Shown: one piece after another, positions 1 to 64,000 of the stretch
Layout: every line of letters starts with the position of its first letter
Numbering within the stretch: position 1 is the stretch's first letter
Assembly: GCA_003220345.1 (NCBI GenBank)
Contig: QHSC01000101.1
Location: 5,693 to 69,692, forward strand
Direction of reading: 5' to 3'
Length of the DNA: 64,000 nt
Source: Candidatus Rokuibacteriota bacterium
GTDB lineage: Bacteria > Methylomirabilota > Methylomirabilia > Rokubacteriales > CSP1-6
Notes under the pieces: model-generated
Told to the model about the DNA's origin: nothing
Databases searched by the model: none
Seen by the model: the letters and a program-made list of their open reading frames with translations, nothing else
Translations under genes and position numbers: made by a program

Positions 1-1
1 G

Positions 2-325
2 GCCAAGGGCGGGGTGATCACCTTCACGCGGGTGCTCGCCAAGGAGCTGGCGGTACACGGCATCACCGTCAACGCCATATGCCCGGGGGTGCTGTGGACG
101 GCCTTCTGGGAGAACCTGGCCCAGTACCTGGCCGACACCAATCCCGTCTTCAAGGGCATGACCGCCCGCCAGGTCTTCGACAAGCGCATCGCCGACATCA
201 TCCCGCTCAAGCGCGAGCAGACGCCGGAGGACATCGGCTGGGCCGCGACCTTCCTCGCCTCCGACGAAGCGCGCAACATCACGGGCCAGGCGCTGAACGT
301 CGACGGCGGCTCGGTGATGCATTGA
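2..325 (+). CDS. short-chain dehydrogenase/reductase (SDR), C-terminal part; 5' end lies outside the window
   Basis: Frame of ORF 14..325 is open to the window edge. SDR C-terminal motifs ITVNAICPG and ITGQALNVDGG are present. Stop TGA at 323-325. Confidence 0.8.
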   Translation, partial: AKGGVITFTRVLAKELAVHGITVNAICPGVLWTAFWENLAQYLADTNPVFKGMTARQVFDKRIADIIPLKREQTPEDIGWAATFLASDEARNITGQALNVDGGSVMH

Positions 326-738
326 AAGCCTTCGGCGCCTCCATTCTCCTCGCGTTGCTCGTGCTCGCCGCTCCCGCGCTCGCGCAGCAGGTCAAGCCCG
401 CGCCCAAGGAAGCCATGGAGCCGGCGATCAAGCAGCTGGAGGCGTTCCGCCGAGGCGACTTCGACGCCGCCTACACGTTCGCCTCCGCGGAGATCACGGA
501 GCAATTCGATCGCGAGACCTTCGAGCTCATGGTCAAGGGCGGATATCCGGAGATCGCCCGCTCCGCTTCGGCCTCCATCGTGGGCTCCGTTCTGGCCCCG
601 AACGGGCTCGTGTACCTGACGCTCAAGATCCGCGGATCGAACGGCAGGAGCATCGAGGCGCTCTACGAGCTGGTCTTGCAGAACGGCCAGTGGAAGATCA
701 ACGGCGTCACTGCCAAGCCTGATTCGGGCGTCATCTAG
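322..738 (+). CDS. secreted DUF4864-like protein
   Basis: Distal part of ORF 79..738. A TTG at 322 overlaps the upstream stop (aTTGA) and gives the signal peptide KAFGASILLALLVLAAPALAQQ. The C-terminal ...ALYELVLQNGQWKINGV resembles DUF4864. The upstream part of the ORF overlaps the SDR gene and is rejected. Confidence 0.6.
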   Translation: MKAFGASILLALLVLAAPALAQQVKPAPKEAMEPAIKQLEAFRRGDFDAAYTFASAEITEQFDRETFELMVKGGYPEIARSASASIVGSVLAPNGLVYLTLKIRGSNGRSIEALYELVLQNGQWKINGVTAKPDSGVI

Positions 739-762
739 ACGCCGGCTCGCCGGGAGACCGCC

Positions 763-1956
763 ATGGACTTCGACTTCACCCCCGAGCAGCAGCGCTTTCG
801 CGCGGAGGCCCGCGCCTGGCTCGCCGAGAACGTCCCCGCCGACCTCAAGGGCCGCGCCTTCGCCGCGTCGCGGGCCGACCGCGGGGAGGTCGACCGGCTG
901 CGTGAATGGCAGCGTGTCCTCCACAAGGCAGGCTACGTCGGCATCGACTGGCCGGCGGAGTACGGCGGGCGCGGCACCTCGATCATGGAGCAGATCATCC
1001 TCTACGAAGAGATGTCCCGCGCGGAGGCGCCCCAGCCCGTGAATCGCGGCGGCATCTCCATGCTCGGCCCCACCTTGATGAGCCACGGCACGCCGGCGCA
1101 GCAGGCCCGGCACCTCGGCAAGATCCTGAACGCCGACGAGCTCTGGTGCCAGGGCTTCTCGGAGCCCAACGCGGGCAGCGACCTCGCCAATCTCCAGACG
1201 CGCGCCGCCCTCGACGGCGATGCGTACGTGCTCAACGGTCAGAAGGTGTGGACGAGCATGGCGCACGTGGCCGACTGGGGCTTCTTCCTGGTTCGGACGG
1301 ATCCGAACGCCGCCAAGCACAAGGGCATCACCTTCATCCTCGTGGACATGAAGACCCCGGGCATCACCATCCGGCCCCTCCGCCAGATCACGGGCGAGGC
1401 CGAGTTCAACGAGGTCTTCCTCGAGAACGTCCGCGTGCCCGCCGCCAACGTGGTGGGCAAGGTCAACGAGGGCTGGGGGGTGGCGATCACGACCCTGGCC
1501 CACGAGCGCGACGTCCTGACCATGATCCGCCACATCAGCCTGCGCACCGCCCTCGAGCGGCTCGTCGCGCTCTCCAAGCGCACGATGAAGCAGGGCCGGC
1601 CCGCCTCCAAGGATCCCGTGCTGCGCCAGAAGATCGCGGGGCTGCAGGTCGCCGAGCGGTGCCTCCAGCTCAACGGCTATCGGAGCCTGACCAGGATCCT
1701 CCAGGGTGGCCACCCGGGGCCCGAGGGCTCGACCTCCAAGCTCTTCTGGAGCCAGGTCGACCAGGAGCTGGCCGACGTGGCGAGCGAGATGCTCGGCCCG
1801 TACTCGCAGATCGCCGAGCCGAGCCCGCTCGCGCCCGACCACGGGCAGTGGGAGTTCTACACGCTCCTTGCCCGCGGCAGCGGGATCCGCGCCGGCACCT
1901 CGGAGATCCTGCGCAACATTCTGGGCGAGCGCGTCCTCGGCCTTCCCAAGGACTGA
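763..1956 (+). CDS. acyl-CoA dehydrogenase family protein
   Basis: 397-aa ORF with N-terminal MDFDFTPEQQ..., CQGFSEPNAGSD and GQKVWTS motifs typical of ACADs. Confidence 0.9.
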   Translation: MDFDFTPEQQRFRAEARAWLAENVPADLKGRAFAASRADRGEVDRLREWQRVLHKAGYVGIDWPAEYGGRGTSIMEQIILYEEMSRAEAPQPVNRGGISMLGPTLMSHGTPAQQARHLGKILNADELWCQGFSEPNAGSDLANLQTRAALDGDAYVLNGQKVWTSMAHVADWGFFLVRTDPNAAKHKGITFILVDMKTPGITIRPLRQITGEAEFNEVFLENVRVPAANVVGKVNEGWGVAITTLAHERDVLTMIRHISLRTALERLVALSKRTMKQGRPASKDPVLRQKIAGLQVAERCLQLNGYRSLTRILQGGHPGPEGSTSKLFWSQVDQELADVASEMLGPYSQIAEPSPLAPDHGQWEFYTLLARGSGIRAGTSEILRNILGERVLGLPKD

Positions 1957-2942
1957 TGACGCTCCGCGAAGTTCCCGTCATCGACGTCGCGCCCTTTCTC
2001 GCGGAGGCGCCCGAAGAGAGACGCCGGGTCGCGGCCGAGGTCAATCGCGCCTGCGAGGAGCTGGGCTTTCTCATCGTGCGCGGCCACGGTGTCCCGGTGG
2101 ACCTCGTGGCCGACATGTACGACGTCTCCAGGCGCTTCTTCGAGCTGCCGCTCCCGGAGAAGATGAGGGCGCGGGGCGAGGACAGGAGCCGCGGCTACGG
2201 GGCGCAGGGCGAGGAGGCGCTGTCCTACGGGCTGGGCAAGGCCGCGCCCGCCGACGTCAAGGAGGGGCTCTACGAGGGGCCCATGGACGTTCCGGACACG
2301 CCCTATTTCCGCGGGCGCGAGGGCGCGCCGCATTTCGTCCCGAACGTCTGGCCCGAGCGCCCGGCCGAGCTGCCGCGGATCTGGCGCGCGTACTACCGTC
2401 AGATGGAGCGCCTGGCCGCCGACCTCATGCGCGTGTTCGCGGTCGCCCTCGACGTGCCCGAGAATTTCTTCGCGGACAAGATCGACAAGCACGCGAGCCG
2501 CGTCCGGGCCATTCACTATCCCGATCAGCGCGATGCCCCGCTCCCGGGCCAGCTCCGGGCGGGTGAGCACACCGACTACGGCACCATGACCATCCTCAAG
2601 ATCGAGGACGCCCCGGGCGGGCTCCAGGTCAGGACGCGCCAGGGACGGTGGCTGGACGTTGGCGCGGTTTCCGACGCCTTCGTCGTGAACATCGGCGACC
2701 TCATGATGCACTGGACCAACGACCGGTGGATCTCCACGCTGCACCGGGTGGTGAATCCGCCGCGCGACGCGACGCTCGGCACGGGGCGACTCTCGCTCGC
2801 CTTCTTCCACCAGCCCAACTACGATGCGCTGATCGAGTGCCTCCCGAGCTGCCAGGGTCCCGGGAATCCCGCCAAGCACCCGCCCGTCACCTCGGGCGAA
2901 CATCGCAACCGCAAATTTGCCGCGACCACCGTCGCCCCCTGA
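1956..2942 (+). CDS. 2-oxoglutarate/Fe(II)-dependent oxygenase (isopenicillin N synthase-like)
   Basis: ATG 1956 overlaps the upstream TGA (TGATG). N-terminus is MTLREVPVIDVAPF. HTDYG (HxD) and distal HRV metal/2OG motifs are present. The long upstream ORF extension from 906 overlaps the ACAD gene and is rejected. Confidence 0.85.
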   Translation: MTLREVPVIDVAPFLAEAPEERRRVAAEVNRACEELGFLIVRGHGVPVDLVADMYDVSRRFFELPLPEKMRARGEDRSRGYGAQGEEALSYGLGKAAPADVKEGLYEGPMDVPDTPYFRGREGAPHFVPNVWPERPAELPRIWRAYYRQMERLAADLMRVFAVALDVPENFFADKIDKHASRVRAIHYPDQRDAPLPGQLRAGEHTDYGTMTILKIEDAPGGLQVRTRQGRWLDVGAVSDAFVVNIGDLMMHWTNDRWISTLHRVVNPPRDATLGTGRLSLAFFHQPNYDALIECLPSCQGPGNPAKHPPVTSGEHRNRKFAATTVAP

Positions 2943-2950
2943 GGAGAGAC

Positions 2951-3745
2951 ATGGCACCGGACACCGACGAGCTGCTCTACGAGATCAAGGACAAGGTCGC
3001 CACGCTCACGCTGAACCGGCCGGACAAGATGAATGCCTTCACGGGGCCGATGCTGGACCGCTGGGTCTGGGCCCTCGGGGAGGCCCAGCGCGATCCCGAC
3101 GTGAACGTGGTGATCGTCACCGGCGCGGGCAAGGCCTTCTGCGCGGGCGGCGACGTCGGCCGCATGGGCCAGGGCGATCCCACCGCGCTGGACAACAAGA
3201 ACCAGCTCTGGGAAGGCATCCACCGCGTGCCCAAGACCCTGGAGCAGATGGACAAGCCTGTCATCGCCATGATCAACGGGGTGGCGGTGGGAGCGGGCAT
3301 GGGCATGTCGGTGATGTGCGATCTCCGCATCGCCGCCGATACCGCGCGCTTCTCCACGGGCTACGTGCGAGTGGGGCTCGTGCCCGGCGACGGCGATACC
3401 TATTTCCTCCCCCGGCTCACGGGCACCGCCAAGGCCCTCGAGCTCCTGTGGACGGCGGACTTCATCGAGGCGCCCAAGGCCCTCGAGCTCGGCATCGTCA
3501 ACCGCGTGGTGCCCGCGGACAAGCTCGCCGAGGAGACGTACGCGCTCGCCCATCAGATCGCCGACGGGCCGCAGATCCCCATCAGGATGATCAAGCGACT
3601 CGTCTACCAGTCCATGCGGCTCGATCTGCGCACGCACCTCGACCTCGTCTCCTCCCACATGGGGCTGGTCCGTCAGACCGCCGACCACAAGGAAGGCGTC
3701 CAGGCCTTCAAGGACAAGCGCCCGCCCAAGTTCCAGGGGCGCTAG
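2951..3745 (+). CDS. enoyl-CoA hydratase/isomerase (crotonase) family protein
   Basis: ATG 2951 follows GAGGAGAG. Crotonase motifs LTLNRPDKMNAF, TGAGKAFCAGGD and INGVAVGAG are present. Confidence 0.9.
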   Translation: MAPDTDELLYEIKDKVATLTLNRPDKMNAFTGPMLDRWVWALGEAQRDPDVNVVIVTGAGKAFCAGGDVGRMGQGDPTALDNKNQLWEGIHRVPKTLEQMDKPVIAMINGVAVGAGMGMSVMCDLRIAADTARFSTGYVRVGLVPGDGDTYFLPRLTGTAKALELLWTADFIEAPKALELGIVNRVVPADKLAEETYALAHQIADGPQIPIRMIKRLVYQSMRLDLRTHLDLVSSHMGLVRQTADHKEGVQAFKDKRPPKFQGR

Positions 3746-3821
3746 CGCTCGACGCGCGCGGAGCGAGAGTCACGTCGCCTCAGGTTTGACCTACCGCGGT
3801 CGCTCTGGCAGGATCGGCGCC

Positions 3822-5393
3822 ATGGTCGCTGCGGCGATGGTGCGAGCGATGTGGACCAAGACGGCGAGCCTGATCTTCGGCTCCCTCGCGGGCGCCCTGC
3901 TCTTCCTCGGGACGGGGCAGGGAGCCGCCGCCCAGACGCCGGCGGGCGAGGTCACGGTCTCCTTCCACGTGACCCTCGCCCCGAGCTGGTTCGATCCGTC
4001 CACGGCGCCGCCCCAGATCACTCCGTTCGGCGTCCTCTACGCGGTGCACGACGCGCTCGTCCGCCCGCTGCCCGGGCAGAAGATGGGGGCGAGCCTCGCC
4101 GAGTCGTGGACGGAGAGCCGCGACGGGCTCGTGTACGAGTTCAAGCTTCGCCGCGGGCTGAAGTTCCACAACGGCGATCCCCTCACCACCGACGACGTCA
4201 AGTTCAGCTTCGAGCGCTACCAGGGGGCGGGGGCAAGCGAGCTCCGCGCCCGCGTGCGTCAGGTCGAGATCGTGGATCCGTTGACGGTGCGCTTTCACCT
4301 GAAAGAGGCCTGGCCCGATTTCATGACCTTCTACGGCACCACGGCCACGGGCGCCGGGCTCGTCTTGCCCCGGAAATACTTCGAGCAGGTCGGGGTCGAC
4401 GGATTCAAGCAGCGCCCGGTCGGCGCGGGGCCATACCAGTTCGTGAGCCAGCGGCCGGGGGTCGACGTGGTCCTGGAAGCTTTTCCGGGATACTGGCGGC
4501 ACGCGCCGTACATCAAGCGCCTGACCTTGAAGAGCGTGCCCGACGGCACCACCCGTCTCGCCATGCTGAGGAGCGGGGACACCGATCTCGCGCTCTTCCT
4601 GGACGGTCCGGAAGCGCAGACGGTGACCCGGGATCCGCGCTTCACGCTGGTGGCCACGCGGCACGCGTCCATTTTCTGGATCGAGTTCGCCGATCAGTGG
4701 GACCCCAAGTCGCCGTGGCACGACCGGCGCCTGCGCCTGGCCGTGAACTACGCGCTCGATCGCAAGACGATCAGCGAGGCCGCCTGTCTCGGCTACTGTC
4801 CGCCCGCGGGTGTCATCGTCCCGCGGGTGATGGACTTCGCCCTCCAGGTTCCGCCGCTGCCCTACGACCCGCAGAAGGCCAAGCAGCTCCTCGCCGAGGC
4901 CGGCTATCCCAGAGGCTTCGACGCCGGAGAGTTCGTCCCCATCCCCGGCTTCTCCACGGTGGGCGAGGCCGCCCTCAACGGCCTGAACGCGGTGGGGATC
5001 CGGATGCGGATGCGGCCGATGGAGCGCGCCGCCTTCTATGCCGCCTGGCAGGAGAAGAAGCTGCGCGGGCTCTTCCTGGTCGCCGTGGGCAACTCGGGCA
5101 ACGCGGCCACCCGGGTGGAGTCCTTCATGTACTCCAAGGGCGGCTACGCCTACGGCGGCTATCCCGACATCGACGAGATGTTCCAGCAGCAGGCGCGAGA
5201 GCGGGACCCCGCCAAGCGCGAGGCGATCCTCCATCGCATCCAGCAGCTGACCATCGACCGCGCCATGTTCGCGCCGATCATGGACCTGCGCGGGCTCATC
5301 GGAGTGGGGCCGCGAGTGGCCGACCACACCATCAACCTCATGCCCATGTACTCGTTCCCGTCCTACGAGGACATGCGACTCAAGAGCCCGTAG
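3822..5393 (+). CDS. ABC transporter substrate-binding protein, family 5 (peptide/nickel type); orphan
   Basis: Signal peptide ...LFLGTGQGAAAQT. Family-5 SBP length and motifs (FKLRRGLKFHNGDPLTTDDVKFS). The start is ambiguous (TTG 3786, ATG 3822/3837/3849). No permease or ATPase gene is adjacent. Confidence 0.8.
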   Translation: MVAAAMVRAMWTKTASLIFGSLAGALLFLGTGQGAAAQTPAGEVTVSFHVTLAPSWFDPSTAPPQITPFGVLYAVHDALVRPLPGQKMGASLAESWTESRDGLVYEFKLRRGLKFHNGDPLTTDDVKFSFERYQGAGASELRARVRQVEIVDPLTVRFHLKEAWPDFMTFYGTTATGAGLVLPRKYFEQVGVDGFKQRPVGAGPYQFVSQRPGVDVVLEAFPGYWRHAPYIKRLTLKSVPDGTTRLAMLRSGDTDLALFLDGPEAQTVTRDPRFTLVATRHASIFWIEFADQWDPKSPWHDRRLRLAVNYALDRKTISEAACLGYCPPAGVIVPRVMDFALQVPPLPYDPQKAKQLLAEAGYPRGFDAGEFVPIPGFSTVGEAALNGLNAVGIRMRMRPMERAAFYAAWQEKKLRGLFLVAVGNSGNAATRVESFMYSKGGYAYGGYPDIDEMFQQQARERDPAKREAILHRIQQLTIDRAMFAPIMDLRGLIGVGPRVADHTINLMPMYSFPSYEDMRLKSP

Positions 5394-5419
5394 GGCTTGG
5401 CCGCTTCGGAGAGAATCTC

Positions 5420-6064
5420 TTGATCGCGCTGCCCGACCTTGCCAGCCTCGGCCTCTTCGTCGCCGCGGCGCTCGTGCTGCTGATCACGCCCGGCCCCGCC
5501 GTGCTCTACATCGTGGCCCGGAGCATCGACCAGGGCCGCCGGGCCGGGCTCGTGTCCATGCTCGGCGTCCACGCGGGCACGCTCGTGCACGTGGCCGCGG
5601 CGGCGGCGGGGCTCTCCGCCCTGCTCGCCGCCTCCGCGATGGCCTTCAGCGTGGCCAAGTATCTCGGGGCGGCCTATCTCGTCTTTCTCGGCGTGCGTCG
5701 TCTGCTCGACCGGACGACGAGCGTCACGTCCCGGCGACCCGAGCGCCGTCACCTGCGCCGCGCCTTTCTGGACGGCGTCGTCGTCAACGTGCTCAATCCG
5801 AAGACGGCCCTGTTCTTCCTCGCCTTCCTGCCTCAGTTCGTCATGACGGCGCGTGGCGACGTCGGCGCCCAGGTCCTGGGCCTCGGTCTGCTCTTCGTCG
5901 GGCTGGGCGTGATCACGGACGGCCTCTACGCGGTGGGGGCGGGGACGGCCGCGCACTGGCTGCGCGGGAATCCCCAGTTCGTGCGGAGCGAGCGCTGGGT
6001 CTCCGGGAGCATGTACATCGGGCTCGGCGTGGCGGCGGCCTTCTCGAGCACCCACCGGAAGTAG
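5420..6064 (+). CDS. LysE/RhtB family amino-acid exporter
   Basis: TTG 5420 in the frame of ORF 3851..6064. Motifs LITPGPAVLYIV and NVLNPKTALFFLAFLPQF are present. About 214 aa with multiple TM helices. Confidence 0.8.
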   Translation: MIALPDLASLGLFVAAALVLLITPGPAVLYIVARSIDQGRRAGLVSMLGVHAGTLVHVAAAAAGLSALLAASAMAFSVAKYLGAAYLVFLGVRRLLDRTTSVTSRRPERRHLRRAFLDGVVVNVLNPKTALFFLAFLPQFVMTARGDVGAQVLGLGLLFVGLGVITDGLYAVGAGTAAHWLRGNPQFVRSERWVSGSMYIGLGVAAAFSSTHRK

Positions 6065-6089
6065 TCCGACCGCCCGGGCGCCCTCGAGC

Positions 6090-6971
6090 ATGACGCCCAC
6101 CGACGTCTGCCTCACCCTTCTCGTCGTCGTGATCTGGGGCGTGGCCTTCATCGCGACCAAGATCGGGCTCGCGTCCTTCTCGCCGCCCGAGCTGGCCGCG
6201 CTTCGATTCCTCATCGCCTCGCTGCCCGCCCTGTTCCTCGCTCGCCCTCCCGTCTCTTGGCCGCTCTTCGGAGCGATCGGCCTCACCCTCTTCGCGGGGC
6301 AATTCCTCTTCCAGTTCTTCGGCATCGCCTACGGCATGCCGCCGGGACTGGCCTCGATCGTCGTCCAGACGCAGGCCCTGTTCACCATCCTCTTCGCTGC
6401 GCTCGTCCTGCGTGAGCGGCCGACGCGAAGGCAGCTTGCGGGGACGGCCACGGCATTCGCGGGGCTCGCCCTCATCGCGGCGACGGTGGGCGGCGATCTC
6501 ACCGCCCTCGGCCTCGGCCTGACCGCGGTCTCCGCCATCAGCTGGGGCATCGGCAACGTGCTCGTGAAGCGGCTGCCTCCCGTGGAGATGCTGAACCTCA
6601 TGGTGTGGCTCAGTCTCGTGCCCCCGCTTCCCTCCCTGGCCCTGTCCATGGCGCTCGACGGCTCCACGGACCTCGCCCGCGCGCTCGCCTCCGCCTCGTG
6701 GCTCGGGATCGCCGCCGTCCTCTACCTCGGCGTCGTGGCCACGGTCTTCGCGTATGCCCTCTGGGGCATGCTGCTGCGCCGCTACCCCGCGGCGACGGTG
6801 ACGCCGTTCGCCCTCCTCGCGCCCTTCGTCGCCTCGTATTCCTCTTCGCTGATCTTCGGCGAGCGCTTCGGCCCCCTGCGGCTGGGCGGGATGGCGCTGG
6901 TGCTGCTCGGCATCGCCGTCATCGTGCTGCCCGTCGGTCGCTGGTCGCGCGTCACGGCCATTCCCGGATGA
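6090..6971 (+). CDS. EamA/DMT family transporter
   Basis: 293 aa with about 10 TM segments. Duplicated EamA pattern (WGVAFIATK..., ISWGIGNVLVKR). Confidence 0.85.
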   Translation: MTPTDVCLTLLVVVIWGVAFIATKIGLASFSPPELAALRFLIASLPALFLARPPVSWPLFGAIGLTLFAGQFLFQFFGIAYGMPPGLASIVVQTQALFTILFAALVLRERPTRRQLAGTATAFAGLALIAATVGGDLTALGLGLTAVSAISWGIGNVLVKRLPPVEMLNLMVWLSLVPPLPSLALSMALDGSTDLARALASASWLGIAAVLYLGVVATVFAYALWGMLLRRYPAATVTPFALLAPFVASYSSSLIFGERFGPLRLGGMALVLLGIAVIVLPVGRWSRVTAIPG

Positions 6972-7161
6972 GCGCGGGGAAGCAGTCGCGAGCCGTGCGG
7001 CCGCCGTCCACCAGCGGACGGACTTCGATTACACTACGCCACACCATGCCGACTGACGCCTCCGTCTGGCCCGCCTGAGAGGCGGACGGTCCGCGTCCCA
7101 AGCCCTACTCGAACTGATTCGAACCGACAGCCCGAACTGATTGGAAATCGCGAGGGAGCCC

Positions 7162-7977
7162 ATGGCCTCGAGCTTCGATGTGCCGGATGACTGGGGACTG
7201 AGCGGGAAAGTCGCCATCGTGACGGGTGCGGGAGCGGCGCGCACGGGCATCGGCAACGGCCGCGCGGCCGCCATCCTGCTGGCCCGGGCAGGCGCGCGGG
7301 TCATCGTGGTGGATCGCGAGATCGACCTCGCCGAGCAGACGGCTCGCATGATCAAGGATCAGGGGGGCGAGGGCCTCGCGCTCCAGGCGGATGTCACCCG
7401 CGCCGAGGATTGCGAGGGGATGGTCCAGACCGCCCTCGATCGCTTCGGCCGTCTCGACTTCCTCGACAACAACGTCGGGATCGGCAGCCGGGGATCCGTC
7501 CTCGACGAGACCCAGGAGAACTGGCGTCGCGTCATGCAGGTCAACGTCGAGACCATGTTCCTGGCCGCCAAGCACGCCATCCCCGCCATGATCCGCGGAG
7601 GCGGCGGCGCCATCGTCAACGTGTCGTCGATCTCCGCGCTGCGGCCGCGGGGGCTGACGGTCTACACCGTGTCCAAGGGCGCGGTGATCGCCCTCACCCG
7701 CGCCATGGCCGTCGATCACGGCAAGGACGGCATCCGCGTCAACTGCGTGGCGCCGGGCCCGGTCTACACCCCCATGGTCTACGAGCGGGGCATGAGCCCG
7801 GCCGCCCGCGACCAGCGCCGCCGCGCATCCGTGCTGGGGATCGAGGGGACGGGCTGGAACATCGGCCACGCCGTGCGCTTTCTCCTCTCGGACTATGCGG
7901 GCTACATCACGGGCCAGACCCTGGTCGTGGACGGCGGCGCGACTCTGGTCGGGCCCGCGCGGGAGAGCCAGGCATGA
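7162..7977 (+). CDS. SDR family oxidoreductase
   Basis: ATG 7162 is preceded by GAGGGAG. TGAGAARTGIGNG Rossmann motif, the YxxxK region (YTVSKGAV) and the C-terminal ITGQTLVVDGG are present. Confidence 0.9.
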   Translation: MASSFDVPDDWGLSGKVAIVTGAGAARTGIGNGRAAAILLARAGARVIVVDREIDLAEQTARMIKDQGGEGLALQADVTRAEDCEGMVQTALDRFGRLDFLDNNVGIGSRGSVLDETQENWRRVMQVNVETMFLAAKHAIPAMIRGGGGAIVNVSSISALRPRGLTVYTVSKGAVIALTRAMAVDHGKDGIRVNCVAPGPVYTPMVYERGMSPAARDQRRRASVLGIEGTGWNIGHAVRFLLSDYAGYITGQTLVVDGGATLVGPARESQA

Positions 7978-9044
7978 AGGCTCCCCGATTCGGGCTGAAC
8001 CGCTTCGACTCCCGCTCCGTCGACACGCTGGCCGCCGATGTCCGGCGCGCGGAGATGCTCGGGTGGGACGCGGCGTTTCAGCCCGACTCGCAGCTCCGGC
8101 GCCGGGACACGTACGTGCTCCTCGCCGCCGCGGCCCGCGCCACGACGACGATCATGCTCGGCCCGCTCCTCGCCAATCCCGTGAACCGGCATCCCTCGGT
8201 GACCGCGTCCTCGATCGCCACCATCGACGAGCTGGCGCCCGGCCGTGTCCTCCTCGGCTGGGGGGTGGGCGACACCGCGGTGAGGCTGGCCGGGCTCAAG
8301 CCCGCCCGCGTCAAGGACCTCGAGGAGAGCACGCGTCTGATGCGCGCGTTGCTGGACGGCGAGTCGGTCGAGGTCGGCGCCGAGCGGCCCGCGCGGCTCC
8401 CGCATCACCGGCCCGTGCCCATCTGGATCGCCGCGGGCGGCCCGCGCACCCTGCGCATGGCGGGGCGCGTGGCCGACGGCGTGTTCATCCGTGTGGGGAC
8501 CCATCCGGCGAACATCCGTACGGCCGTCGAGGCCATCCGGGCGGGCGCGGCGGAAGCCGGTCGCGATCCCGCCACCGTCGGGCTGGCCGCCATCTTTCAC
8601 ACCGTGCTCGTCGATGAGCCGAGCCGCGCCATGACCATGGCCAAGTCCCTGGCCGCGGGCTACTACGAGTACTCGCCCCGGCTCTTCGACCCGCCCGGGC
8701 TCACGTGGTCCGGGCCCGATCCCGAGGCCTTGAAGCGCCAGCACAAGGTGTGGCCGGATTTCCATCACGCCCCCGACCTCGAGGCGAGCGGCCGCGCGGT
8801 CGATTTCTTGCCGACGAGCGCCGCCGACGCCTTCAGCTTGCGCGGCGGGCCGATCGAGGTGGCGGATCAGCTCGTGCACGTGCTCCGCGACGCGCAGGTG
8901 GAGTTCGACTACGTGGTGCTGCATCCCATCCCCGACCCGCCCGTGCCGCAGGATCCCGAGCGCGGCTACACGGCGCGGGTGGCGCGCGAGGTGCTGCCTC
9001 GCGTGCGCGCAGCCCTGGCGCCGGGCGCGCGCGACGCGCGCTGA
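7974..9044 (+). CDS. LLM-class (luciferase-like) flavin/F420-dependent oxidoreductase
   Basis: ATG 7974 overlaps the SDR stop (ATGA). N-terminus MKAPRFGLNRFD..., LGWGVGD and IWIAAGGPRTLRMAGRVADG are typical of the LLM family. Confidence 0.8.
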   Translation: MKAPRFGLNRFDSRSVDTLAADVRRAEMLGWDAAFQPDSQLRRRDTYVLLAAAARATTTIMLGPLLANPVNRHPSVTASSIATIDELAPGRVLLGWGVGDTAVRLAGLKPARVKDLEESTRLMRALLDGESVEVGAERPARLPHHRPVPIWIAAGGPRTLRMAGRVADGVFIRVGTHPANIRTAVEAIRAGAAEAGRDPATVGLAAIFHTVLVDEPSRAMTMAKSLAAGYYEYSPRLFDPPGLTWSGPDPEALKRQHKVWPDFHHAPDLEASGRAVDFLPTSAADAFSLRGGPIEVADQLVHVLRDAQVEFDYVVLHPIPDPPVPQDPERGYTARVAREVLPRVRAALAPGARDAR

Positions 9045-9046
9045 TC

Positions 9047-10255
9047 GTGTCCGTCCTCGGCGGCCTCAAGGTCCTCGACGTCGGCACCTGGCTGGCGGGG
9101 CCGGCGGCGGCCACCGTCATGTCCGATTTCGGCGCCGACGTCATCAAGATCGAGGCGCCCGAGGGCGGGGACACGTACCGCAAGCTCCAGGACCTCCCCG
9201 GCATTCCCCGGAGCGACGTCGAGTACTCGTGGCTCCTTCCCTCGAGGAACAAGCGCAGCGTTGCCCTCGACCTGACCACCCGCGAGGGGCGTGACATCCT
9301 GCTCGCCCTCGTGCGGCGCTCCGACGTCCTCGTCACCAACTTCGTGCCGGAGCGGCTGGCCCGGCTCAAGCTCACCTGGGAGGACGTCAGCGCCGAGAAC
9401 CCGCGTCTCGTCTTCGCCGCGCTCACCGCCTACGGCGAGGTGGGGGCGGAGGCGAGCAAGACGGGCTTCGATCTCAACGCGTGGTGGGCGCGTACCGGGC
9501 TCATGGATCGCGTGCGGGCCGTGGGCGCCCCGCCCGCCCGCTCGATGCCGGGCATGGGCGATCTTCCGACCGCCATGGCGGTGTTCGGCGCCATCATGAT
9601 GGCGCTCTATCACCGCGAGCGCACGGGCCGCGGCTCCAAGGTCTCGACCTCACTCATGGCCAACGGCGCCTGGGCCAACAGCTTCCTGATCCAGGCCGCC
9701 CTCTGCGGGGCCGCCTTCGCCGAGCCGCTGCCGCGGGAGCGCGGCCTGAACGCGCTGACCAGCATGTACCGCTGCCGCGACGAGCGCTGGTTCGTGCTGT
9801 CCTTGCTCGCCGAGGACAGGGCGTGGGAGCCGTTCACCCGGGCCATCGAGCGCCCGGATCTCCGCGAGGATCCTCGTTTCAAGCGGCAGGGCGACCGCCG
9901 GGCCAATTCTCAAGCGCTCATCGCCATCCTGGACGCGGTCTTCGCCGAGCGCGACTGGGAGGAATGGCGCGCGCGCCTGGACGCCGAGGGACTGACCTTC
10001 GGGGCGATCGCGACCGTGGCCGAGGCCACGCGCGATCAGCAGATGGCGGCGGCGGGGGTGATCGTCCCCTTCGACGACGCGGGCGTGCCGGGGCTCCGCA
10101 CCGTGTCGAGTCCCATCGCCATGCAGGGGGAGACCAAGACCACGCCGAGGCGCGCCCCGCGGCTGGGCGAGCACACGGACGAGGTGCTGCGCTCCCTCGG
10201 CCACGACGACGCGGCAATCCAGGCCCTGCGCGCGCGCGGCATCATCGGCGGCTAG
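9047..10255 (+). CDS. CoA transferase family III (CaiB/BaiF-like)
   Basis: GTG 9047 sits just after the upstream TGA. LKVLDVGTWLAGPAAATVMSDFGADVIKIE is the hallmark N-terminus. The C-terminal GEHTDEVL motif is present. Confidence 0.9.
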   Translation: MSVLGGLKVLDVGTWLAGPAAATVMSDFGADVIKIEAPEGGDTYRKLQDLPGIPRSDVEYSWLLPSRNKRSVALDLTTREGRDILLALVRRSDVLVTNFVPERLARLKLTWEDVSAENPRLVFAALTAYGEVGAEASKTGFDLNAWWARTGLMDRVRAVGAPPARSMPGMGDLPTAMAVFGAIMMALYHRERTGRGSKVSTSLMANGAWANSFLIQAALCGAAFAEPLPRERGLNALTSMYRCRDERWFVLSLLAEDRAWEPFTRAIERPDLREDPRFKRQGDRRANSQALIAILDAVFAERDWEEWRARLDAEGLTFGAIATVAEATRDQQMAAAGVIVPFDDAGVPGLRTVSSPIAMQGETKTTPRRAPRLGEHTDEVLRSLGHDDAAIQALRARGIIGG

Positions 10256-10259
10256 TCTC

Positions 10260-10351
10260 GGGGTCAGGTCTCACAATCCAACATTTCGTGCCCGGGCTCC
10301 GACTGTGTAAGCGGCCCCGAGGTCCGATGTCACATTGTGAGACCTGACCCC
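10260..10351. repeat. 92-bp element bounded by a perfect 18-bp inverted repeat (GGGGTCAGGTCTCACAAT / ATTGTGAGACCTGACCCC)
   Basis: Arms are at 10260-10277 and 10334-10351 with a 56-nt centre. An extra ACAT/ATGT pairing lies inside. The element sits in the 109-bp gap between convergent genes (stops at 10255 and 10365). Confidence 0.85.
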
Positions 10352-10364
10352 ATCCACGAGTTCT

Positions 10365-11093
10365 CTAGATCTGCTTCCAGAGGAACTCGGCCTTGCCCAT
10401 GCGCGAGCGGATGGAGGAGGCGTAGCGCTGGTAGGCGCGGCTGGTGACGCCGGGATGCCATTGAGACGGCCGGGGGAGGGAGGCCGCGACGAGTGCCGCC
10501 TCGTCCTCGCCGAGATCGGCCGCGGGCTTGCCAAAATACCTCTCGGCGGCGGGGCCCACGCCGTAGATGCCCGGCCCCAGCTCGATCACGTTGAGATAAA
10601 GCTCGAGAATGCGCCGCTTGGACAGCGAGCGCTCGAGCTGCCAGGTCAGGATCGCCTCCTTCACCTTGCGGAGCGGGTTGCGGCTCGATGAGAGCCACAG
10701 ATTCTTTGCGAGCTGCTGGGTGATGGTGGAGGCTCCGCGCGCCGCCTCCTTCTTGTCGTCGAGGGCCTCCTCGAAGGCGCTTCGGATCTCGCCCCAGTCG
10801 AAGCCGCCATGGGAGAAGAAGTTGATGTCTTCGGCCACGAGGACCGCGCGCTTGAGGTGAGGTGAGATCGCCGCGTAGGACGTGAAGCGAAAGGCGACGC
10901 GCGGCTGGCGTCCTGCCTGGTGCTCTCGTTCCTTGTAGCGCTCGATGAAGGCCGTGGTCACGGGGGCGCGAGTCCCGAGCGCCTTGACGTCGGGCCACGT
11001 CACGGTCTCCCACGTGAGCCAGACGACGAGGGCGAGGACGCTCAGGAGGAGGAGTCGGCGCCAGAGCCGTCCTAAGAGGGAGCGCCGAGCCAC
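10365..11093 (-). CDS. mtgA: monofunctional biosynthetic peptidoglycan transglycosylase
   Basis: GT51 motifs EDINFFSHGGFDW, GASTITQQLAKNL and RKVKEAILTWQLE. A GTG start at 11093 gives 242 aa with an N-terminal TM helix. The longer ORF to 11339 overlaps the upstream gene. Confidence 0.9.
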   Translation of the reverse strand: MARRSLLGRLWRRLLLLSVLALVVWLTWETVTWPDVKALGTRAPVTTAFIERYKEREHQAGRQPRVAFRFTSYAAISPHLKRAVLVAEDINFFSHGGFDWGEIRSAFEEALDDKKEAARGASTITQQLAKNLWLSSSRNPLRKVKEAILTWQLERSLSKRRILELYLNVIELGPGIYGVGPAAERYFGKPAADLGEDEAALVAASLPRPSQWHPGVTSRAYQRYASSIRSRMGKAEFLWKQI

Positions 11094-11095
11094 CG

Positions 11096-11620
11096 TCAGG
11101 CTGGTGTGACTCCGACGCGGTGTCGCTGGGCGAGGGCCTGGTAGCCCTTGGGGTTCATGGCCACCCAGCGCTCGGCGGGCGTCCCCGCGAGCGGGCCCCT
11201 GACCTTGCAGGGCGAGCCCAGCGCGAGCACGCCGTCCGGGATCTCGGTGCCGGGCGTCACGAGCGAGCCCGCCCCGATCATGGCGCGCACGCCGATCTTC
11301 ACGCCGTCGAGCACCGTCGAGCCGTTGCCCACCAGGCATTCCTCGCCGAGGGTGGCCTGATGGATCAGGCAGAGATGGCCAACCGTCGAGCCCGCGCCGA
11401 TGTCAGAGCCGCCGGCCGGGGTGACATGGATGACCGAGCAGTCCTGCACGTTGGCGCCGCGACGGATGACGATGGGCGAGAAGTCGGCGCGGACGACGGC
11501 GTTGTACCACACCGAGGCATTCTCCTCGACGGTGACGTCGCCGATGAGGACGGCGGTGGGGGCGATGAACGCGGTCGGGTGCACGCGCGGCGACTTGCCT
11601 TCGAATGCGAAGAGCGGCAT
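11096..11620 (-). CDS. gamma-carbonic-anhydrase-like / hexapeptide-repeat (LbH) protein
   Basis: 174 aa starting MPLFAFEGKSPRVHPTAFIAPTAVLIGDV, with left-handed beta-helix hexapeptide repeats. ATG (cat on the + strand) at 11618-11620. The rest of the 624-aa ORF to 12970 is antisense to the PKS gene and is rejected. Confidence 0.85.
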   Translation of the reverse strand: MPLFAFEGKSPRVHPTAFIAPTAVLIGDVTVEENASVWYNAVVRADFSPIVIRRGANVQDCSVIHVTPAGGSDIGAGSTVGHLCLIHQATLGEECLVGNGSTVLDGVKIGVRAMIGAGSLVTPGTEIPDGVLALGSPCKVRGPLAGTPAERWVAMNPKGYQALAQRHRVGVTPA

Positions 11621-11701
11621 GAGAGTCTCCTTTCGTGTCGTTCCGTGTTCCATTACACCCGCTCGGTGGACAGGGCAAGGGGGCGGGTGTAGCCTCGCGA
11701 C

Positions 11702-12727
11702 ATGGGGACGCCGAGAATCGTCGCGGTGTCGACCGCCACTCCCCGCCACCGCTTCGACCAGGCCACCCTCCTCCGCATGGCCGGCTACGAGGATTCCCGC
11801 CGCGCGGGCTTCTTCGCCAACAGTGAGATCGACGGCCGCCATCTCTACCTCGACCCCGAGACGTTCACCCCGCGAGAGAGCGTGGACGAGCTGAGCGAGC
11901 GCTTCCGCCGCGGCAGCATTGAGCTGGGAGCGGAGGCCGTTCGGCGCGTCGTGGAGCGGGCGGGATGGGATCTCGCCGACGTCGACTTCCTCGCCACCAC
12001 GACGTGCACGGGCCGGCTCTGCCCGAGCCTCGACGCGCACCTCATCGCCGAGCTCGGCCTCAAGGACGGCATCCAGCGCGTCCACGTGGGGGACACGGGC
12101 TGCGCGAGCGCCATGGTCGCCCTCCAGCTGGCGCACAACCACGTTCGCGCCTTCCCGCGGCACCGCGCGGTCGTGGTGGCGGTGGAGATCTGCTCCACGG
12201 CCTACTTCCTCGACGACCGGCTCGAGAGCGCGGTGGCCCATGCCATCTTCGCCGATGGCGCAGGGGCCATGGCCATCGCCGGGGAGGGGGATGGCCCCGT
12301 CATCGTCGGCCATCAGAGCCTCTTCCGCTCCGAGCACCTGGGGGCCATGGGCTTCGAGTTTCCCGGAGGGCGGCCGCGCGTCGTGCTCTCCAAGGACGTG
12401 CGGCGCATCGGCGCCGCCATGATGAAGGAGATGGCCGACCTCCTCATGGACTCGCAGGGGCTCAAGAAGGAGGACGTGCGTCACTTCGTGCTGCATTCGG
12501 CGGGCCGCCGGGTGATCGAGCAGGCGCGCCGGCTCCTCGACCTCGACGAACCGCAGATCGCCCACTCGCGGCACGTGCTGCGCCATCTCGGCAACATGTC
12601 CTCGGCCACCGTGGTCTTCGTGCTCGAAGAGACGCTGCGCTCGGGCCAGCCCGTGCCCGGCGACTGGGGGCTCATGATCGCGCTCGGCCCGGGGTTTGCG
12701 GCCGAAGGCGCGCTGCTCCGCTGGTAA
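11702..12727 (+). CDS. type III polyketide synthase (chalcone/stilbene synthase family)
   Basis: 341 aa. Cys-His-Asn triad contexts are GDTGCASAM (Cys codon 12101-12103), VLHSAGRRV and LGNMSSATV. C-terminal GPGF motif is present. Confidence 0.9.
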   Translation: MGTPRIVAVSTATPRHRFDQATLLRMAGYEDSRRAGFFANSEIDGRHLYLDPETFTPRESVDELSERFRRGSIELGAEAVRRVVERAGWDLADVDFLATTTCTGRLCPSLDAHLIAELGLKDGIQRVHVGDTGCASAMVALQLAHNHVRAFPRHRAVVVAVEICSTAYFLDDRLESAVAHAIFADGAGAMAIAGEGDGPVIVGHQSLFRSEHLGAMGFEFPGGRPRVVLSKDVRRIGAAMMKEMADLLMDSQGLKKEDVRHFVLHSAGRRVIEQARRLLDLDEPQIAHSRHVLRHLGNMSSATVVFVLEETLRSGQPVPGDWGLMIALGPGFAAEGALLRW

Positions 12728-12863
12728 GGCGCCGTGCCGATTCGCTTCGCCATGCTTCGTACTCGGTCGGCGGCGACCCTCAACGTACGAACAAGTACGC
12801 CTCGGGCCGCCGCCTCCCTCGAGCCTCGCCTGGCTCGCGACTCGGCCCGGCGCCGCAGGTGAT

Positions 12864-13580
12864 ATGAGCTTGGCGCTCATGGAACGCGCGCACGACGCCG
12901 TCGAGATGCTCGACCGACCCGCGCCCTTCTTGGACCTCTCGCAGAACCTGGAGGACATCGCGCGCTTCAATGCCTTCTTCGGCGGAACACGGCTGACCCT
13001 GCGTCACGTGAAGGGTCTCGTCGCGGACCTTCCGAGGGACCGCAGCCTGACGTTGCTCGACGTGGGCACCGGAGGCGGTGACATCCCGCGCGCGCTCGTT
13101 CGGTGGGCACGTCGTGCCGGGCGCTCCATCCGGATCTTCGCCCTGGATCGCGAGGCGGAGACGCTTCGCGCCGCCGCCGACCGCATGGCCGGCTATCCCG
13201 AGATCACGCTGATCCAGGGCGACGCGCTCGCGCTCCCCGTGCGCCCGCGCTCGGTGGACGTGGCCATCTCCGCCCTCGTGCTCCATCACCTGACGCCCGC
13301 CGAGGCCGTGGCCTCGCTTGCCGAGATGGATCGCGTCGCCCGGCGAGGGCTCGTAGCCAATGATCTCTTCCGGAGCCGGGTGGCGCATGCCGTGGTCTGG
13401 CTGACCACGCGGCTCCTCGCGAAGAGCCGCATGTCCCGACACGACGGGCCGATGTCCGTCCGGCGCGCCTACACGTGCCGCGAGGTCGAATCCCTCGCCC
13501 GGCGCGCCGCCCTCGTGAGCGTGCGCGTGCATCGCTACGCGTGGGCCTTCCGTCTCTGCGCGGTCAGGGCCAGGACATGA
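12864..13580 (+). CDS. SAM-dependent methyltransferase
   Basis: SAM motif I LLDVGTGGGDIP and motif post-I FALDRE are present. ATG 12864 (alternative 12879). The ORF part upstream of 12864 has no coding character. Confidence 0.8.
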   Translation: MSLALMERAHDAVEMLDRPAPFLDLSQNLEDIARFNAFFGGTRLTLRHVKGLVADLPRDRSLTLLDVGTGGGDIPRALVRWARRAGRSIRIFALDREAETLRAAADRMAGYPEITLIQGDALALPVRPRSVDVAISALVLHHLTPAEAVASLAEMDRVARRGLVANDLFRSRVAHAVVWLTTRLLAKSRMSRHDGPMSVRRAYTCREVESLARRAALVSVRVHRYAWAFRLCAVRART

Positions 13581-14794
13581 GTGCACGCGACGTGATCGTG
13601 GTGGGGGCGGGACCAGCAGGCGTGGCCGCGGCGATTCTCCTCGTCGAGCGCGGCTGGAGCGTGACGCTGCTCGACAAGGCCGCCTTCCCCCGTCCCAAGA
13701 TCTGCGGCGAGTACCTGTCGCCGGAGTCCGCGCGCATTCTCGACCGGCTGGGCGCCCTCAAGGCGGTGGATGAGGCGGGCGGTCAGCCGCTGCGCGGCAT
13801 GAAGATCGTGGCGCCCGACGGCACGGTGATCGTCGGCTCCTATCCCACGACGGGGCCCTGGCGCAGTCACCGGGACTACGCGCTGGCCATTCCTCGCGAG
13901 CGGCTGGACCACATCCTCGTCGAGCGGGCCCGCAGCCTGCCCGTGGACGTGCGAGAGCGCCACCGGGTCACGGAGCTCGTGAGGGAGGGCAGGGAGGTCA
14001 CGGGCGTCCACGCCCAGGATGCCGACGGCCGGGCGCTCGAGCTACGGGCCCGGCTCGTGATCGGCGCCGACGGGCGCGCCTCCGCCGTCGCCGCTGCCCT
14101 GGGATTGCTGCGTCCGCACCCCCTCCGGCGCATGGCCCTCATCCAGCACGTGGCCGGGCTCCACGGCTTCGACGAGCGCGGAGAGATCTTCGTCGATCCG
14201 CCCGACTACGCCATCCTCAATCCTGTGGCTCCCGGCCTCGTGAATCTGGGCCTCGTCGTCCCCCTGGCCCATGCCCGGCCCTTCGCGGGCCGGCTCGAGA
14301 CTTTCTTCCACGCGCGGCTGCGGCAAATGCCGCGGCTCGCCTCCCGGCTCGAGGGGATGAAGCCCGTGGGAAGCATGCAGGCCATGGGCCCGCTCGCCTA
14401 CCGTGTCAAGGCGCCAGGGGCGGGCGGCGTCATGCTGGTCGGGGACGCGGCGGGCTTCTATGACCCCTTCACGGGCGAGGGCATCTTCACCGCGCTTCGA
14501 TCCGCCGAGCTCCTGGCCGAGGTCGCGCATGCCGCCCTCGATCGCGGCACGCTCGGGGCCACGGCGCTCCGGCCCTATGTGGACGCCCGCCGCGAATGCT
14601 TCCGCGGCAAGGAGCGGCTCACCCGCGCGCTCCAGTTCGTGATCGCGCGGCGCCGGCTCGCCAACGCCGCCGCCCACGCTCTCCTGCGCCGTCCTGCTCT
14701 CCTCGATCTGCTCATGGGCGTCCTCGGGGACTTCGTCCCCCCGGCCGCTCTTGTCCGCGCCGCGCTGCCCGGCGGGCGATACCGGCCGGGTTGA
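13577..14794 (+). CDS. FAD-dependent oxidoreductase, geranylgeranyl-reductase/flavoprotein-hydroxylase family
   Basis: ATG 13577 overlaps the methyltransferase stop (ATGA). GxGxxG motif VIVVGAGPAGVAAA, CGEYLSP, and the distal LVGDAAGFYDPFTGEGI motif are present. Confidence 0.88.
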   Translation: MSARDVIVVGAGPAGVAAAILLVERGWSVTLLDKAAFPRPKICGEYLSPESARILDRLGALKAVDEAGGQPLRGMKIVAPDGTVIVGSYPTTGPWRSHRDYALAIPRERLDHILVERARSLPVDVRERHRVTELVREGREVTGVHAQDADGRALELRARLVIGADGRASAVAAALGLLRPHPLRRMALIQHVAGLHGFDERGEIFVDPPDYAILNPVAPGLVNLGLVVPLAHARPFAGRLETFFHARLRQMPRLASRLEGMKPVGSMQAMGPLAYRVKAPGAGGVMLVGDAAGFYDPFTGEGIFTALRSAELLAEVAHAALDRGTLGATALRPYVDARRECFRGKERLTRALQFVIARRRLANAAAHALLRRPALLDLLMGVLGDFVPPAALVRAALPGGRYRPG

Positions 14795-14851
14795 CACACC
14801 CGCCGCCGCCATGTCACTCTGCCGTTCGGTCTTTCGAACAGAGGTTCACAA

Positions 14852-15682
14852 ATGCGAATAGCCGCGATCACCAGGGAACCGAGCCCAGGACAGGCGCGTC
14901 CGCGCAGCCGGGACGCGGGACCCCGGGCCCTCGGCCGGGCCCTCGAGGTCCTGGAATCCCTGGCGCGGCGCCGGGATGGCGCCACCCTCTCGGGGCTCTC
15001 CCAGCGGCTGGGCTCGCCCAAGAGCAGCCTGCTTTACCTGCTGCGCCCCATGGCCCGCCTGGGCTACCTGGTGAGATCCGCCGACGGGCGCTATCAGCTG
15101 GGGCCGGCCGCCTTCACGCTGGCCATGGCCGCCCTCTCCAACCGCGAGCTTCCCCAGCTGGCGCGTCCCTTCCTGGAAGACCTCGCCGAGAAGAGCGGGG
15201 AGACGGCGCTCCTCGCCACCATGGCCAGCGATGAGCCCGTGGCCGTCTACATCGACAAGGTGGATGGCCGCGATCCCATCCGCTACACGCCGCCCCTCGG
15301 CCTTCGCCGTCCGCTCTACTGCTCGGCCATCGGCAAGCTCCTGCTCGCCCACCTCCCGCCCACCCGGCGACAGGAGTACCTGCGCACGACCAAGCTCCGA
15401 GCCTTCACGGCCCAGACGCCCGTCACGCGCTCGGCCCTGCGCCGCGCCATCGAGGAGATTCGCGCGGCGGGAGTCTCGATCTCGATGGACGAGATCGCCG
15501 AGGGCGCCGCCGGCATCGCCGCCCCCGTCTTCGATCGGCGGGGCGAGCTCCTGGCCGGGCTCGTGGTCGGGGGCCCGAGCAAGCGCCTCGCCGCCGACCA
15601 GGAGCGTCTGGGCGCCCTGGTGGTGGAGCGCGCGCGCGAGCTGTCGCGCGTCATGGGCTTCGGAGCAGAGCCAGCCTCCTGA
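14852..15682 (+). CDS. IclR family transcriptional regulator
   Basis: N-terminal wHTH (RALEVLESLA...ATLSGLSQRLGSPKSSLLYLL) and a C-terminal IclR effector domain (VSISMDEIAEGAAGIAAPV). Confidence 0.88.
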   Translation: MRIAAITREPSPGQARPRSRDAGPRALGRALEVLESLARRRDGATLSGLSQRLGSPKSSLLYLLRPMARLGYLVRSADGRYQLGPAAFTLAMAALSNRELPQLARPFLEDLAEKSGETALLATMASDEPVAVYIDKVDGRDPIRYTPPLGLRRPLYCSAIGKLLLAHLPPTRRQEYLRTTKLRAFTAQTPVTRSALRRAIEEIRAAGVSISMDEIAEGAAGIAAPVFDRRGELLAGLVVGGPSKRLAADQERLGALVVERARELSRVMGFGAEPAS

Positions 15683-15695
15683 TCCGGTCCGCCGC

Positions 15696-16208
15696 GTGAT
15701 CGCGAAGGCCTCGAGGGCGGCCGGGCTGCTCGCCGGGGTCGCCGTGCTCGTCCTCGCCGTGCTCATCTCCTTCGATGTGCTCATGCGGTACTTCCTCGAC
15801 CGCCCCCAGCTCTTCGTCGACGAGATCGGGCCCTTCCTCCTGCTCCTCGTGGTCTTCGGGGGCGCCGCGCAGACGTTCCGCGGGGGCGGTCACGTCCGCG
15901 TCGACCTCGTCACGACCCATCTGCCGCCCACGGCGCGCGCGTGGCTGCGCGTCTTCAACCTGGCCCTGGGCATCGTGTTCCTCCTGGCGGTCATCTGGGT
16001 CACCACCCGGTCCGCCCTCACCGCCTTGCACTACGGCCGTGTTTCCGCCGTCATGCTCTACCCGCTCTGGCTGCCCATGCTGCTCATTCCCGCGGGCCTC
16101 GCCCTCATGGCGGGCGCCATGGTCATCGCGCTGGGGCGCCAGCTCCGCGCCGCGCTCGGGCCCCCCGCGGGCCGCGACGAAGTGCCCCCCTCGCCGGAGG
16201 CGCGGTGA
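15696..16208 (+). CDS. dctQ: TRAP transporter small permease
   Basis: GTG 15696. About 170 aa with 4 TM helices. Motif SFDVLMRYFLDRP..VDEI. It lies directly upstream of dctM with a GTGA overlap. Confidence 0.8.
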   Translation: MIAKASRAAGLLAGVAVLVLAVLISFDVLMRYFLDRPQLFVDEIGPFLLLLVVFGGAAQTFRGGGHVRVDLVTTHLPPTARAWLRVFNLALGIVFLLAVIWVTTRSALTALHYGRVSAVMLYPLWLPMLLIPAGLALMAGAMVIALGRQLRAALGPPAGRDEVPPSPEAR

Positions 16209-17524
16209 GCGAAGCCCTCTTCGGCACGCTCCTCATCGCGCTCCTCTTCCTCCTCTTCGCGCTCGGACTCGAGATCTCGATCTCGCTCGGGCTGGCCGGC
16301 GTGATCGGCCTCCTCTACCTCAAGGGCTGGAAGGTGGGCATGGGCGTGGTGGGATCGATCGCCTGGACCAACGCCACGAGCTTCTCCTTCATCGCCGTCC
16401 CCCTCTTCGTCTTCATGAGCGGGATCCTGCTCCACTCGGGCATTGGCAAGGGCCTCTTCACCGCGGTGGCGCGCTGGGTGGGCTTTCTCCCGGGCGGGCT
16501 GGCCGTGGCGAGCATCTTCTCGTGCGCCATCTTCGCCGCGGTGTCCGGCTCCAGCGTGGCCACCGCCGCCACCATCGGGATGATCGCCATTCCCGAGATG
16601 GAGCGCCGCGGGTACGGACGGCCGCTCATCATCGGCTCCATCGCGGCGGGCGGCACCCTGGGCATCCTGATCCCGCCCTCCGTGCCCATGATCATCTACG
16701 GGGTCATGACGGAGACCTCGGTCGGCCATCTCTACATGGCCGGGATCATCCCCGGCATCGTGCTCGCCCTGATGTTCGCGATCTACGTGATCGTCTACGC
16801 GCTCATCTGGCCCGAGAAGGCCCCCCGCATGGCCGAGGACCGCGGGTCGTTCCGGGACAAGCTCCACTCCTTCGGCGAGGTGGCGCCCGTGGCCATCCTG
16901 ATCTTCGTCGTGCTCGGCTCCATGTACCTCGGCATCGTCACGCCGACGGAAGCGGCGGCGCTGGGATCCGTGGTCAGCATGCTGCTGGCCTTCTGGTACG
17001 GCAACCTCTCCTGGCGGGCGATGCGCCAGACCTTCCGGGAAACGGTGCGCACCACCTCCATGGTCATGCTCATCATCGTGTTCGCCGCGATCTTCTCCCA
17101 CGTCATCGCGCTCCTGGGCGCGCCCAAGGCCCTGCTCAACGCCGTGCTGACCCTCGGGCTGCCCAAGTGGGCGCTCTTCGCGGCGATCTTCTCCGTGCTG
17201 CTCGTCATCGCCTACGCGCTCGAGGAGCTGTCGGTGATGATCATCCTGCTCCCCATCCTCTTTCCCCTCATCACGGGCCTGGGCTTCGATCCCGTCTGGT
17301 TCGGCATCATCATGGTCGTCTGGCTCGAGATCGGCTTCATCACGCCGCCCGTCGGCCTGAACCTCTTCGTCATCCAGAACCTCATGCCCGGCGCCGGAGC
17401 GCGCGAGGTGACCGTCGGCACCACGCCGTACGTGATCCTCATGATCGTGCTCGTGGCCATCCTCTTCTTCGTCCCGGAGCTGGCGCTGTGGCTGCCGGCT
17501 CAGATGATGCCCGGTCGGCGGTAG
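16205..17524 (+). CDS. dctM: TRAP transporter large permease
   Basis: GTG 16205. About 439 aa, polytopic. DctM-like motifs (SGSSVATAATIG, GTLGILIPPS) are present. Confidence 0.88.
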   Translation: MSEALFGTLLIALLFLLFALGLEISISLGLAGVIGLLYLKGWKVGMGVVGSIAWTNATSFSFIAVPLFVFMSGILLHSGIGKGLFTAVARWVGFLPGGLAVASIFSCAIFAAVSGSSVATAATIGMIAIPEMERRGYGRPLIIGSIAAGGTLGILIPPSVPMIIYGVMTETSVGHLYMAGIIPGIVLALMFAIYVIVYALIWPEKAPRMAEDRGSFRDKLHSFGEVAPVAILIFVVLGSMYLGIVTPTEAAALGSVVSMLLAFWYGNLSWRAMRQTFRETVRTTSMVMLIIVFAAIFSHVIALLGAPKALLNAVLTLGLPKWALFAAIFSVLLVIAYALEELSVMIILLPILFPLITGLGFDPVWFGIIMVVWLEIGFITPPVGLNLFVIQNLMPGAGAREVTVGTTPYVILMIVLVAILFFVPELALWLPAQMMPGRR

Positions 17525-17548
17525 GGCAGAGTTAAACTCGGGGGCTGG

Positions 17549-19282
17549 ATGAGTCTCGGGAGGTGGTGGCGCGCGAGACGGGCCCGCCTGCGCCAGCTCT
17601 GGGTGGTGGGCGCCATCGCCGCCTGCGCGGTGACGGCGGGCTCGGCCATGGGCTACTTCGAGTCGCTCCAGGTCCGGGCGCTCGACCTCCTGATGTATCT
17701 GCAGAGCCCGCGCCAGCCCGGCACCATCGTCATCGTGGCCGTGGACGACGCGGCCTTCGACGCTCTCGGCCGGCGCCAGCCCATTCCCCGCGACTACCTG
17801 GCCCGCGTGCTGCGGGGGGTCGGGCGCGCGGGCGCCGCCACCGTGGGGTTCGACATCTCCTTTCGCACGGCGGGGCCCGCCGCGGAAGACGCCGCGCTCG
17901 CCCGGGCCATCGCGGAGTTCACGGAGCAGGGCTCGCGCCGGCTCGTGGTGGCGAGCGCGGCGCTTCCCGAACGGGGCCCGCTCGCCGATTCGTCGCTCGC
18001 AAAGCTGATCGTGCTGAGCGCGCCTGAAGTCCCCGTGGACGGCGACGCCATCGTCCGGCGCGTCGTGGTCAAGGTGGGTCGGGATGTCGCCTTTGGCGCC
18101 GCCGTCACCCAGTCCGAGGCCTCCGAGCCTGGTCAGGTTCTCCCCATCAACTTCGTCGGCCCCTCCGGGAGCTTCCTGACCATCCCCTCCGACGCGGTCG
18201 CCGCCATCGGTGACGCCGGCGCGGACCTTGCCGGAGACAATCCGCTGCGCGGGCGCATCGTGCTCGTGGGCGGCACCTTCCAGGACGGTCGCGATTTTCA
18301 CATGACGCCCTTCGGCCGGATGGCCGGGGTCGAGATCCAGGCGAATATCGCCCAGATGCTGCTGACCCAGAGCTTCGTCCGGCCCGCGGGGTGGATCGCC
18401 GTGCTCGGCGTCCAGCTCATGGCCGTGCTCCTCGCCGGGCTGGTGATGACGGCGATGCGGCCGCTCTGGGGCACGGCGGTCTGCCTGGCCGCCGCCGCGA
18501 TCCTGGGCATTCCCGCGAGCCTGGCCGCGCTGAGACGTGGCTATCTGGTGGACTTTCTTCTTCCTGTCCTCGCCGTGGCCCTTCTCGGGCTGGGTGCCGA
18601 TCTCCTGGCGCGGCGGCGGCTCCGCGAGGCCCTCGGCCGCTACGTCAGTCCCGAGGTCGCCGCGCGCGTCGAGCGCAGACCCGAGGAGCTGGCGGGCGAG
18701 CGACGCGAGGTCTCCATCCTCTTCTCCGACCTGCGGGGCTTCACCACGCTCTCCGAGCGAATGGCGCCCGAACAGATGGCCGCGCGACTGACCGAGTACT
18801 TCGATGCCATGACGGCGGCCATCTTCGAGCATCGGGGCATGGTGAACGATTTCATCGGCGACGCGATCATGGCCGTGTTCGGCGCTCCCCTCGACGATCC
18901 GGATCACGCTCGCCACGCCGTCGAGAGCGCGCTCGGCATGCAGCGGGCCCTCGCGGGCCTCAACCGGCGCTGGGAGTCCGAGGGACTGCCGCCGCTCCGC
19001 ATGGGGCTCGGCGTGCACACCGGCGAGGTGTTCGCGGGAAATGTCGGCCGGGAGGGCAAGGTCAAGTACGCTGTGGTGGGGGACACGGTCAACCTCGCGT
19101 CCCGTGTCGAAGGCTTGAACAAGGAGCTCGGCACCATCATGCTGGTGACGGAGTCGGCCTATCGCAAGGCAGCCCTGGACGTGGGCGTGACCGACCGCGG
19201 GCTGGTGCAGGTCAAGGGACGACAGGAGCCCGTGCGGATCTACGAGGTCGCGCCGCCGGAGCCCGACGAGGGAGAGTGCTGA
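17549..19282 (+). CDS. CHASE2 sensor domain-containing class III adenylate/guanylate cyclase
   Basis: 577 aa. It has an N-terminal TM helix, a periplasmic CHASE2-like region (IVAVDDAAFDALG...), 3 TM helices, and a cyclase domain (EVSILFSDLRGFT...DFIGDAIMAVFGAP...VGDTVNLASRVE). Confidence 0.88.
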   Translation: MSLGRWWRARRARLRQLWVVGAIAACAVTAGSAMGYFESLQVRALDLLMYLQSPRQPGTIVIVAVDDAAFDALGRRQPIPRDYLARVLRGVGRAGAATVGFDISFRTAGPAAEDAALARAIAEFTEQGSRRLVVASAALPERGPLADSSLAKLIVLSAPEVPVDGDAIVRRVVVKVGRDVAFGAAVTQSEASEPGQVLPINFVGPSGSFLTIPSDAVAAIGDAGADLAGDNPLRGRIVLVGGTFQDGRDFHMTPFGRMAGVEIQANIAQMLLTQSFVRPAGWIAVLGVQLMAVLLAGLVMTAMRPLWGTAVCLAAAAILGIPASLAALRRGYLVDFLLPVLAVALLGLGADLLARRRLREALGRYVSPEVAARVERRPEELAGERREVSILFSDLRGFTTLSERMAPEQMAARLTEYFDAMTAAIFEHRGMVNDFIGDAIMAVFGAPLDDPDHARHAVESALGMQRALAGLNRRWESEGLPPLRMGLGVHTGEVFAGNVGREGKVKYAVVGDTVNLASRVEGLNKELGTIMLVTESAYRKAALDVGVTDRGLVQVKGRQEPVRIYEVAPPEPDEGEC

Positions 19283-19284
19283 GC

Positions 19285-20244
19285 ATGGTCAAGATTCTTG
19301 CGGTACGGCTTGGGACGGTTCTGCTCGGCTGGACGCTGGTCCTCCCGACGGTGGCGATGGCCGCGGATCCCGTGGCGGTGGTCACCGAGATCCGCGCGGA
19401 GGGCGGCCAGGTCGAGGTGAAGCGGGTGGGGGAGTCCGCGTGGGGGGCGGCCCAGCCCCTGCAGGCGCTGCGCGCGGGTGACCAGATCCGCGCGGGCGGC
19501 GCCGCGCGCGCGGCCGTCGTCTTCACGGGTGGGCGGGGAGCGCAATCGGTCTCCTCGGCCAACTCGCCGTTCACGGTGCAGCCGCCTGCTGCCGCCGCCT
19601 CCGGCGACAAGCTGCGCGGTCTCGTGGGCGGGGTCACGGACTTTCTCTCGGGGAAGCAGAAGGATCTGGCGTATCTCCCGCTCTCGGTGCGCAACGTGCG
19701 CCCGCCGCGCGTGGTCCAGCTCGCGCCGCGGGACACCAAGATCCTCCCCGGCGCGGTGGCCTTCGAGTGGAGCGGCTCGGACACCCTGCGCTACCGCGTC
19801 CGCGTGCTCTCCGCTCAGGGGCTGCTCTGGGAGCAGGCGGATCTTCCGCGACGTCCGGTTGCCTATCCCGCCTCCGCGCCCGCGCTCCAGCCCGGCGTCC
19901 GCTATCTCTGGCAGCTCGAGACCACGGGGCAGCCGGTCCAGCAGACCGAGTTCGAGATCCTGGCGCCCGGCGATGCCGCGCGCGTGCGGGAGTCGCTCGG
20001 CATCCTCGTCCCCGCCTCGCTCCCCGGCTATCCCGACTCGAGCGTGGCCATCATGCGCGCCGGCTATCTCCTCCGCGACGGGCTCTACGCCGAGGCCCGG
20101 CGCGAGCTCCTTGCCGCCCAGGCCAAGGATCCCGACGAGCCGACCCTGCATCTGCTGCTGGGGCAGGTCTACGAGACCACCGGCCTGACCGACCTCGCCC
20201 AGCGGGAGTACGTGGACGCCCGGGACCTCTCGGCCCGTCGGTAA
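19285..20244 (+). CDS. secreted FecR-like / DUF928-like / TPR-like protein
   Basis: ATG 19285 is 2 nt after the cyclase stop. Signal peptide ...LPTVAMAADP. FecR-type pattern GQVEVKRVGESAWGAAQPLQALRAGDQIRAGGAARAAVVF. The middle region has F.W...Y.V.V...L.PG..Y.W, reminiscent of DUF928. The C-terminal helical repeat is YAEARRELLAAQAKDPDEPTLHLLLGQVYE. Confidence 0.65.
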   Translation: MVKILAVRLGTVLLGWTLVLPTVAMAADPVAVVTEIRAEGGQVEVKRVGESAWGAAQPLQALRAGDQIRAGGAARAAVVFTGGRGAQSVSSANSPFTVQPPAAAASGDKLRGLVGGVTDFLSGKQKDLAYLPLSVRNVRPPRVVQLAPRDTKILPGAVAFEWSGSDTLRYRVRVLSAQGLLWEQADLPRRPVAYPASAPALQPGVRYLWQLETTGQPVQQTEFEILAPGDAARVRESLGILVPASLPGYPDSSVAIMRAGYLLRDGLYAEARRELLAAQAKDPDEPTLHLLLGQVYETTGLTDLAQREYVDARDLSARR

Positions 20245-20320
20245 ATACCCGGGCTTCCAAGCCAGTTTCCCGCTCTCGCCAGGTTTGACACGACCGTGTC
20301 CGTCCGGATACGGTCGTCAC

Positions 20321-22747
20321 ATGGCTTGTTCAGACCTGAAGCGTCCTGCGCTCCTTGCGGCCCTCGCCCTTGCCCTCGTGCTCGCGCCGGCGCTCGCCCA
20401 CGCGCAGGCCAAGCCGCGAGCCGAGCGGCCGACGTATACCCTCGGCGAGAAGTGGGTCCGCAACGACGGCCTCTACGAGCTGATCCGCATCGAGAAGGAC
20501 GTCTACGTCTTCTCCACGAGGCCGCGATGGGAGATCCACCTGACCAAGGATCTCGGAATCGCCCGCGCGCAGCGGGGGGACAGCGTCCTCGATTTCAACC
20601 CGCCCATCGAGATGAAGTGGCCACTCGAGGTCGGCAAGTCCGGTTACCAGAGCAGCTTCTGGGAGACGACGAGCACCGCCGGGCGCTCGTTCCCCGTCTC
20701 GATCAACTGGAGGGTCGTCGACTACGAAGATGTCCAGGTGTTCGCGGGAACCTTCAAGGCCTTCCACATCGTCCTCACGTTTACCAATCAGGGTGGCCGC
20801 AGCTTCGAAAATCATCTCTGGTACTCGCCGGAGGCGCGCCAGTACATCAAGGCGGAGGGATCCTCCGGTATTCTCCGCTTCCAGCTGGTCGGCCTCGATC
20901 ACCCCACCGCCGGTCCGATACAGTTCGCGCTCGAGGGCATGCCCGAGAAGGAGCGCGTGGGCATCGATACCCTCACGCTGGGGGGCAAGGTCACCGCGGG
21001 CAAGGGTCTGGCCTCGGTCGTCGTCACCCTGAACGGCGCCGAAGTGGCGAGCAAGAGCGAGCGGCGCGCCCCCAAGCCGGAGATCGCGCTGGACGTGCCG
21101 ATCAAGCTGCGCGAGGGCAAGAACGTCGTCATCGTGACTGCCGTGGATGCCGAGGGCACCACCCGGCAGGAGGCCCGCGGCGTCTTCTATCTGCCGCCTC
21201 GAGGCCCGGGCGTGGCGGGTGTGCCGCCCGGTCCCGGTCCGCCGATCGGCGCCCCCGTTCCACCTCCGGGCGGCCCATCTCTCCCCCAGCCGCCGCCTCA
21301 AGTCGCCTCACCCGCGCCCGCTCCTCCTCCAAAGGCGGTTCCGCTCCAGGTGACGCTCTCCTCGCCGGTCGATCAGGCGCGCTTCGACAACGAGACGGTG
21401 GCCCTGGCCGGGCTCGCCTCGGGGGGCAAGAGCGTGCGCCGCGTGGCCGTCTCCCTCAACGGGGTCGAGGTCGCGCGCCAGGAGCCCGGCACGACCTCGG
21501 CGGCCGTGAACCTGCCCATCAAGCTTCGCGAGGGCCAGAACACCGTGGTCATCACGGCCACGGATGCCGACGGCGTCACCCAGCAGGAGGTGCGGACCGT
21601 CTACTACGAGAAGGCCGCGCCGCTGACCGTGTCGTTCCGGTACCCCGAAGACCGCTCCCGCGTGACGGAGGAATCGAGCGTGGTGGCGGCGCTGGTGACC
21701 TCGAGCAAGGGCGTGGCCAAGGTCACGGTGGCCCTCAACGGCATCCAGGTCCACCAGCAGAGCGACAAGGCGCCGCCGCGCTCCATCGCGGTCAGCGCGC
21801 CCGTCACCTTCCGCGAAGGCGCCAATGCCATCGTGGTGACGGCCACGGAGCCCGACGGCACCATCAAGCAAGAGCTGCGCACCGTCATCTACGACAAGCC
21901 CACGCCGGCGGCCGCGGCGCCCGCCGCGCCGCCGCCCGTGAAGACGGCGAGCGACCGGTGGGCCGTCGTCATCGGCGTGGGACGCTACCAGAGCACGGAC
22001 ATCCCCTCGCTCCGCTACAGCGTGGCGGACGCCGAGGCCCTGTACCAGGTCCTCATCGGCCCCGGGGGCTTCCGGAAGGAGCACGTGCTCCTCCTGACCG
22101 ACAAGAGCGAGAAGCCGCCGACCCTGCGCAACATCAAATGGGCCCTCGGCACTTTCCTCGCGCGCTCGGCCAAGAAGGACGACACGGTGCTGATTTTCTT
22201 CGCGGGTCACGGCGCTCCCGAAGTGGACCAGCGGGGCGTCGAGCGCGACGGGCTGGCCAAGTACCTGATCCCCGCCGACGCCGACCCGGACGATCTGTAC
22301 TCGACGGCGCTGCCCATGGACGAGATGCAGACCATCTTCAGCCGGGTGGAGGCCGAGCGCATGGTCGTCTTCCTCGACGCCTGCTACAGCGGCGCGGCGG
22401 GGGGGCGCACCTTCAGCTCCAAGCGCACGCGGGCCAGCAACCTGGACGACCAGTTCCTCGAGCGGCTGACGCGCTCCAAGGGGCGCGCCATCATCACGGC
22501 CTCGCGCCCCTCCGAAGTGTCGATCGAGCTGCCGGAGCTCGGGCACGGCATCTTCACCTACTACCTCGTGGAAGGGCTCAAGGGCGCGGCCGACCTCAAC
22601 AAGGACGGCATTGTCACCGTCCAGGAGCTCTACGAGTACCTCGAGCAGCAGGTGGCCACGAAGTCGCGCTCGGTCGGAGCCAACCAGCATCCCGTCATGA
22701 AAGGCGAGATGGAAGGCGCCCTTCCCCTGGTCAAGGTGGCGCGCTAG
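20321..22747 (+). CDS. secreted multidomain caspase-family (peptidase C14) protein with three Ig-like repeats
   Basis: Signal peptide ALALALVLAPALAHAQA. About 170-aa unknown beta-rich domain, three ~90-aa repeats and a Pro-rich linker. The C-terminal C14 domain has His in FFAGHGAP (codon 22208-22210) and Cys in LDACYSG (codon 22382-22384). An alternative TTG start is at 20285. Confidence 0.85.
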   Translation: MACSDLKRPALLAALALALVLAPALAHAQAKPRAERPTYTLGEKWVRNDGLYELIRIEKDVYVFSTRPRWEIHLTKDLGIARAQRGDSVLDFNPPIEMKWPLEVGKSGYQSSFWETTSTAGRSFPVSINWRVVDYEDVQVFAGTFKAFHIVLTFTNQGGRSFENHLWYSPEARQYIKAEGSSGILRFQLVGLDHPTAGPIQFALEGMPEKERVGIDTLTLGGKVTAGKGLASVVVTLNGAEVASKSERRAPKPEIALDVPIKLREGKNVVIVTAVDAEGTTRQEARGVFYLPPRGPGVAGVPPGPGPPIGAPVPPPGGPSLPQPPPQVASPAPAPPPKAVPLQVTLSSPVDQARFDNETVALAGLASGGKSVRRVAVSLNGVEVARQEPGTTSAAVNLPIKLREGQNTVVITATDADGVTQQEVRTVYYEKAAPLTVSFRYPEDRSRVTEESSVVAALVTSSKGVAKVTVALNGIQVHQQSDKAPPRSIAVSAPVTFREGANAIVVTATEPDGTIKQELRTVIYDKPTPAAAAPAAPPPVKTASDRWAVVIGVGRYQSTDIPSLRYSVADAEALYQVLIGPGGFRKEHVLLLTDKSEKPPTLRNIKWALGTFLARSAKKDDTVLIFFAGHGAPEVDQRGVERDGLAKYLIPADADPDDLYSTALPMDEMQTIFSRVEAERMVVFLDACYSGAAGGRTFSSKRTRASNLDDQFLERLTRSKGRAIITASRPSEVSIELPELGHGIFTYYLVEGLKGAADLNKDGIVTVQELYEYLEQQVATKSRSVGANQHPVMKGEMEGALPLVKVAR
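20918..21898 (+). repeat. three tandem ~90-aa coding repeats (20918-21190, 21344-21613, 21614-21898), with a proline-rich linker (21191-21343) between the first and second
   Basis: Recurrent block (T/S/A)LNG.(E/Q)V......(V/L)(P/N).PIKLREG.N.V.(I/V)TA.D.(E/D)G.T.QE.R.V.Y is seen three times at protein level. It is still recognisable at DNA level (ccgatcaagctgcgcgagggcaag / cccatcaagcttcgcgagggccag). Confidence 0.85.
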
Positions 22748-24213
22748 GGGCTCTCGGTTTTCGTGGTCGGCTGGGAGCGCGGGGGCACGGCGGCCGCCCG
22801 ACGACGGCGGGGCGGCGGCGCGGCCTGCTCCTTCGCCAGCTCGGGCATGATCGACTCGATGAGGAGCAGGCTCGCCTCGCGCAGCGGCCGACCGATATGG
22901 TCGCGGATCCATCGCGCATCCCACCACTCGACCGGCGTCACCGAGATCCCTCCGATGAGCACCTCGAAGTGCAGGTGATCGCCCATGGCGAGGCCGGAGT
23001 CTCCGGACCGCCCGAGCTCCTGCTCCTGCCGCACCTGATCGCCTTCCTTGACCCCGATGGTCGAGAGATGCGCGTAGAGCGTCTGCAGTCCCAGCCCGTG
23101 ATCCACGATGACGGTATTGCCGTAGATCGATAGCGGCCCCGCGAAGACGACCACGCCCGCGTTCGCCGCGGGCACCGGCCCGTGGCGCACGGCGGCGAGG
23201 TCGTAGCCGAAATGGACCTGAGTGTCGACCTCGCGGCCGTGGTAGCGGTACGTGCGCGTCTCCGCGAAGTTGGAGAAGACCTTGGTGTTGCGCGGCTGGA
23301 GGAAGACGCCGTCCCAGAGCGGCCGCGGCTGCGTCTTGGCCGCCAGCGTGCGCTTGGTCTCCTCGGCCTGCTTGCGACGGTCGCGGTTGACGGTGAGAAA
23401 GGCCTCGAGGAGCTGGTCGCGCGGGATCACCCCGCCGCGCTCGGGCAGGAGCTCGGGAAGCTTGCGCTCCAGGAAGTCGTCCTTCACGTCGATCACGTCG
23501 CTCCTGAAGCGCCGGCCCTTGACCTCGACGGCGACGTTGCGCGTGGTGGTGTTGCCCGCCTCGTCCTGGGCGATGGCGGCGATGGGCGTCCCCACCTCGT
23601 AGTTCCAGGGGAGGGCGACGATGGCGACGTGGAGATTGGAGTCGGCCGGCCCCGCGGGATACGCCCGGAACGACAGGGGACCGACGCCCACCGCCACTCG
23701 GGAGGCGCCTCGAGAGCGCACGACCACGAGCCCGCCGCCGCCCTTGGCCCAGTAGCGCGTGGCCGAGACGACCTCGACGGAGGGCGGCGTGAAGTCGAGG
23801 GTGACGGGTATGGAGGCCACGGGCTTGTCGTCCACGCGAATGGGCCGCCAGAAGCCGTCGCGGGCGCGCACCTCGAGCACGGCGCCGCCTTCGCGCAGGC
23901 CCAGGGTGCCGCCGTTGATCACGAGCTCGATGCGCTGCGCACTCGACTCCGGGCCGGTGAAGGCCTGCTTGGTGAGGACCACGCGCGCGGGGCCCTGCTT
24001 GAGGCGGATCTCCACCGAGCGGACGCCGCCGCGCACCGCATGGAGATCCACGGCGAGCGGTGTCTTGACCCCGATCCAGCGCGGGACGGGCTCGAGGATC
24101 GCGCGGACGCCCGGAACGGACTGCCGCCACGCGAAGTATCCGAGGACGGCGACGACGAGGAAGGTGGGAATGACGATGATGCTGAACCAGAACCGGACGG
24201 TGGAGCGAGCCAT
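22744..24213 (-). CDS. M23 family (LytM-type) metallopeptidase, membrane-anchored
   Basis: 489 aa with an N-terminal TM helix (FWFSIIVIPTFLVVAVLGYFAW). C-terminal M23 motifs HFGYDLA, GNTVIVDHGLGLQTLYAHL and GDSGLAMGDHLHFEV are present. Confidence 0.88.
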   Translation of the reverse strand: MARSTVRFWFSIIVIPTFLVVAVLGYFAWRQSVPGVRAILEPVPRWIGVKTPLAVDLHAVRGGVRSVEIRLKQGPARVVLTKQAFTGPESSAQRIELVINGGTLGLREGGAVLEVRARDGFWRPIRVDDKPVASIPVTLDFTPPSVEVVSATRYWAKGGGGLVVVRSRGASRVAVGVGPLSFRAYPAGPADSNLHVAIVALPWNYEVGTPIAAIAQDEAGNTTTRNVAVEVKGRRFRSDVIDVKDDFLERKLPELLPERGGVIPRDQLLEAFLTVNRDRRKQAEETKRTLAAKTQPRPLWDGVFLQPRNTKVFSNFAETRTYRYHGREVDTQVHFGYDLAAVRHGPVPAANAGVVVFAGPLSIYGNTVIVDHGLGLQTLYAHLSTIGVKEGDQVRQEQELGRSGDSGLAMGDHLHFEVLIGGISVTPVEWWDARWIRDHIGRPLREASLLLIESIMPELAKEQAAPPPRRRRAAAVPPRSQPTTKTESP

Positions 24214-24298
24214 GCGGCAAGGATAGCAAGGTCCTCTCGCCGGGCTGCCAGGAATGTGCTGTAGTGCGAGCCGAGGGTTGAGTCAGGAGACGAGAGCC

Positions 24299-24721
24299 AT
24301 GATCGCCATGAGGCTGGCCGCGATAGGTTTTCTCGCGAGCGCCGCCGCGCATCTCCTTTCGTTCACGTCGTGGGCGCGGTGGCTCGGCGAGCGGACCATC
24401 TGGACGCTCGAGGTGGGCGTGTTCCTCCTCGCCCTCTGGATGATCGCGCGGCTCCGGCGAACCGCGGCCATCCGGCGGCAATGGGGACGCGTGGCCGTCC
24501 ACGACTGGCGAGGTCTCGTGGCCGCGGTGCCTCCGGGCCTGCGCTTCCTCGTGATCGGCGCCGCCCTCTACGCCTGGATGAACTTCGTCCTCTGCCTGAT
24601 GGTCGAGGAGGACGTCGTGACGCGCGCGGCGATCACGCTGCGCATGGCCACCGGCCACCTCCTCTTCTTCTATCTCGTCCCGCTCGTGTTCTTCGGCTGG
24701 GTCGACCCCGCCCGTCCTTGA
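24299..24721 (+). CDS. hypothetical membrane protein (4 predicted TM helices)
   Basis: ATG 24299 is preceded by AGGAGA. The ORF is hydrophobic and I recognise no family. Confidence 0.5.
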   Translation: MIAMRLAAIGFLASAAAHLLSFTSWARWLGERTIWTLEVGVFLLALWMIARLRRTAAIRRQWGRVAVHDWRGLVAAVPPGLRFLVIGAALYAWMNFVLCLMVEEDVVTRAAITLRMATGHLLFFYLVPLVFFGWVDPARP

Positions 24722-24746
24722 CACCCCCATACCCTTCCGCTAGAGT
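24718..24746 (+). promoter_or_regulatory. candidate sigma70-type promoter upstream of nuoL (TTGACA-17 nt-TAGAGT)
   Basis: TTGACA at 24718-24723, an exactly 17-nt spacer, TAGAGT at 24741-24746. It lies 27 nt upstream of the nuoL ATG (24773). Confidence 0.45.
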
Positions 24747-24772
24747 GTGGCGGGTTTGTACAGAAAAGCACA

Positions 24773-26653
24773 ATGTCACGACTCGTCTGGCTGATCCCGT
24801 TCCTTCCGCTCGTGGGCACGCTCGTCAATGCCCTCTTCGGCCGGGCAACAGGCGACCGTGCGCACTGGGTGGCGGTGCCCGCGCTGGGCCTCGCCTTCCT
24901 CGTGTCGTGCGCGGTCTTCCTCCGCGTCCTCAACGGCGAGACGTACGTCGGCGAGCTCTTCCCGTGGATCGCCGCGGGCGCCTTCAAGGCCGCCATCACC
25001 GTGCAGGTGGATCAGCTCTCGGCCGTCATGCTGCTCGTGGTCACCGGCGTGGGCTTCCTCATCCACCTCTACTCCGCCGGCTACATGCACGACGACCCGA
25101 GCTACGCGCGCTTCTTCACTTATCTCAATCTCTTCGTGTTCTCCATGGTCATGCTCGTGCTCGCGGGCAACTTCCTCCTCCTCTACGTCGGATGGGAGGC
25201 GGTCGGGCTCTGCTCGTACCTCCTGATCGGCTTCTGGTACGAGAAGCCGTCGGCCACGGACGCGGGCAAGAAGGCCTTCATCGTCAACCGGGTGGGCGAT
25301 TTCGGCTTCGGCCTCGGCATCATGCTGATCTGGGCGACCTTCGGCACCCTAGACTACGGCGCTGTCTTCGCCAATGCCACGGACGCGGTGAGCCAGGGGA
25401 CGTATCTCGCCATCGCGCTGCTGCTCTTCACGGGCGCCTGCGGGAAGTCGGCGCAGCTGCCCCTGCACACCTGGCTGCCCGACGCCATGGAAGGCCCCAC
25501 GCCCGTCTCCGCCCTCATCCACGCCGCGACCATGGTGACGGCGGGCGTGTACATGGTGGCGCGCTGCCACAAGCTCTTCGAGATGGCCCCGCTCTCTCTC
25601 GAGATCGTGGCGTGGGTGGGCGGGCTCACCGCGCTCTTCGCGGCCACCATCGGCCTCGTCCAGACCGACATCAAGCGCGTGCTCGCCTACTCCACGATCA
25701 GCCAGCTCGGCTACATGTTCGTGGGGGTGGGCGTGGGCGCCTACGCGGCGGGCGTCTTCCATCTCGTGACGCACGCCTTCTTCAAGGCCTTGCTCTTCCT
25801 CGGCGCGGGCAGCGTCATTCACGGGCTGGGCGGTGAGCAGGACCTGAGAAAGATGGGGGGGCTCGCCCCGCGCATGCTGGTGACGACGGTCACCGTTTTC
25901 GTGGGCGCGTGGGGGCTGGCGGGTCTGCCGCCCTTCGCGGGCTTCTTCTCGAAGGACGAGATCCTGGCCGCGACCTTCCATGAAGGTCACATCGCGCTCT
26001 GGCTCATCCTGCTTCTGGGCGCGCTCCTCACCGCCTTCTACACGGGCCGGCTCTTTCTCCTCGCGTTCGTGGGCGCCCCCCGGATGTCGAGGGAGCAGGC
26101 GCATCACGTCCACGAGTCGCCGCCCGTCATGACCCTGCCCCTCGCCGTGCTCGCCTTGCTGACGGTGGTGGCGGGCGTCCTCGGCGTGCCGTCGGCGCAC
26201 GGGACGGCGTTCGCGCGCTTCCTCTCGCCGGTGCTGCCTTTCAAGGAAGCCGAGCATGGCGGAGTGACGGCGCTCGCTCTGGCCGCGGTGGCCGTGGTGG
26301 TGGCGGCGAGCGGCGTCTTCCTCGCCTGGCTCATGTACGGGCGCCGGCCCGTCGACCCCGCGACGATCGGGGTGCCGCGGACGGCCGTGCACAAGCTGCT
26401 CCTGAACAAGTACTACGTGGACGAGATCTACGACGCCCTCATCGTCCAGCCCATCTATCGGGGCTCGCTCTGGCTCGCCCGCGTCTTCGACCCCAGGGTC
26501 ATCGACGGCCTCGTCAACGGCGTGGCCGAGATGATCCTCGGCTGGGCCCGCGGCCTGCGCCGTCTCCAGACGGGCTTCGTCATGAACTACGCCCTGACCA
26601 TGCTCGTGGGCGCCGTCGCCGTGATCGCGTTCCTGCTCTTCGCCCACCCGTGA
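24773..26653 (+). CDS. nuoL: NADH-quinone oxidoreductase subunit L
   Basis: 626 aa. Antiporter-like motifs (LYVGWEAVGLCSYLLIGFW, GKSAQLPLHTWLPDAMEGPTPVSALIHAATMV) and the long C-terminal extension typical of NuoL are present. Confidence 0.93.
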   Translation: MSRLVWLIPFLPLVGTLVNALFGRATGDRAHWVAVPALGLAFLVSCAVFLRVLNGETYVGELFPWIAAGAFKAAITVQVDQLSAVMLLVVTGVGFLIHLYSAGYMHDDPSYARFFTYLNLFVFSMVMLVLAGNFLLLYVGWEAVGLCSYLLIGFWYEKPSATDAGKKAFIVNRVGDFGFGLGIMLIWATFGTLDYGAVFANATDAVSQGTYLAIALLLFTGACGKSAQLPLHTWLPDAMEGPTPVSALIHAATMVTAGVYMVARCHKLFEMAPLSLEIVAWVGGLTALFAATIGLVQTDIKRVLAYSTISQLGYMFVGVGVGAYAAGVFHLVTHAFFKALLFLGAGSVIHGLGGEQDLRKMGGLAPRMLVTTVTVFVGAWGLAGLPPFAGFFSKDEILAATFHEGHIALWLILLLGALLTAFYTGRLFLLAFVGAPRMSREQAHHVHESPPVMTLPLAVLALLTVVAGVLGVPSAHGTAFARFLSPVLPFKEAEHGGVTALALAAVAVVVAASGVFLAWLMYGRRPVDPATIGVPRTAVHKLLLNKYYVDEIYDALIVQPIYRGSLWLARVFDPRVIDGLVNGVAEMILGWARGLRRLQTGFVMNYALTMLVGAVAVIAFLLFAHP

Positions 26654-28170
26654 CCCACGTGCTCTCGCTGGTCACGTTTGTTCCGACGCTGGGAGCGGCC
26701 GTCATCTTCCTGCTCCCGCGCCGGAGCGACACACTGGTCAAGGTCACGACACTCGTCACCAGCGTGGTGACCTTCGCTCTGTCGCTGCCCCTCTACACGC
26801 GATTCGACCCCGCCGTGGCCGACTACCAGTTCGTCGAGCAGGCACCGTGGATGCCCACCCTCGGCGTCTCCTATCACCTGGGCGTGGACGGGATCAGCCT
26901 CCTCCTCGTGCTGCTCACGACCTTCCTCATGCCCCTGACCCTCCTGGCCTCGTGGGATTCGATCGAGCGGCGCTGGAAGGAATTCGCCATCACCATGCTC
27001 CTGCTCGAGACGGGGATGCTCGGGGTCTTCCTCGCCCTCGATCTCTTCCTCTTCTACATCTTCTGGGAGGCCATGCTCATCCCGATGTATCTCATCATCG
27101 GGATCTGGGGGGGACCGAACCGCGTCTACGCTGCCATCAAGTTCATCCTCTACACGCTGACGGGCTCGCTCCTCATGCTGGTGGCCATCCTGGCCCTCTA
27201 CTTCCTGCACGGGGCGGCCACGGGCACCTACACCTTCGACCTGCCCGTGCTCGCCCGCTACGTGCTGCCCGCCGGACGCGCGCAGGACCTCCTCTTCCTG
27301 GCCTTCGCGCTCGCCTTCGCCGTCAAGGTGCCCATGTGGCCGTTCCACACGTGGCTGCCCGACGCCCACGTGGAAGCGCCGACCCCGGGCAGCGTGATCC
27401 TGGCGGGCGTGCTCCTGAAGATGGGCACCTACGGCTTCCTGCGCTTCTGCCTGCCCCTGTTTCCCCAGGCCACCCTCGCCTTCGCGCCGTGGATGTTCAC
27501 CCTCGCCGTCATCGGCATCCTGTACGGCGCGTGGGTCTCCACGGTGCAGGTGGACATCAAGAAGCTCGTGGCCTACTCGAGCGTGAGCCACCTGGGCTTC
27601 GTGGTCCTCGGCCTCTTCACTCTCAATCCGCAGGGCCTGGTGGGCGGCATCATCCAGATGGTCAACCATGGGCTCTCCACGGGCGCCCTCTTCCTGATCG
27701 TGGGCATGCTCTACGAGCGTCGGCACACGCGTCTCATCGCCGACTACGGCGGTCTCTGGACGGCCGTCCCCGCCATGTCCGCGCTCTTCCTCATCGTCTG
27801 CCTCTCCTCGCTCGGCCTGCCCGGACTCAACGGCTTCGTCGGCGAGTTCCTGATTCTCGTGGGCGCCTTCCAGGTCCACCGTCTGGCCGCCGTGCTCGCG
27901 ACCGCGGGTATCATCTTCGCCGCCGTCTATCTCCTGTGGATGTACCAGCGCGTGGTCTTCGGCCCCGTCACCCGCGAGGAGAACCGGCGGCTCGTAGACC
28001 TCTCGGCCCGCGAGTGGGTGATCCTGGCGCCCGTGCTCGCCCTGATCTTCTGGATCGGCGTGTACCCGGTGGCCTTCACGAGCAAGACCGAGGCGAGCGT
28101 GCAGGCGCTCATCGCCCAGGTGCAGACCAAGGCGGCCGCCACCACCGCCCTCGTCCCCCGCACTCCATGA
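26650..28170 (+). CDS. nuoM: NADH-quinone oxidoreductase subunit M
   Basis: GTG 26650 overlaps the nuoL stop (GTGA). 506 aa. Motifs FYIFWEAMLIPMYLIIGIWGG and VKVPMWPFHTWLPDAHVEAPTPGSVILAGVLLK are present. Confidence 0.93.
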   Translation: MTHVLSLVTFVPTLGAAVIFLLPRRSDTLVKVTTLVTSVVTFALSLPLYTRFDPAVADYQFVEQAPWMPTLGVSYHLGVDGISLLLVLLTTFLMPLTLLASWDSIERRWKEFAITMLLLETGMLGVFLALDLFLFYIFWEAMLIPMYLIIGIWGGPNRVYAAIKFILYTLTGSLLMLVAILALYFLHGAATGTYTFDLPVLARYVLPAGRAQDLLFLAFALAFAVKVPMWPFHTWLPDAHVEAPTPGSVILAGVLLKMGTYGFLRFCLPLFPQATLAFAPWMFTLAVIGILYGAWVSTVQVDIKKLVAYSSVSHLGFVVLGLFTLNPQGLVGGIIQMVNHGLSTGALFLIVGMLYERRHTRLIADYGGLWTAVPAMSALFLIVCLSSLGLPGLNGFVGEFLILVGAFQVHRLAAVLATAGIIFAAVYLLWMYQRVVFGPVTREENRRLVDLSAREWVILAPVLALIFWIGVYPVAFTSKTEASVQALIAQVQTKAAATTALVPRTP

Positions 28171-29428
28171 CGGACGTGCTCGCCGGACTGGTCGCGATCG
28201 CGCCGGCCCTCGTCCTCACGCTGACGGGCTTCGCGCTCATGGCCCTCGATCTCCTGCCCCCGCGCGGTCGGCGCGAGCATCTGGGGTTCGTGGGGCTGGC
28301 CGGCGTGGTCGCCGCCCTCGTGACCACCGTGCTCCTGTGGGGCTCCGACGTCTCGGCCTTCCGCGGCATGGTCGTCCTCGACAATTTCGCCCTCTTCTTC
28401 AACCTCGTCATCGGCTACGCCACCGGGCTCGTGCTCCTGCTGTCCATGGACTACCTGCGACGATGTCGCTGTCCCTCTACGTGCTCGCGGGCTTCTTCCG
28501 CTCGCGCATCGAGGCGGGCGAGGCGTCCATGAAGTACTTCTTGCTGGGCGCGTTCGCCTCCGGCTTCTTCGTGTACGGGATCGCCCTCATCTACGGCGCC
28601 ACGGGCTCGACCAACCTCGACAAGCTCGGGGTGGCCGTGGCGGCCGGAGCGGGGCGCGATCCCCTCCTCCTCATCGGCTTCGGCCTTCTCGTGGTGGGCT
28701 TCGGCTTCAAGATCTCCTCGGTGCCCTTCCACATGTGGACGGCCGACGTCTACGAGGGAGCGCCCACCTCCGTGACCGCCCTCATCGCCACCGGCTCAAA
28801 GGCGGCGGCCTTCGCGGCGTTCCTCCGCCTGCTCCTGGCCTCCCTCCGTCCCGTGCAGGCGGACTGGGCGGTGCTCCTCTGGGGCATGGCGGTGCTGAGC
28901 ATGACGGTGGGCAACGTGATCGCCCTCGCCCAGCAGAACCTCAAGCGCATGCTCGCCTTCTCCTCCATCGCCCACGTGGGCTACATCCTGGTGGGGATCG
29001 TGGCGGGCGGGGCCCTCCTCGAGCGGGGCGGGGAAGAGGCGGTGCGTATCGAGGACACCGCGGGGCTCGCGAACCGTCACCCGCTGCTCGGCCTCGCCCT
29101 GACGATCTTCCTGCTCTCGCTGATCGGGATCCCGCCCACGGCGGGATTCGTCGGCAAGTTCTACCTCTTCGGCGCCGCCGTGCGCTCCGGGTACTACTGG
29201 CTCGCCGTCATCGGGGTGCTCAACTCGGCCATCGCGGCTTACTACTACCTCCGCGTGATCGTGAGCATGTACATGCGCGAGCCCGAGGGAACGCCCACCT
29301 CCGTCGTCCCGTCCTTCGCGGGCGCCCTCGCCCTCGTGGTCGCCCTGTGGGGGGTCGTGCAGCTGGGCCTGTTGCCAGCTCCCCTCTTCGACCTCGCTCA
29401 GTCGGCGGTTCTCCCGCTTCTCCGCTAG
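28167..29428 (+). pseudogene. nuoN: NADH-quinone oxidoreductase subunit N, frameshifted with apparent internal deletions
   Basis: The N-terminal part (ATG 28167, ATGA overlap with nuoM) reads ...LLLSMDYLRR, then leaves the NuoN frame near 28458-28463. NuoN sequence resumes in another frame at MSLSLYVLAGFF (28463). The span is 1262 nt, not a multiple of 3. The TM4/TM5 segment (the GLE motif) and a TM11-like segment (between GIVAG and ALLERGGEE, near 29005-29015) appear to be missing. Confidence 0.7.
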
Positions 29429-30207
29429 TGGCGGTTCGATTTCCGTATCGCGGCTGGCTCGTTGACCTGGATGGAACCGTCTATCTGGGCGAGCAGCTCG
29501 TCGACGGCGCGGCGGAGGCGATCGCCTCGCTGCGCGCGGAGAAGCGGCGCGTCGCCTTCCTGTCGAACAAGCCCCTCCAGACGCGCGAGGAGTACGCGGC
29601 CAAGCTGACGCGGCTGGGGATTCCCGCCTCGGCCGACGACGTCATCAACTCCTCCCTCGTGCTCGCCCGCCACCTGCGCGCGCTCGACCCCGGCGCCCCC
29701 GTGTTCGTGATCGGGGAGCCGCCCATGCAGGCCGAGATGCGCGCGCACGGTTTCGAGGTGCGCGAGGACGCAGGCGTGCGATGGGTGGTGATCGCCTTCG
29801 ACCGCACCTTCACCTACGCGAAGCTGAACACCGCGCTGCAGGCGGTGCGGGGCGGCGCCCGTCTCATTGCGACGAATCCCGACCGCACCTGTCCGGTGGA
29901 GGGCGGGGAGATCCCGGACTGCGCGGGCATGATCGCGGCCGTGGAGGCGGTGACCGATCAAACCGTGGAGATCGTGGTGGGCAAGCCCTCGCCCATCATC
30001 CTCGAGGTGGCGCTGGCCGCCCTCGGCTGCGCGCCCGCCGAGTCCGTGATCGTGGGCGATCGCCTCGAGACCGACATGCTCATGGGCCGCCGCCTCGGGC
30101 TGGCGACCATTCTGGTGCTCTCCGGAGTGACGCGTCCCGGCGATCCCCGAATCGCCGCGACCGCTCCGGACCACGTGCTACGATCGATCCGGGAGCTCGC
30201 GGAGTGA
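29428..30207 (+). CDS. HAD-superfamily subfamily IIA hydrolase (NagD/phosphoglycolate-phosphatase-like sugar phosphatase)
   Basis: GTG 29428 overlaps the nuoN TAG. Motifs WLVDLDGTVYLG (DxD), FLSNK, GKPSP and VGDRLETD are present. Confidence 0.85.
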   Translation: MAVRFPYRGWLVDLDGTVYLGEQLVDGAAEAIASLRAEKRRVAFLSNKPLQTREEYAAKLTRLGIPASADDVINSSLVLARHLRALDPGAPVFVIGEPPMQAEMRAHGFEVREDAGVRWVVIAFDRTFTYAKLNTALQAVRGGARLIATNPDRTCPVEGGEIPDCAGMIAAVEAVTDQTVEIVVGKPSPIILEVALAALGCAPAESVIVGDRLETDMLMGRRLGLATILVLSGVTRPGDPRIAATAPDHVLRSIRELAE

Positions 30208-31829
30208 CCAGGCTGTCGGGAATCGATGAAGGCACGTTCGACGCCGTCGTCATCGGCGGCGGGATGGCGGGAGCGGGCGTCGCGCGCGACCTTGCCCTGC
30301 GCGGCGCCTCCGTCGCCCTCTTCGAAAAGGGCGACTTCGCCTCCGGGACCTCCTCTAAGTCCTCCAAGCTCATTCATGGCGGCCTGCGCTACCTGGAGCT
30401 GGCCGAATTCCGGCTGGTGCGCGAGTCCCTGCGCGAAAAGAAGACGCTGGAGCGCCTGGCCCCACACCTCGTCCGCCCGCTTCCCTTCCTCGTGCCCGTG
30501 TACCGCGGCTCGAAGCGCGGGCTCATCACGGTGCGCATCGGCATGTGGCTCTACGACCTCCTCACGCCGGGCAAGCAGACCGAGCGCTTCCGCGTCGTCC
30601 CGCCCGTGGAGGCCCTCGCCCTCGAGCCCTCGATCCAGGCCGCGGATCTGCGCGGCGCCGGCTACTACTTCGACGACCTCCTGCTCTTTCCCGAGCGGCT
30701 CTGCCTGGAGAACGCGCTGTCCGCGGCCCGTCACGGGGCCCGCGTGCACAACTACTGCGAGGTGGAGGAGGTGACGCGAGGCCCCCGCGGGCTCGACGGC
30801 GTGCGGGTGCGCGATCTCCTGACCGGGCAGGTGCACACGGCTCGCGCTCCCGTCATCGTCAACTGCGCGGGGCCGTGGGTCGATCGCCTGCGCGAGCTGG
30901 CGGGCGTGCGCGAGGCGGGCGCGCGGGTGCTCCGGACCACCAAGGGCATCCACTGCCTGCTGCCCCGCATGACGGAGCACGCCGTCTATCTCTCGACCGC
31001 CGACGACCGGATGATCTTCGTGATCCCGTGGCGCCAGTTCTCCATGGTCGGCACCACCGACACCGACTTCGACGGCGATCCCGACCGGCTCTGGGCCACG
31101 CGCGAGGAGGTCGAGTATTTGCTGGGGGCCGTGCGCCCGGCCCTGCCGGACCCTCGCGTGACCCTCGACCAGGTCGTGTACACGTATGCGGGAGTCCGGC
31201 CGCTGGCCTTCGAGGAGGGCTCCTCCGCCTCCAGGGTCTCCCGCGACCACAAGGTCGTGGTCGAGGGAGACGGGGGACGGTTTCTCTCCATCACGGGAAC
31301 GAAGCTGACCTGCTTCCGCAGCCTCGCCGAAGAGGTGGGTGACCGCGTCATGCGGGCGCTCGGACGCCGCGTCCCCTCGCGCACCGCGGAGCTGACCCTC
31401 GACGGGCTCGACGACGAGGCGGGCAAGATCGAGGCGCGGACGTGGATGGACGTGTCCGAGGAGATGGCGGCTACCGGTCTCTCGCGCGAGACGCTCGAGA
31501 TCCTCGTCGAGACGTACGGGCGCGGCTTCGCGCGGGTGCTCGCGCTCCTGCGCAAGCCACCCGACGGCGCCGAGCGGCTCTGCCCGCGAAACCCGGAAAT
31601 CGTGGCCCAGCTCCACCACGCCGTCCGGGAGGAGATGGCCGTCTCCCTCCAGGATTTTCTCCTGCGCCGCACGGGCATCGGCCAGAGCCCGTGCCTGGGC
31701 CTCGACTGCTTCGAGTCCGTGGGCCGCCGCATGGGCGAGCTCGCCGCCTGGTCGCCCCGGCGTCTCCAGGCGGAGCTCGAGGCCTATCAGGCCCAGGTCG
31801 AGCGCAGCCTCAAGTTCCGGCACGTCTGA
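30204..31829 (+). CDS. glpD: FAD-dependent glycerol-3-phosphate dehydrogenase
   Basis: GTG 30204 (GTGA overlap). Motifs FDAVVIGGGMAGAGVARDLALRG and GTSSKSSKLIHGGLRYLE are present. 541 aa. Confidence 0.88.
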   Translation: MTRLSGIDEGTFDAVVIGGGMAGAGVARDLALRGASVALFEKGDFASGTSSKSSKLIHGGLRYLELAEFRLVRESLREKKTLERLAPHLVRPLPFLVPVYRGSKRGLITVRIGMWLYDLLTPGKQTERFRVVPPVEALALEPSIQAADLRGAGYYFDDLLLFPERLCLENALSAARHGARVHNYCEVEEVTRGPRGLDGVRVRDLLTGQVHTARAPVIVNCAGPWVDRLRELAGVREAGARVLRTTKGIHCLLPRMTEHAVYLSTADDRMIFVIPWRQFSMVGTTDTDFDGDPDRLWATREEVEYLLGAVRPALPDPRVTLDQVVYTYAGVRPLAFEEGSSASRVSRDHKVVVEGDGGRFLSITGTKLTCFRSLAEEVGDRVMRALGRRVPSRTAELTLDGLDDEAGKIEARTWMDVSEEMAATGLSRETLEILVETYGRGFARVLALLRKPPDGAERLCPRNPEIVAQLHHAVREEMAVSLQDFLLRRTGIGQSPCLGLDCFESVGRRMGELAAWSPRRLQAELEAYQAQVERSLKFRHV

Positions 31830-31955
31830 TTCGTGCTATAGTCCGACCCGCTTGGCGCGGCGATGCGCAAAAGTCACGAGCCCGCAACCCCGGCGAGACG
31901 AGGCGAAGGTAGCATGACCGGCGTCTCGGACCCATTTCCCACGAGGAGGACGGCC

Positions 31956-33287
31956 ATGCCTCGCACCACGACTATCTGGCGGTCGATCACTGGGGCCGTC
32001 GCCCTCTCGGTCCTGGTCGCCCTCGCGCCGTCACCCGCCTCAGCCAAGACGGAGATCCAGTTCTGGCATGCCATGACGGGCCAGCTCGGTGACGCGACCA
32101 ACGAGCTGGCCAAGCAATTCAACGAGAGCCAGTCCGAGTACGAGGTCAAGCCGCTCCGCAAGGGCACGTATCCGGAGACCCTGACCGCGGCCATCGGCGC
32201 CTACCGGCAGCGCCAGGCCCCGAACATCGTCCAGGTCTTCGAGGTCGGCACCCAGACCATGATGCTTTCGGGCGCCATCCATCCGGTCTACCAGCTCTTC
32301 AAGGAGCAGGAGATCGCCATGGACTGGAAGGACTTCATCGCGCCCGTGGTGGGCTACTACTCGAAGGACGGCAACCTCTACTCCATGCCGTTCAACTCGT
32401 CGACGCCGATCTTCTACTACAACAAGGACGTCTTCCAGAAGGCGGGGCTGGATCCCGCCAAGCCGCCGCAGACCTGGAAGCAGGTCGAGGAGTACTCGAA
32501 GAAGATCATCGCCTCGGGAGCGGCCAAGTGCGGCTTCTCCACGGGCTGGCCGTCCTGGACGATGGTGGAGAACATGCACGCCTGGCACGACCAGCCCTTC
32601 GCGACCAGGCGGAACGGGTTCGACGGCCTGGACGTGCAGCTCCTCATCAACAAGGAGTTCGGCGTCAAGCACATCGGCCAGCTTGCCGCCTGGCAGAAGG
32701 ACAACGTCTACTCCTACGGCGGGCGGACGGGCACGGCCGATCCGAAGTTCGTCAACGGCGAGTGCGCCATGTACATCCAGTCCTCGGCGCTGATCGGCGG
32801 GTTCGGCCGCGGCGTCAAGTTCGCGTGGGGCACGGGTCAGCTGCCGCACTGGGGCCCGCCCTACACCAAGGCCACCTCCATCATCGGGGGCGCCACCCTC
32901 TGGGTCATGAAGGGCAAGCCCGCCAACGAGAACCGCGGGACGGCGCGGTTCCTCAAGTTCATCTCCGAGACGAACCAGCAGATGTGGTGGCACGTGACCA
33001 CCGGCTATCTCGCCATCTCGAACAGCGCGGTGAAGAATCTCGAGGCGGGCTACCACTTCAAGAAGAACCCGGACCAGTGGACGGCCTTCGCCCAGCTGAC
33101 CAAGGGCAAGGCCACTCCCAATAGCCAGGGGCTGCGCCTGGGCAATTTCGTCCAGATCCGCGACGTCATCGAGGGTGAGCTCGAGAACATCTTCGCGGGG
33201 AAGAAGACGGCCAAGCAGGGTCTGGACGACGCCGTGACCAAGTCCAACGACCTCCTCAAGGAGTTCGCGGCCGCCAACAAGCAGTAG
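31956..33287 (+). CDS. ugpB: sn-glycerol-3-phosphate ABC transporter substrate-binding protein
   Basis: ATG 31956 is 5 nt after AGGAGGA. Signal peptide ...APSPASAKTEIQFWHAM. Family-1 SBP of UgpB-like length, in context with ugpA and ugpE. Confidence 0.85.
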   Translation: MPRTTTIWRSITGAVALSVLVALAPSPASAKTEIQFWHAMTGQLGDATNELAKQFNESQSEYEVKPLRKGTYPETLTAAIGAYRQRQAPNIVQVFEVGTQTMMLSGAIHPVYQLFKEQEIAMDWKDFIAPVVGYYSKDGNLYSMPFNSSTPIFYYNKDVFQKAGLDPAKPPQTWKQVEEYSKKIIASGAAKCGFSTGWPSWTMVENMHAWHDQPFATRRNGFDGLDVQLLINKEFGVKHIGQLAAWQKDNVYSYGGRTGTADPKFVNGECAMYIQSSALIGGFGRGVKFAWGTGQLPHWGPPYTKATSIIGGATLWVMKGKPANENRGTARFLKFISETNQQMWWHVTTGYLAISNSAVKNLEAGYHFKKNPDQWTAFAQLTKGKATPNSQGLRLGNFVQIRDVIEGELENIFAGKKTAKQGLDDAVTKSNDLLKEFAAANKQ

Positions 33288-33310
33288 GTCGCGGACGGGC
33301 GGGCGGCGTC

Positions 33311-34195
33311 ATGCAACGGACGGTCTTCCGGAGTTGGTGGCTGCCATACGTGCTGGTCTTTCCCCAGATGGCGGTGACCGTGGTCTTTTTCTTCTGGCCC
33401 GCCCTCAAGTCCCTCCAGCTCTCCGTGTACCGCGTCTCGCCCTTCGGCGACACCATGACCTTCATCGGCCTGGAGAACTTCACCAAGCTGCTCGCCGATC
33501 CCGAGTACTACCGGAGCGTGGCCAACTCCCTCGTCTTCGCGGCGGGGGTGACGGTGCTGGCGGTGGCGGGGGCGCTCGTGCTCGCCGCCCTCGCCACCCA
33601 GAAGATCCGGGGCCTGGCCGCCTACCGGACGCTCCTCCTCTGGCCCTACGGCATCGCGCCCGCAGTGTCGGGCATCATCTTCCTCTTCATCTTCCATCCC
33701 ACCTACGGTGTGCTGACGTACTTCCTCTCCTTCGTGACGGCCTACGAGTTCAACTGGCTCCTCAAGGGTTGGGTGGCCATGACGCTGGTCATCGCGGCCA
33801 CGGCGTGGACGCACCTTGGCTACAACATCGCCTTCTACATCGCCGGGCTCCTCGCCATCCCCGGCGCCGTGATGGAGGCGGCGGACGTGGACGGGGCAGG
33901 GCCGGTGCGCCGCTTCCGCTCCATCGTCTTTCCCCTCGTCTCGCCCATCACGTTCTACCTCGTGGTGCTCAACATGGTGTTCGCGTTCTTCGAGTCCTTC
34001 GGCGTCATCGACGCCGTCACCAAGGGCGGACCTGGTGATTCGACCATGATCATGGTCTACAAGCTCTACAAGGACGGGTTCATCGGCCTGAACCTCGGCT
34101 CCTCCGGGGCCCAGTCGGTGATCCTGATGGCCCTCGTCATCGGCCTGACCATGCTCCAGTTCCGCTTCGCCGAGAAGAAAGTCACCTACCGATGA
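33311..34195 (+). CDS. ugpA: sn-glycerol-3-phosphate ABC transporter permease
   Basis: 294 aa with 6 TM helices. EAA-loop region AMEAADVDGAGPVRRFRSIVFPL is present. Confidence 0.85.
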   Translation: MQRTVFRSWWLPYVLVFPQMAVTVVFFFWPALKSLQLSVYRVSPFGDTMTFIGLENFTKLLADPEYYRSVANSLVFAAGVTVLAVAGALVLAALATQKIRGLAAYRTLLLWPYGIAPAVSGIIFLFIFHPTYGVLTYFLSFVTAYEFNWLLKGWVAMTLVIAATAWTHLGYNIAFYIAGLLAIPGAVMEAADVDGAGPVRRFRSIVFPLVSPITFYLVVLNMVFAFFESFGVIDAVTKGGPGDSTMIMVYKLYKDGFIGLNLGSSGAQSVILMALVIGLTMLQFRFAEKKVTYR

Positions 34196-35082
34196 GCGCC
34201 GTCGGCGCGGGGCAGCTCGAGCGGGTGCGCGTCGGCGCGGTGGCGGCGCCGCGGAAGAAGCCTTTCCTGTGGAACGCCGTGATCATCCATGCGCTGCTCA
34301 TCGCCTGCATCGCCGTGGTTGTCTTTCCCCTGTACTACGCCTTCGTCATCTCCACCCAGGACGTCCAGGAAGTGGTCCAGCGCCCGCCGCGGTTGGTTCC
34401 GTCCTCGCACCTCCTCGAGAACTACGCCCAGGCCTGGCGCAAGGCCCACATGGGCCGCATGCTCCTGAACAGCCTGGTCATGGCGGTCGCGGTGGCCGTG
34501 GGCAAGATCGTCATCTCCATGCTCTCGGCCTTCGCCATCGTCTACTTCGATTTCCGTGGGCGCATGCTCTGCTTCTGGATGATCTTCGTCACCCTCATGC
34601 TGCCGGTGCCGGTGCGCCTCATGTCCACGTACGAGGTCATCGGCACCCTCGGCTGGATCAACACGTATCAGGGGCTGGCCATCCCGCTCATGGCCTCGGC
34701 TACCGCCACCTTCCTCTTCCGCCAGTTCTACCTGACCATTCCCAACGAGCTGGCGGAGGCCGCGCAGCTCGACGGCGCCGGGCCCATCCGCTTCCTCTTC
34801 CAGTTCCTCCTGCCCCTGTCGTGGGCGAACATCGCCGCGCTCTTCGTGGTGCTCTTCATCTTCGGCTGGAACCAGTACCTGTGGCCGCTCCTCATCACCA
34901 ACACCGAGGCGATGCGGACCGTGGTCATCGGCCTCGAGGAGCTGATCCCGCGCAGCGGCACCGAGCTGCCCACCTGGAACCTCATCATGGCCGGCGCCAT
35001 GATGGCCCTCCTGCCTCCCGTGGCCATCATCATCTTCATGCAGCGCTGGTTCGTGAAGGGCCTCATCGAGAGCGAGAAATGA
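34192..35082 (+). CDS. ugpE: sn-glycerol-3-phosphate ABC transporter permease
   Basis: ATGA overlap with ugpA. EAA loop LAEAAQLDGAGPIRFLFQFLLPL is present. The stop TGA 35080-35082 lies inside the head of the downstream repeat. Confidence 0.85.
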   Translation: MSAVGAGQLERVRVGAVAAPRKKPFLWNAVIIHALLIACIAVVVFPLYYAFVISTQDVQEVVQRPPRLVPSSHLLENYAQAWRKAHMGRMLLNSLVMAVAVAVGKIVISMLSAFAIVYFDFRGRMLCFWMIFVTLMLPVPVRLMSTYEVIGTLGWINTYQGLAIPLMASATATFLFRQFYLTIPNELAEAAQLDGAGPIRFLFQFLLPLSWANIAALFVVLFIFGWNQYLWPLLITNTEAMRTVVIGLEELIPRSGTELPTWNLIMAGAMMALLPPVAIIIFMQRWFVKGLIESEK

Positions 35083-35208
35083 TGTTCGAGCTGAAGCGTG
35101 CGCCGAGCCGGAGGCGAGGGGCACGATGAGGCGAGGGCTGAGAGGATCGTTCGAGCTGAAGCGTGCGCCGAGCCGGAGGGCGAGGGGCACGATGAGGCGA
35201 GGGCTGAG
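35079..35208 (+). repeat. intercistronic tandem repeat, family 1, locus A (2 units, period 65 nt)
   Basis: Units 35084-35142 and 35149-35208 are identical apart from a 1-nt insertion. The head ATGATGTTCGAGCTGAAGCG contains the ugpE stop. The tail CACGATGAGGCGAGGGCTGAG ends 3 nt before the ugpQ ATG. Confidence 0.95.
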
Positions 35209-35211
35209 TTG

Positions 35212-36032
35212 ATGAGGTTTGTCTTGGTGGCGGGCTGGGCGCTCTTTGGGCTCGCCGTCGTCGCGGGCTCGGTGGGAGGGCAGGGGAAGCCCGCCACGCT
35301 CCTGGCCGCGCACCGCGGCGGCGCCCTTCTCTGGCCCGAGAACAGCCTCCTCGCCTTCCGGAACGCCGTCGCCCTCGGCGCCGATTTCATCGAGTTCGAC
35401 GTCCACCTGTCGAGGGACGGCGAGGTGATGGTCATCCACGATCCGACGCTCGAGCGGACGACGAACGGCCAGGGCGCGGTGAGGGACCGGACCGTCGCCG
35501 AGCTCAAGGCCCTCCGTCTCAAGGACAGGGCGGGTGTCCCCACCGGCGAGACCGTGCCCACGCTCGACGAGGTCATTGCCGTCGCGTCCCAGGCCGGCCG
35601 CCGCATGCTGCTGGAGATCAAGCTCGACGCCGGCCGCGCCCGCTACCCCGGCATCGAGGAGAAGGTCCTCGCCCTCCTCGACCGCCACCGCATGGCCGGC
35701 TCGACCGTGGTGATGGCCTTCGAGCCCGCCACCTGGAAGCGCATGAGGGAGCTGCGTCCCGATCTCGCCGTTTGCGCCCTCTACTCCGCCCGGATGCTCG
35801 GGCGCACGACGCTGGCCGCCGAGCTGGAGACGCTGCGGGCCGCCGGCGTCGGCTTCGTCGGTCTCGAGCACACGGTGGTGGACACGGCGGCGGTGGCGCG
35901 GGCGCGACAGGCGGGGATCCAGGTCGGCGCGTGGACGGTCAACGACGCCGCGGCCATGCAGCGCCTCATCGACGCCGGCGTCGGCGTGCTCATCACGGAC
36001 CAGCCGGACGTGGCCAAGGCGCTCCTGGGACG

Positions 36033-36036
<4 letters not shown>
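35212..36036 (+). CDS. ugpQ: glycerophosphodiester phosphodiesterase (secreted)
   Basis: ATG 35212. Signal peptide [24 protein letters not shown] motifs AHRGG...PENS and [17 protein letters not shown] are present. The upstream part of ORF 35098.. is repeat-derived. Confidence 0.85.
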
Positions 36037-37529
<1,493 letters not shown>

Positions 37530-37549
37530 CCACTTTCAAGGAGACATTC

Positions 37550-38707
37550 ATGACGCGACTGATCGCCGCCGTGGCGGCGCTGGCTCTGCTGCTCTCTGCC
37601 CCCGGATTCGTGGGGCCTGCTCGGGCCCAGTCGCCCGCAGCGGCTCAGCCCGCCGGTGCTCAGATAGAAGGCGAGCTCAACCTCATCACTCCAATCTCGA
37701 AGTTCATCCACGACGCGTCCCTCAAGGCCTTCGCCGACTATGCCAGGGAGAAGTGGAACGTCACCGTGAAGGTGAACGCCATACCCGCGGGCACGCCGGT
37801 CGCCTACGGGCGCATCGTGGAGTGGAAGGGCAAGCCGGAGGCGGACATCTTCTGGGGCGGGGAGTCGGCGCTCTTCGAGAAGCTGGCCGAGCAGAAGCTG
37901 CTCCAGAAGCTCGAGATCTCGCGGGCCGCCTGGGAGTCCATTCCGGCCTCGATCGGCAAGCCCAAGCCCATTCCCCTCAAGGACAAGGACGGGTACTGGG
38001 TGGGCACGGCGCTGGAGCCCTATGGACTCGTCTACCACCCGCGCCGGCTCCAGCGGCTGGGCGTGGCCGAGCTGAAGGACTGGGAGGACCTCCTGAATCC
38101 GAAGCTCAAGGGCGAGGTGGCGCAGTGCGCGCCCACGCGCTCGTCCTCCTCGAACGCGACGTACGAGGTCATGCTCTCCATGCTCGGCGAGGAGAAGGGG
38201 TGGGAGTGGCTGACCCGCCTGGCCGCCAATACCGGCCACTTCACCGCGCGCAGCCGCGACGTGCCCACCGTGGTCGCCAAGGGCGAGTTCGCCGCGGGCT
38301 TCGCGGTGCCGTCCTACATGGCCTTCGAGGAGAAGCTGGCGGGCTTCGACATCAAGTTCGTGGCCCCCCGGAACGCCTTCGTCACCCCCGAGCCCATGGC
38401 CATCCTGGCGGGCGCCCGCAATCCCAAGGCCGCGCGCGCCTTCGTGGAGTTCCTCCTCACCGAGCGCGGGCAGAAGGTCTTCATGGAGCGCGGACTCTTT
38501 CCCATCACGCCGAAGTTCAAGGTCCAGGGCGCGCCGGGCTCGACGGCGGAGCTGGCCGTGGAGTTCACGGGCGGCGTGCGCTCGTACTTCGATCGCGACG
38601 TCTCGAACGTCTACGACGAGACGGTGGCGGCCAAGCGCTCCGACGCCCTCAAGACGCGCTTCCGCAGCGACATCGAGGTCAAGTGGGAGGACCTCAAGAA
38701 GAAGTAG
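37550..38707 (+). CDS. ABC transporter substrate-binding protein (Fe3+/FbpA-like family 1 SBP)
   Basis: ATG 37550 is 6 nt after AAGGAG. It has a signal peptide and is followed by an ATPase and a fused two-domain permease, as in Fbp/Thi-type importers. The substrate is not determinable. Confidence 0.7.
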   Translation: MTRLIAAVAALALLLSAPGFVGPARAQSPAAAQPAGAQIEGELNLITPISKFIHDASLKAFADYAREKWNVTVKVNAIPAGTPVAYGRIVEWKGKPEADIFWGGESALFEKLAEQKLLQKLEISRAAWESIPASIGKPKPIPLKDKDGYWVGTALEPYGLVYHPRRLQRLGVAELKDWEDLLNPKLKGEVAQCAPTRSSSSNATYEVMLSMLGEEKGWEWLTRLAANTGHFTARSRDVPTVVAKGEFAAGFAVPSYMAFEEKLAGFDIKFVAPRNAFVTPEPMAILAGARNPKAARAFVEFLLTERGQKVFMERGLFPITPKFKVQGAPGSTAELAVEFTGGVRSYFDRDVSNVYDETVAAKRSDALKTRFRSDIEVKWEDLKKK

Positions 38708-38717
38708 GGCGCCCCTC

Positions 38718-39803
38718 GTGGATATTCGCATCCGGGAGGTCGTCAAGCGGTTCGGCGCCGTCACCGCGGTGGACAGGGCGGATCTCACCGTGCGTGACGG
38801 CGAGCTGTTCACGCTGCTGGGCCCATCGGGCTGCGGCAAGACCACCTTGCTGCGGCTCCTCGCCGGGTTCTACCAGCCCGACGCCGGGGAGATCCACTTC
38901 GGGGGCCGCGTGGTCAGCGGTCTCGCGCCGTACGAGCGGAACATCGGCATGGTCTTCCAGAACTACGCCCTCTGGCCCCACATGACGGTGGCGGGCAACG
39001 TCGCCTACGGGCTCAAGCTGAAGAAGCTCGGCCGGACCGAGGTGGAGCGCCGCCTGCGCGAAGGCCTCGCCAAGGTCAACCTCGCGGGCTTCGACGGGCG
39101 CTACCCCGGGCAGCTCTCGGGCGGCCAGCAACAGCGGGTGGCCCTCGCCCGCGCCCTCGTGCTCAACCCCGACATCCTCCTCCTCGACGAGCCGCTCTCG
39201 AACCTGGACGCGAAGATCCGCGTCCAGGTGCGCGCGGAGATCCGGAGCCTCCAGCAGGAGCTGCGCATCACGACCATCTATGTCACGCACGACCAGGAGG
39301 AAGCCCTCTCGCTCTCCGATCGCGTGGCCGTGATGAAGGACGGCCGCGTGCTGCAGGTGGGCGCGCCCAAGGAGCTCTACGAGCGGCCGCGCACACGCTT
39401 CGTCGCCGATTTCGTGGGCACCAACAACCTCGTGCCCGGACGGGTGAGCGAGCAGCGCTCCGGGCAGCTCGTCGTGGAGACGGCGCTCGGCCCGCTGCGG
39501 GCCATCGCGGAGGCTGCCGTCGGCGAGCGCTGCGTGCTCGCCATCCGCCCGGAGAACGTCGCCCTCGATTCACGTTCGGCGCCGGACGGTAATCTCGTGC
39601 GCGGCCGCATCGCGTTCGTCTCGTATCTCGGGAGCACCGTGCGCTACGACGTGGAGGCGGCGGGTGGCCAGATCATGCGGGCCGATGTCCGTGATGCCTG
39701 GCACCACGAGCCGCTCGCCATCGGCCGGGACGTCGCCCTCAGCTTTCCCGCCTCGGTGACGCTGGCCCTCGCCGCCGATGACGTCGAGACGGATGATGTC
39801 TAG
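38718..39803 (+). CDS. ABC transporter ATP-binding protein with C-terminal TOBE-like domain
   Basis: Walker A GPSGCGKTT, signature LSGGQQQR and Walker B ILLLDEP are present. 361 aa. GTG start. Confidence 0.9.
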   Translation: MDIRIREVVKRFGAVTAVDRADLTVRDGELFTLLGPSGCGKTTLLRLLAGFYQPDAGEIHFGGRVVSGLAPYERNIGMVFQNYALWPHMTVAGNVAYGLKLKKLGRTEVERRLREGLAKVNLAGFDGRYPGQLSGGQQQRVALARALVLNPDILLLDEPLSNLDAKIRVQVRAEIRSLQQELRITTIYVTHDQEEALSLSDRVAVMKDGRVLQVGAPKELYERPRTRFVADFVGTNNLVPGRVSEQRSGQLVVETALGPLRAIAEAAVGERCVLAIRPENVALDSRSAPDGNLVRGRIAFVSYLGSTVRYDVEAAGGQIMRADVRDAWHHEPLAIGRDVALSFPASVTLALAADDVETDDV

Positions 39804-41466
39804 ACGGCGGGCCCTGCCCCTCCTCGGGGTCGGCCTGCTCTGGCTCTTCCTCGCCCTCTTTCTCGTCTACCCGCTCCTCCGGATCTTCTACGACGCGGTC
39901 ACCGACGAGGGCGGACGGCTCACCCTCGTGAACTTCGCGGCCTTCTTCACCGACGCCTTCTACCTGCGCGCGCTCTGGAAATCCCTCGTGCTCGGCGCGG
40001 CCACGGTGGCCGCCTCTTCCGTGATCGGCATCGCCGTCGCCTTCCTCCTCGTGCGCTTCGACTTTCCCGGGCGCTCGCTCTTCGGCTACCTGACCATGAT
40101 TCCCATCATCTCGCCGCCCCTCGTGGGCACCCTCGGCTTCATCTTCATCCTCGGTCGGGCAGGCTCCATCAACGTGCTCCTCCAGGACGTCTTCGATCTC
40201 CTCCGGCCCATCAACTTCCTCTACGGCCTCCACGGCGTCGTCCTCGTGGAGACGCTCCATCTCTTTCCCATGATCACCCTCAACGTGGTGGACGCCCTCG
40301 GCAAGATCGACCCCTCGCTCGAAGAGGCGGCGGAGAGCGTGGGCGCGCGGGGATGGCGGAAGTTCTGGACGGTGACGCTGCCCCTCATGACACCGGGCTA
40401 CGTCGCGGGCGCGCTCCTCGTCTTCATCTGGACCTTCTCGGACTTCGCCACCCCGCTCATCCTGGGCGTCCAGGACCTGCTCGCTCCCCAGGCGTATCTC
40501 AACATCGTGCAGTTCGTGGACCGCCGCATCTTCCGGATGGGGATCGTGATCTCGGCCCTGATGGTGATCCTGGCCGTGGTCTTCCTCATGGTCGCCCGGC
40601 GCTGGGTCGGCCTCAAGGACTACGCCTCGCTCTCTTATACGGTGGTGGAGCGCCGCCGGTTGACCAGGTGGAAGCAGGCGGGCGCCGTGGGGTTTCTCTC
40701 CATGCTCATGCTGCTCTCCTTCATTCCGTACGCGGGCGTGGCCCTCGCCTCGTTCAGCAAGGGCTGGTCGCTCACCCCGCTGCCCCTCTCCTACACCCTC
40801 CAGCACTACGAGCGGGTCATCGTGGAGACGCCGAAGTACATTCTCAACAGCTTCCTCTATTCGGGACTCGCGGTGGCCCTGTGCATCGTCGTGGGAGTGC
40901 CCATCGCCTGGGTGCTCGCGCGCTCCCGGCTGCCCGGGCGGGGCGCGCTCGACTCGATCAACACGCTCATCTTGGCCGTGCCCGGCACCGCCATCGGCAT
41001 CGCCTACATCCGCGCCTTCCACTTCGACCTGCCCGGCTTCGATCGCGGGCTGACGTCCTTCTGGATCATCATGCCGATCGTGCTCGCGGTGCGACGGCTG
41101 CCCTACACCGTGCGGGCCGCCCACTCCTCGCTCCTGCTCGTCCACCGATCCATGGAAGAGGCCGCCCAGAGCGTGGGCGCCACGGGACTGCGGACGATCC
41201 GCGACATCAGCCTCCCCTTGATCTGGAAAGGGATCGTCGTGGGCAGCCTCTTTTCCTTCATGACCTCGCTGCAGGAGGCGTCCGCCGTCCTCTTCCTGGC
41301 TCTCGGTGGGTGGGAGATGATCACCAACGGGATCTTCACCTTCTATATCGCGGGCAGCTCGAGCGAGGCGGCCGCGCTCGGGGCCATTCTCATCGCCGTC
41401 GCCGCCCTCAGCGTCCTTCTCATCAACAGACTGGCCGCGGGTCGAATGGGCGGCGTCTTCGGCTAA
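39778..41466 (+). CDS. ABC transporter permease, duplicated (two-domain) Fbp-type
   Basis: 562 aa with two EAA-loop regions (LEEAAESVGARGWRKFWTVTLP; MEEAAQSVGATGLRTIRDISLP). The start is ambiguous (39778/39793/39796) and overlaps the ATPase stop. Confidence 0.85.
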   Translation: MTSRRMMSRRRALPLLGVGLLWLFLALFLVYPLLRIFYDAVTDEGGRLTLVNFAAFFTDAFYLRALWKSLVLGAATVAASSVIGIAVAFLLVRFDFPGRSLFGYLTMIPIISPPLVGTLGFIFILGRAGSINVLLQDVFDLLRPINFLYGLHGVVLVETLHLFPMITLNVVDALGKIDPSLEEAAESVGARGWRKFWTVTLPLMTPGYVAGALLVFIWTFSDFATPLILGVQDLLAPQAYLNIVQFVDRRIFRMGIVISALMVILAVVFLMVARRWVGLKDYASLSYTVVERRRLTRWKQAGAVGFLSMLMLLSFIPYAGVALASFSKGWSLTPLPLSYTLQHYERVIVETPKYILNSFLYSGLAVALCIVVGVPIAWVLARSRLPGRGALDSINTLILAVPGTAIGIAYIRAFHFDLPGFDRGLTSFWIIMPIVLAVRRLPYTVRAAHSSLLLVHRSMEEAAQSVGATGLRTIRDISLPLIWKGIVVGSLFSFMTSLQEASAVLFLALGGWEMITNGIFTFYIAGSSSEAAALGAILIAVAALSVLLINRLAAGRMGGVFG

Positions 41467-41543
41467 CGATCTGAGGGGCTTTGTGCGTAACCGACATCTT
41501 TTCCGACCTTCTTCTGAACGTGAAATCAACTACTTGACTCAAC

Positions 41544-41572
41544 TTGTGCAGCCGGGAACGCTGTGATAGTGT
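41544..41572 (+). promoter_or_regulatory. candidate promoter upstream of atpZ (TTGTGC-17 nt-TAGTGT with TGn extension)
   Basis: It lies in the only AT-richer stretch of the 117-nt gap. The match is weak and alternative boxes exist (TTGACT 41534-41539). Confidence 0.25.
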
Positions 41573-41582
41573 TCCTGTTCAC

Positions 41583-41825
41583 ATGGCTCCGGGCAGTGAA
41601 CGGCCGCCACGTGGCCAAGGCGCGCAGCTCATCAATCTCGGGACCATGCTGTTTGCGTGCGTCGCAGTGGGGCTGGCGGTCGGATACTTCGCGGATCGAT
41701 GGCTGGGGACTCAGCCGTGGCTCCTGCTGATCGGGCTCGGCTTCGGCATCGCGGCGGCGGGCGTGAACTTCTATCGCACGATCAAGACCCTGAACCGAAT
41801 GGATGACTCCGGGGACGATGCCTGA
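41583..41825 (+). CDS. atpZ: AtpZ/ATPase_gene1-like small membrane protein
   Basis: Two TM helices (LFACVAVGLAVGYFADRWLGT.PWLLLIGLGFGIAAAGVNFY). It occupies the position before atpI-atpB. Start ATG 41583 is preferred over 41544. Confidence 0.65.
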   Translation: MAPGSERPPRGQGAQLINLGTMLFACVAVGLAVGYFADRWLGTQPWLLLIGLGFGIAAAGVNFYRTIKTLNRMDDSGDDA

Positions 41826-42183
41826 TCTGACCACTCGCGTGACGTGGGCGGGCGCCTGGACGGTGGCGGCCCTGAGCGCGGGCGCCTGGTGGCTGGCCGG
41901 CATGCCCGCTGCGGCGGGAGTGACGGGCGGCGGTCTCATCGGCATCATCAATTTCCGCTGGCTCGCCCGCGACCTGCGGCGGGCCGTCGCCCTCGTGGCT
42001 GACGGGCAGGCGAGCTTGGTGCGTGTGGGTCGCGTGGGCCTGCGCCAGCTCTTCACGTTCGGCGCCCTGGGCGCCCTCGTGGCCCAGGGGTGGGCCAATC
42101 CCGTCGCCGTGGGCGTGGGGTTGGCCGCGCTGCCTCCGGTGCTGCTGTGCCAGGGGCTTCTGAGCGCCCGAGAGGACGACTAG
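41818..42183 (+). CDS. atpI: ATP synthase protein I-like membrane protein
   Basis: About 121 aa, hydrophobic, directly upstream of atpB. ATG 41818 overlaps the atpZ stop (ATGCCTGA). Confidence 0.55.
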   Translation: MPDLTTRVTWAGAWTVAALSAGAWWLAGMPAAAGVTGGGLIGIINFRWLARDLRRAVALVADGQASLVRVGRVGLRQLFTFGALGALVAQGWANPVAVGVGLAALPPVLLCQGLLSAREDD

Positions 42184-42186
42184 GCC

Positions 42187-42942
42187 ATGGAGCTCATCGA
42201 GCACCCGCCGATTCTCCGCGTCCCTCACATCCCCGACCAGGTCCTGTACATGTGGATCGTCATGGCGGTGCTCGTCGTCGTCTCCATCGTGGCCACGCGC
42301 CGCCTCCATCTGGTGCCGCACGGCACCCAGAACATGATGGAGGTCATCCTCGAGCAGTTCGTCAAGGAGCTGGACGAGACGATCGGGCACGACGGCCGGC
42401 GCTATCTGCCCCTCATCGCCACCCTGGGTCTCTTCATCCTGACCTCGAACCTCATGGGGCTCGTGCCAGGGCTCGTCGCCCCCACCGCCAATCTCAACAC
42501 CACCGCCGCCTGCGCCCTCATCGTGTTCTTCACGTATCACTGGATCGGGGCGCGGAAGCAGGGGGTCATCCCGTACCTCAAGCACTTCGCGGGCCCCGTG
42601 CCCACCCTGCTCAAGCCGCTGATGTTCGTCATCGAGATCATCAGCCACTGCGCGCGGCCGCTGTCGCTGTCCCTTCGCCTCTTCGGCAACATGATGGCCG
42701 GCCACATCCTCCTCGCCATCTTTTTCTTCATGATGGGGCTGGACGGGATGCTCGGCTGGGCACTGTCAGGCTCCCTGGGAGGGATCCTCATCGGGGCGCC
42801 CGCCACCCTCATCATGGTCGTGTTCGTGGTCGGCTTTTTGCTGCCCCTCAAGATCCTGGTGGCCCTGATCCAGACCTTCATCTTCTGCAAGCTGGCCATG
42901 CTCTACATCGCCGCGGCTGTCGAGGAAACCGAACACCACTAG
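42187..42942 (+). CDS. atpB: F0F1 ATP synthase subunit a
   Basis: 251 aa. The conserved Arg context is ARPLSLSLRLFGNMMAGH. Confidence 0.92.
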   Translation: MELIEHPPILRVPHIPDQVLYMWIVMAVLVVVSIVATRRLHLVPHGTQNMMEVILEQFVKELDETIGHDGRRYLPLIATLGLFILTSNLMGLVPGLVAPTANLNTTAACALIVFFTYHWIGARKQGVIPYLKHFAGPVPTLLKPLMFVIEIISHCARPLSLSLRLFGNMMAGHILLAIFFFMMGLDGMLGWALSGSLGGILIGAPATLIMVVFVVGFLLPLKILVALIQTFIFCKLAMLYIAAAVEETEHH

Positions 42943-42975
42943 CGGCAATCACCACTACCTATAAGGAGGAGTGCC

Positions 42976-43290
42976 GTGCGACGCACTGTCACGTTGACCC
43001 TGATGGCGATTCTGGCCGCGCCCGGGATGGCCTGGGCCGCCGAGGCGGCCGCCGGGGATTTCCCGAAGGCCTTCGCCGTCCTCGCCGCGGGCATCGGGTT
43101 CGGCCTGGCCGCCGGCCTCTGCGGCCTCGGCCAGGGCCGCGCCGCGGGCTCGGCCGTGGACGCCATGGCGCGCCAGCCCGGCGCCATCGCGCGCATCCAG
43201 ACCGCCATGCTGCTCGGCCTGGCCTTCATCGAGTCACTCGTTCTCTTCGTCTTCGTCATCGCGGTCATCTTGCTGTTCGTGAAGTCGTAG
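42976..43290 (+). CDS. atpE: F0F1 ATP synthase subunit c with N-terminal signal-like extension
   Basis: The core [19 protein letters not shown]...[18 protein letters not shown] is a c-subunit hairpin with carboxylate Glu. About 29 extra N-terminal residues ([21 protein letters not shown]) are present. GTG start after GGAGGAG. Confidence 0.85.
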
Positions 43291-43306
43291 CGGGAGCAGG
43301 AATCCC

Positions 43307-43338
43307 GGGCGTCCCGGGGCCACGTGCCCGGGACGTCC
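43307..43338 (+). terminator. 12-bp GC-rich hairpin between atpE and rex (no U-tract)
   Basis: GGGCGTCCCGGG (43307-43318), an 8-nt loop, and CCCGGGACGTCC (43327-43338), with one G.U pair. It could be an attenuator, processing site or weak terminator. Confidence 0.3.
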
Positions 43339-43352
43339 GAAGCCGCGCGGAA

Positions 43353-43982
43353 ATGGCTCGACGGTCCCAGTTCAAGATTCCCCGCATCCCGGAGATGACG
43401 GTCCGGCGCCTGTCCGTGTACACGCGCTGTCTCCTGCAGCTCGAAGAGGACGGGGTCAAGACCATCTCGTCCCAGGAGCTGGCCGAGCGCTTCAGCCTGA
43501 ACTCCGCCCAGGTCAGGAAGGACCTCGCCTACTTCGGCGAATTCGGCGTGCGCGGCATCGGCTACTACGTCTCGGGCCTCAAGGCCGAGCTCCAGCGCAT
43601 CCTGGGGCTGGATCGCGAGTGGCAGGTGGCGCTGGTGGGCTTCGGCAACCTGGGCTCGGCGCTCTTCCACTACAAGGGCTTCGCCCGCCAGGGCTTCCGA
43701 ATCTCGGCCATCTTCGACGACGATCCCGGCAAGGCGGGCAAGCTGGCCGATGGCGTGCCCATCCTGCCCATGCGTGACCTCGCGCGCGAGACCAAGGGCC
43801 GCAATCTCCAGATCGCCATCGTGGCGGTGCCCGCCGAATCGGCCCAGCCGGTGACGGAGAAGCTCGTGGCGGCCGGGATCAAGGCCATCCTCAACTTCGC
43901 CCCGGGGCGCATTCGCGCTCCCAAGGACGTGCGGTTCAAGAGGCGAGGGGCGGGTGCTAAGCTGCCTGGTGGTGTCGCGTAG
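43353..43982 (+). CDS. rex: redox-sensing transcriptional repressor Rex (atypical C-terminus)
   Basis: Motifs IPEMTVRRLSVYTRCL, LAYFGEFGVRGIGY, the Rossmann motif LVGFGNLGSAL and ILNFAP are present. The last ~15 residues (RRGAGAKLPGGVA) do not resemble the usual C-terminal helix. Confidence 0.85.
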   Translation: MARRSQFKIPRIPEMTVRRLSVYTRCLLQLEEDGVKTISSQELAERFSLNSAQVRKDLAYFGEFGVRGIGYYVSGLKAELQRILGLDREWQVALVGFGNLGSALFHYKGFARQGFRISAIFDDDPGKAGKLADGVPILPMRDLARETKGRNLQIAIVAVPAESAQPVTEKLVAAGIKAILNFAPGRIRAPKDVRFKRRGAGAKLPGGVA

Positions 43983-43991
43983 CGTTCGTTC

Positions 43992-46900
43992 ATGAGCCTG
44001 ACCGCGTCGGAGTCGATACTGTCCCGGTGGGCCGCCCTTGGAGAGCTCTCCACGGCCCTCGCCCAGGGAGTAGCCTGTCTCGAGGCCCAGGGGCTGTGGG
44101 GCTCGTCTCGTGCCCTCGTGGTCTCGGCCTTCGTCCGCGACACCGACCGGCCCGTCCTCTATCTCTCCCCGGGCACCGCCGAGCGTCACCGCGCCGCCGA
44201 GGACATCCGATTCTTCCGGGACACGCTCGACTCCGCGCGGATCCCCGTTCTGGAGTTTCCCCCCGCCGAGCCCAGCTCCTGGCATGGGCGCCATCGCGAC
44301 CATGTCGCCGAGCGAGCCCTGGTCTGCCACGCCCTCGTGACCGGGGGCGCCATCGTGGTGGTCACCACGCCCGCCGCCCTCGGTGCGCCGATTCTCTCCC
44401 CGGAGACCTTTCGCGCGCGGACCCTCACGCTGACGGTGGGAGCGAGCTTGGAACGGGACGGACTTCTCCGGGCGCTCGAGACGGCCGGCTACGAGCGGGT
44501 GGAGACCGTGGTCGAGGTGGGACAGTGGAGCCTGCGGGGCGGGATCGTCGACATCTTCTCGCCTACCCACGATCGGCCCGCGCGCGCGGAGTTCTTCGGG
44601 GACGAGGTCGAATCGCTCCGGCTCTTCGATCCGACCACGCAGCGATCCGTGGAGACGCTCGGCGAGCTGACGGTGCTCCCCCTGGCGGGAGCCGACGCCG
44701 ATCACGCCCTGCCCGCGTGGCTGCCCGGGGAGGCGCTGGTCGTCCTCGACGACCCCGCGCTCCTCGAGGCGCCACCGGAGGAGGCGCCCTCCGCCGTGCC
44801 CCTCGCCCAGGCGCTCGATCGCTTCCAGCGGCTCGAGCTGCCGCTCCTTCAGCGCGGAGGTGGGCGTGTGCCGCGGGTCGCCATGGGCACGCGCTCGGTG
44901 GGCGGCTTCCAGGGCCGCTTCAAGGACCTCGCGGCGGAGATCCGGAGCTGGCGAGGGGAAGGATTCGCCGTGCGTCTGGTCGTGGACGACGAGGCGCAGG
45001 CCGCGCGCTGCCGCGGCATCCTCCAGGAGCACGATCTGGAGCCGTGGCCCGACGCCACCCTCTGGAGCGCCGAGGGCCTCGGTGTCATCACGGGCGATTG
45101 CGCGGCGGGCTTCCAGCTGCCCGCCCTCGGGCTTGTCCTGCTCGCCGAGGAGGACGTCTTCGGCGCGCGCCGGCGGCGGCTGCGCCGTCCCGTCTTCCAG
45201 CGGGGCGCGGCCATCGCCGCCTTCACCGACCTCAACCCGGGCGACCTCGTGGTCCACGAGGCGCACGGCATCGGCCGCTACCACGGCCTGCGCACCATGG
45301 CTGCGGAGGGCCGCGACGCGGACTTCCTGCTCCTCGAGTACGCCGAGGGCGGCCGCCTCTATCTTCCCGTCGAGCGCCTCGACCTGATCTCGAAGTACAT
45401 GGGCGCGCCGTCGGTGGCGGCGCGGCTCGATCGCATGGGCGGAGGCGCCTGGCAGCGCGTCAAGGAGTCCGTGCGGGCCGCGGTGCGCCAGATGGCCGAG
45501 CAGCTCCTTCGCCTCTACGCCGCGCGCTCCGTGGCGGAGCGGCGGATCTTCTCGGGCGACACGCCGTGGCAGCGGGAATTCGAGGCGGCCTTCCGCTTCG
45601 AGGAGACGCGCGACCAGCTGCGCGCCATCGAGGACACCAAGCGGGACATGGAGGGACCGCGCCCCATGGACCGCCTGGTCGCGGGCGATGTCGGCTACGG
45701 CAAGACGGAGGTCGCCCTGCGCGCGGCCTTCAAGGCAGTGGCCGACGGACGGCAGGTCGCTGTCCTCGTGCCCACCACGGTGCTGGCCCAGCAGCACTTC
45801 CACACCTTCAGCGATCGCTTCTTGCCGTTCCCGACCCGCGTGGAGCTGCTGTCCCGCTTCCGTAGCCCCCGGGAGCAGAAAGCGGTGGTGGAAGGGCTCA
45901 AGACGGGTGCGGTGGACGTCGTCATCGGCACCCATCGGCTCCTGTCCAAGGACGTCGCCTTCCGCGACCTCGGCCTCCTCGTGGTGGACGAGGAGCATCG
46001 CTTCGGGGTCACCCACAAGGAGCGGATCAAGCAGCTCCGGACCTCGGTCGACGTGCTCACCCTGACCGCCACGCCCATCCCGCGCACCCTCTACATGTCG
46101 CTGGCCGGCGCGCGCGATCTCTCGGTGATCGAGACACCGCCCCTGGACCGGCTGCCCGTGGAAACGGTCGTGGCCGGCTTCGATCGGAAGGTCATCAAGG
46201 AAGCCATCGATCGCGAGCTCCAGCGCGGCGGCCAGGTCTTCTTCGTGCACAACCGGATCCAGTCGCTGCCCTCCATGACCTCCTTCGTGCGCCAGCTCTG
46301 CCCCCAGGCGAGGGTGGTCATGGGGCACGGCCAGATGGGGGAGCGGGAGCTGGAGGCGGTCATGGTCAAGTTCGTCGACGGCGAGGCGGACGTTCTCGTC
46401 TCCACCGCCATCGTCGAGTCGGGGCTCGATATCCCCGCCTCCAACACCATCATCATCAATCGCGCCGACCGCTTCGGCCTCGCCCAGCTCTACCAGCTGC
46501 GCGGCCGGGTGGGGCGCGAGCGCCAGCAGGCCTACGCGTACCTCCTCGTGCCCGCCGCGGGCAGCCTGGACGAGACGGCCCAGCGACGCCTGCGCGTGAT
46601 CGAGGAGATGACGGAGCTGGGGGCGGGCTTCCAGCTCGCCATGCGCGATCTCGAGATCCGCGGCGCGGGCAATCTCCTCGGAGCGGAGCAGCATGGGCAC
46701 ATCGCGGCGGTGGGCTTCGATCTTTACACGAAGCTCCTGGCGGAAGCCGTGAGAGAATTGAAAGGCGAGCCAGTCTCGGCCTCGGTGGACCCCGTGATCA
46801 CGGTCGGGGTCGAGGCGCTGCTCCCCGAAGAGTACGTTCCCGAAGTCAACCAGCGGCTCGCGATCTACCAGCGGCTCGCGGACGTGGGCGACGACGACGA

Positions 46901-47219
46901 GGTCGCCCAGATGCGGGCCGAACTCGCGGACCGCTTCGGCCCGCCGCCTCCCGCCGTCGTCGCGCTGCTGGACGTGGTCGGGCTGCGGGTGCTCAGCCGT
47001 CGGCTCGGCGTCGAGCGCCTCGAAGCGGGTGGCGGCCGGGCGCTCGTGACCTTCGCCCCGTCGACGCCCGTCACGCCGGAGCGCATCTTGGTCGTGGTCG
47101 GTCGACGCGGCAGCGGAGTGACCATGCGGAAGGAGTTCACGCTCGAGGCGATGATTCCGACCGGCCCCTGGGAGGCCGTACGGGATGCGCTGCGCGCGCT
47201 GCTGGAGTCCCTCGCGTGA
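43992..47219 (+). CDS. mfd: transcription-repair coupling factor
   Basis: 1075 aa. RNAP-interaction region [14 protein letters not shown], helicase motifs [16 protein letters not shown] and DEEHRFGV, and the TRG region are present. Confidence 0.93.
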
Positions 47220-48295
47220 GGGGCGCGGTCCGGCTCGTCCTCGTCGCAGGCGTCGCCGCCGCTCTCGCAGGCTGCTCCATTCCCTCGTGGATGCCCCTCA
47301 TCGGCAAGGCCAAGGGGCCGCCGCCGGGCGCCCCGCCCCCCAGCGAGGTCCGCGCGCCTCTCCTCTCGCGCCCCGCCTTGCCGCCCGACGCCGAGGCCGT
47401 CATGGACCGGGTCATCTGCGTGGTGAACAGCGATGCCGTCACCCTGTATGAGCTCGATGAGGCGGAGGCCTACTACCTCTACGAGAACAAGCTGCCGCGC
47501 CCGTCCGAGGGCGAGGAGCGCGCGAAGCTCCGGGAGCGGATCCTCGCCAGCATCATCGAGAAGCGGCTCCAGATCCAGCAGGCCGAGCGCGAGAAGCTCA
47601 CCGTCGAGGATGCCGAGATGACGGAGCGGATGGGAGAGATCCAGAAGCGGCTGGGGGCCACCACGGCGGCGGAATTCGAGGAGATGATCAAGGCCCAGGG
47701 CTTGGTCATCGAGGCGGTCAAGAAGCGCATTCGCGAGCAGCTGCTCGTGGAGCGCATGATCCGGCGCAAGGTGTCCCTGCGCGTCTCCGTCACCGAGGAG
47801 GAGATCGACCGCTACCTGATCGCCAACCGGGAAAAGCTCGAGACGGGCCTGGCCTTCGAGGCCCGCCACATCCTCTTCGTGCCCGGGGCCGGCTCGGGCG
47901 AGGACGGCTGGACGGCGGCGCGGCGCCGGGCCGACGAGATCTACAGCCGCGTGCTCGCGGGCGAAGACTTCGGCGATCTCGCGCGCGAGTATTCCGAGGA
48001 CGCGGGCACGGCCAAGAACGGCGGTCGGCTCGGCGTGCTCAAGCGGGGCGAGCTGGCCCCGGACATCGAGACGGCCGTCCTGAGGCTCTCGCCGGGTGAG
48101 CATTCACCGCCCTTCCGGTCCCAGGTCGGCTATCACCTCTTCGAGCTCGACTCCAAGGAGACGCTGGCGGGCGAGCAGCTCGCGCAGGCCCGCAACCAGA
48201 TTCGCGACATCCTGTACAAGCAGAAGTACGAGACGAGGCTCCAGGAGTGGCTGACGGAGATCCGCGGCAAGGCCATCATCGAGATGCGCCTCTGA
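47216..48295 (+). CDS. SurA-like peptidyl-prolyl isomerase lipoprotein (parvulin/PpiC domain)
   Basis: GTGA overlap with mfd. Lipobox LAGCS, SurA-N-like helical region, and parvulin domain (ARHILF...GGRLGVLKRGELAPDIE...FRSQVGYHLFEL) are present. Confidence 0.85.
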   Translation: MRGAVRLVLVAGVAAALAGCSIPSWMPLIGKAKGPPPGAPPPSEVRAPLLSRPALPPDAEAVMDRVICVVNSDAVTLYELDEAEAYYLYENKLPRPSEGEERAKLRERILASIIEKRLQIQQAEREKLTVEDAEMTERMGEIQKRLGATTAAEFEEMIKAQGLVIEAVKKRIREQLLVERMIRRKVSLRVSVTEEEIDRYLIANREKLETGLAFEARHILFVPGAGSGEDGWTAARRRADEIYSRVLAGEDFGDLAREYSEDAGTAKNGGRLGVLKRGELAPDIETAVLRLSPGEHSPPFRSQVGYHLFELDSKETLAGEQLAQARNQIRDILYKQKYETRLQEWLTEIRGKAIIEMRL

Positions 48296-48304
48296 TGTTT
48301 TAAA

Positions 48305-48482
48305 TTGACACAACGGCGCGCGCTGTGGGAAATTGAGGATCGAAGTCGAACCAAGTTCCCCGTACACATTCAACCCCCCGGAGATCGCCATCTCGCAGCG
48401 TAGTCCCAAACGGCCCTCGCCGCAGAAGTCTGACGCCACCGAAACGGCCGCGTCCGATTCCGGTGGAGCAGGAGGCAACAGG
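48305..48482 (+). promoter_or_regulatory. candidate rho promoter (TTGACA-17 nt-GGAAAT) and ~150-nt C-rich leader
   Basis: TTGACA at 48305-48310 is preceded by AT-rich gttttaaa. The leader 48350-48470 is visibly C-rich and G-poor for this genome. The SD GGAGCAGGAGG precedes ATG 48483. Confidence 0.4.
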
Positions 48483-49736
<1,254 letters not shown>

Positions 49737-49830
49737 GGGTGTATCCGCGCACTAAATCCCCAATTTGTTGCGGTTTTGGCAGGGTGCTGGTAACATCAAG
49801 CCTTCATTCGCACTCATCAGGAGGTGGGCC

Positions 49831-50046
49831 GTGAAGGCTGGCATTCATCCGGAGTACGTGGACACCACGATCACCTGCAATTGCGGGGAAGTCATTCACA
49901 CCCGCTCCACCCAGCCCCAGATCCGGGTGGAAGTCTGCTCCAAGTGCCATCCCTTCTTCACCGGCAAGCAGAAGTTCCTGGATACGGCCGGACGCGTCGA
50001 ACGCTTCCAGCGGAAGTACAACAGGAAGCCGATCGCGGAGGGGTAG
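49831..50046 (+). CDS. rpmE: 50S ribosomal protein L31 (Zn-ribbon type)
   Basis: GTG 49831 is 5 nt after AGGAGGTG. N-terminus KAGIHPEY, plus CNCG...CSKCHPFFTG. Confidence 0.92.
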   Translation: MKAGIHPEYVDTTITCNCGEVIHTRSTQPQIRVEVCSKCHPFFTGKQKFLDTAGRVERFQRKYNRKPIAEG

Positions 50047-50159
50047 GGCCCGGCTCGGCAGAGCGCCGCGCCACGCTGTCACTGTCCCGAGGTGCCGTCG
50101 TTCTCCGTCTCCGCGCGCGGTGACCTCGCCGTCCGCCCACTTCCCCGCGAGGGGCCGTC

Positions 50160-51239
50160 ATGTTTGACAAGCTCCGCCAGATCGAGGACCGTTACCGCGA
50201 GCTGAACGGGTCGCTCTCCGATCCCGCCGTTCTCGCCCAGCCCGCGCTGTACGCCAAGACGGCCAAGTCCGCCTCCGAGCTCAGCGAGGTCGTGCAGAAG
50301 TTCGAGGACTACAAGCAGCTCCTGGGCGGCCTCGAGTCGGCCCGCCGCATGGCCGCCGAGGAGCCCGATCGCGAGATGCGCGAGCTCGCCCAGGCCGAGG
50401 TCCGCGATCTCGAGGGGCGACAGGGCAAGCTCGAGGAGGAGCTGCGCACGTTTCTCATTCCCCGGGACCCCAACGACGACAGGAACGTCTTCGTGGAGAT
50501 CCGGGCGGGCGCGGGGGGAGACGAGGCCGGTCTCTTCGCGGCCGACCTCGCCCGGATGTACACGAAGTACGCCGAGCGACAGAAGTGGAAGGTCGAGCTC
50601 ATGGACAAGCACGAGACCGGCGTGGGCGGCTTCAAGGAGATCGTGCTCTTCATTCAGGGCCGAGGGCAGGGCCGAGGGGCCTGGAGCCGGCTCAAGTTCG
50701 AGCGGGGCGTCCATCGCGTGCAGCGCGTGCCCGAGACGGAGTCGAGCGGCCGGACCCACACCTCCACGGTGACGGTCGCCGTCCTGCCCGAAGCCGAGGA
50801 CGTGGACATCAAGGTGGAAGAGAAGGACATCCGCGTGGACGTGTATCGCTCGTCCGGTCCCGGCGGGCAGGGGGTGAACACCACGGATTCCGCTGTGCGA
50901 ATCACGCATATCCCCACGGGGCTCGTGGTCACCTGCCAGGACGAGCGCTCGCAGATCAAGAACCGGGCGAAGGCCATGCGGGTGCTGAAGGCCCGGCTCC
51001 TCGAGCGCGCGCAGGACGAGCAGGCCGCCGCCATCGCGGCGGACCGCCGGAGCCAGGTGGGGACCGGAGAGCGCAGCGAGCGCATCCGCACCTATAATTT
51101 TCCGCAGGGGCGGGTCTCGGACCACCGCATCAACCTCACGCTCTATCGCCTGCCCGCCATCCTCGAGGGCGACCTCGACGAGATCGTGGACGCGCTGGCC
51201 GCGGAGGAGCAGCGCAAGAAGCTCCAGGAGTCCTCATGA
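50160..51239 (+). CDS. prfA: peptide chain release factor 1
   Basis: 359 aa. The PET tripeptide (RVPETES, at the position of the RF1 PxT motif) and GGQ ([15 protein letters not shown]) are present. Confidence 0.95.
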
Positions 51240-52155
51240 GACCCGTCCCGGGCACGATCGCGTCGAGTCTCGCGGCGGGGGCCGCGCGCCTGGGCCAGGC
51301 CGGTGTGGACAGCGCGCGACACGACGCCGAGCTGCTCCTCGCCGCCGTCCTCGGCACCGACCGCCTGTCCCTCTACGTCGAGCCGAAGCAGCCCGTGGAC
51401 GAGGAGGCGGCTGCGCGCTATCGCGAGCTGGTCGATCGCCGCGCCGGTCACGAGCCCGTCCAGTACATTCTGGGCTGGGAGGAGTTCCGGGGCCTGCGAC
51501 TGACGGTGACGCCCGATGTGCTGATCCCGCGTCCGGAAACGGAAGGACTGGTCGAGCGGGCCCTCGAGCTCCTGGGTGGCCTCGATCACGCGGTGGTGGC
51601 CGACGTGGGGACGGGCAGCGGAGCGATCGCGTGCGCGCTGGCGGCGGCTCGCCCCGATCTCGAGCTGCTCGCGGTCGACCAGTCCCTGGGCGCCCTCGCC
51701 GTCGCCTCGGACAACGTGCGCACGCTGGGGCTCGCTTCGCGCGTGAGGCTTCTCGCCGGCGATCTCTTCGGGCCCCTCGCCTCGCTCCGGGGCAGCCTCG
51801 ACATGGTCGTGGCCAACCCGCCCTACCTGCCCGCCATGACGCTGGCCTCGCTGCCCGCCGAGGTGGTCCGTTTCGAGCCGCGCCTGGCCCTCGACGGCGG
51901 CCCCGATGGGATGCGCGTGCTGCGGCGCCTCATCGCCGAGGCCCCGGCCCATCTGCGACCCGGGGGCTGGCTCGTCATGGAGATCGGGGAAGAGCAGGCG
52001 GGTGCGCTCGCCTCGCTGATGGCGGCCCAGGGCTTCTCGGCCATCGGGGCGAGGCGCGATCTCCGCGGCGTGGAGCGCTACATCGAGGGCTGCTGGGCCG
52101 AGGGCAAGAGCGTCGTCCCTCTCACGGGCGTGGCGACGCAACGGTTGAGCTGCTG

Positions 52156-52156
<1 letters not shown>
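51236..52156 (+). CDS. prmC: release factor glutamine N5-methyltransferase
   Basis: ATGA overlap with prfA. SAM motif [11 protein letters not shown] and the catalytic NPPY motif (VVANPPYLP) are present. Confidence 0.92.
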
Positions 52157-53415
<1,259 letters not shown>

Positions 53416-53417
53416 CC

Positions 53418-54053
53418 ATGCCGGTCCTCACCGTCGCGCTGCCCAAGGGACGCTTGCTCGATCCCGCCCTCCAGCTCCTCTCCGCCATGGGCATCCAGGG
53501 CCTGGAGGCGGACACGCGCAAGCTCTTGCTCGCCGACGCCGAGCGGGATCTGCGCTTCATCTTTCTCAAGCCCGCCGACATTCCCACCTACGTCCAGTAC
53601 GGCGCGGCCGACCTCGGCATCGTGGGCAAGGACATCCTGGCCGAGCAGCAGCCCGACGTCTACGAGCCGGTGGACCTGGGCTTCGGCTTCTGCCGGCTCG
53701 TGGTCGCCGAGCCCCGCGAGCTCTGGGAGCGCGACGATCCCGCCAAGTGGTCGTGGGTTCGCGTGGCCACCAAGTATCCGACCCTGACCGAGCGCTATTT
53801 CTCCGAGCGCGGCATCCAGGTCGAGATGATCCGTCTCGACGGCTCCATCGAGCTCGCCCCCCTGGTGGGGCTGGCCGAGCGCATCGTGGATCTCGTCCAG
53901 TCGGGCGAGACCCTGCGGGCCAATGGCCTGGTGGAGGTCGCCGAGATCATGACCTCGACGGCCCGGTTGATCGTCAATCGCGCCTCGCTCAAGACGGCCC
54001 ATGCCCGCGTCAACGCTCTCATCGCGGCCATGCGTCAGGAAGTGGCGAAATGA
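53418..54053 (+). CDS. hisG: ATP phosphoribosyltransferase, short form
   Basis: 211 aa. N-terminus LTVALPKGRL, plus DIPTYVQYGAADLGIVGKD and DLVQSGETLRANGL motifs. There is no C-terminal regulatory domain. The stop TGA 54051-54053 lies in the repeat head. Confidence 0.92.
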   Translation: MPVLTVALPKGRLLDPALQLLSAMGIQGLEADTRKLLLADAERDLRFIFLKPADIPTYVQYGAADLGIVGKDILAEQQPDVYEPVDLGFGFCRLVVAEPRELWERDDPAKWSWVRVATKYPTLTERYFSERGIQVEMIRLDGSIELAPLVGLAERIVDLVQSGETLRANGLVEVAEIMTSTARLIVNRASLKTAHARVNALIAAMRQEVAK

Positions 54054-54178
54054 TGTTCGAGCCGAAGCGTGGGACGAGCCAGTGGCGAGGCACACGATGA
54101 GGCGAGGGCTGAATAGCTTGTTCGAGCCGAAGCGTGGGACGAGCCAGTGGCGAGGCACACGATGAGGCGAGGGCTGAG
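54050..54178 (+). repeat. intercistronic tandem repeat, family 1, locus B (2 units, period 65 nt)
   Basis: Units 54055-54113 and 54120-54178 are identical except for the last base. Each is 51/59 identical to locus A unit 1. The head ATGATGTTCGAGCCGAAGCG contains the hisG stop. Confidence 0.95.
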
Positions 54179-54194
54179 TAGATCGAGCTCTGAA

Positions 54195-55505
54195 GTGATC
54201 AGACGCCTGGACACGGCGCAGCTCGGCGCGGCCGGCGTGGCAAAGGCGCTCGACCGCCCGCCCGCCGCCGTGGACGCGGAGGTCCACCGACGCGTCGAGG
54301 AGATCCTGGCCGCCGTGCGCGAGAAGGGTGACGCCGCGCTCCTCGACTTCACCGAGCGCTTCGATCGCGTGCGACTGACGGCGGGGGAGCTGGCTGTGTC
54401 GTCGGCCGAGATGGAGGCGGCCCTGGGCGCGGTGGGCGAGGCGACCGTGCGGGCGCTCCGCTACGCGGCGGAGCGCATCGAGCGCTTCCACCGCGAGTGC
54501 GCCCCCCGCTCCTGGCGCATGACGGACGCGCTCGGCTCACGGCTGGGGCAGGAGGTGCGCCCGCTCGACCGCGTGGCCGTCTATGTTCCGGGCGGCCGGG
54601 CCGCGTATCCGTCCACCGTGCTCATGACGGTGATCCCCGCGCGGGTGGCGGGCGTCCGGGAGATCGTGCTCGTCTCGCCGCCCCGGCGCGACAAGTCGCT
54701 CGATCCCGCCGTCCTCGCTGCGGCCCGGGTGGCGGGCGTCACGGAGGCCTATCGGGTGGGCGGCGCCCAGGCGGTGGCCGCGCTCGCCTATGGCACGGAG
54801 ACCATCCGCCGGGTGGACAAGATCGTCGGTCCCGGCAATATCTATGTCGCGCTCGCGAAGAGCCGGGTTTTCGGCGACGTCGGCATCGACATGGTCGCAG
54901 GGCCGAGCGAGGTGGTGGTGGTGGCCGAGGCGGGCGCCGATCCTTCCTGGGTGGCCGCCGATCTCCTCGCGCAGGCCGAGCACGACCCCATGGCGCGCGC
55001 CGTCCTCCTCACGCCTTCGACCGCGCTCATCGATGGCGTGGCCGCCGAAGTGGAGCGCCAGCTCGCGCGCTTGCCGCGCAAGGAGATCGCCGGGGCCGCC
55101 TTGAAGTCCCACGGCGCCCTGGTATTGACGCGGAGTCTGGAGGAGGCCGTCGAGATCGCCAATCTCCTGGCCCCGGAGCATCTCGAGCTCCAGGTCACCG
55201 ATCCCGAGAGCTGGCTCGCGCGCGTGCGGAACGCCGGCGCCGTGTTTCTCGGTTCGTACACGCCCGAGGTGATCGGCGACTACGTCGCCGGGCCCAACCA
55301 CGTTCTGCCCACCGGCGGCACCGCACGCTTCGCCTCGGCGCTGTCCACCGAGGACTTCGTCAAGCGCCTGAGCGTCATCGAGTACGCCAGGGCGGGGCTC
55401 GCGGAGGCGGGCCCGCACGTGGCGGAGCTCGCCCGCGTCGAGGGGCTCGACGGCCACGCCGCCGCCGCCGCGGTTCGCATCGAGAACACTGGAGGTCGGA
55501 CATGA
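54195..55505 (+). CDS. hisD: histidinol dehydrogenase
   Basis: Motifs VYVPGG.AAYPSTVLM, GPGNIYV and AEHDP are present. GTG 54195 is the preferred start because the upstream ATGs (54147, 54162) lie inside repeat unit 2. Confidence 0.88.
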   Translation: MIRRLDTAQLGAAGVAKALDRPPAAVDAEVHRRVEEILAAVREKGDAALLDFTERFDRVRLTAGELAVSSAEMEAALGAVGEATVRALRYAAERIERFHRECAPRSWRMTDALGSRLGQEVRPLDRVAVYVPGGRAAYPSTVLMTVIPARVAGVREIVLVSPPRRDKSLDPAVLAAARVAGVTEAYRVGGAQAVAALAYGTETIRRVDKIVGPGNIYVALAKSRVFGDVGIDMVAGPSEVVVVAEAGADPSWVAADLLAQAEHDPMARAVLLTPSTALIDGVAAEVERQLARLPRKEIAGAALKSHGALVLTRSLEEAVEIANLLAPEHLELQVTDPESWLARVRNAGAVFLGSYTPEVIGDYVAGPNHVLPTGGTARFASALSTEDFVKRLSVIEYARAGLAEAGPHVAELARVEGLDGHAAAAAVRIENTGGRT

Positions 55506-56122
55506 AGCCAGCGAGCGAGAAGGCCACTCCCGAGATTCCCCGCCAGGGTCGGGTCGAGCGCCGAACCAAGGAGACGCAGATCGTGCTCCAGGTCGGCCTC
55601 GACGGCACGGGCGCCGCCAAGGTGGAAACGGGCATCCCGTTCTTCACCCACATGCTCGAGGCCTGGGCCAAGCACGGTCTCATGGACCTGACCGTGGATG
55701 CCCGCGGCGATCTCGACGTCGACCTTCACCACACGGTGGAGGACGTGGGGATCTGCCTGGGCAAGGCTTTCCGCGAGGCGCTGGGCGACAAGACGGGCAT
55801 CGTCCGCTACGGCGCGTCCTTCCTGCCCATGGACGAAGCCCTCCTGCACGCCGCCGTGGACATCTCGGGCCGGCCCTACCTCGTGTTCAACGTGCCGCTA
55901 CGCCGCGCGCGCCTCGGCAGCTTCGACCTGGAGCTGCTCGAAGACTTCTTCCGGGCCTTTTCCTTCAATGCCGAGATCACGCTGCACGTGAACATGCACT
56001 ACGGCCAGAACCTGCACCACATCGCCGAGGCGGCCTTCAAGGCGGTGGGCCGCGCGCTCGCCGAAGCCACGCGGCTGAACCCGCGCATCGCCGGGGTCCT
56101 CAGCACCAAGGGTAGCCTCTGA
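55502..56122 (+). CDS. hisB: imidazoleglycerol-phosphate dehydratase
   Basis: ATGA overlap. Motifs RRTKETQI, IPFF.HML, HHTVEDVGI and HHIAEAAFKA are present. Confidence 0.93.
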   Translation: MKPASEKATPEIPRQGRVERRTKETQIVLQVGLDGTGAAKVETGIPFFTHMLEAWAKHGLMDLTVDARGDLDVDLHHTVEDVGICLGKAFREALGDKTGIVRYGASFLPMDEALLHAAVDISGRPYLVFNVPLRRARLGSFDLELLEDFFRAFSFNAEITLHVNMHYGQNLHHIAEAAFKAVGRALAEATRLNPRIAGVLSTKGSL

Positions 56123-56123
56123 C

Positions 56124-56741
56124 GTGATCGCGGTCATCGACTACGGCCGGGGGAATCTGGGCAGCGTCGAGAACGCCCTGGAGCGTCTCGGCATGCGGGC
56201 GGTGGTGACCCAGGACCCGCGTGTCGTCGAGGATGCGCGCGCCCTCGTCCTGCCCGGCGACGGAGCCTTTCACGACGCCATGAGCAATCTCCAATCCCTC
56301 GGCCTGCTCGAGCCGCTCAAGGCGGCCCTCGACGAGGGTCGCCCCTTTCTCGGCATCTGCCTCGGCTACCAGCTCCTCTTCACGGAGAGCGAGGAGTTCG
56401 GCCAGGGCAAGGGGCTCGACGTGATTCCCGGGACGGTCCGCCGCTTCCCGGGCGGCCTCAAGGTGCCGCACATGGGCTGGAACGCCGTCGAGCATCGGGG
56501 CGACCTGCGCATCTTCGACGGCATCCCGTCGGGCGCGCATTTCTACTTCGTGCACTCGTACTACCCGAGCGCGACCGATCCCTCGCTGCCCGCGGCCACC
56601 TGCACCTACGGGGTGACCTTTCCCGCCGCGGTGGGACGGGGCACGCTCTTCGCCACGCAATTCCACCCCGAGAAGAGCCAGCGCTGGGGGCTGAAGCTGC
56701 TCGAGAACTTCGCGGCCTTCGTGCGGGACGGGCGAAGCTGA
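56124..56741 (+). CDS. hisH: imidazole glycerol phosphate synthase, glutamine amidotransferase subunit
   Basis: GTG 56124. Motifs IAVIDYGRGNL, GICLGYQLL (Cys nucleophile), YFVHSY and FHPEKS are present. Confidence 0.93.
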   Translation: MIAVIDYGRGNLGSVENALERLGMRAVVTQDPRVVEDARALVLPGDGAFHDAMSNLQSLGLLEPLKAALDEGRPFLGICLGYQLLFTESEEFGQGKGLDVIPGTVRRFPGGLKVPHMGWNAVEHRGDLRIFDGIPSGAHFYFVHSYYPSATDPSLPAATCTYGVTFPAAVGRGTLFATQFHPEKSQRWGLKLLENFAAFVRDGRS

Positions 56742-57457
56742 TGCTGGTCATTCCCGCCATCGACCTCCGCCGCGGCCGGTGCGTGCGCCTGCATCAAGGT
56801 CGCGCAGAGTCCGAGACGGTCTTCTCCGACGATCCCGTGGCCATGGCCCGCCGGTGGGAGGCGGAGGGGGCTTCGCGCCTGCACGTGGTGGATCTCGACG
56901 GCGCTTTCGGCGGCGGACCCGCCCAGGCCACCCTGATCGGCGAGATCGTCCGCGCCGTGAAGATCCCGGTGGAGGTGGGAGGAGGGCTGAGGGCGGCAGA
57001 GCACGTGCAGGCCGTGCTCGACGCGGGGGCGCGCTGGGCCATCGTGGGCACGCGGGCGGCGCTCGATCCCGCCTTTCTCGGCGAGATCTGCCGCCGCTTC
57101 GAGGATCGGATCATCGTGGGGGTCGACGCCGCGGACGGCCACGTCGCCGTGGACGGCTGGACCCGAGTCCTGGAGCTGGAAGCAGTGGCCCTGGGGCGTG
57201 ACGCCGCCGCGGCGGGGGCGGCGGCCATCATCTACACGGATATCGCGCGGGACGGCACCGAGGGCGGCCCCAACCTGTGGAGCACGGAGGCGGTGGCCCG
57301 CGCCGCCGCCATCCCCCTCCTCGCCTCGGGCGGCGTGGGCTCCCTGGACGATATCCGCCAGCTCGCCACCATCCCGGGCGTCGATGGCGTCATCGTCGGG
57401 CGCGCGCTCTACAGCGGGGCGGTGGATCTCCGCGCCGCGGTGGCCGAGGCCCGCTAG
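56741..57457 (+). CDS. hisA: 1-(5-phosphoribosyl)-5-[(5-phosphoribosylamino)methylideneamino]imidazole-4-carboxamide isomerase
   Basis: TGATG overlap. Motifs [24 protein letters not shown] and ASGGV.SLDD are present. Confidence 0.93.
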
Positions 57458-57461
57458 CGCC

Positions 57462-58232
57462 ATGCTCTGCAAGCGCCTCATTCCGTGCCTCGACGTCCAC
57501 GCGGGCCGCGTGGTCAAGGGCGTGCGCTTCGTGGATCTCCGTGACGCGGGCGATCCCGTGGAGGCCGCGCGCGCCTACGACGCGCAGGGCGCCGACGAGC
57601 TGGTCTTCCTCGACATCACCGCCTCCCACGAGGAGCGGGAGATCATGCTCGATGTGGTCCGCCGGACGGCCGAGGGCATCTACATGCCGCTCACCGTGGG
57701 CGGCGGCGTGCGGAGCATCGAGGACATCCGGACGCTGTTGCGCGCGGGCGCGGACAAGGTCTCCCTCAACACGGCAGCCCTCGAGCGCCCCGAGCTGATC
57801 CGCGAGGCGGCGCAGCGCTTCGGCAGCCAGTGCATCGTGGTGGCAATCGACGCCAAGCGAGAGCCGGGCTCCCCGCCGCGGTGGAGCGTCCACACGCATG
57901 GCGGCCGCCGGTCGACGGGCCGCGACGCGGTCGCCTGGGCGCGCGAGGTCGAGGCGCTCGGAGCCGGGGAGATCCTCCTCACGAGCATGGACCGTGACGG
58001 CACCGGTGACGGCTATGACCTCGAGCTGACGCGCGCGGTGTCCGAGGCGGTCACCGTCCCCGTGATCGCCTCGGGAGGAGCGGGGAATCTCGAGGATCTT
58101 CGGACGGGCGTGATCGAAGGCAAGGCCGACGCCTTGCTCGTCGCCTCCATGTTCCACTTCGGCCGCCACACCATCGGCGAGGCCAAGGCCTATCTCCGCG
58201 ATCAGGGTGTCGCCGTGAGGCTCGAGCCGTGA
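57462..58232 (+). CDS. hisF: imidazole glycerol phosphate synthase, cyclase subunit
   Basis: Motifs [36 protein letters not shown] and TSMDRDGT are present. Confidence 0.94.
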
Positions 58233-58248
58233 GCCCGGGTTCGTCGCC

Positions 58249-58890
58249 ATGACTACCGAGCTGAAATGGGACGGCCAGGGGCTCATTCCCGCCGTGGCCC
58301 AGGAGACGGAGACGGGCGAGGTGCTCATGGTCGCCTGGATGGACCGCGAGGCCCTCGCCAAGACGCTCACGACGGGGCTGGCCCACTACTGGTCGCGCGA
58401 GCGCCGGGCCCTCTGGCGCAAAGGGGAGACGTCCGGACACACCCAGCACGTCGACGGCGTCTTTGCCGACTGCGATCGCGACACCCTTCTGGTCCAGGTG
58501 CACCAGGACGGCGTCGCCTGCCACACGGGCGCGCGGACCTGCTTCTTCACCCGGCTCGCGGGAAGCGCGTCGCCGTCCCCGGCGGGGGCGGGCCCGGCCC
58601 TCCTCGAGGTGGTGGAGCGCGTGCTCCAGTCGCGCAAGGTAGAGCGTCCGGCCGGCTCCTACACCGCGTCGCTCTTCGAGCGCGGCGAGGCGCAGATCTG
58701 CCGGAAGATCGGCGAGGAGGCGACCGAGGTGGTGACGGCGGCCCTCGGCGGGGAGGGCGACGGGCGCGTCGTTTCGGAGGTGGCCGATCTCTGGTTCCAC
58801 AGCATGGTCCTCCTCGCCTCTCGCGGCATCCCGCTGCGCCGGGTCTTCGAAGAGCTCGCGCGGCGCCACGGCGAGAAGAGCCCGGCATGA
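58249..58890 (+). CDS. hisI: bifunctional phosphoribosyl-AMP cyclohydrolase / phosphoribosyl-ATP pyrophosphatase
   Basis: N-terminal HisI (GLIPAVAQE...WSRER..LW.KGETSG) and C-terminal HisE ([10 protein letters not shown]...KIGEEA.E...E.ADL.FH). Confidence 0.92.
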
Positions 58891-59396
58891 GGTCACCCGC
58901 GCTCGGGCCGACGGCCTTTCTCCTTCTCGCCTTCGTGGCCGCGGGCTGCAGCGCGGGGCGGATCGAGAGCGGCGTGTACTATTCGTCCAAGGGCTATCAC
59001 GTGAGCCTGCCGTCCCCGGGCTGGTCGGTGAAGCGCGGAGGCGCCGCCGACCTCGAGCTCCAGCGCGCGACGCCGCCGGGCGGCATGCTCGCCGACGCCA
59101 CCTGCGAGGACACGGCTCTTCGACGCCCGCTCGACGTCCTGACGCGCCACCTGACCTTCGGCCTCAAGGAGCGCGTCGTCGAGGAGAGCGGCCCGCTCAC
59201 TGTGGGCGGGCGCTCGGCTCAGCGCGCGGTGCTCCGGGGCAGCCTGGACGGCACGCCGGTCGAGGTCGAGGCGATCGTGATCAAGGGCGACCAGTGCGTC
59301 TACGATTTCCTCTACGTGGCGTCCCCCGAAGACTTCGCGGCGGGCCGCGAGGAGTTCCGCGCCTTCGTGGAGAGCGTGAACGGGAGCGTCCGATGA
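58887..59396 (+). CDS. hypothetical lipoprotein
   Basis: ATGA overlap with hisIE. Lipobox [10 protein letters not shown] recognise no family. Stop TGA at 59394-59396. Confidence 0.6.
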
Positions 59397-59398
59397 GC

Positions 59399-59540
59399 GG
59401 GAGACGATTCCGATGAGCGCTTGCGCGAAGAGGCCCCCAGCTCGCGCCTCCTCCTCCACCGGGAGACGATTCCGATGAGCGCTTGCGCGAAGAGGCCCCC
59501 AGCTCGCGCCTCCTCCTCCACCGGGAGACGATTCCGATGA
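59399..59540 (+). repeat. perfect 62-bp tandem repeat, 2.3 copies, at the lipoprotein/mlaE junction
   Basis: 59399-59460 equals 59461-59522, and 59523-59540 equals the first 18 nt. The unit is GGGAGACGATTCCGATGAGCGCTTGCGCGAAGAGGCCCCCAGCTCGCGCCTCCTCCTCCACC. The last partial copy carries the mlaE ATG (59537). Confidence 0.97.
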
Positions 59541-60316
59541 CCGTGTGGGCGTACGCGCGGCGCCAGGGGCAGGAATCCGTGGCGTGGTACGGCGGGCTCG
59601 GCCTCCTCGCCATCGAGGCCGCGCGCAACGTCAGGCTCCCGCCCTCCTATCTGATCATCGTGGCCCAGCAGATCGACCTGATCGGCGTGCGCTCGCTCGT
59701 CGTCGCCCTCACGGCCGGGCTCTTCACGGGCATGGTCCTGGCCCTCCAGAGCGCCGTGAACATGGCGCGGTTCGGGGCGGAGAACTACGTCGGGCCCATC
59801 GTGGCCCTCTCGATGCTGCGCGAGCTCGGGCCGGTGCTCACGGCCATCCTGGTGGGAGGCAAGGTCGCCTCCGGCATCACGGCGGAGCTGGGCTCCATGA
59901 AGGTGACGGAACAGATCGACGCGCTCCGTGCCCTCGGCGTCAACTACGTCAAGAGGCTGATCGTGCCGCGCCTGCTCGCCGCCCTCGTGGTATTCCCCCT
60001 CGTGACCATCCTGGCCGATGCCGTCGGTCTCTTCGGCGGCATGCTCGTCGTGGTCTTCGACCGCGCGGTGGATGGCTATCTCTACTGGAACACCATCTCC
60101 TACTGGGTGGTGATGCGCGATTTCCTGACGGGCATCGCCAAGAGCGTGGTCTTCGGCGCCCTCGTCACCCTCATCGGCTGCTACAACGGGCTCGGGACGG
60201 AGGGCGGCACCGAAGGGCTGGGCCGCTCCACGACCGACACGGTGGTCCAGGTCGCCATGGCCGTGATCATCTCGGACTTCTTCCTCACCAAGCTCTTCTT
60301 CATCCTCTTCTGGTGA
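59537..60316 (+). CDS. mlaE: MlaE-family ABC transporter permease
   Basis: 259 aa. Motifs LGPVLTAILVGGKVASGITAELGSMKVTEQIDAL are typical of MlaE/TGD1. The upstream ORF part (from 59483) is repeat-derived. Confidence 0.88.
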   Translation: MTVWAYARRQGQESVAWYGGLGLLAIEAARNVRLPPSYLIIVAQQIDLIGVRSLVVALTAGLFTGMVLALQSAVNMARFGAENYVGPIVALSMLRELGPVLTAILVGGKVASGITAELGSMKVTEQIDALRALGVNYVKRLIVPRLLAALVVFPLVTILADAVGLFGGMLVVVFDRAVDGYLYWNTISYWVVMRDFLTGIAKSVVFGALVTLIGCYNGLGTEGGTEGLGRSTTDTVVQVAMAVIISDFFLTKLFFILFW

Positions 60317-61080
60317 TGGATCCCGTGACGCCCGCTCCCGAGATTCCCGTCGAGCTCCGAGAGGTGCGGAAGTCCTTCGGGGACAAGCCGGTGCTCCAGG
60401 GCGTGAGCCTGGCCCTCCGCAAGGGCACCACGCTGGCCGTCATGGGCGGGAGCGGCGCGGGCAAGACCGTGCTCCTGCGCATCACGGACGGGCTGATCCG
60501 GCCCGACGCCGGGCAGGTGACGCTCTTCGGGACCCACATCGAGCGCATGCGCGAAGAAGCGATGCTGCCGCTCCGGAAGCGCGCCGGCTTCGTGTTCCAG
60601 GGCGCCGCCCTCTTCGACTCGCTCTCCGTCTTCGAGAACGTCGCCTTCCCGCTCCGCGAGCACACCAGCATGTCGCTCGGGGAGATCACGGACCGCGTCC
60701 ATCGATCCCTGTCTGTGGTGGGATTGCCTGGGGTCGACGACCTCCTGCCCGCGGAGCTCTCCGGTGGCATGCGCAAGCGGGTCGGCATCGCCCGCGCCCT
60801 CGTGCTGGAGCCCGAGGTCATCTTCTTCGACGAGCCCACGGCCGGGCTCGACCCTACCAACGCCAGGCTGGTGGCCGAGCTGATGGCCTCGCTGCGGGAA
60901 GGGGTCTGCGACACCGCCATCGTGGTCACCCACGACATCGAGTTCGCCAACATGATCGCCGATCAGATGGCCATCCTTCACCAGGGACGCATCGCGGACA
61001 TCGGCACCCCGGCCGAGATGCGCGCCTCGTCCAACCCCGACGTCCGCCGCTTCCTCGCGGGCGAGCTGCGCGAAGAATGA
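60316..61080 (+). CDS. mlaF: MlaF-family ABC transporter ATP-binding protein
   Basis: TGATG overlap. Walker A GGSGAGKT, signature LSGGMRKR and Walker B IFFDEPTAGLDP are present. The stop TGA 61078-61080 lies in the repeat head. Confidence 0.9.
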   Translation: MDPVTPAPEIPVELREVRKSFGDKPVLQGVSLALRKGTTLAVMGGSGAGKTVLLRITDGLIRPDAGQVTLFGTHIERMREEAMLPLRKRAGFVFQGAALFDSLSVFENVAFPLREHTSMSLGEITDRVHRSLSVVGLPGVDDLLPAELSGGMRKRVGIARALVLEPEVIFFDEPTAGLDPTNARLVAELMASLREGVCDTAIVVTHDIEFANMIADQMAILHQGRIADIGTPAEMRASSNPDVRRFLAGELREE

Positions 61081-61307
61081 TGTTCGAGCTGAGGCGCTGC
61101 CGAGGAGCCGCAGGCGACGAGAGCGGCGAGGCGAGGGCTGAGATGATGTTCGAGCTGAGACGCTGCCCGCAGTTCGAGCTAAGCGGCGGCCGCTGGCCGT
61201 CGCGAGGCGAGAGCTGGGTTGATCCCGCAGGCGTGGCCGTTCGAGCTGAAGGGCGAAGCCCTGAGGCGAGGCCCGAGTGGATCAGCGGCGAGGCGAGGGC
61301 TGAATAG
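61077..61307 (+). repeat. intercistronic repeat array, family 1, locus C (about 4 partly degenerate units)
   Basis: GTTCGAGCT heads at 61082, 61148, 61172 and 61239. GAGGCGAGGGCTGA tails end at 61141 and 61303. Degenerate tails are at 61204-61217 and 61263-61272. The array ends 4 nt before the mlaD ATG. Confidence 0.9.
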
Positions 61308-61311
61308 GACC

Positions 61312-62505
61312 ATGCCCGACCATCGGTCCCTCGCGCTTCAGCTCCGCATCGGCGGCTTCGTCCTCGTGTCCCTCGCCGTCTTCCTCGCCATCATCTACCT
61401 GCTGGGCGCCCGCGCCCGCTACTTCGAGAGGAAGTACGAGCTGGTGGCCGAGTTCACGGAGGTCGGGGGCCTCATCGAGGGCGCCACCGTCCGCCTGGCC
61501 GGCGTTCAGATCGGCCGGGTCACCGGCGTGACCCTGTCGCCCAAGGCGGGCACCAAGGTGCGGGTGACCATGACGGTGGCGCGGCGCTTCCACGACCGCA
61601 TCCGCCGCGATTCCGAGGCGCGCATCGCCACCCAGGGCCTGCTCGGCGACAAGATCGTGGAGATCACCAGCGGCTCGCCGGATGCCCCGCCCCTCGCGCC
61701 CGGGGAGACGCTGACCGCACGCGAGACGTTCGAGATGGGCCGTATGTTCGCCGAGGGCGCTGGCACGCTCGCCGCCGTCAACCAGCTCGTGTCGACTGTC
61801 CGTGCCGCCGTCGATCGGCTCGACAAGAGCGGCGCCGTCGACGACCTCGGGGCGGCCGCCAGCTCCGCGCGCCGAATCACCAACGAGGTCGAGAAGGGGC
61901 GGGGATGGCTCCACGTCCTGGTCTACGAGGAGCCGGAAGCTCTCCGGCGGCTCAATGCCATCCTCATCTCGGCAGAAGGCCTCCTGGCTCGGACGGAGAG
62001 CGGGGAGAGCGCCGTCGGGGTCCTCCTATCCAAGGACAGCGCGAAATCCGGCCGAGCGCTCCTGGCCGCGCTCGATGCCCTGGGCCGGGCTGCGGAAAAG
62101 CCGGGGCCGGCGGACGGCTTGCTTCCCGCACTCCTCTTCGACCCCGAGTATCGTCCGGTGGCGCGGGATCTCCAGATCCTGGCGCGGAATTTCCGCGACG
62201 TGTCCGAGAAGCTGGCCCGAGGCGAGGGCGTGCTCGGGGGCCTCATTCAGGGCGGGAACGAGGACAGCATGGGCCAGGCCGGCGTGGACGTGCGGGCCGC
62301 CCTCGCCAATCTCCGCGCGGTGAGCGAGAAGCTCAATGCCGGCGAGGGCACTCTGGGGAAGCTCGTGGTCGACCCGACGCTGTACGAGAGCATGGTCTCG
62401 TTTCTCGAGGGCGCGCAGCGCAGCTTTCTCCTGCGCGCCCTCATACGCTCCACCATCAAGACGGGCGACAGGGCCAAGGAACAAGTGGTGGCGCCAAAAC
62501 CCTGA
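61312..62505 (+). CDS. mlaD: MCE/MlaD-family protein with long C-terminal helical extension
   Basis: N-terminal TM helix (IGGFVLVSLAVFLAIIYLL) and MCE domain (GGLIEGATVRLAGVQIGRVTGV). These are followed by ~250 aa of Ala/Leu/Arg-rich, apparently helical sequence. Confidence 0.85.
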   Translation: MPDHRSLALQLRIGGFVLVSLAVFLAIIYLLGARARYFERKYELVAEFTEVGGLIEGATVRLAGVQIGRVTGVTLSPKAGTKVRVTMTVARRFHDRIRRDSEARIATQGLLGDKIVEITSGSPDAPPLAPGETLTARETFEMGRMFAEGAGTLAAVNQLVSTVRAAVDRLDKSGAVDDLGAAASSARRITNEVEKGRGWLHVLVYEEPEALRRLNAILISAEGLLARTESGESAVGVLLSKDSAKSGRALLAALDALGRAAEKPGPADGLLPALLFDPEYRPVARDLQILARNFRDVSEKLARGEGVLGGLIQGGNEDSMGQAGVDVRAALANLRAVSEKLNAGEGTLGKLVVDPTLYESMVSFLEGAQRSFLLRALIRSTIKTGDRAKEQVVAPKP

Positions 62506-63884
62506 TGCCCAAGATCCGATCGGTCTATCGCTGTCAGACCTGCGGCTTCGCGGCGCCGAAGCCCGGCACCTGCCCGGACTGCGCCCGCACGGGGAGCTTC
62601 GTCGCGCTGATCGAGGAGCGGCCCCTCGCCTCGCGCTCCGAGCGCCCCCAGCTGGCCGCGGGCACCAAGCCCATGCCCATCCGCGACATTGCCGTCGAGG
62701 CGGGCGACCGGATCCTCACGGGGATCGGCGAGCTCGATCGGGTCCTGGGGGGCGGCGTGGTGCCGGGCTCGCTGGTCCTGATCGGAGGCGATCCCGGCAT
62801 CGGCAAGTCCACCCTCCTGCTCCAGGCCTGCCGGGCCCTTGCCGAGCGCCAGGGACCGGTGCTCTATGTGTCGGGCGAGGAGTCGGCGGCCCAGGTCAAG
62901 CTGCGCGCGAATCGGCTCGGCATCGCTCCGAAGGCGCTCTACTTCCTCGCGGAGACGGATCTCCAGGTCATCGAGGCGCACGCGGCCGAGCTCCGGCCGC
63001 GCGCGCTCATCGTGGACTCGATCCAGACCGTCTTCCTGCCCGGGCTCGAGTCGTCGCCGGGAAGCGTCAGCCAGGTGCGCGAGTGCGCCGCGCGGCTCAT
63101 GCTTCTGGCCAAGGGGCGCGGCATGGCGGCCTTCCTCGTCGGCCACGTCACCAAGGACGGAGCCATCGCGGGCCCGCGCGTCCTCGAGCACCTCGTTGAC
63201 ACCGTGCTCTACTTCGAAGGCGAGCAGCACCACGCCTATCGGATCCTGCGGGCCGTCAAGAATCGCTTCGGGTCGACCAATGAGATCGGCGTGTTCGAGA
63301 TGGGCGAGCTCGGGCTCACCGAGGTGTCGAACCCGTCCGGCTTCTTCCTCGCCGAGCGCCCGCGCGGCGCCGCGGGCTCCGTCATCGTCTCGAGCCTCGA
63401 GGGCACCCGACCCCTCTTGCTCGAGATGCAGGCCCTCGTCACCCCGGCCAGCTTCGGGACGCCGCGCCGCACGGTGCTGGGGGCCGATTACAATCGCGTC
63501 TGTCTGCTCCTGGCCGTGCTCGAGAAGCGGCTGGGGTTCCCGCTCCAGAGCCAGGACGTGTTCGTCAACGTGGCGGGAGGCGCGCGCGTGACCGAGCCCG
63601 CCTCCGACCTCGGCATCGCCATCGCGGCGGCCTCGAGCTACCTCGATCGGCCCGTGCGAGGCGACGTGGTGATCATGGGTGAGGTCGGGCTGACCGGCGA
63701 GGTGCGCGCGGTGGCGGGCTTCACGGCGCGGCTCAAGGAGGCGGCCGCCCTCGGGTTCGCGGCCGCCGTGGTGCCCCAGAACAATCTCGGGGGCAAGAAT
63801 CTGGCGGGGGAAGCCGTGCATCCCCTTAACGTTCAGGGAGTGGGCTCGGTAGACGAGGCGGTCAAGACACTGCTCGGGCAGTGA
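62505..63884 (+). CDS. radA: DNA repair protein RadA/Sms
   Basis: TGATG overlap. Zn finger YRCQTCG....CPDC, Walker A GGDPGIGKST, KNRFG and a Lon-like C-terminus are present. 459 aa. Confidence 0.95.
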   Translation: MPKIRSVYRCQTCGFAAPKPGTCPDCARTGSFVALIEERPLASRSERPQLAAGTKPMPIRDIAVEAGDRILTGIGELDRVLGGGVVPGSLVLIGGDPGIGKSTLLLQACRALAERQGPVLYVSGEESAAQVKLRANRLGIAPKALYFLAETDLQVIEAHAAELRPRALIVDSIQTVFLPGLESSPGSVSQVRECAARLMLLAKGRGMAAFLVGHVTKDGAIAGPRVLEHLVDTVLYFEGEQHHAYRILRAVKNRFGSTNEIGVFEMGELGLTEVSNPSGFFLAERPRGAAGSVIVSSLEGTRPLLLEMQALVTPASFGTPRRTVLGADYNRVCLLLAVLEKRLGFPLQSQDVFVNVAGGARVTEPASDLGIAIAAASSYLDRPVRGDVVIMGEVGLTGEVRAVAGFTARLKEAAALGFAAAVVPQNNLGGKNLAGEAVHPLNVQGVGSVDEAVKTLLGQ

Positions 63885-63894
63885 GAGGCGATCA

Positions 63895-64000
63895 TGGCCA
63901 TCATCATCGTGCGCATAGTCATGCTGGGAGCGGCGACGGCAGCCGGAATGGCCTTCGGCCCCGCCCTCGGCATCCCCGCGACCAACTGGTGGCTGGCCGG
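63895..64000 (+). CDS. membrane protein, N-terminal fragment (possibly PIN/TRAM YacL-like, as often follows radA); 3' end lies outside the window
   Basis: ATG 63895 opens a hydrophobic N-terminus, MAIIIVRIVMLGAATAAGMAFG. The identity is only a positional guess. Confidence 0.35.

Follow-up and report, generated by a model that had tools for sequence, protein, structure and literature searches.

A conserved CHASE2 receptor cyclase and MtxA-family gene pair, and a secreted caspase beside it, in a Rokubacteriales genome

What a CHASE2 sensor detects, and whether the genes beside it belong to the same signalling module, are the questions raised by a locus of Candidatus Rokuibacteriota. The window analysed is a stretch of 64,000 nt (contig QHSC01000101.1, positions 5,693 to 69,692), and the locus comprises three co-directional genes, separated by gaps of 2 nt (gene 1/gene 2) and 76 nt (gene 2/gene 3), for a membrane cyclase, a secreted protein and a secreted caspase (table 1). 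Judged from the start-codon sequence, a GGAGAG Shine-Dalgarno-like motif for gene 2 lies within the end of gene 1. The three genes are real; full-length homologues occur on hundreds of contigs, from metagenomes as well as genomes.

Table 1. Features of the three-gene locus; positions are those of the window.
Feature	Position (nt)	Strand	Size, evidence or remark
Gene 1, membrane receptor cyclase	17549..19282	+	577 aa; ORF, Pfam, hydropathy
CHASE2 sensor domain of gene 1, residues 24-298	17618..18442	+	PF05226, 125 bits vs cut-off 26.3; hydrophobic segments either side
Class III cyclase catalytic domain of gene 1, residues 385-560	18701..19228	+	Pfam; Cya2 alignment
Gene 2, secreted MtxA-family protein	19285..20244	+	319 aa; AF2, Foldseek, family profile
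N-terminal beta domain of gene 2, residues ~27-100	19363..19584	+	strands 31-89 in AF2 model; aligned with MtxA N-terminal region
Arg136 codon, inter-domain linker of gene 2	19690..19692	+	invariant; lowest-confidence model segment
FN3/Ig-like (~143-226) and TPR-like helical domain (~228-318) of gene 2	19711..20238	+	Foldseek match to 4z29
Promoter-like element TTGACA-N18-TACGGT	20285..20314	+	ends 6 nt before gene 3 ATG
Gene 3, secreted multidomain caspase	20321..22747	+	808 aa; ORF, Pfam, hydropathy, repeats
Peptidase C14 domain of gene 3	21956..22702	+	alignment to metacaspases 6w8s and 4f6o
His630 of gene 3	22208-22210		catalytic dyad
Cys688 of gene 3	22382-22384		catalytic dyad
EF-hand-like loop of gene 3, residues 758-769	22592-22627		weak Pfam EF-hand_5 match

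In Pfam searches, gene 1 matched CHASE2 (4.9e-36) and Guanylate_cyc (6.6e-27). From hydropathy, a first transmembrane (TM) helix (~17-37), a periplasmic CHASE2 domain, three further TM helices (~279-355) and, in the cytoplasm, a class III nucleotidyl cyclase domain are predicted; genes 2 and 3 each start with a signal-peptide-like segment, and both products are thus predicted to be extracytoplasmic, as is the CHASE2 sensor. The closest solved relative of the cyclase domain is Synechocystis Cya2 (2w01, E=8e-40), and in the alignment to it the catalytic residues (both metal-binding Asp, Asn and Arg) are intact. The substrate-specifying pair is Asp/Ala, which is unusual, whereas adenylate cyclases carry Lys/Asp and guanylate cyclases Glu/Cys or Glu/Gly; the six catalytic and specificity positions read DDD(T/A)NR in 68 of 71 orthologues. 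Because of this pair, the product nucleotide is probably not made by the canonical adenylate-cyclase mechanism.

The product of gene 2 is homologous to Magnetospirillum MtxA (PDB 4z29), known as the 'magnetotaxis' protein. MtxA 4z29 was the best Foldseek match (E=1.4e-7, TM 0.69) of its AF2 model (pLDDT 92.3, pTM 0.88), and the family profile matched the MtxA sequence over the full length (E=3.1e-11; 1.2e-5 without the TPR part). From its N terminus, the gene 2 protein carries a signal peptide and a beta domain, then a linker that leads to an FN3/Ig-like and a TPR-like domain. The N-terminal beta domain corresponds to Pfam MtxA_N (PF24045, named DUF7354 in the local Pfam copy), and the FN3/Ig plus TPR part to the crystallised C-terminal domain of MtxA, roughly Pfam DUF928. 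When the window protein was searched against Pfam, DUF7354 was not matched, TPR matches were sub-threshold only, and DUF928 positions 75-181 aligned sub-threshold with residues 193-306 (E=0.084, 13.1 bits; curated cut-off 26 bits). DUF7354 was matched by 7 of 56 family members (best 4.3e-8) and DUF928 by 17 of the 56; the orthologue P0336, 57% identical to gene 2, scored above the DUF928 cut-off, and the MtxA-like protein of locus L060 matched DUF928 positions 14-178.

In the gene 3 product a signal peptide (~1-30) and a DUF3108-like domain (~31-200) precede three Ig-like repeats (~205-535), and the C14 caspase domain (546-794) comes last. Pfam matches were obtained for Peptidase_C14 (3.3e-18) and Ig-like families, and for DUF3108_like at the N-terminal domain in 14 of 24 orthologues (best 1.3e-6). 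In alignments with solved metacaspases, His630 and Cys688 fall on the catalytic dyad; together with two acidic S1-pocket positions (the Asp in SVADA and the Asp in LDACYSG) they are invariant across 19 orthologues (mean identity 80%). Two acidic S1-pocket residues are typical of Arg/Lys-specific metacaspases, a rule derived from the S1 pocket of TbMCA2. The loop DLNKDGIVTVQE is EF-hand-like. Arg/Lys specificity, and possibly modulation by Ca2+, is predicted for the linked caspases.

These results agree in large part with an earlier note on this DNA made from its letters, namely with its co-directional gene layout and gap lengths, its CHASE2, cyclase, C14 and TPR calls, its signal peptides on genes 2 and 3, its periplasmic CHASE2 and its intact His/Cys dyad. 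The pattern F.W...Y.V.V...L.PG..Y.W described there is present in gene 2 (residues 160-209) and is an FN3/Ig signature with tyrosine corner; the DUF928-like assignment attached to it was right at the level of the family, the window protein itself staying below threshold. What the note missed is the homology to MtxA and a published gene pair: mtxA next to a CHASE2-cyclase gene was reported from magnetotactic Alphaproteobacteria in 2007 and 2015, mtxA deletion in Magnetospirillum gave no phenotype, and no function was found for the pair (PMC4439547).

The same pair is nearly universal in Methylomirabilota: in 51 of 54 loci the MtxA-like gene is immediately preceded by the cyclase gene, the two usually overlapping by 4 nt. 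The pair also occurs in distant contigs of 46-65% GC. The caspase was counted in those 27 Methylomirabilota loci that are flanked by 2.6 kb or more on either side. It adjoins the pair in 13 of them, in one to three copies and two gene orders (upstream in nine loci, 0-86 nt from the cyclase gene and as one to three copies, and downstream in four), and is absent in the other 14; as the loci are phylogenetically related, these numbers stand for few independent linkage events. All 31 caspase domains lay within the module span, and 520 kb of DNA flanking the loci contained no caspase domain. This speaks for a link of the caspase to the pair, as do the clades of linked caspases, which are specific to gene order and distinct from solitary paralogues. 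The window is thus a caspase-bearing variant of an already known, uncharacterised cyclase/MtxA pair; the trio put forward as a module in the earlier note is not an obligate one.

In other lineages secreted CHAT proteases stand in for the caspase. Locus L142 has, in this order, genes for a signal-peptide TPR-CHAT protease, a CHASE2 cyclase, an MtxA-like protein, a CHASE2-PP2C protein, an FHA protein and a kinase with a cNMP-binding domain. In L060 and L151 the MtxA-like gene is followed by one for a secreted or lipoprotein-like CHAT protease, and in 7 of 7 Nostocales plasmids inspected, CHAT and MtxA-C-terminal-like genes are neighbours; the pairing in L060, L151 and the plasmids occurs without a CHASE2 gene. 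The theme of DUF928-type, CHASE2 and clan CD protease genes, which the earlier note had raised, is borne out by these loci.

A possible point of contact between protease and pair is Arg136 of gene 2, unchanged in 91 of 91 aligned family members. The surrounding residues 131-140 have a mean pLDDT of 69, the minimum for the mature protein, and Arg136 aligns with the 'TVRRS' segment of MtxA, immediately ahead of the fragment that resists trypsin; the MtxA linker is trypsin-labile (PMC4439547). We regard Arg136 as a candidate for a protease site or for a contact. It is also invariant in gene 2 relatives without a protease neighbour, so it may have a structural or CHASE2-contact role and not be a cleavage site.

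From the observed gene identities, architectures, predicted topology and conserved linkage, and from the CHAT proteases that take the caspase's place elsewhere, the following mechanism is proposed, to which we give about an even chance. Its core would be a two-gene periplasmic sensing unit of the CHASE2 receptor cyclase and the secreted MtxA-family protein, the latter most likely serving CHASE2 as a binding partner or co-receptor. Cyclic nucleotide synthesis would be under the control of this unit, with the direction of signalling and the nucleotide both putative. In a subset of Methylomirabilota, including the window genome, this unit would have recruited dedicated secreted caspases, one to three in number. 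They would most likely act on the MtxA-like protein, which is predicted to share their compartment, with Arg136 in the exposed linker as candidate cleavage site, and through this cleavage, proteolysis in the envelope would alter cyclase activity. Weighing against this mechanism are the missing phenotype of the mtxA deletion, the small number of independent linkage events, the invariance of Arg136 beyond protease-bearing loci and, as set out below, the loci that lack a caspase or keep remnants of it, the solitary relatives of the caspase and the promoter-like element before gene 3. The cleave-and-sense scheme of the earlier note is likewise hypothetical.

Alternatively, the functional unit may be the pair only, and the caspase an independent envelope protease kept adjacent by inherited synteny. 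This reading, which we consider rather unlikely, is favoured by the 14 complete loci without a caspase and by L010 and L011, where it has decayed to remnants. At least 17 close caspase paralogues (catalytic domain 80-85% identical) stand alone among housekeeping genes; apart from these, the module-linked caspases form clades per gene order, as expected of vertical descent. Gene 3 is moreover set off by the 76-nt gap and a promoter-like element, which a generic promoter scan did not pick up; in 14 of 17 loci of the window's gene order a motif TTGAC(A/G)-N18-(T/C)AnnnT with differing spacers lies between the MtxA-like and caspase genes. This suggests an own, possibly leaderless, transcript for gene 3, and co-transcription with the pair is then not required. 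Against mere synteny, however, adjacency is kept in two gene orders, with tandem duplication and short gaps to the cyclase gene, the flanking DNA is free of caspases, and the unrelated CHAT family occupies the same position by MtxA-like genes in distant lineages.

The CHAT pairings without CHASE2 make the MtxA-like protein the common element, and it could instead be an adaptor, inhibitor or chaperone that holds or positions a clan CD protease in the periplasm through its TPR/Ig surface, with CHASE2 sensing occupancy, or the cyclase pathway could regulate the protease. Protein binding is what TPR and Ig domains serve. One face of MtxA is hydrophobic (PMC4439547), and the invariance of Arg136 where no protease is encoded nearby fits as well. 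In the same loci, however, the caspase catalytic domain is 74-98% identical and the MtxA-like protein about 50%, and this informal comparison gave no sign of co-evolving interfaces; such an arrangement appears doubtful.

It is highly improbable that the locus is an anti-phage or programmed-cell-death system in which the nucleotide activates a caspase effector, as in CBASS, Pycsar or Craspase. The cyclase domain does match Pycsar PycC models (best 1.7e-24), but this reflects generic class III cyclase homology. Gene 3 matches a PADLOC caspase model (2.1e-16) and, sub-threshold, NCBIfam caspase_w_EACC1 (119.5, cut-off 140), but the EACC1 partner is absent and gene 2 has no PADLOC match. The caspase lacks a cNMP-binding domain and starts with a signal peptide, so that a cytoplasmic nucleotide could not reach it; the trio is surrounded by housekeeping genes of the chromosome, and neither mobile nor defence genes were found there.

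That gene 2 encodes a FecR-type signal transducer or anti-sigma element, passing an outer-membrane signal to transcription, is scarcely credible: its N-terminal domain has a G.V.V...L..GD motif, which we take to be FecR-like, and 5 of 56 family members have weak Pfam FecR matches (best E=0.021), but the window protein has none, as well as no TM anchor and no cytoplasmic anti-sigma domain, an ECF sigma or TonB-dependent receptor gene adjoins a gene 2 homologue in none of the loci examined, and the profile search of solved structures led to MtxA and to no FecR entry, so that the FecR-type N-terminal domain of the earlier note is not upheld.

The linkage of cyclase, MtxA-like partner and caspase offers a lead to what the CHASE2 sensor detects; under the preferred reading, a caspase recruited to the cyclase/MtxA unit, the MtxA-like protein would act on CHASE2 in a manner akin to the periplasmic binding proteins that gate sensor kinases.

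The locus in the window is a caspase-bearing variant of the known pair of an MtxA-type gene and a CHASE2-cyclase gene. Three co-directional genes, encoding a CHASE2 receptor cyclase (gene 1), an MtxA-like secreted protein (gene 2) and a secreted C14 caspase (gene 3), were found exactly where an earlier note made from the sequence had put them, with intergenic gaps of 2 nt (genes 1 and 2) and 76 nt (genes 2 and 3); a Shine-Dalgarno-like GGAGAG motif lies within the end of gene 1, 8 nt 5' of the gene 2 ATG. The G+C content of the window is ~70% and its close matches are contigs from Candidatus Methylomirabilota (Rokubacteria), one of which (L008, DASQAK010000214) is 96% identical at gene 2. The trio is surrounded by chromosomal housekeeping genes, with a TRAP transporter upstream and an Mrp antiporter, Mfd and ABC transporters elsewhere in the window. 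Genes for a type III polyketide synthase, a probable methyltransferase and an FAD-dependent monooxygenase stand in a row at 11702–14794 and are also found upstream of the pair in the related locus L001. In the caspase-less loci L001 and L007, the M23 gene and a ~150-aa gene come directly after the MtxA-like gene.

Coordinates of the module and adjoining features in the window
Feature	Position	Strand	Product length	Remarks
Gene 1, CHASE2 receptor cyclase	17549–19282	+	577 aa	Co-directional with genes 2 and 3
Gene 2, MtxA-like secreted protein	19285–20244	+	319 aa	
Promoter-like element	20285–20314			6-nt gap to the gene 3 ATG; cross-locus conservation
Gene 3, secreted C14 caspase	20321–22747	+	808 aa	
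M23 peptidase gene	22744–24213	-		Convergent with gene 3; 4-nt overlap with the gene 3 stop
ORF	24254–24721	+	155 aa	Next after the M23 gene; without Pfam match

Relatives of gene 2 were collected by exhaustive search, which gave 654 representative clusters of full-length proteins (~310–330 aa, identity down to ~25%), and an alignment of 56 relatives (A1) served as input for AlphaFold2. The resulting model (pLDDT 92.3, pTM 0.88) superseded a single-sequence prediction that was unusable (pLDDT only 44). It comprises a signal peptide (hydropathy likewise gave a signal-peptide-like N-terminal segment), a beta domain (residues 31–89), a helix and linker, an FN3/Ig-like domain (144–225) and a TPR-like domain (228–317). 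In the PDB, the model best matched the Magnetospirillum gryphiswaldense MtxA C-terminal domain (4z29; Foldseek E=1.4e-7, TM 0.69 normalised to the target). The gene 2 family profile matched 4z29_A with E=3.1e-11 (profile positions 26–308, chain residues 19–295) and, without its TPR part, still matched the MtxA N-terminal domain and linker with E=1.2e-5. Full-length homology and the predicted C-terminal FN3/Ig-TPR fold place gene 2 in the MtxA family, as do its signal peptide and the neighbouring CHASE2 and cyclase gene, an arrangement that PMC4439547 describes in magnetotactic bacteria; this literature pairing had gone unrecognised in the earlier note.

In Pfam, gene 2 itself gave sub-threshold TPR matches only, plus DUF928 (PF06051) at 13.1 bits (E=0.084, cut-off 26). 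The DUF928-like call of the note thus fell short for the window protein and held for its family: the orthologue P0336 (57% identical) reached 29.2 bits, above the cut-off, 17 of the 56 relatives matched (best 3.1e-7), and a relative from locus L060 covered profile positions 14–178. The F.W...Y.V.V...L.PG..Y.W pattern that had suggested the call is real and is an FN3 signature with the L-x-P-G-x-x-Y tyrosine corner. By profile comparison, Pfam DUF928 corresponds to the Ig+TPR half of gene 2 and the N-terminal domain to Pfam MtxA_N (PF24045; older name DUF7354), which was found in 7/56 relatives (best 4.3e-8) and was absent at E≤1 from gene 2 of the window. A FecR-type beta-sandwich had been proposed for the same N-terminal domain. 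This label was not accepted, since matches to FecR (PF04773) were marginal only (5/56 relatives, best E=0.021); the window protein had none in Pfam, and profile searches of solved structures returned no FecR entry.

Gene 1 matched CHASE2 (PF05226) over residues 24–298 (4.9e-36, 125 bits against a cut-off of 26.3) and Guanylate_cyc (PF00211) with 6.6e-27 and 94.7 bits. Hydrophobic segments lie at residues 17–37 and 279–355, followed by the cyclase domain, and the topology predicted from hydropathy fits the classical CHASE2 arrangement of one transmembrane segment, a periplasmic domain, three transmembrane segments and a cytoplasmic output. The catalytic set is complete, with two metal-binding Asp residues plus the transition-state Asn and Arg, and 68/71 orthologues conserve all four. 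The nearest solved structure to the catalytic domain is that of Synechocystis Cya2 (2w01, E=8e-40). In class III cyclases, a Lys/Asp(Thr) pair specifies ATP and a Glu/Cys(Gly) pair GTP. The corresponding pair is Asp/Ala in gene 1 (Asp/Thr in 43 and Asp/Ala in 25 orthologues), which agrees with neither canonical pair; under the class III rules the acidic residue argues against a canonical adenylate cyclase. Two related loci have, a few kb downstream of the module, another class III cyclase domain (L018 9136–9774, L019 12469–13110); it is divergent (~31% identity), with Gln/Thr as its specificity pair and the catalytic Asn replaced by His.

Gene 3 begins with a signal-peptide-like segment (hydropathy) and a DUF3108-like domain, for which a profile search of solved structures returned matches with E>0.2 only, and further contains three Ig-like repeats and a Peptidase_C14 domain (3.3e-18, 66.6 bits). 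The His/Cys dyad, described as intact in the note, was confirmed as His630 and Cys688, which align with the metacaspase dyad and are invariant in 19 orthologues. Two acidic S1-pocket residues, one following strand 1 (the Asp of SVADA) and one at position -2 from the catalytic Cys (the Asp of LDACYSG), also align with metacaspases and are invariant in the orthologues. Such a residue pair is typical of Arg/Lys-specific metacaspases, and on this Peptidase C14B S1-pocket criterion Arg/Lys specificity is predicted for gene 3. The caspase domain has, in its C-terminal part, a canonical EF-hand-like loop, DLNKDGIVTVQE (residues 758–769, 22592–22627), nearly invariant in the 19 orthologues, so the periplasmic caspase may be under Ca2+ control. 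Conservation of the caspase domain is striking, with an identity of 74–98% as against only ~50% for the MtxA-like protein of the same loci.

A generic scan for promoters and terminators yielded no promoter; its single terminator-like site is below the number that chance would give. Locus comparison gave a TTGACA-N18-TAnGGT element 5' of the caspase gene in 14/17 loci with the downstream arrangement, and gene 3 is therefore likely to be transcribed from a promoter of its own. A 12-bp hairpin (20290–20317; MFE z=-2.25) immediately before the gene 3 ATG overlaps the promoter-like spacer; it is present in close relatives and missing in more distant loci of like gene order. Relative to the window, the caspase genes of close relatives (L008 ~11030–11280, L071 ~1440–1660) carry a ~200-nt repetitive insertion after the conserved ATG and ahead of the sequence for the signal peptide, and which start codon is the true one is uncertain there.

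Linkage in Methylomirabilota was assessed in 54 non-redundant loci, comprising 50 species-level genome contigs and long metagenome contigs. The genome scan, queried with close relatives of gene 2, returned Methylomirabilota only, and a second homologue search with the gene 2 family profile gave close relatives only among the matches listed. In 51/54 loci the MtxA-like gene is immediately preceded by the CHASE2 cyclase gene; the three exceptions are a contig starting at the MtxA-like gene, a fragmentary match and L056, the only locus with ample upstream DNA yet without the cyclase. Here an orphan MtxA-like paralogue (10001–10885) without a CHASE2 neighbour is convergent with a gene encoding an all-TPR protein of 747 aa, on a contig binned to Verrucomicrobiia but Methylomirabilota-like in composition (71.5% GC).

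Adjoining co-directional caspases were present in 13 of the 27 loci that have ≥2.6 kb of sequence on each side, as a single copy downstream of the MtxA-like gene (the window order) in 4/13 and as one to three tandem copies upstream, 0–86 nt from the cyclase start, in 9/13. In L010 (11077–11240) and L011 (7478–7617), all that is left of the caspase gene between its MtxA-like and M23 neighbours is a short C-terminal remnant, a sign that the gene has decayed or been deleted in these lineages. All 31 caspase domains of the compared loci fell within the module, and none was found in 520 kb of flanking sequence. In a reciprocal scan of metagenomes with the caspase-domain alignment, the pair was present in 25 of the 80 loci obtained. 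Solitary caspases of like architecture were found in at least 17 loci with adequate flanks, beside housekeeping genes (ABC ATPase, TtcA-like, thiolase, aminopeptidase N, short-chain dehydrogenase). A neighbour-joining tree of the catalytic domains separated downstream (including the window), cyclase-proximal upstream, distal upstream and large solitary clades; within this multi-copy family, the linked caspases thus represent lineages that are old and dedicated.

Among distant family members beyond the phylum, three contexts have the CHASE2 cyclase and the MtxA-like gene alone. Locus L142 (4896–14666, 52% GC) encodes, in this order, a signal-peptide TPR-CHAT protease, a CHASE2 cyclase and the MtxA-like protein, followed by a CHASE2-PP2C phosphatase and an FHA protein. 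Last comes a Ser/Thr kinase, which has a cNMP-binding domain and is a candidate receiver of the cyclase product. In L060 and L151, the MtxA-like gene is followed by a gene for a secreted or lipoprotein-like TPR-CHAT protease, without a CHASE2 gene, and in L059 it adjoins a giant M10 metalloprotease gene. Homologous secreted proteins of ~190 aa, without family assignment, are encoded near the MtxA-like genes of two unrelated contigs (L059 10119–10676, L060 11843–12430).

On Nostocales plasmids, proteins of ~300 aa matched the family HMM over the Ig+TPR half (E=1e-20 to 1e-25) and their genes adjoin CHAT and two-partner-secretion genes in 7/7 loci inspected (L143–L149), which form one orthologous block. 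The block (e.g. NC_003276, 245–255 kb) lies beside a CyRepA1 replication gene and encodes an NB-ARC protein, a TPR-containing Ser/Thr kinase and the MtxA-C-terminal-like protein, which has a Cys-rich N-terminus, with CHAT, FhaB-N-type and ShlB/FhaC genes in its convergent part. No CHASE2 gene was found within the seven loci, a check of the Ser/Thr kinases encoded upstream of the MtxA-C-terminal-like genes in cyanobacteria showed no CHASE2 domain, and tblastn of the CHASE2 domain against plasmids gave no match. These contexts make the MtxA-like protein the common element, which pairs with CHASE2 receptors and recurrently with two families of secreted clan CD proteases (caspase-fold proteases, here C14 and CHAT). 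The linkage of the pair is near-obligate and that of clan CD proteases recurrent. The neighbourhood of DUF928, CHASE2 and CHAT genes that the note had mentioned was borne out in outline by L142, L060, L151 and the Nostocales plasmids. The overall interpretation of the note is partly supported: it can be kept for the gene identities and for the theme of protease, CHASE2 and DUF928, without the FecR label.

Our reading of the trio was drawn wholly from comparative genomics and structure prediction, by which its sensor-side parts are all predicted to be extracytoplasmic. We infer that the MtxA-like protein may be a periplasmic co-receptor of CHASE2 and that the protease may act on it or be held by it. 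Arg136, in the inter-domain linker of gene 2, is invariant in 91/91 aligned relatives, lies within the least confident part of the model and aligns just upstream of the trypsin-resistant fragment of MtxA. Given a predicted Arg/Lys-specific protease in the same compartment, it is the obvious candidate cleavage site; it may instead be a contact residue, since it is equally invariant where no protease gene lies nearby. In a speculative reading that we consider rather unlikely, proteins of the MtxA/DUF928 type would be protease-gated CHASE2 co-receptors: a periplasmic clan CD protease (the C14 caspase here, CHAT elsewhere) would cut the invariant-Arg linker and thereby release or unmask the Ig-TPR module, which would switch the CHASE2 cyclase.

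To our knowledge, no ligand of the CHASE2 sensor domain has been reported since the domain was defined in 2003, and the Methylomirabilota of this clade are uncultured. The locus offers a concrete route to the CHASE2 input, and the hypothesis is made concrete as a protein co-receptor with a state set by periplasmic proteolysis. Were the protease-gated reading true, the input would be a protein partner together with an extracytoplasmic caspase-type proteolytic event, and the product of the Asp/Ala-pair cyclase might be a non-canonical cyclic nucleotide. As near-obligate neighbours of CHASE2 cyclases, MtxA-type proteins extend well beyond the magnetotactic bacteria, so the 'magnetotaxis' label of MtxA is probably a misnomer. 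In several phyla an MtxA-like protein links CHASE2 receptors to secreted caspase-fold proteases, which points to a little-studied role of bacterial caspase homologues outside the cytoplasm. No paper describing the link between clan CD proteases, MtxA-like proteins and CHASE2 was found in the open-access literature; within the same scope, neither DUF928 nor CHASE2 combined with CHAT or FecR led to any paper except PMC5587647.

Two assignments to known caspase and cyclase systems were rejected. Gene 3 scored 119.5 bits against the EACC1-associated caspase model (NF047832, cut-off 140), and its neighbourhood holds no EACC1-type gene. PycC models matched the cyclase domain of gene 1, gene 2 had no PADLOC match, and a Pycsar/CBASS-type defence system was dismissed, as the window locus has no nucleotide-binding effector and its caspase is secreted.

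Among the closest known systems is the pair that mtxA (MGR_0208) forms with an adjoining gene for a CHASE2 adenylate cyclase in Magnetospirillum and Magnetococcus (Richter 2007; Davidov 2015, PMC4439547). MtxA is a secreted protein of ~313 aa with the architecture of gene 2, and a conserved CHASE2 and adenylate-cyclase gene lies next to its gene (Davidov et al. 2015, PMC4439547). The pairing is therefore already published, without an assigned function for it or for MtxA; the crystal structure (4z29) is of a fragment obtained when trypsin cut the linker, and deletion of mtxA gave no phenotype (PMC4439547). Gene 2 has the same length and the same four parts (signal peptide, N-terminal beta domain, protease-labile linker, FN3/Ig-TPR) and adjoins a CHASE2 and class III cyclase gene, but its identity to MtxA is only ~18%. 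In magnetotactic bacteria mtxA precedes the cyclase gene, whereas in the window the cyclase gene precedes gene 2, and no protease neighbour has been reported for mtxA. The window comes from a Methylomirabilota bacterium that is not magnetotactic, which speaks against a role specific to magnetotaxis.

Other known proteins share single parts of the trio. Cya2, a CHASE2-containing guanylyl cyclase, has the CHASE2 and class III cyclase architecture of gene 1, but its specificity pair is Glu/Gly as against Asp/Ala in gene 1 (Asp/Thr in most orthologues); we know of no partner genes of Cya2. Like bacterial orthocaspases and type I metacaspases (C14B), gene 3 has a His/Cys dyad and two acidic S1-pocket residues; it adds a Sec signal peptide, the DUF3108-like domain, three Ig-like repeats and the embedded EF-hand-like loop, and belongs to a Methylomirabilota-specific multi-copy family. 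Caspase-fold proteases and CHASE2 sensors are also joined in fusions, namely Trichodesmium metacaspase-CHASE2 (PMC3501461) and EACC2-caspase-CHASE2 (Kaur 2021, PMC8195603). There the caspase is cytoplasmic and forms the receptor output on one polypeptide, whereas in the window a separate, secreted caspase stands on the sensor side and the output is a cyclase. A neighbourhood of DUF928 and CHASE2 is mentioned in PMC5587647. Cyanobacterial DUF928-type clusters resemble the window in that a clan CD protease gene adjoins one for an Ig+TPR module that is a homologue of the C-terminal half of gene 2. They differ in the other, Cys-rich N-terminal domain, in CHAT instead of C14, and in partners (NB-ARC, Ser/Thr kinase with TPR repeats, FhaB/ShlB-type secretion genes). 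LuxP-LuxQ and TorT-TorS are sensors gated by a periplasmic partner protein, and DegS-RseA is a protease-triggered envelope signalling system. The trio may be analogous to these in that a periplasmic protein or proteolysis would set the state of a membrane signalling protein; it shares no homology with them, its output is a nucleotide cyclase and its protease has the caspase fold.

Follow-up and report, generated by a model that had tools for sequence, protein, structure and literature searches.

Hairpin repeats at stop/start junctions of Rokubacteria operons: a probable MIRU-like family

Three intercistronic gaps in a 64,000-nucleotide stretch of Candidatus Rokuibacteriota DNA (hereafter the window) are filled by arrays of a short repeat that probably belongs to a non-autonomous, modular, MIRU-like hairpin family found almost only in Rokubacteria/Methylomirabilota, a reading to which a probability of roughly 0.6 is assigned. 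The window contains seven clear units and one split unit in three arrays (loci A, B and C, Table 1), all on the + strand, with unit lengths of 38-66 nt and a head-to-tail arrangement. Each array begins ATGATGTTCGAGC, and the TGA within this sequence ends the upstream ORF. According to Pfam, each pair of genes around a gap is drawn from a single pathway or transporter, the three pairs being BPD_transp_1/GDPD, HisG/Histidinol_dh and ABC_tran/MlaD.

Within the window, the head pattern has 10 matches where 2.05 are expected, a count reached in none of 100 shuffles, and the tail pattern has 10 where 2.41 are expected. A covariance model (CM) detects exactly seven units at 33-86 bits (E 2e-8 to 5e-26), and the next hit falls to 18.8 bits. 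The same arrays are present in independent NCBI, JGI and ENA assemblies, so the possibility of an assembly artefact, raised in the initial annotation, can be set aside. Among 185,579 species genomes, 93 stretches were ascertained by exact head and tail, nearly all of them in Methylomirabilota/Rokuibacteriota MAGs. The model scan of related genomes that had been proposed returned about 150 covariance hits in those Methylomirabilota/Rokubacteria loci, almost all intergenic according to gene calls made with our own codon-bias caller. Units in the family are roughly 40-65 bases long. An nhmmer model built from five units was dropped, its sensitivity being below that of the regex or CM searches, and a single viral-contig hit (23.7 bits, with an atypical centre) was put down to chance.

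Table 1. Repeat units, associated ORFs and flanking genes at the three junctions, in window coordinates.
Feature	Position	Strand	Evidence and remarks
UgpE-like ABC permease	34192..35082	+	Pfam BPD_transp_1, E 3.9e-14; gene call; upstream gene of locus A
Permease stop TGA	35080-35082	+	Inside ATGATGTTCGAGC, start of locus A array
Unit A1	35084..35142	+	Head GTTCGAGC, central hairpin CGTGC.GCC/GGC.GCACG, tail GAGGCGAGGGCTGA; CM R1 76.2 bits, E 1e-22
Unit A2	35149..35208	+	CM 70.3 bits; A1 plus one inserted G
Two-mini-ORF chain	35079..35212	+	ATG 35079 to TGA 35127-29; ATG 35126 to TGA 35210-12; ORF-relay script, maximum gap -4
UgpQ-like glycerophosphodiester phosphodiesterase	35212..36036	+	Pfam GDPD, E 9e-49; downstream gene of locus A
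hisG	53418..54053	+	Pfam HisG, E 3.8e-57; stop TGA 54051-54053 inside ATGATGTTCGAGC
Locus B array	54055-54194	+	hisG/hisD gap
Unit B1	54055..54113	+	CM 70.6 bits
Unit B2	54120..54178	+	CM 70.6 bits; TRF period 65, 98% matches
Putative third-unit remnant, (GTAGAT)CGAGCTCTGAA	54179..54194	+	L092 alignment and sequence
hisD	54195..55505	+	Pfam Histidinol_dh, E 4e-171
MlaF-like ABC ATPase	60313..61080	+	Pfam ABC_tran; stop TGA 61078-61080 inside ATGATGTTCGAGC
Locus C array	61082-61303	+	ABC-ATPase/MlaD gap
Unit C1, 60-nt 'alpha' type	61082..61141	+	CM 86.2 bits, E 5e-26
Composite unit	61148..61303	+	Outer: head 61148-55, ...GCTGCC, CCGCAGGCG, CAGCGGC + tail 61290-61303
Two inner units of composite	61172-61217 and 61239-61276	+	CM 41.3 and 32.9 bits; in loop regions of outer unit
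76-codon ORF spanning whole locus C array	61077..61307	+	ATG 61077 (ATGA overlap with upstream stop) to TAG 61305-07; ORF-relay script
MlaD-family gene	61312..62505	+	Pfam MlaD, E 4e-21; downstream of locus C

At locus A, the gap consists of two units with a start-to-start period of 65 nt, as originally annotated. The tail of A2, GAGGCGAGGG, ends 8 nt 5' of ATG 35212 and is thus able to serve as a Shine-Dalgarno (SD) sequence, and the ends of the two mini-ORFs overlap the permease stop (ATGA), one another (ATGA) and the GDPD start (TGATG). The N-terminus of the GDPD protein aligns with those of empty-site orthologues.

The assignment of the hisG/hisD and mlaF/mlaD gaps to the same family is also borne out, by the sequence and the CM hits at both loci. 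A hand count reproduces the reported gap-free identity of 51/59 between A1 and B1. B1 is the orthologue of the sole unit in the relative L092 (57/58 identical) and differs from B2 only in the last base of the latter. The remnant that follows B2 appears to be a head fragment joined to the tail end of a truncated third unit. GTG 54195 is the hisD start homologous to that of relatives (V/M-I-R-R-L-D in empty-site orthologues), and the frame is also open from ATG 54162 within B2. The HisG protein of the window is identical to one Candidatus Rokuibacteriota MAG protein, and the 2.9-kb contig that carries it ends inside the array.

At locus C, C1 represents the commonest long form in other genomes, and the composite that follows it is probably made of nested units; the same composites are also found at unrelated loci of other genomes. 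The TAG of the 76-codon ORF lies 4 nt 5' of the mlaD ATG. Of the tail-to-start distances first reported, the 4 nt given for this locus had been counted from that TAG, and the last tail actually lies 8 nt before ATG 61312.

The proposed comparison with element-free relatives reveals that the hisG/hisD and permease/GDPD junctions, when empty, consist of an ATGA or GTGA stop/start overlap or of a 1-2-nt spacer. For hisG/hisD, relatives at 92-95% protein identity have a 4-nt overlap (AAATGATAAGG, AAGTGATCAGG and CGGTGATCCGA), and closer relatives carry one, two or five units with AAATGAT or AGATGAT flanking both sides. About 65 of the 78 orthologous permease/GDPD junctions are empty, and the filled ones are scattered patchily on the UgpE tree. 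Filled sites are flanked on either side by a short (A)TGA(T) direct repeat. The second copy is new and restores the downstream start, whereas the hisG/hisD and permease stops sit where the stops of element-free relatives are; the earlier statement that the element supplies the upstream stop is only partly correct. At the ABC-ATPase/MlaD junction, the search for relatives retrieved none that is element-free, and a 95% relative that is also element-bearing (L032) has the same C-terminal codons and stop position, and the array is kept in a relative only 78.5% identical in DNA.

Unit number varies between relatives that are about 95% identical in DNA, and also between genomes with 0/888 permease-gene differences. 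Two genomes that are identical in this gene (0/888) differ at the same position in both units, which supports the local duplication or concerted evolution that had been suspected. Empty and filled junctions, flanking direct repeats, nesting and VNTR-like unit number fit well with one of the options in the initial annotation, a non-autonomous mobile element at gene ends. A unit or a mosaic of units sits at the stop/start junction of co-transcribed genes, the upstream gene retaining its stop and a start being restored downstream. Arrays expand and shrink by tandem duplication and deletion, as VNTRs do, and composite arrays read as units lodged in one another's loops. The analysis identified neither a transposase nor terminal inverted repeats, nor any target duplication free of ambiguity, and the (T)GAT at the flanks could belong to the end of the element itself. 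With respect to MITE features, terminal inverted repeats were not seen, head-tail pairing is imperfect and reliant on G-U pairs, and the short direct repeats are present and ambiguous.

Class II arrays in tandem-gene contexts are in the sense orientation in 35 cases and antisense in 7 (p = 1.5e-5), a bias in which gene-strand and replication-strand effects are inseparable. The description of the repeat as strand-specific is appropriate for class II, the subclass seen in the window, but not for a palindrome-linked 44-nt sister subclass, which has no orientation bias, occurring in both orientations and also in convergent and divergent gaps. All units in the window do lie on the + strand, but their agreement with the direction of transcription is uninformative there because 58 of the 60 called genes are on that strand. 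Clustered units are all direct (head to tail).

The head begins 1 nt past the stop in 10/33 sense arrays, and the tail ends at most 9 nt before the start in 17/33. The purine-rich GAGGCGAGGG is found 5-13 nt upstream of the restored start, in the SD position. Chains of relay mini-ORFs with gaps of no more than 5 nt are present in 16 of 31 sense arrays, as against 5 of 31 in the reverse-complement control, and at each of the three window loci there are internal ORFs whose ends overlap neighbouring stops and starts.

The units fold as long imperfect hairpins, closed by pairing between the head (GUUC-GA-GCY) and the tail (GGC-GA-GGGC) and showing covariation in the central stem; the initial view that there is only a short internal stem, and hence no classic palindrome, was wrong. 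In the alignment, 98.5% of cells pair and five pairs have changed on both sides; none of 500 shuffles reaches the observed pairing score, and in slid controls pairing drops to 31-47%. In the native context, folding to minimum energy yields the head-tail stem, and its U-G pairs and tandem G-A loop are invariant. The closing stem requires G-U pairs, and hence forms on one strand only. With RNA parameters, the fold is stable on the sense strand only (-28.3 vs -15.1 kcal/mol); A1, with head and tail paired, folds at -28.3 kcal/mol (z -3.4). When DNA parameters are used, shuffles fold as well as either strand does (z -1.6 to +1.3), and a DNA-level hairpin or cruciform was rejected on this ground. 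Shuffling the 60-nt alpha unit does not reduce its stability (z 0.05), so that it is covariation that supports its structure.

Orthologous units diverge about three to four times more slowly than four-fold sites (5.2% vs 12.9%, 11.7% vs 38%, 1.7% vs 8.7% and 5.2% vs 21%), and head and tail hardly vary, also at loci retrieved via the protein rather than the repeat. Constraint of this degree exceeds the needs of a purely selfish element and is compatible with a host function. It bears on a somewhat doubtful alternative, a host-beneficial RNA module, in which an intercistronic hairpin would be selected to set the relative expression of operon genes and its spread would be secondary. Such a module could mask the SD and couple translation, shield the upstream mRNA against 3' exonucleases, or act through RNase processing. 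The slow divergence, the near-invariance of head and tail, the invariant U-G pairs and tandem G-A loop, the covarying central stem, the fold confined to sense RNA and the retention of the mlaF/mlaD array at 78.5% DNA identity all count for it, and the RNA-level option of the initial annotation is favoured to this extent alongside the well-fitting mobile-element option. However, the units are patchy among close relatives, most of which have a plain 4-nt overlap at the same junctions; copy number differs between near-identical genomes; the three operons are unrelated in function; and the sister subclass is found in either orientation and in convergent or divergent gaps. The constraint may also be purely cis, the tail being the only SD once inserted.

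Under the MIRU-like reading, sense copies would persist in operons because only the sense orientation gives a stop, an SD and a start. The sense RNA would be G-rich and structured, and the antisense RNA would be C-rich and fold poorly. In the mRNA, the SD would be masked because the head pairs with the tail, and a ribosome that terminates 1 nt before the head, or that translates the relay mini-ORFs, would melt the stem; with the stem opened in this way, downstream translation would stay coupled to upstream translation. A spacing of about 20 nt abolishes termination-reinitiation coupling (PMC10666635), and this would account for the element's need of an SD or relay ORFs of its own; a like logic has been described for MIRUs (PMC12548453, PMC3184786).

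It may tentatively be suggested that each unit is a portable translational-coupling cassette under selection, perhaps served by a trans-acting factor specific for the invariant stem. The head would then fall under the footprint of a ribosome that is terminating translation of the upstream gene, the tail would be the only SD of the downstream gene and would pair with the head via the invariant G-U pairs and tandem G-A loop, and downstream initiation would take place only once upstream translation or the mini-ORF relay had melted the stem. If this is true, the cassette is a naturally mobile device that keeps or tunes stoichiometric expression after a stop/start overlap has been split.

An improbable alternative is a REP/REPIN-type or IS200/IS605-derived element that moves as ssDNA by means of a Y1 (HUH) transposase and recognises a TGAT-like target, on whose 3' side it inserts; it is then the replication strand that the orientation bias would reflect. 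Heads very often follow (T)GAT and ...GAT is a common array ending, recalling ISDra2, which inserts 3' of TTGAT; units occupy the loops of other units, and nearly all window genes lie on one strand. However, DNA-parameter hairpins do not exceed shuffles in stability on either strand, the closing stem relies on G-U pairs, and the units are direct rather than inverted pairs. Many heads are preceded by CGCA, GGCA or TGAC and not by GAT, and a strict TGAT target was rejected, given that heads also follow TGAA, TGAC, CGCA and GGCA. A RayT homologue was not found in 0.93 Mb of partial-genome DNA (tblastn of E. coli RayT, best E 0.4, a weak test).

It is very unlikely that the arrays encode small proteins (ORFs of 16-76 codons from ATGATG). 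ORFs with overlapping stops and starts do cross all three gaps, and a public gene caller placed a 43-aa ORF on the repeat, but conservation is at the nucleotide and base-pair level, orthologous arrays differ in ORF length and frame, and half of the arrays are without a chain. With unit periods of 65 and 66 nt, each unit falls in a different frame from the one before it, and the reading was rejected on this inconsistent frame.

A C/D-box-like K-turn RNA, or another described family, is effectively refuted by scores. The first units in the window have AUGAUG...CUGA at their ends, and this sequence, the tandem G-A internal loop and weak Rfam hits to archaeal sR30 and sR3 (in an E-value scan of 35000-35300) are suggestive, but the hits score 10.7 and 9.7 bits where 38 and 41 are required (E 2.4-3.6), and no Rfam gathering threshold is reached. 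The box-to-box spacers are only 5-7 nt where a C/D-box guide needs about 12 nt, and the 'C box' is missing from most members, whose heads follow CGCA. Integron attC sites have R' GTTRRRY and R'' RYYYAAC core sites, at the 3' end of a cassette and with an adjoining integrase; this candidate was rejected, the head GTTCGAG not fitting GTTRRRY and the hosts being housekeeping his, ugp-like and mla operons. An intrinsic terminator was rejected for want of a T run, the tail being followed by GAGWWGAT and the start codon, and a likeness of GTTCGA to the tRNA T-arm was rejected on sequence features.

On the MIRU-like reading, the repeat colonises the commonest and most sensitive operon junction, the -4/-1 stop/start overlap, and carries with it what both genes need. 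Soil metagenomes hold many orthologous sites, both empty and filled, and these would represent a natural experiment on coupling after an overlap has been split, and the hypervariable arrays could be used as VNTR strain markers for Rokubacteria. The arrays also mislead annotation, through spurious small ORFs, uncertain hisD and ugpQ starts and contigs that break inside them.

Several classes of known repeat share features with this family. REP/BIME sequences of enterobacteria and REPINs are likewise short G+C-rich extragenic hairpins, often intercistronic and transcribed, and REP/BIMEs form mosaic clusters with other motifs and have many copies per genome; the Rokubacteria repeat matches the REP type as a short imperfect, extragenic palindrome with about 150 hits. 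However, the orientation of REPs alternates within BIMEs and REPINs, whereas the Rokubacteria units run head to tail, have no GTAG-type head, and have a closing stem that needs G-U pairs and forms on one strand only. REPINs have RAYT transposases, and no RAYT was found in the 0.93 Mb searched here. BOX (Streptococcus pneumoniae) and ERIC/IRU (enterobacteria) are intergenic repeats of modular or structured form, which are transcribed together with neighbouring genes and affect the expression of these in an orientation-dependent way; their sequences and hosts are unrelated to those of the Rokubacteria repeat, and we know of no precise placement at stop/start overlaps, or rebuilding of stop, SD and start, for either.

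At gathering thresholds, neither the window nor a set of six class III loci gives any Rfam 15 hit. Literature searches with four exact unit motifs (one tail, two head variants and one reverse complement) found only unrelated primers, and a search on Rokubacteria intergenic repeats found nothing relevant. The initial statement that this is not a described element thus stands with respect to Rfam 15 and exact unit motifs in the literature searched, but the kind of element is known from mycobacterial MIRUs (PMC12548453, PMC3184786).

The closest parallel lies in these MIRUs (Supply et al. 1997), whose properties, to the extent that they are summarised in PMC12548453 and PMC3184786, include direct tandem units of 40-100 bp; a location between cistrons within operons, in the orientation of the genes (here, class II at 35 sense and 7 antisense); empty and filled sites with short direct repeats (a tetranucleotide in the MIRU); insertion at a start codon or stop/start overlap, with a coupled internal ORF at -4 spacing; and hypervariable unit number (VNTR). 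These are likewise found here, the coupled internal ORFs in about half of the sense arrays. The likeness rests on described properties and not on sequence, and the phylum is a different one. Unlike MIRUs, each Rokubacteria unit is a covarying hairpin with the SD-like tail in its closing stem, mosaics of nested units occur, one sister subclass without orientation bias is fused to a perfect palindrome, and relay ORFs are found in only about half of the arrays. The family would represent a second, independent example of the MIRU strategy, in a distant, uncultured soil phylum.

The repeats in the window lie far above chance expectation. Matches to the head pattern (the conserved 5' end of the unit) number 10 where 2.05 are expected, and those to the tail pattern (the conserved 3' end) 10 where 2.41 are expected, counts that no shuffle of the window reached. 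A covariance model retrieves exactly seven units at 33-86 bits, with the next-best match at 18.8 bits. The initial annotation had described arrays in three intercistronic gaps, and their positions, their shared start (ATGATGTTCGAGC) and the TGA within that head that terminates the upstream ORF all read as it stated. Since these arrays are also present in independent NCBI, JGI and ENA assemblies, they are not assembly artefacts. The window genome is very compact, and the three repeat-filled gaps therefore stand out; among co-directional neighbours there are 12 overlaps of 4 nt and 5 of 1 nt. Composite arrays can be understood as one outer unit whose loop regions hold additional units, and other genomes carry the same composites at unrelated loci.

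Repeat features of the window and of comparison contigs from other genomes (L numbers)
Feature	Position	Context
Locus A, units A1 and A2	35084-35142, 35149-35208	BPD_transp_1 permease / GDPD (Pfam); sequence as initially annotated
Locus B, units B1 and B2	54055-54113, 54120-54178, then truncated piece to 54194	HisG / histidinol dehydrogenase (Pfam)
Locus C, array	61082-61303	222 nt; ABC ATPase / MlaD (Pfam)
Composite array	61148-61303	locus C
62-nt tandem repeat	59398-59540	perfect, 2.3 copies; spans junction of genes 58887-59396 and 59483-60316
hisD, repeat-internal ATG	54162	frame open from here, inside unit B2 (54162-54197)
hisD, homologous GTG start	54195	SD absent within ~15 nt upstream
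Class I compound repeat (example)	L011:185-275	
~250-nt repeat (example)	L006:4800-5100	
Array at contig end	L182:2745-2902	hisG/hisD
Variant-head arrays	L118:2052-2190, L133:967-1100	permease/GDPD
Array before ugpQ homologue	L103:2395-2530	

Each copy of the 62-nt tandem repeat contains CGATGA, and L032 (~95% DNA identity) has one copy fewer, so this stop/start junction region was recently duplicated. At hisD, the repeat-internal ATG forms an ATGA overlap with the preceding mini-ORF stop and has GAGG 6 nt upstream; judging from the sequence, the protein may carry an 11-residue repeat-encoded N-terminal extension.

When 185,579 species genomes were scanned for head...tail, 93 stretches matched, almost all of them in Candidatus Methylomirabilota/Rokuibacteriota MAGs; a Candidatus Rokuibacteriota MAG also encodes a protein identical to the window HisG. 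The few stray matches, in Microbacterium, Elainella and Anaerolineae, are atypical at the centre and resemble chance hits. Typical copies also occur on short contigs (L001, L043, L047, L048) whose bins are labelled Vicinamibacteria, Thermoanaerobaculia, Solirubrobacterales or 'uncultured bacterium'; mis-binning of Methylomirabilota contigs most likely explains these, not horizontal spread. That the element matches none already described is borne out for Rfam 15, where no family matched, and for a literature search with four exact unit motifs, which returned unrelated primers only. The sole weak Rfam matches, archaeal C/D-box sRNAs, were at chance level.

The family is modular, with three classes. 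In class I, a 44-nt unit invariably comes after the palindrome CCCTCTCCCCC-N4-GGGGGAGAGGG-CCGCA and before GATGGTGAGGGGG; class II, the type in the window, comprises 58-66-nt units and mosaics; and in class III a 58-nt unit lies within a longer repeat of ~250 nt. The class I compound repeat (L011, L013, L027, L041, L046, L060, L070, L078 and ~40 others) is found in either orientation, in tandem gaps as well as convergent and divergent ones, with none in the window. The ~250-nt repeat (L005, L006, L021, L023, L053, L054, L059, L079) is conserved in its flanks, ..GAGTGGGACCCCCGAGTCCCGTCCGCAGCTCAAAGCA[58-nt unit]GTTGAGTCTGCGTTCGGGCGAGTGGGTGAC.., and is present in 4 or more copies per MAG, with no Rfam match. 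The public contig L182 stops within its array, and the gene calls for that contig include a 43-aa ORF on the repeat; as there, the repeats break assemblies and produce spurious ORF calls.

Each unit folds as a single long imperfect hairpin, head paired with tail, and not with only the short internal stem first described. At the base, head GUUC pairs with tail GGGC via G-C, U-G, U-G and C-G pairs, followed by a symmetric GA/GA internal loop, GCY paired with GGC, and a variable central stem-loop. In an alignment of 32 distinct long units, standard pairs occupy 98.5% of cells, the two U-G pairs show essentially no variation, and both sides change at five pairs (51 cells: CGCU/AGCG, CACU/AGUG, CGUG/CACG, GACG/CGUC, CGGG/CCCG). 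The observed pairing score was reached by 0 of 500 shuffles, and slid controls pair at 31-47%. The fold is strand-asymmetric as modelled, with unit A1 at -28.3 kcal/mol in sense (z -3.4) and -15.1 in antisense (z -0.8); DNA folding parameters did not beat shuffles on either strand. The 60-nt alpha unit type (C1 at locus C) is not thermodynamically exceptional (z 0.05), and its structure therefore rests on covariation. Where an array has two units, its minimum-energy fold base-pairs the unit 1 head to the unit 2 tail. The sense strand of the units is G-rich (GC skew +0.26 to +0.39).

The common orientation of units in the window says little alone, because 58 of its 60 called genes (codon-bias gene calls) are on the + strand. 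Counts based on our own codon-bias gene calls and on regex and CM copy lists give 33-35 sense versus 3-7 antisense class II arrays in tandem-gene contexts (p = 1.5e-5), and 10-13 versus 11-12 for class I arrays, which also fill convergent and divergent gaps. The strand specificity initially proposed is therefore a property of the class II subclass and not of the family. In 10 of 33 sense class II arrays, including all three in the window, the head lies 1 nt past the stop; in 17 of the 33 the tail ends <=9 nt upstream of the called start, which places GAGG/AGGG 5-13 nt before it.

In relatives with 92-95% HisG identity, hisG and hisD overlap by 4 nt (AAATGATAAGG, AAGTGATCAGG, CGGTGATCCGA), and the unit count in closer relatives is one (L092), two with a remnant (the window) or five (L174/175), the insert being bordered on both sides by AAATGAT or AGATGAT. 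At the permease/GDPD junction, ~65 of 78 orthologous sites in metagenomes are empty, with a GTGA or ATGA overlap or 1-2 nt between stop and start. The 13 filled sites, which include the variant-head arrays placed elsewhere on the UgpE tree, fall mainly in two neighbouring clades with empty sites interleaved, and carry differing mosaics around an outer unit of one CGUG...CACG subtype. The ABC-ATPase/MlaD comparison covers relatives carrying the element: one with 95% DNA identity has a 102-nt array versus 231 nt and keeps its native stop separate (GAATGAccATGATGTTCGAGC), and one with 78.5% has TAG, then cTGAT, then the head. From these comparisons, (T)GAT ahead of the head moves together with either the element or its target, and on insertion the stop/start motif is duplicated or regenerated. 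The element had been thought to supply the upstream stop codon; the TGA in the array head does end the upstream ORF, but the hisG/hisD and permease stops sit where element-free relatives have theirs.

The variant-head arrays are tandem units with TGGCGAGCC or CGACGATCC versus GTTCGAGC and an unchanged central hairpin, which suggests a diverged sub-family or head erosion. In L103, the ugpQ homologue past the array reads ATA at the position of the ATG, GTG or TTG of relatives; a non-canonical start may be in use, or the start may have been lost.

Between the window and L094, the permease gene has 0/888 differences, the array architecture differs, and both locus A units differ at one shared position (C/A), a change that bears out the local duplication or concerted evolution first suggested. 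The arrays thus turn over like a VNTR, and their units change in concert. Even so, divergence of orthologous units is 3-4 times slower than at four-fold degenerate sites in the neighbouring gene (A1: 5.2% versus 12.9% with L096, 11.7% versus 38% with L099/L100; B1: 1.7% versus 8.7% with L092, 5.2% versus 21% with L174). Head and tail are near-invariant also in loci found via protein, not via the repeat.

Termination-reinitiation coupling is already lost experimentally at ~20 nt spacing (PMC10666635), so a 60-230 nt insert in a -4 overlap would be expected to abolish it. The element may compensate through stops at its 5' end, through an SD-like tail and regenerated start at its 3' end and, in about half of arrays, through a mini-ORF relay with ATGA/TGATG overlaps; such relays are found in 16 of 31 arrays versus 5 of 31 in the reverse-complement control, and at all three window loci. 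The SD-like tail would be masked by pairing with the head and, where the head lies 1 nt past the stop, a ribosome in the act of terminating should melt the stem and so free the tail. The favoured reading is a selfish or neutral repeat of the MIRU-like kind whose built-in features allow it to persist in sense orientation inside operons, to which we assign a probability of roughly 0.6. The main rival, a genuine host regulatory role, seems rather unlikely, and the two are not mutually exclusive. No RayT homologue was found in 0.93 Mb of sequence searched. The units show neither a viral link nor terminal inverted repeats.

Among known systems, REP/BIME elements have an inverted arrangement that the Rokubacteria units lack. 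MIRUs, as described in two reports (PMC12548453, PMC3184786), are mobile and enter at start codons, with a coupled internal ORF at -4 spacing, tetranucleotide direct repeats and empty and filled sites. The Rokubacteria repeat appears to work in the same way, a likeness that need not imply kinship, and adds to the MIRU plan a covarying hairpin that includes the SD, a mosaic architecture of nested units and a sister class linked to a palindrome.
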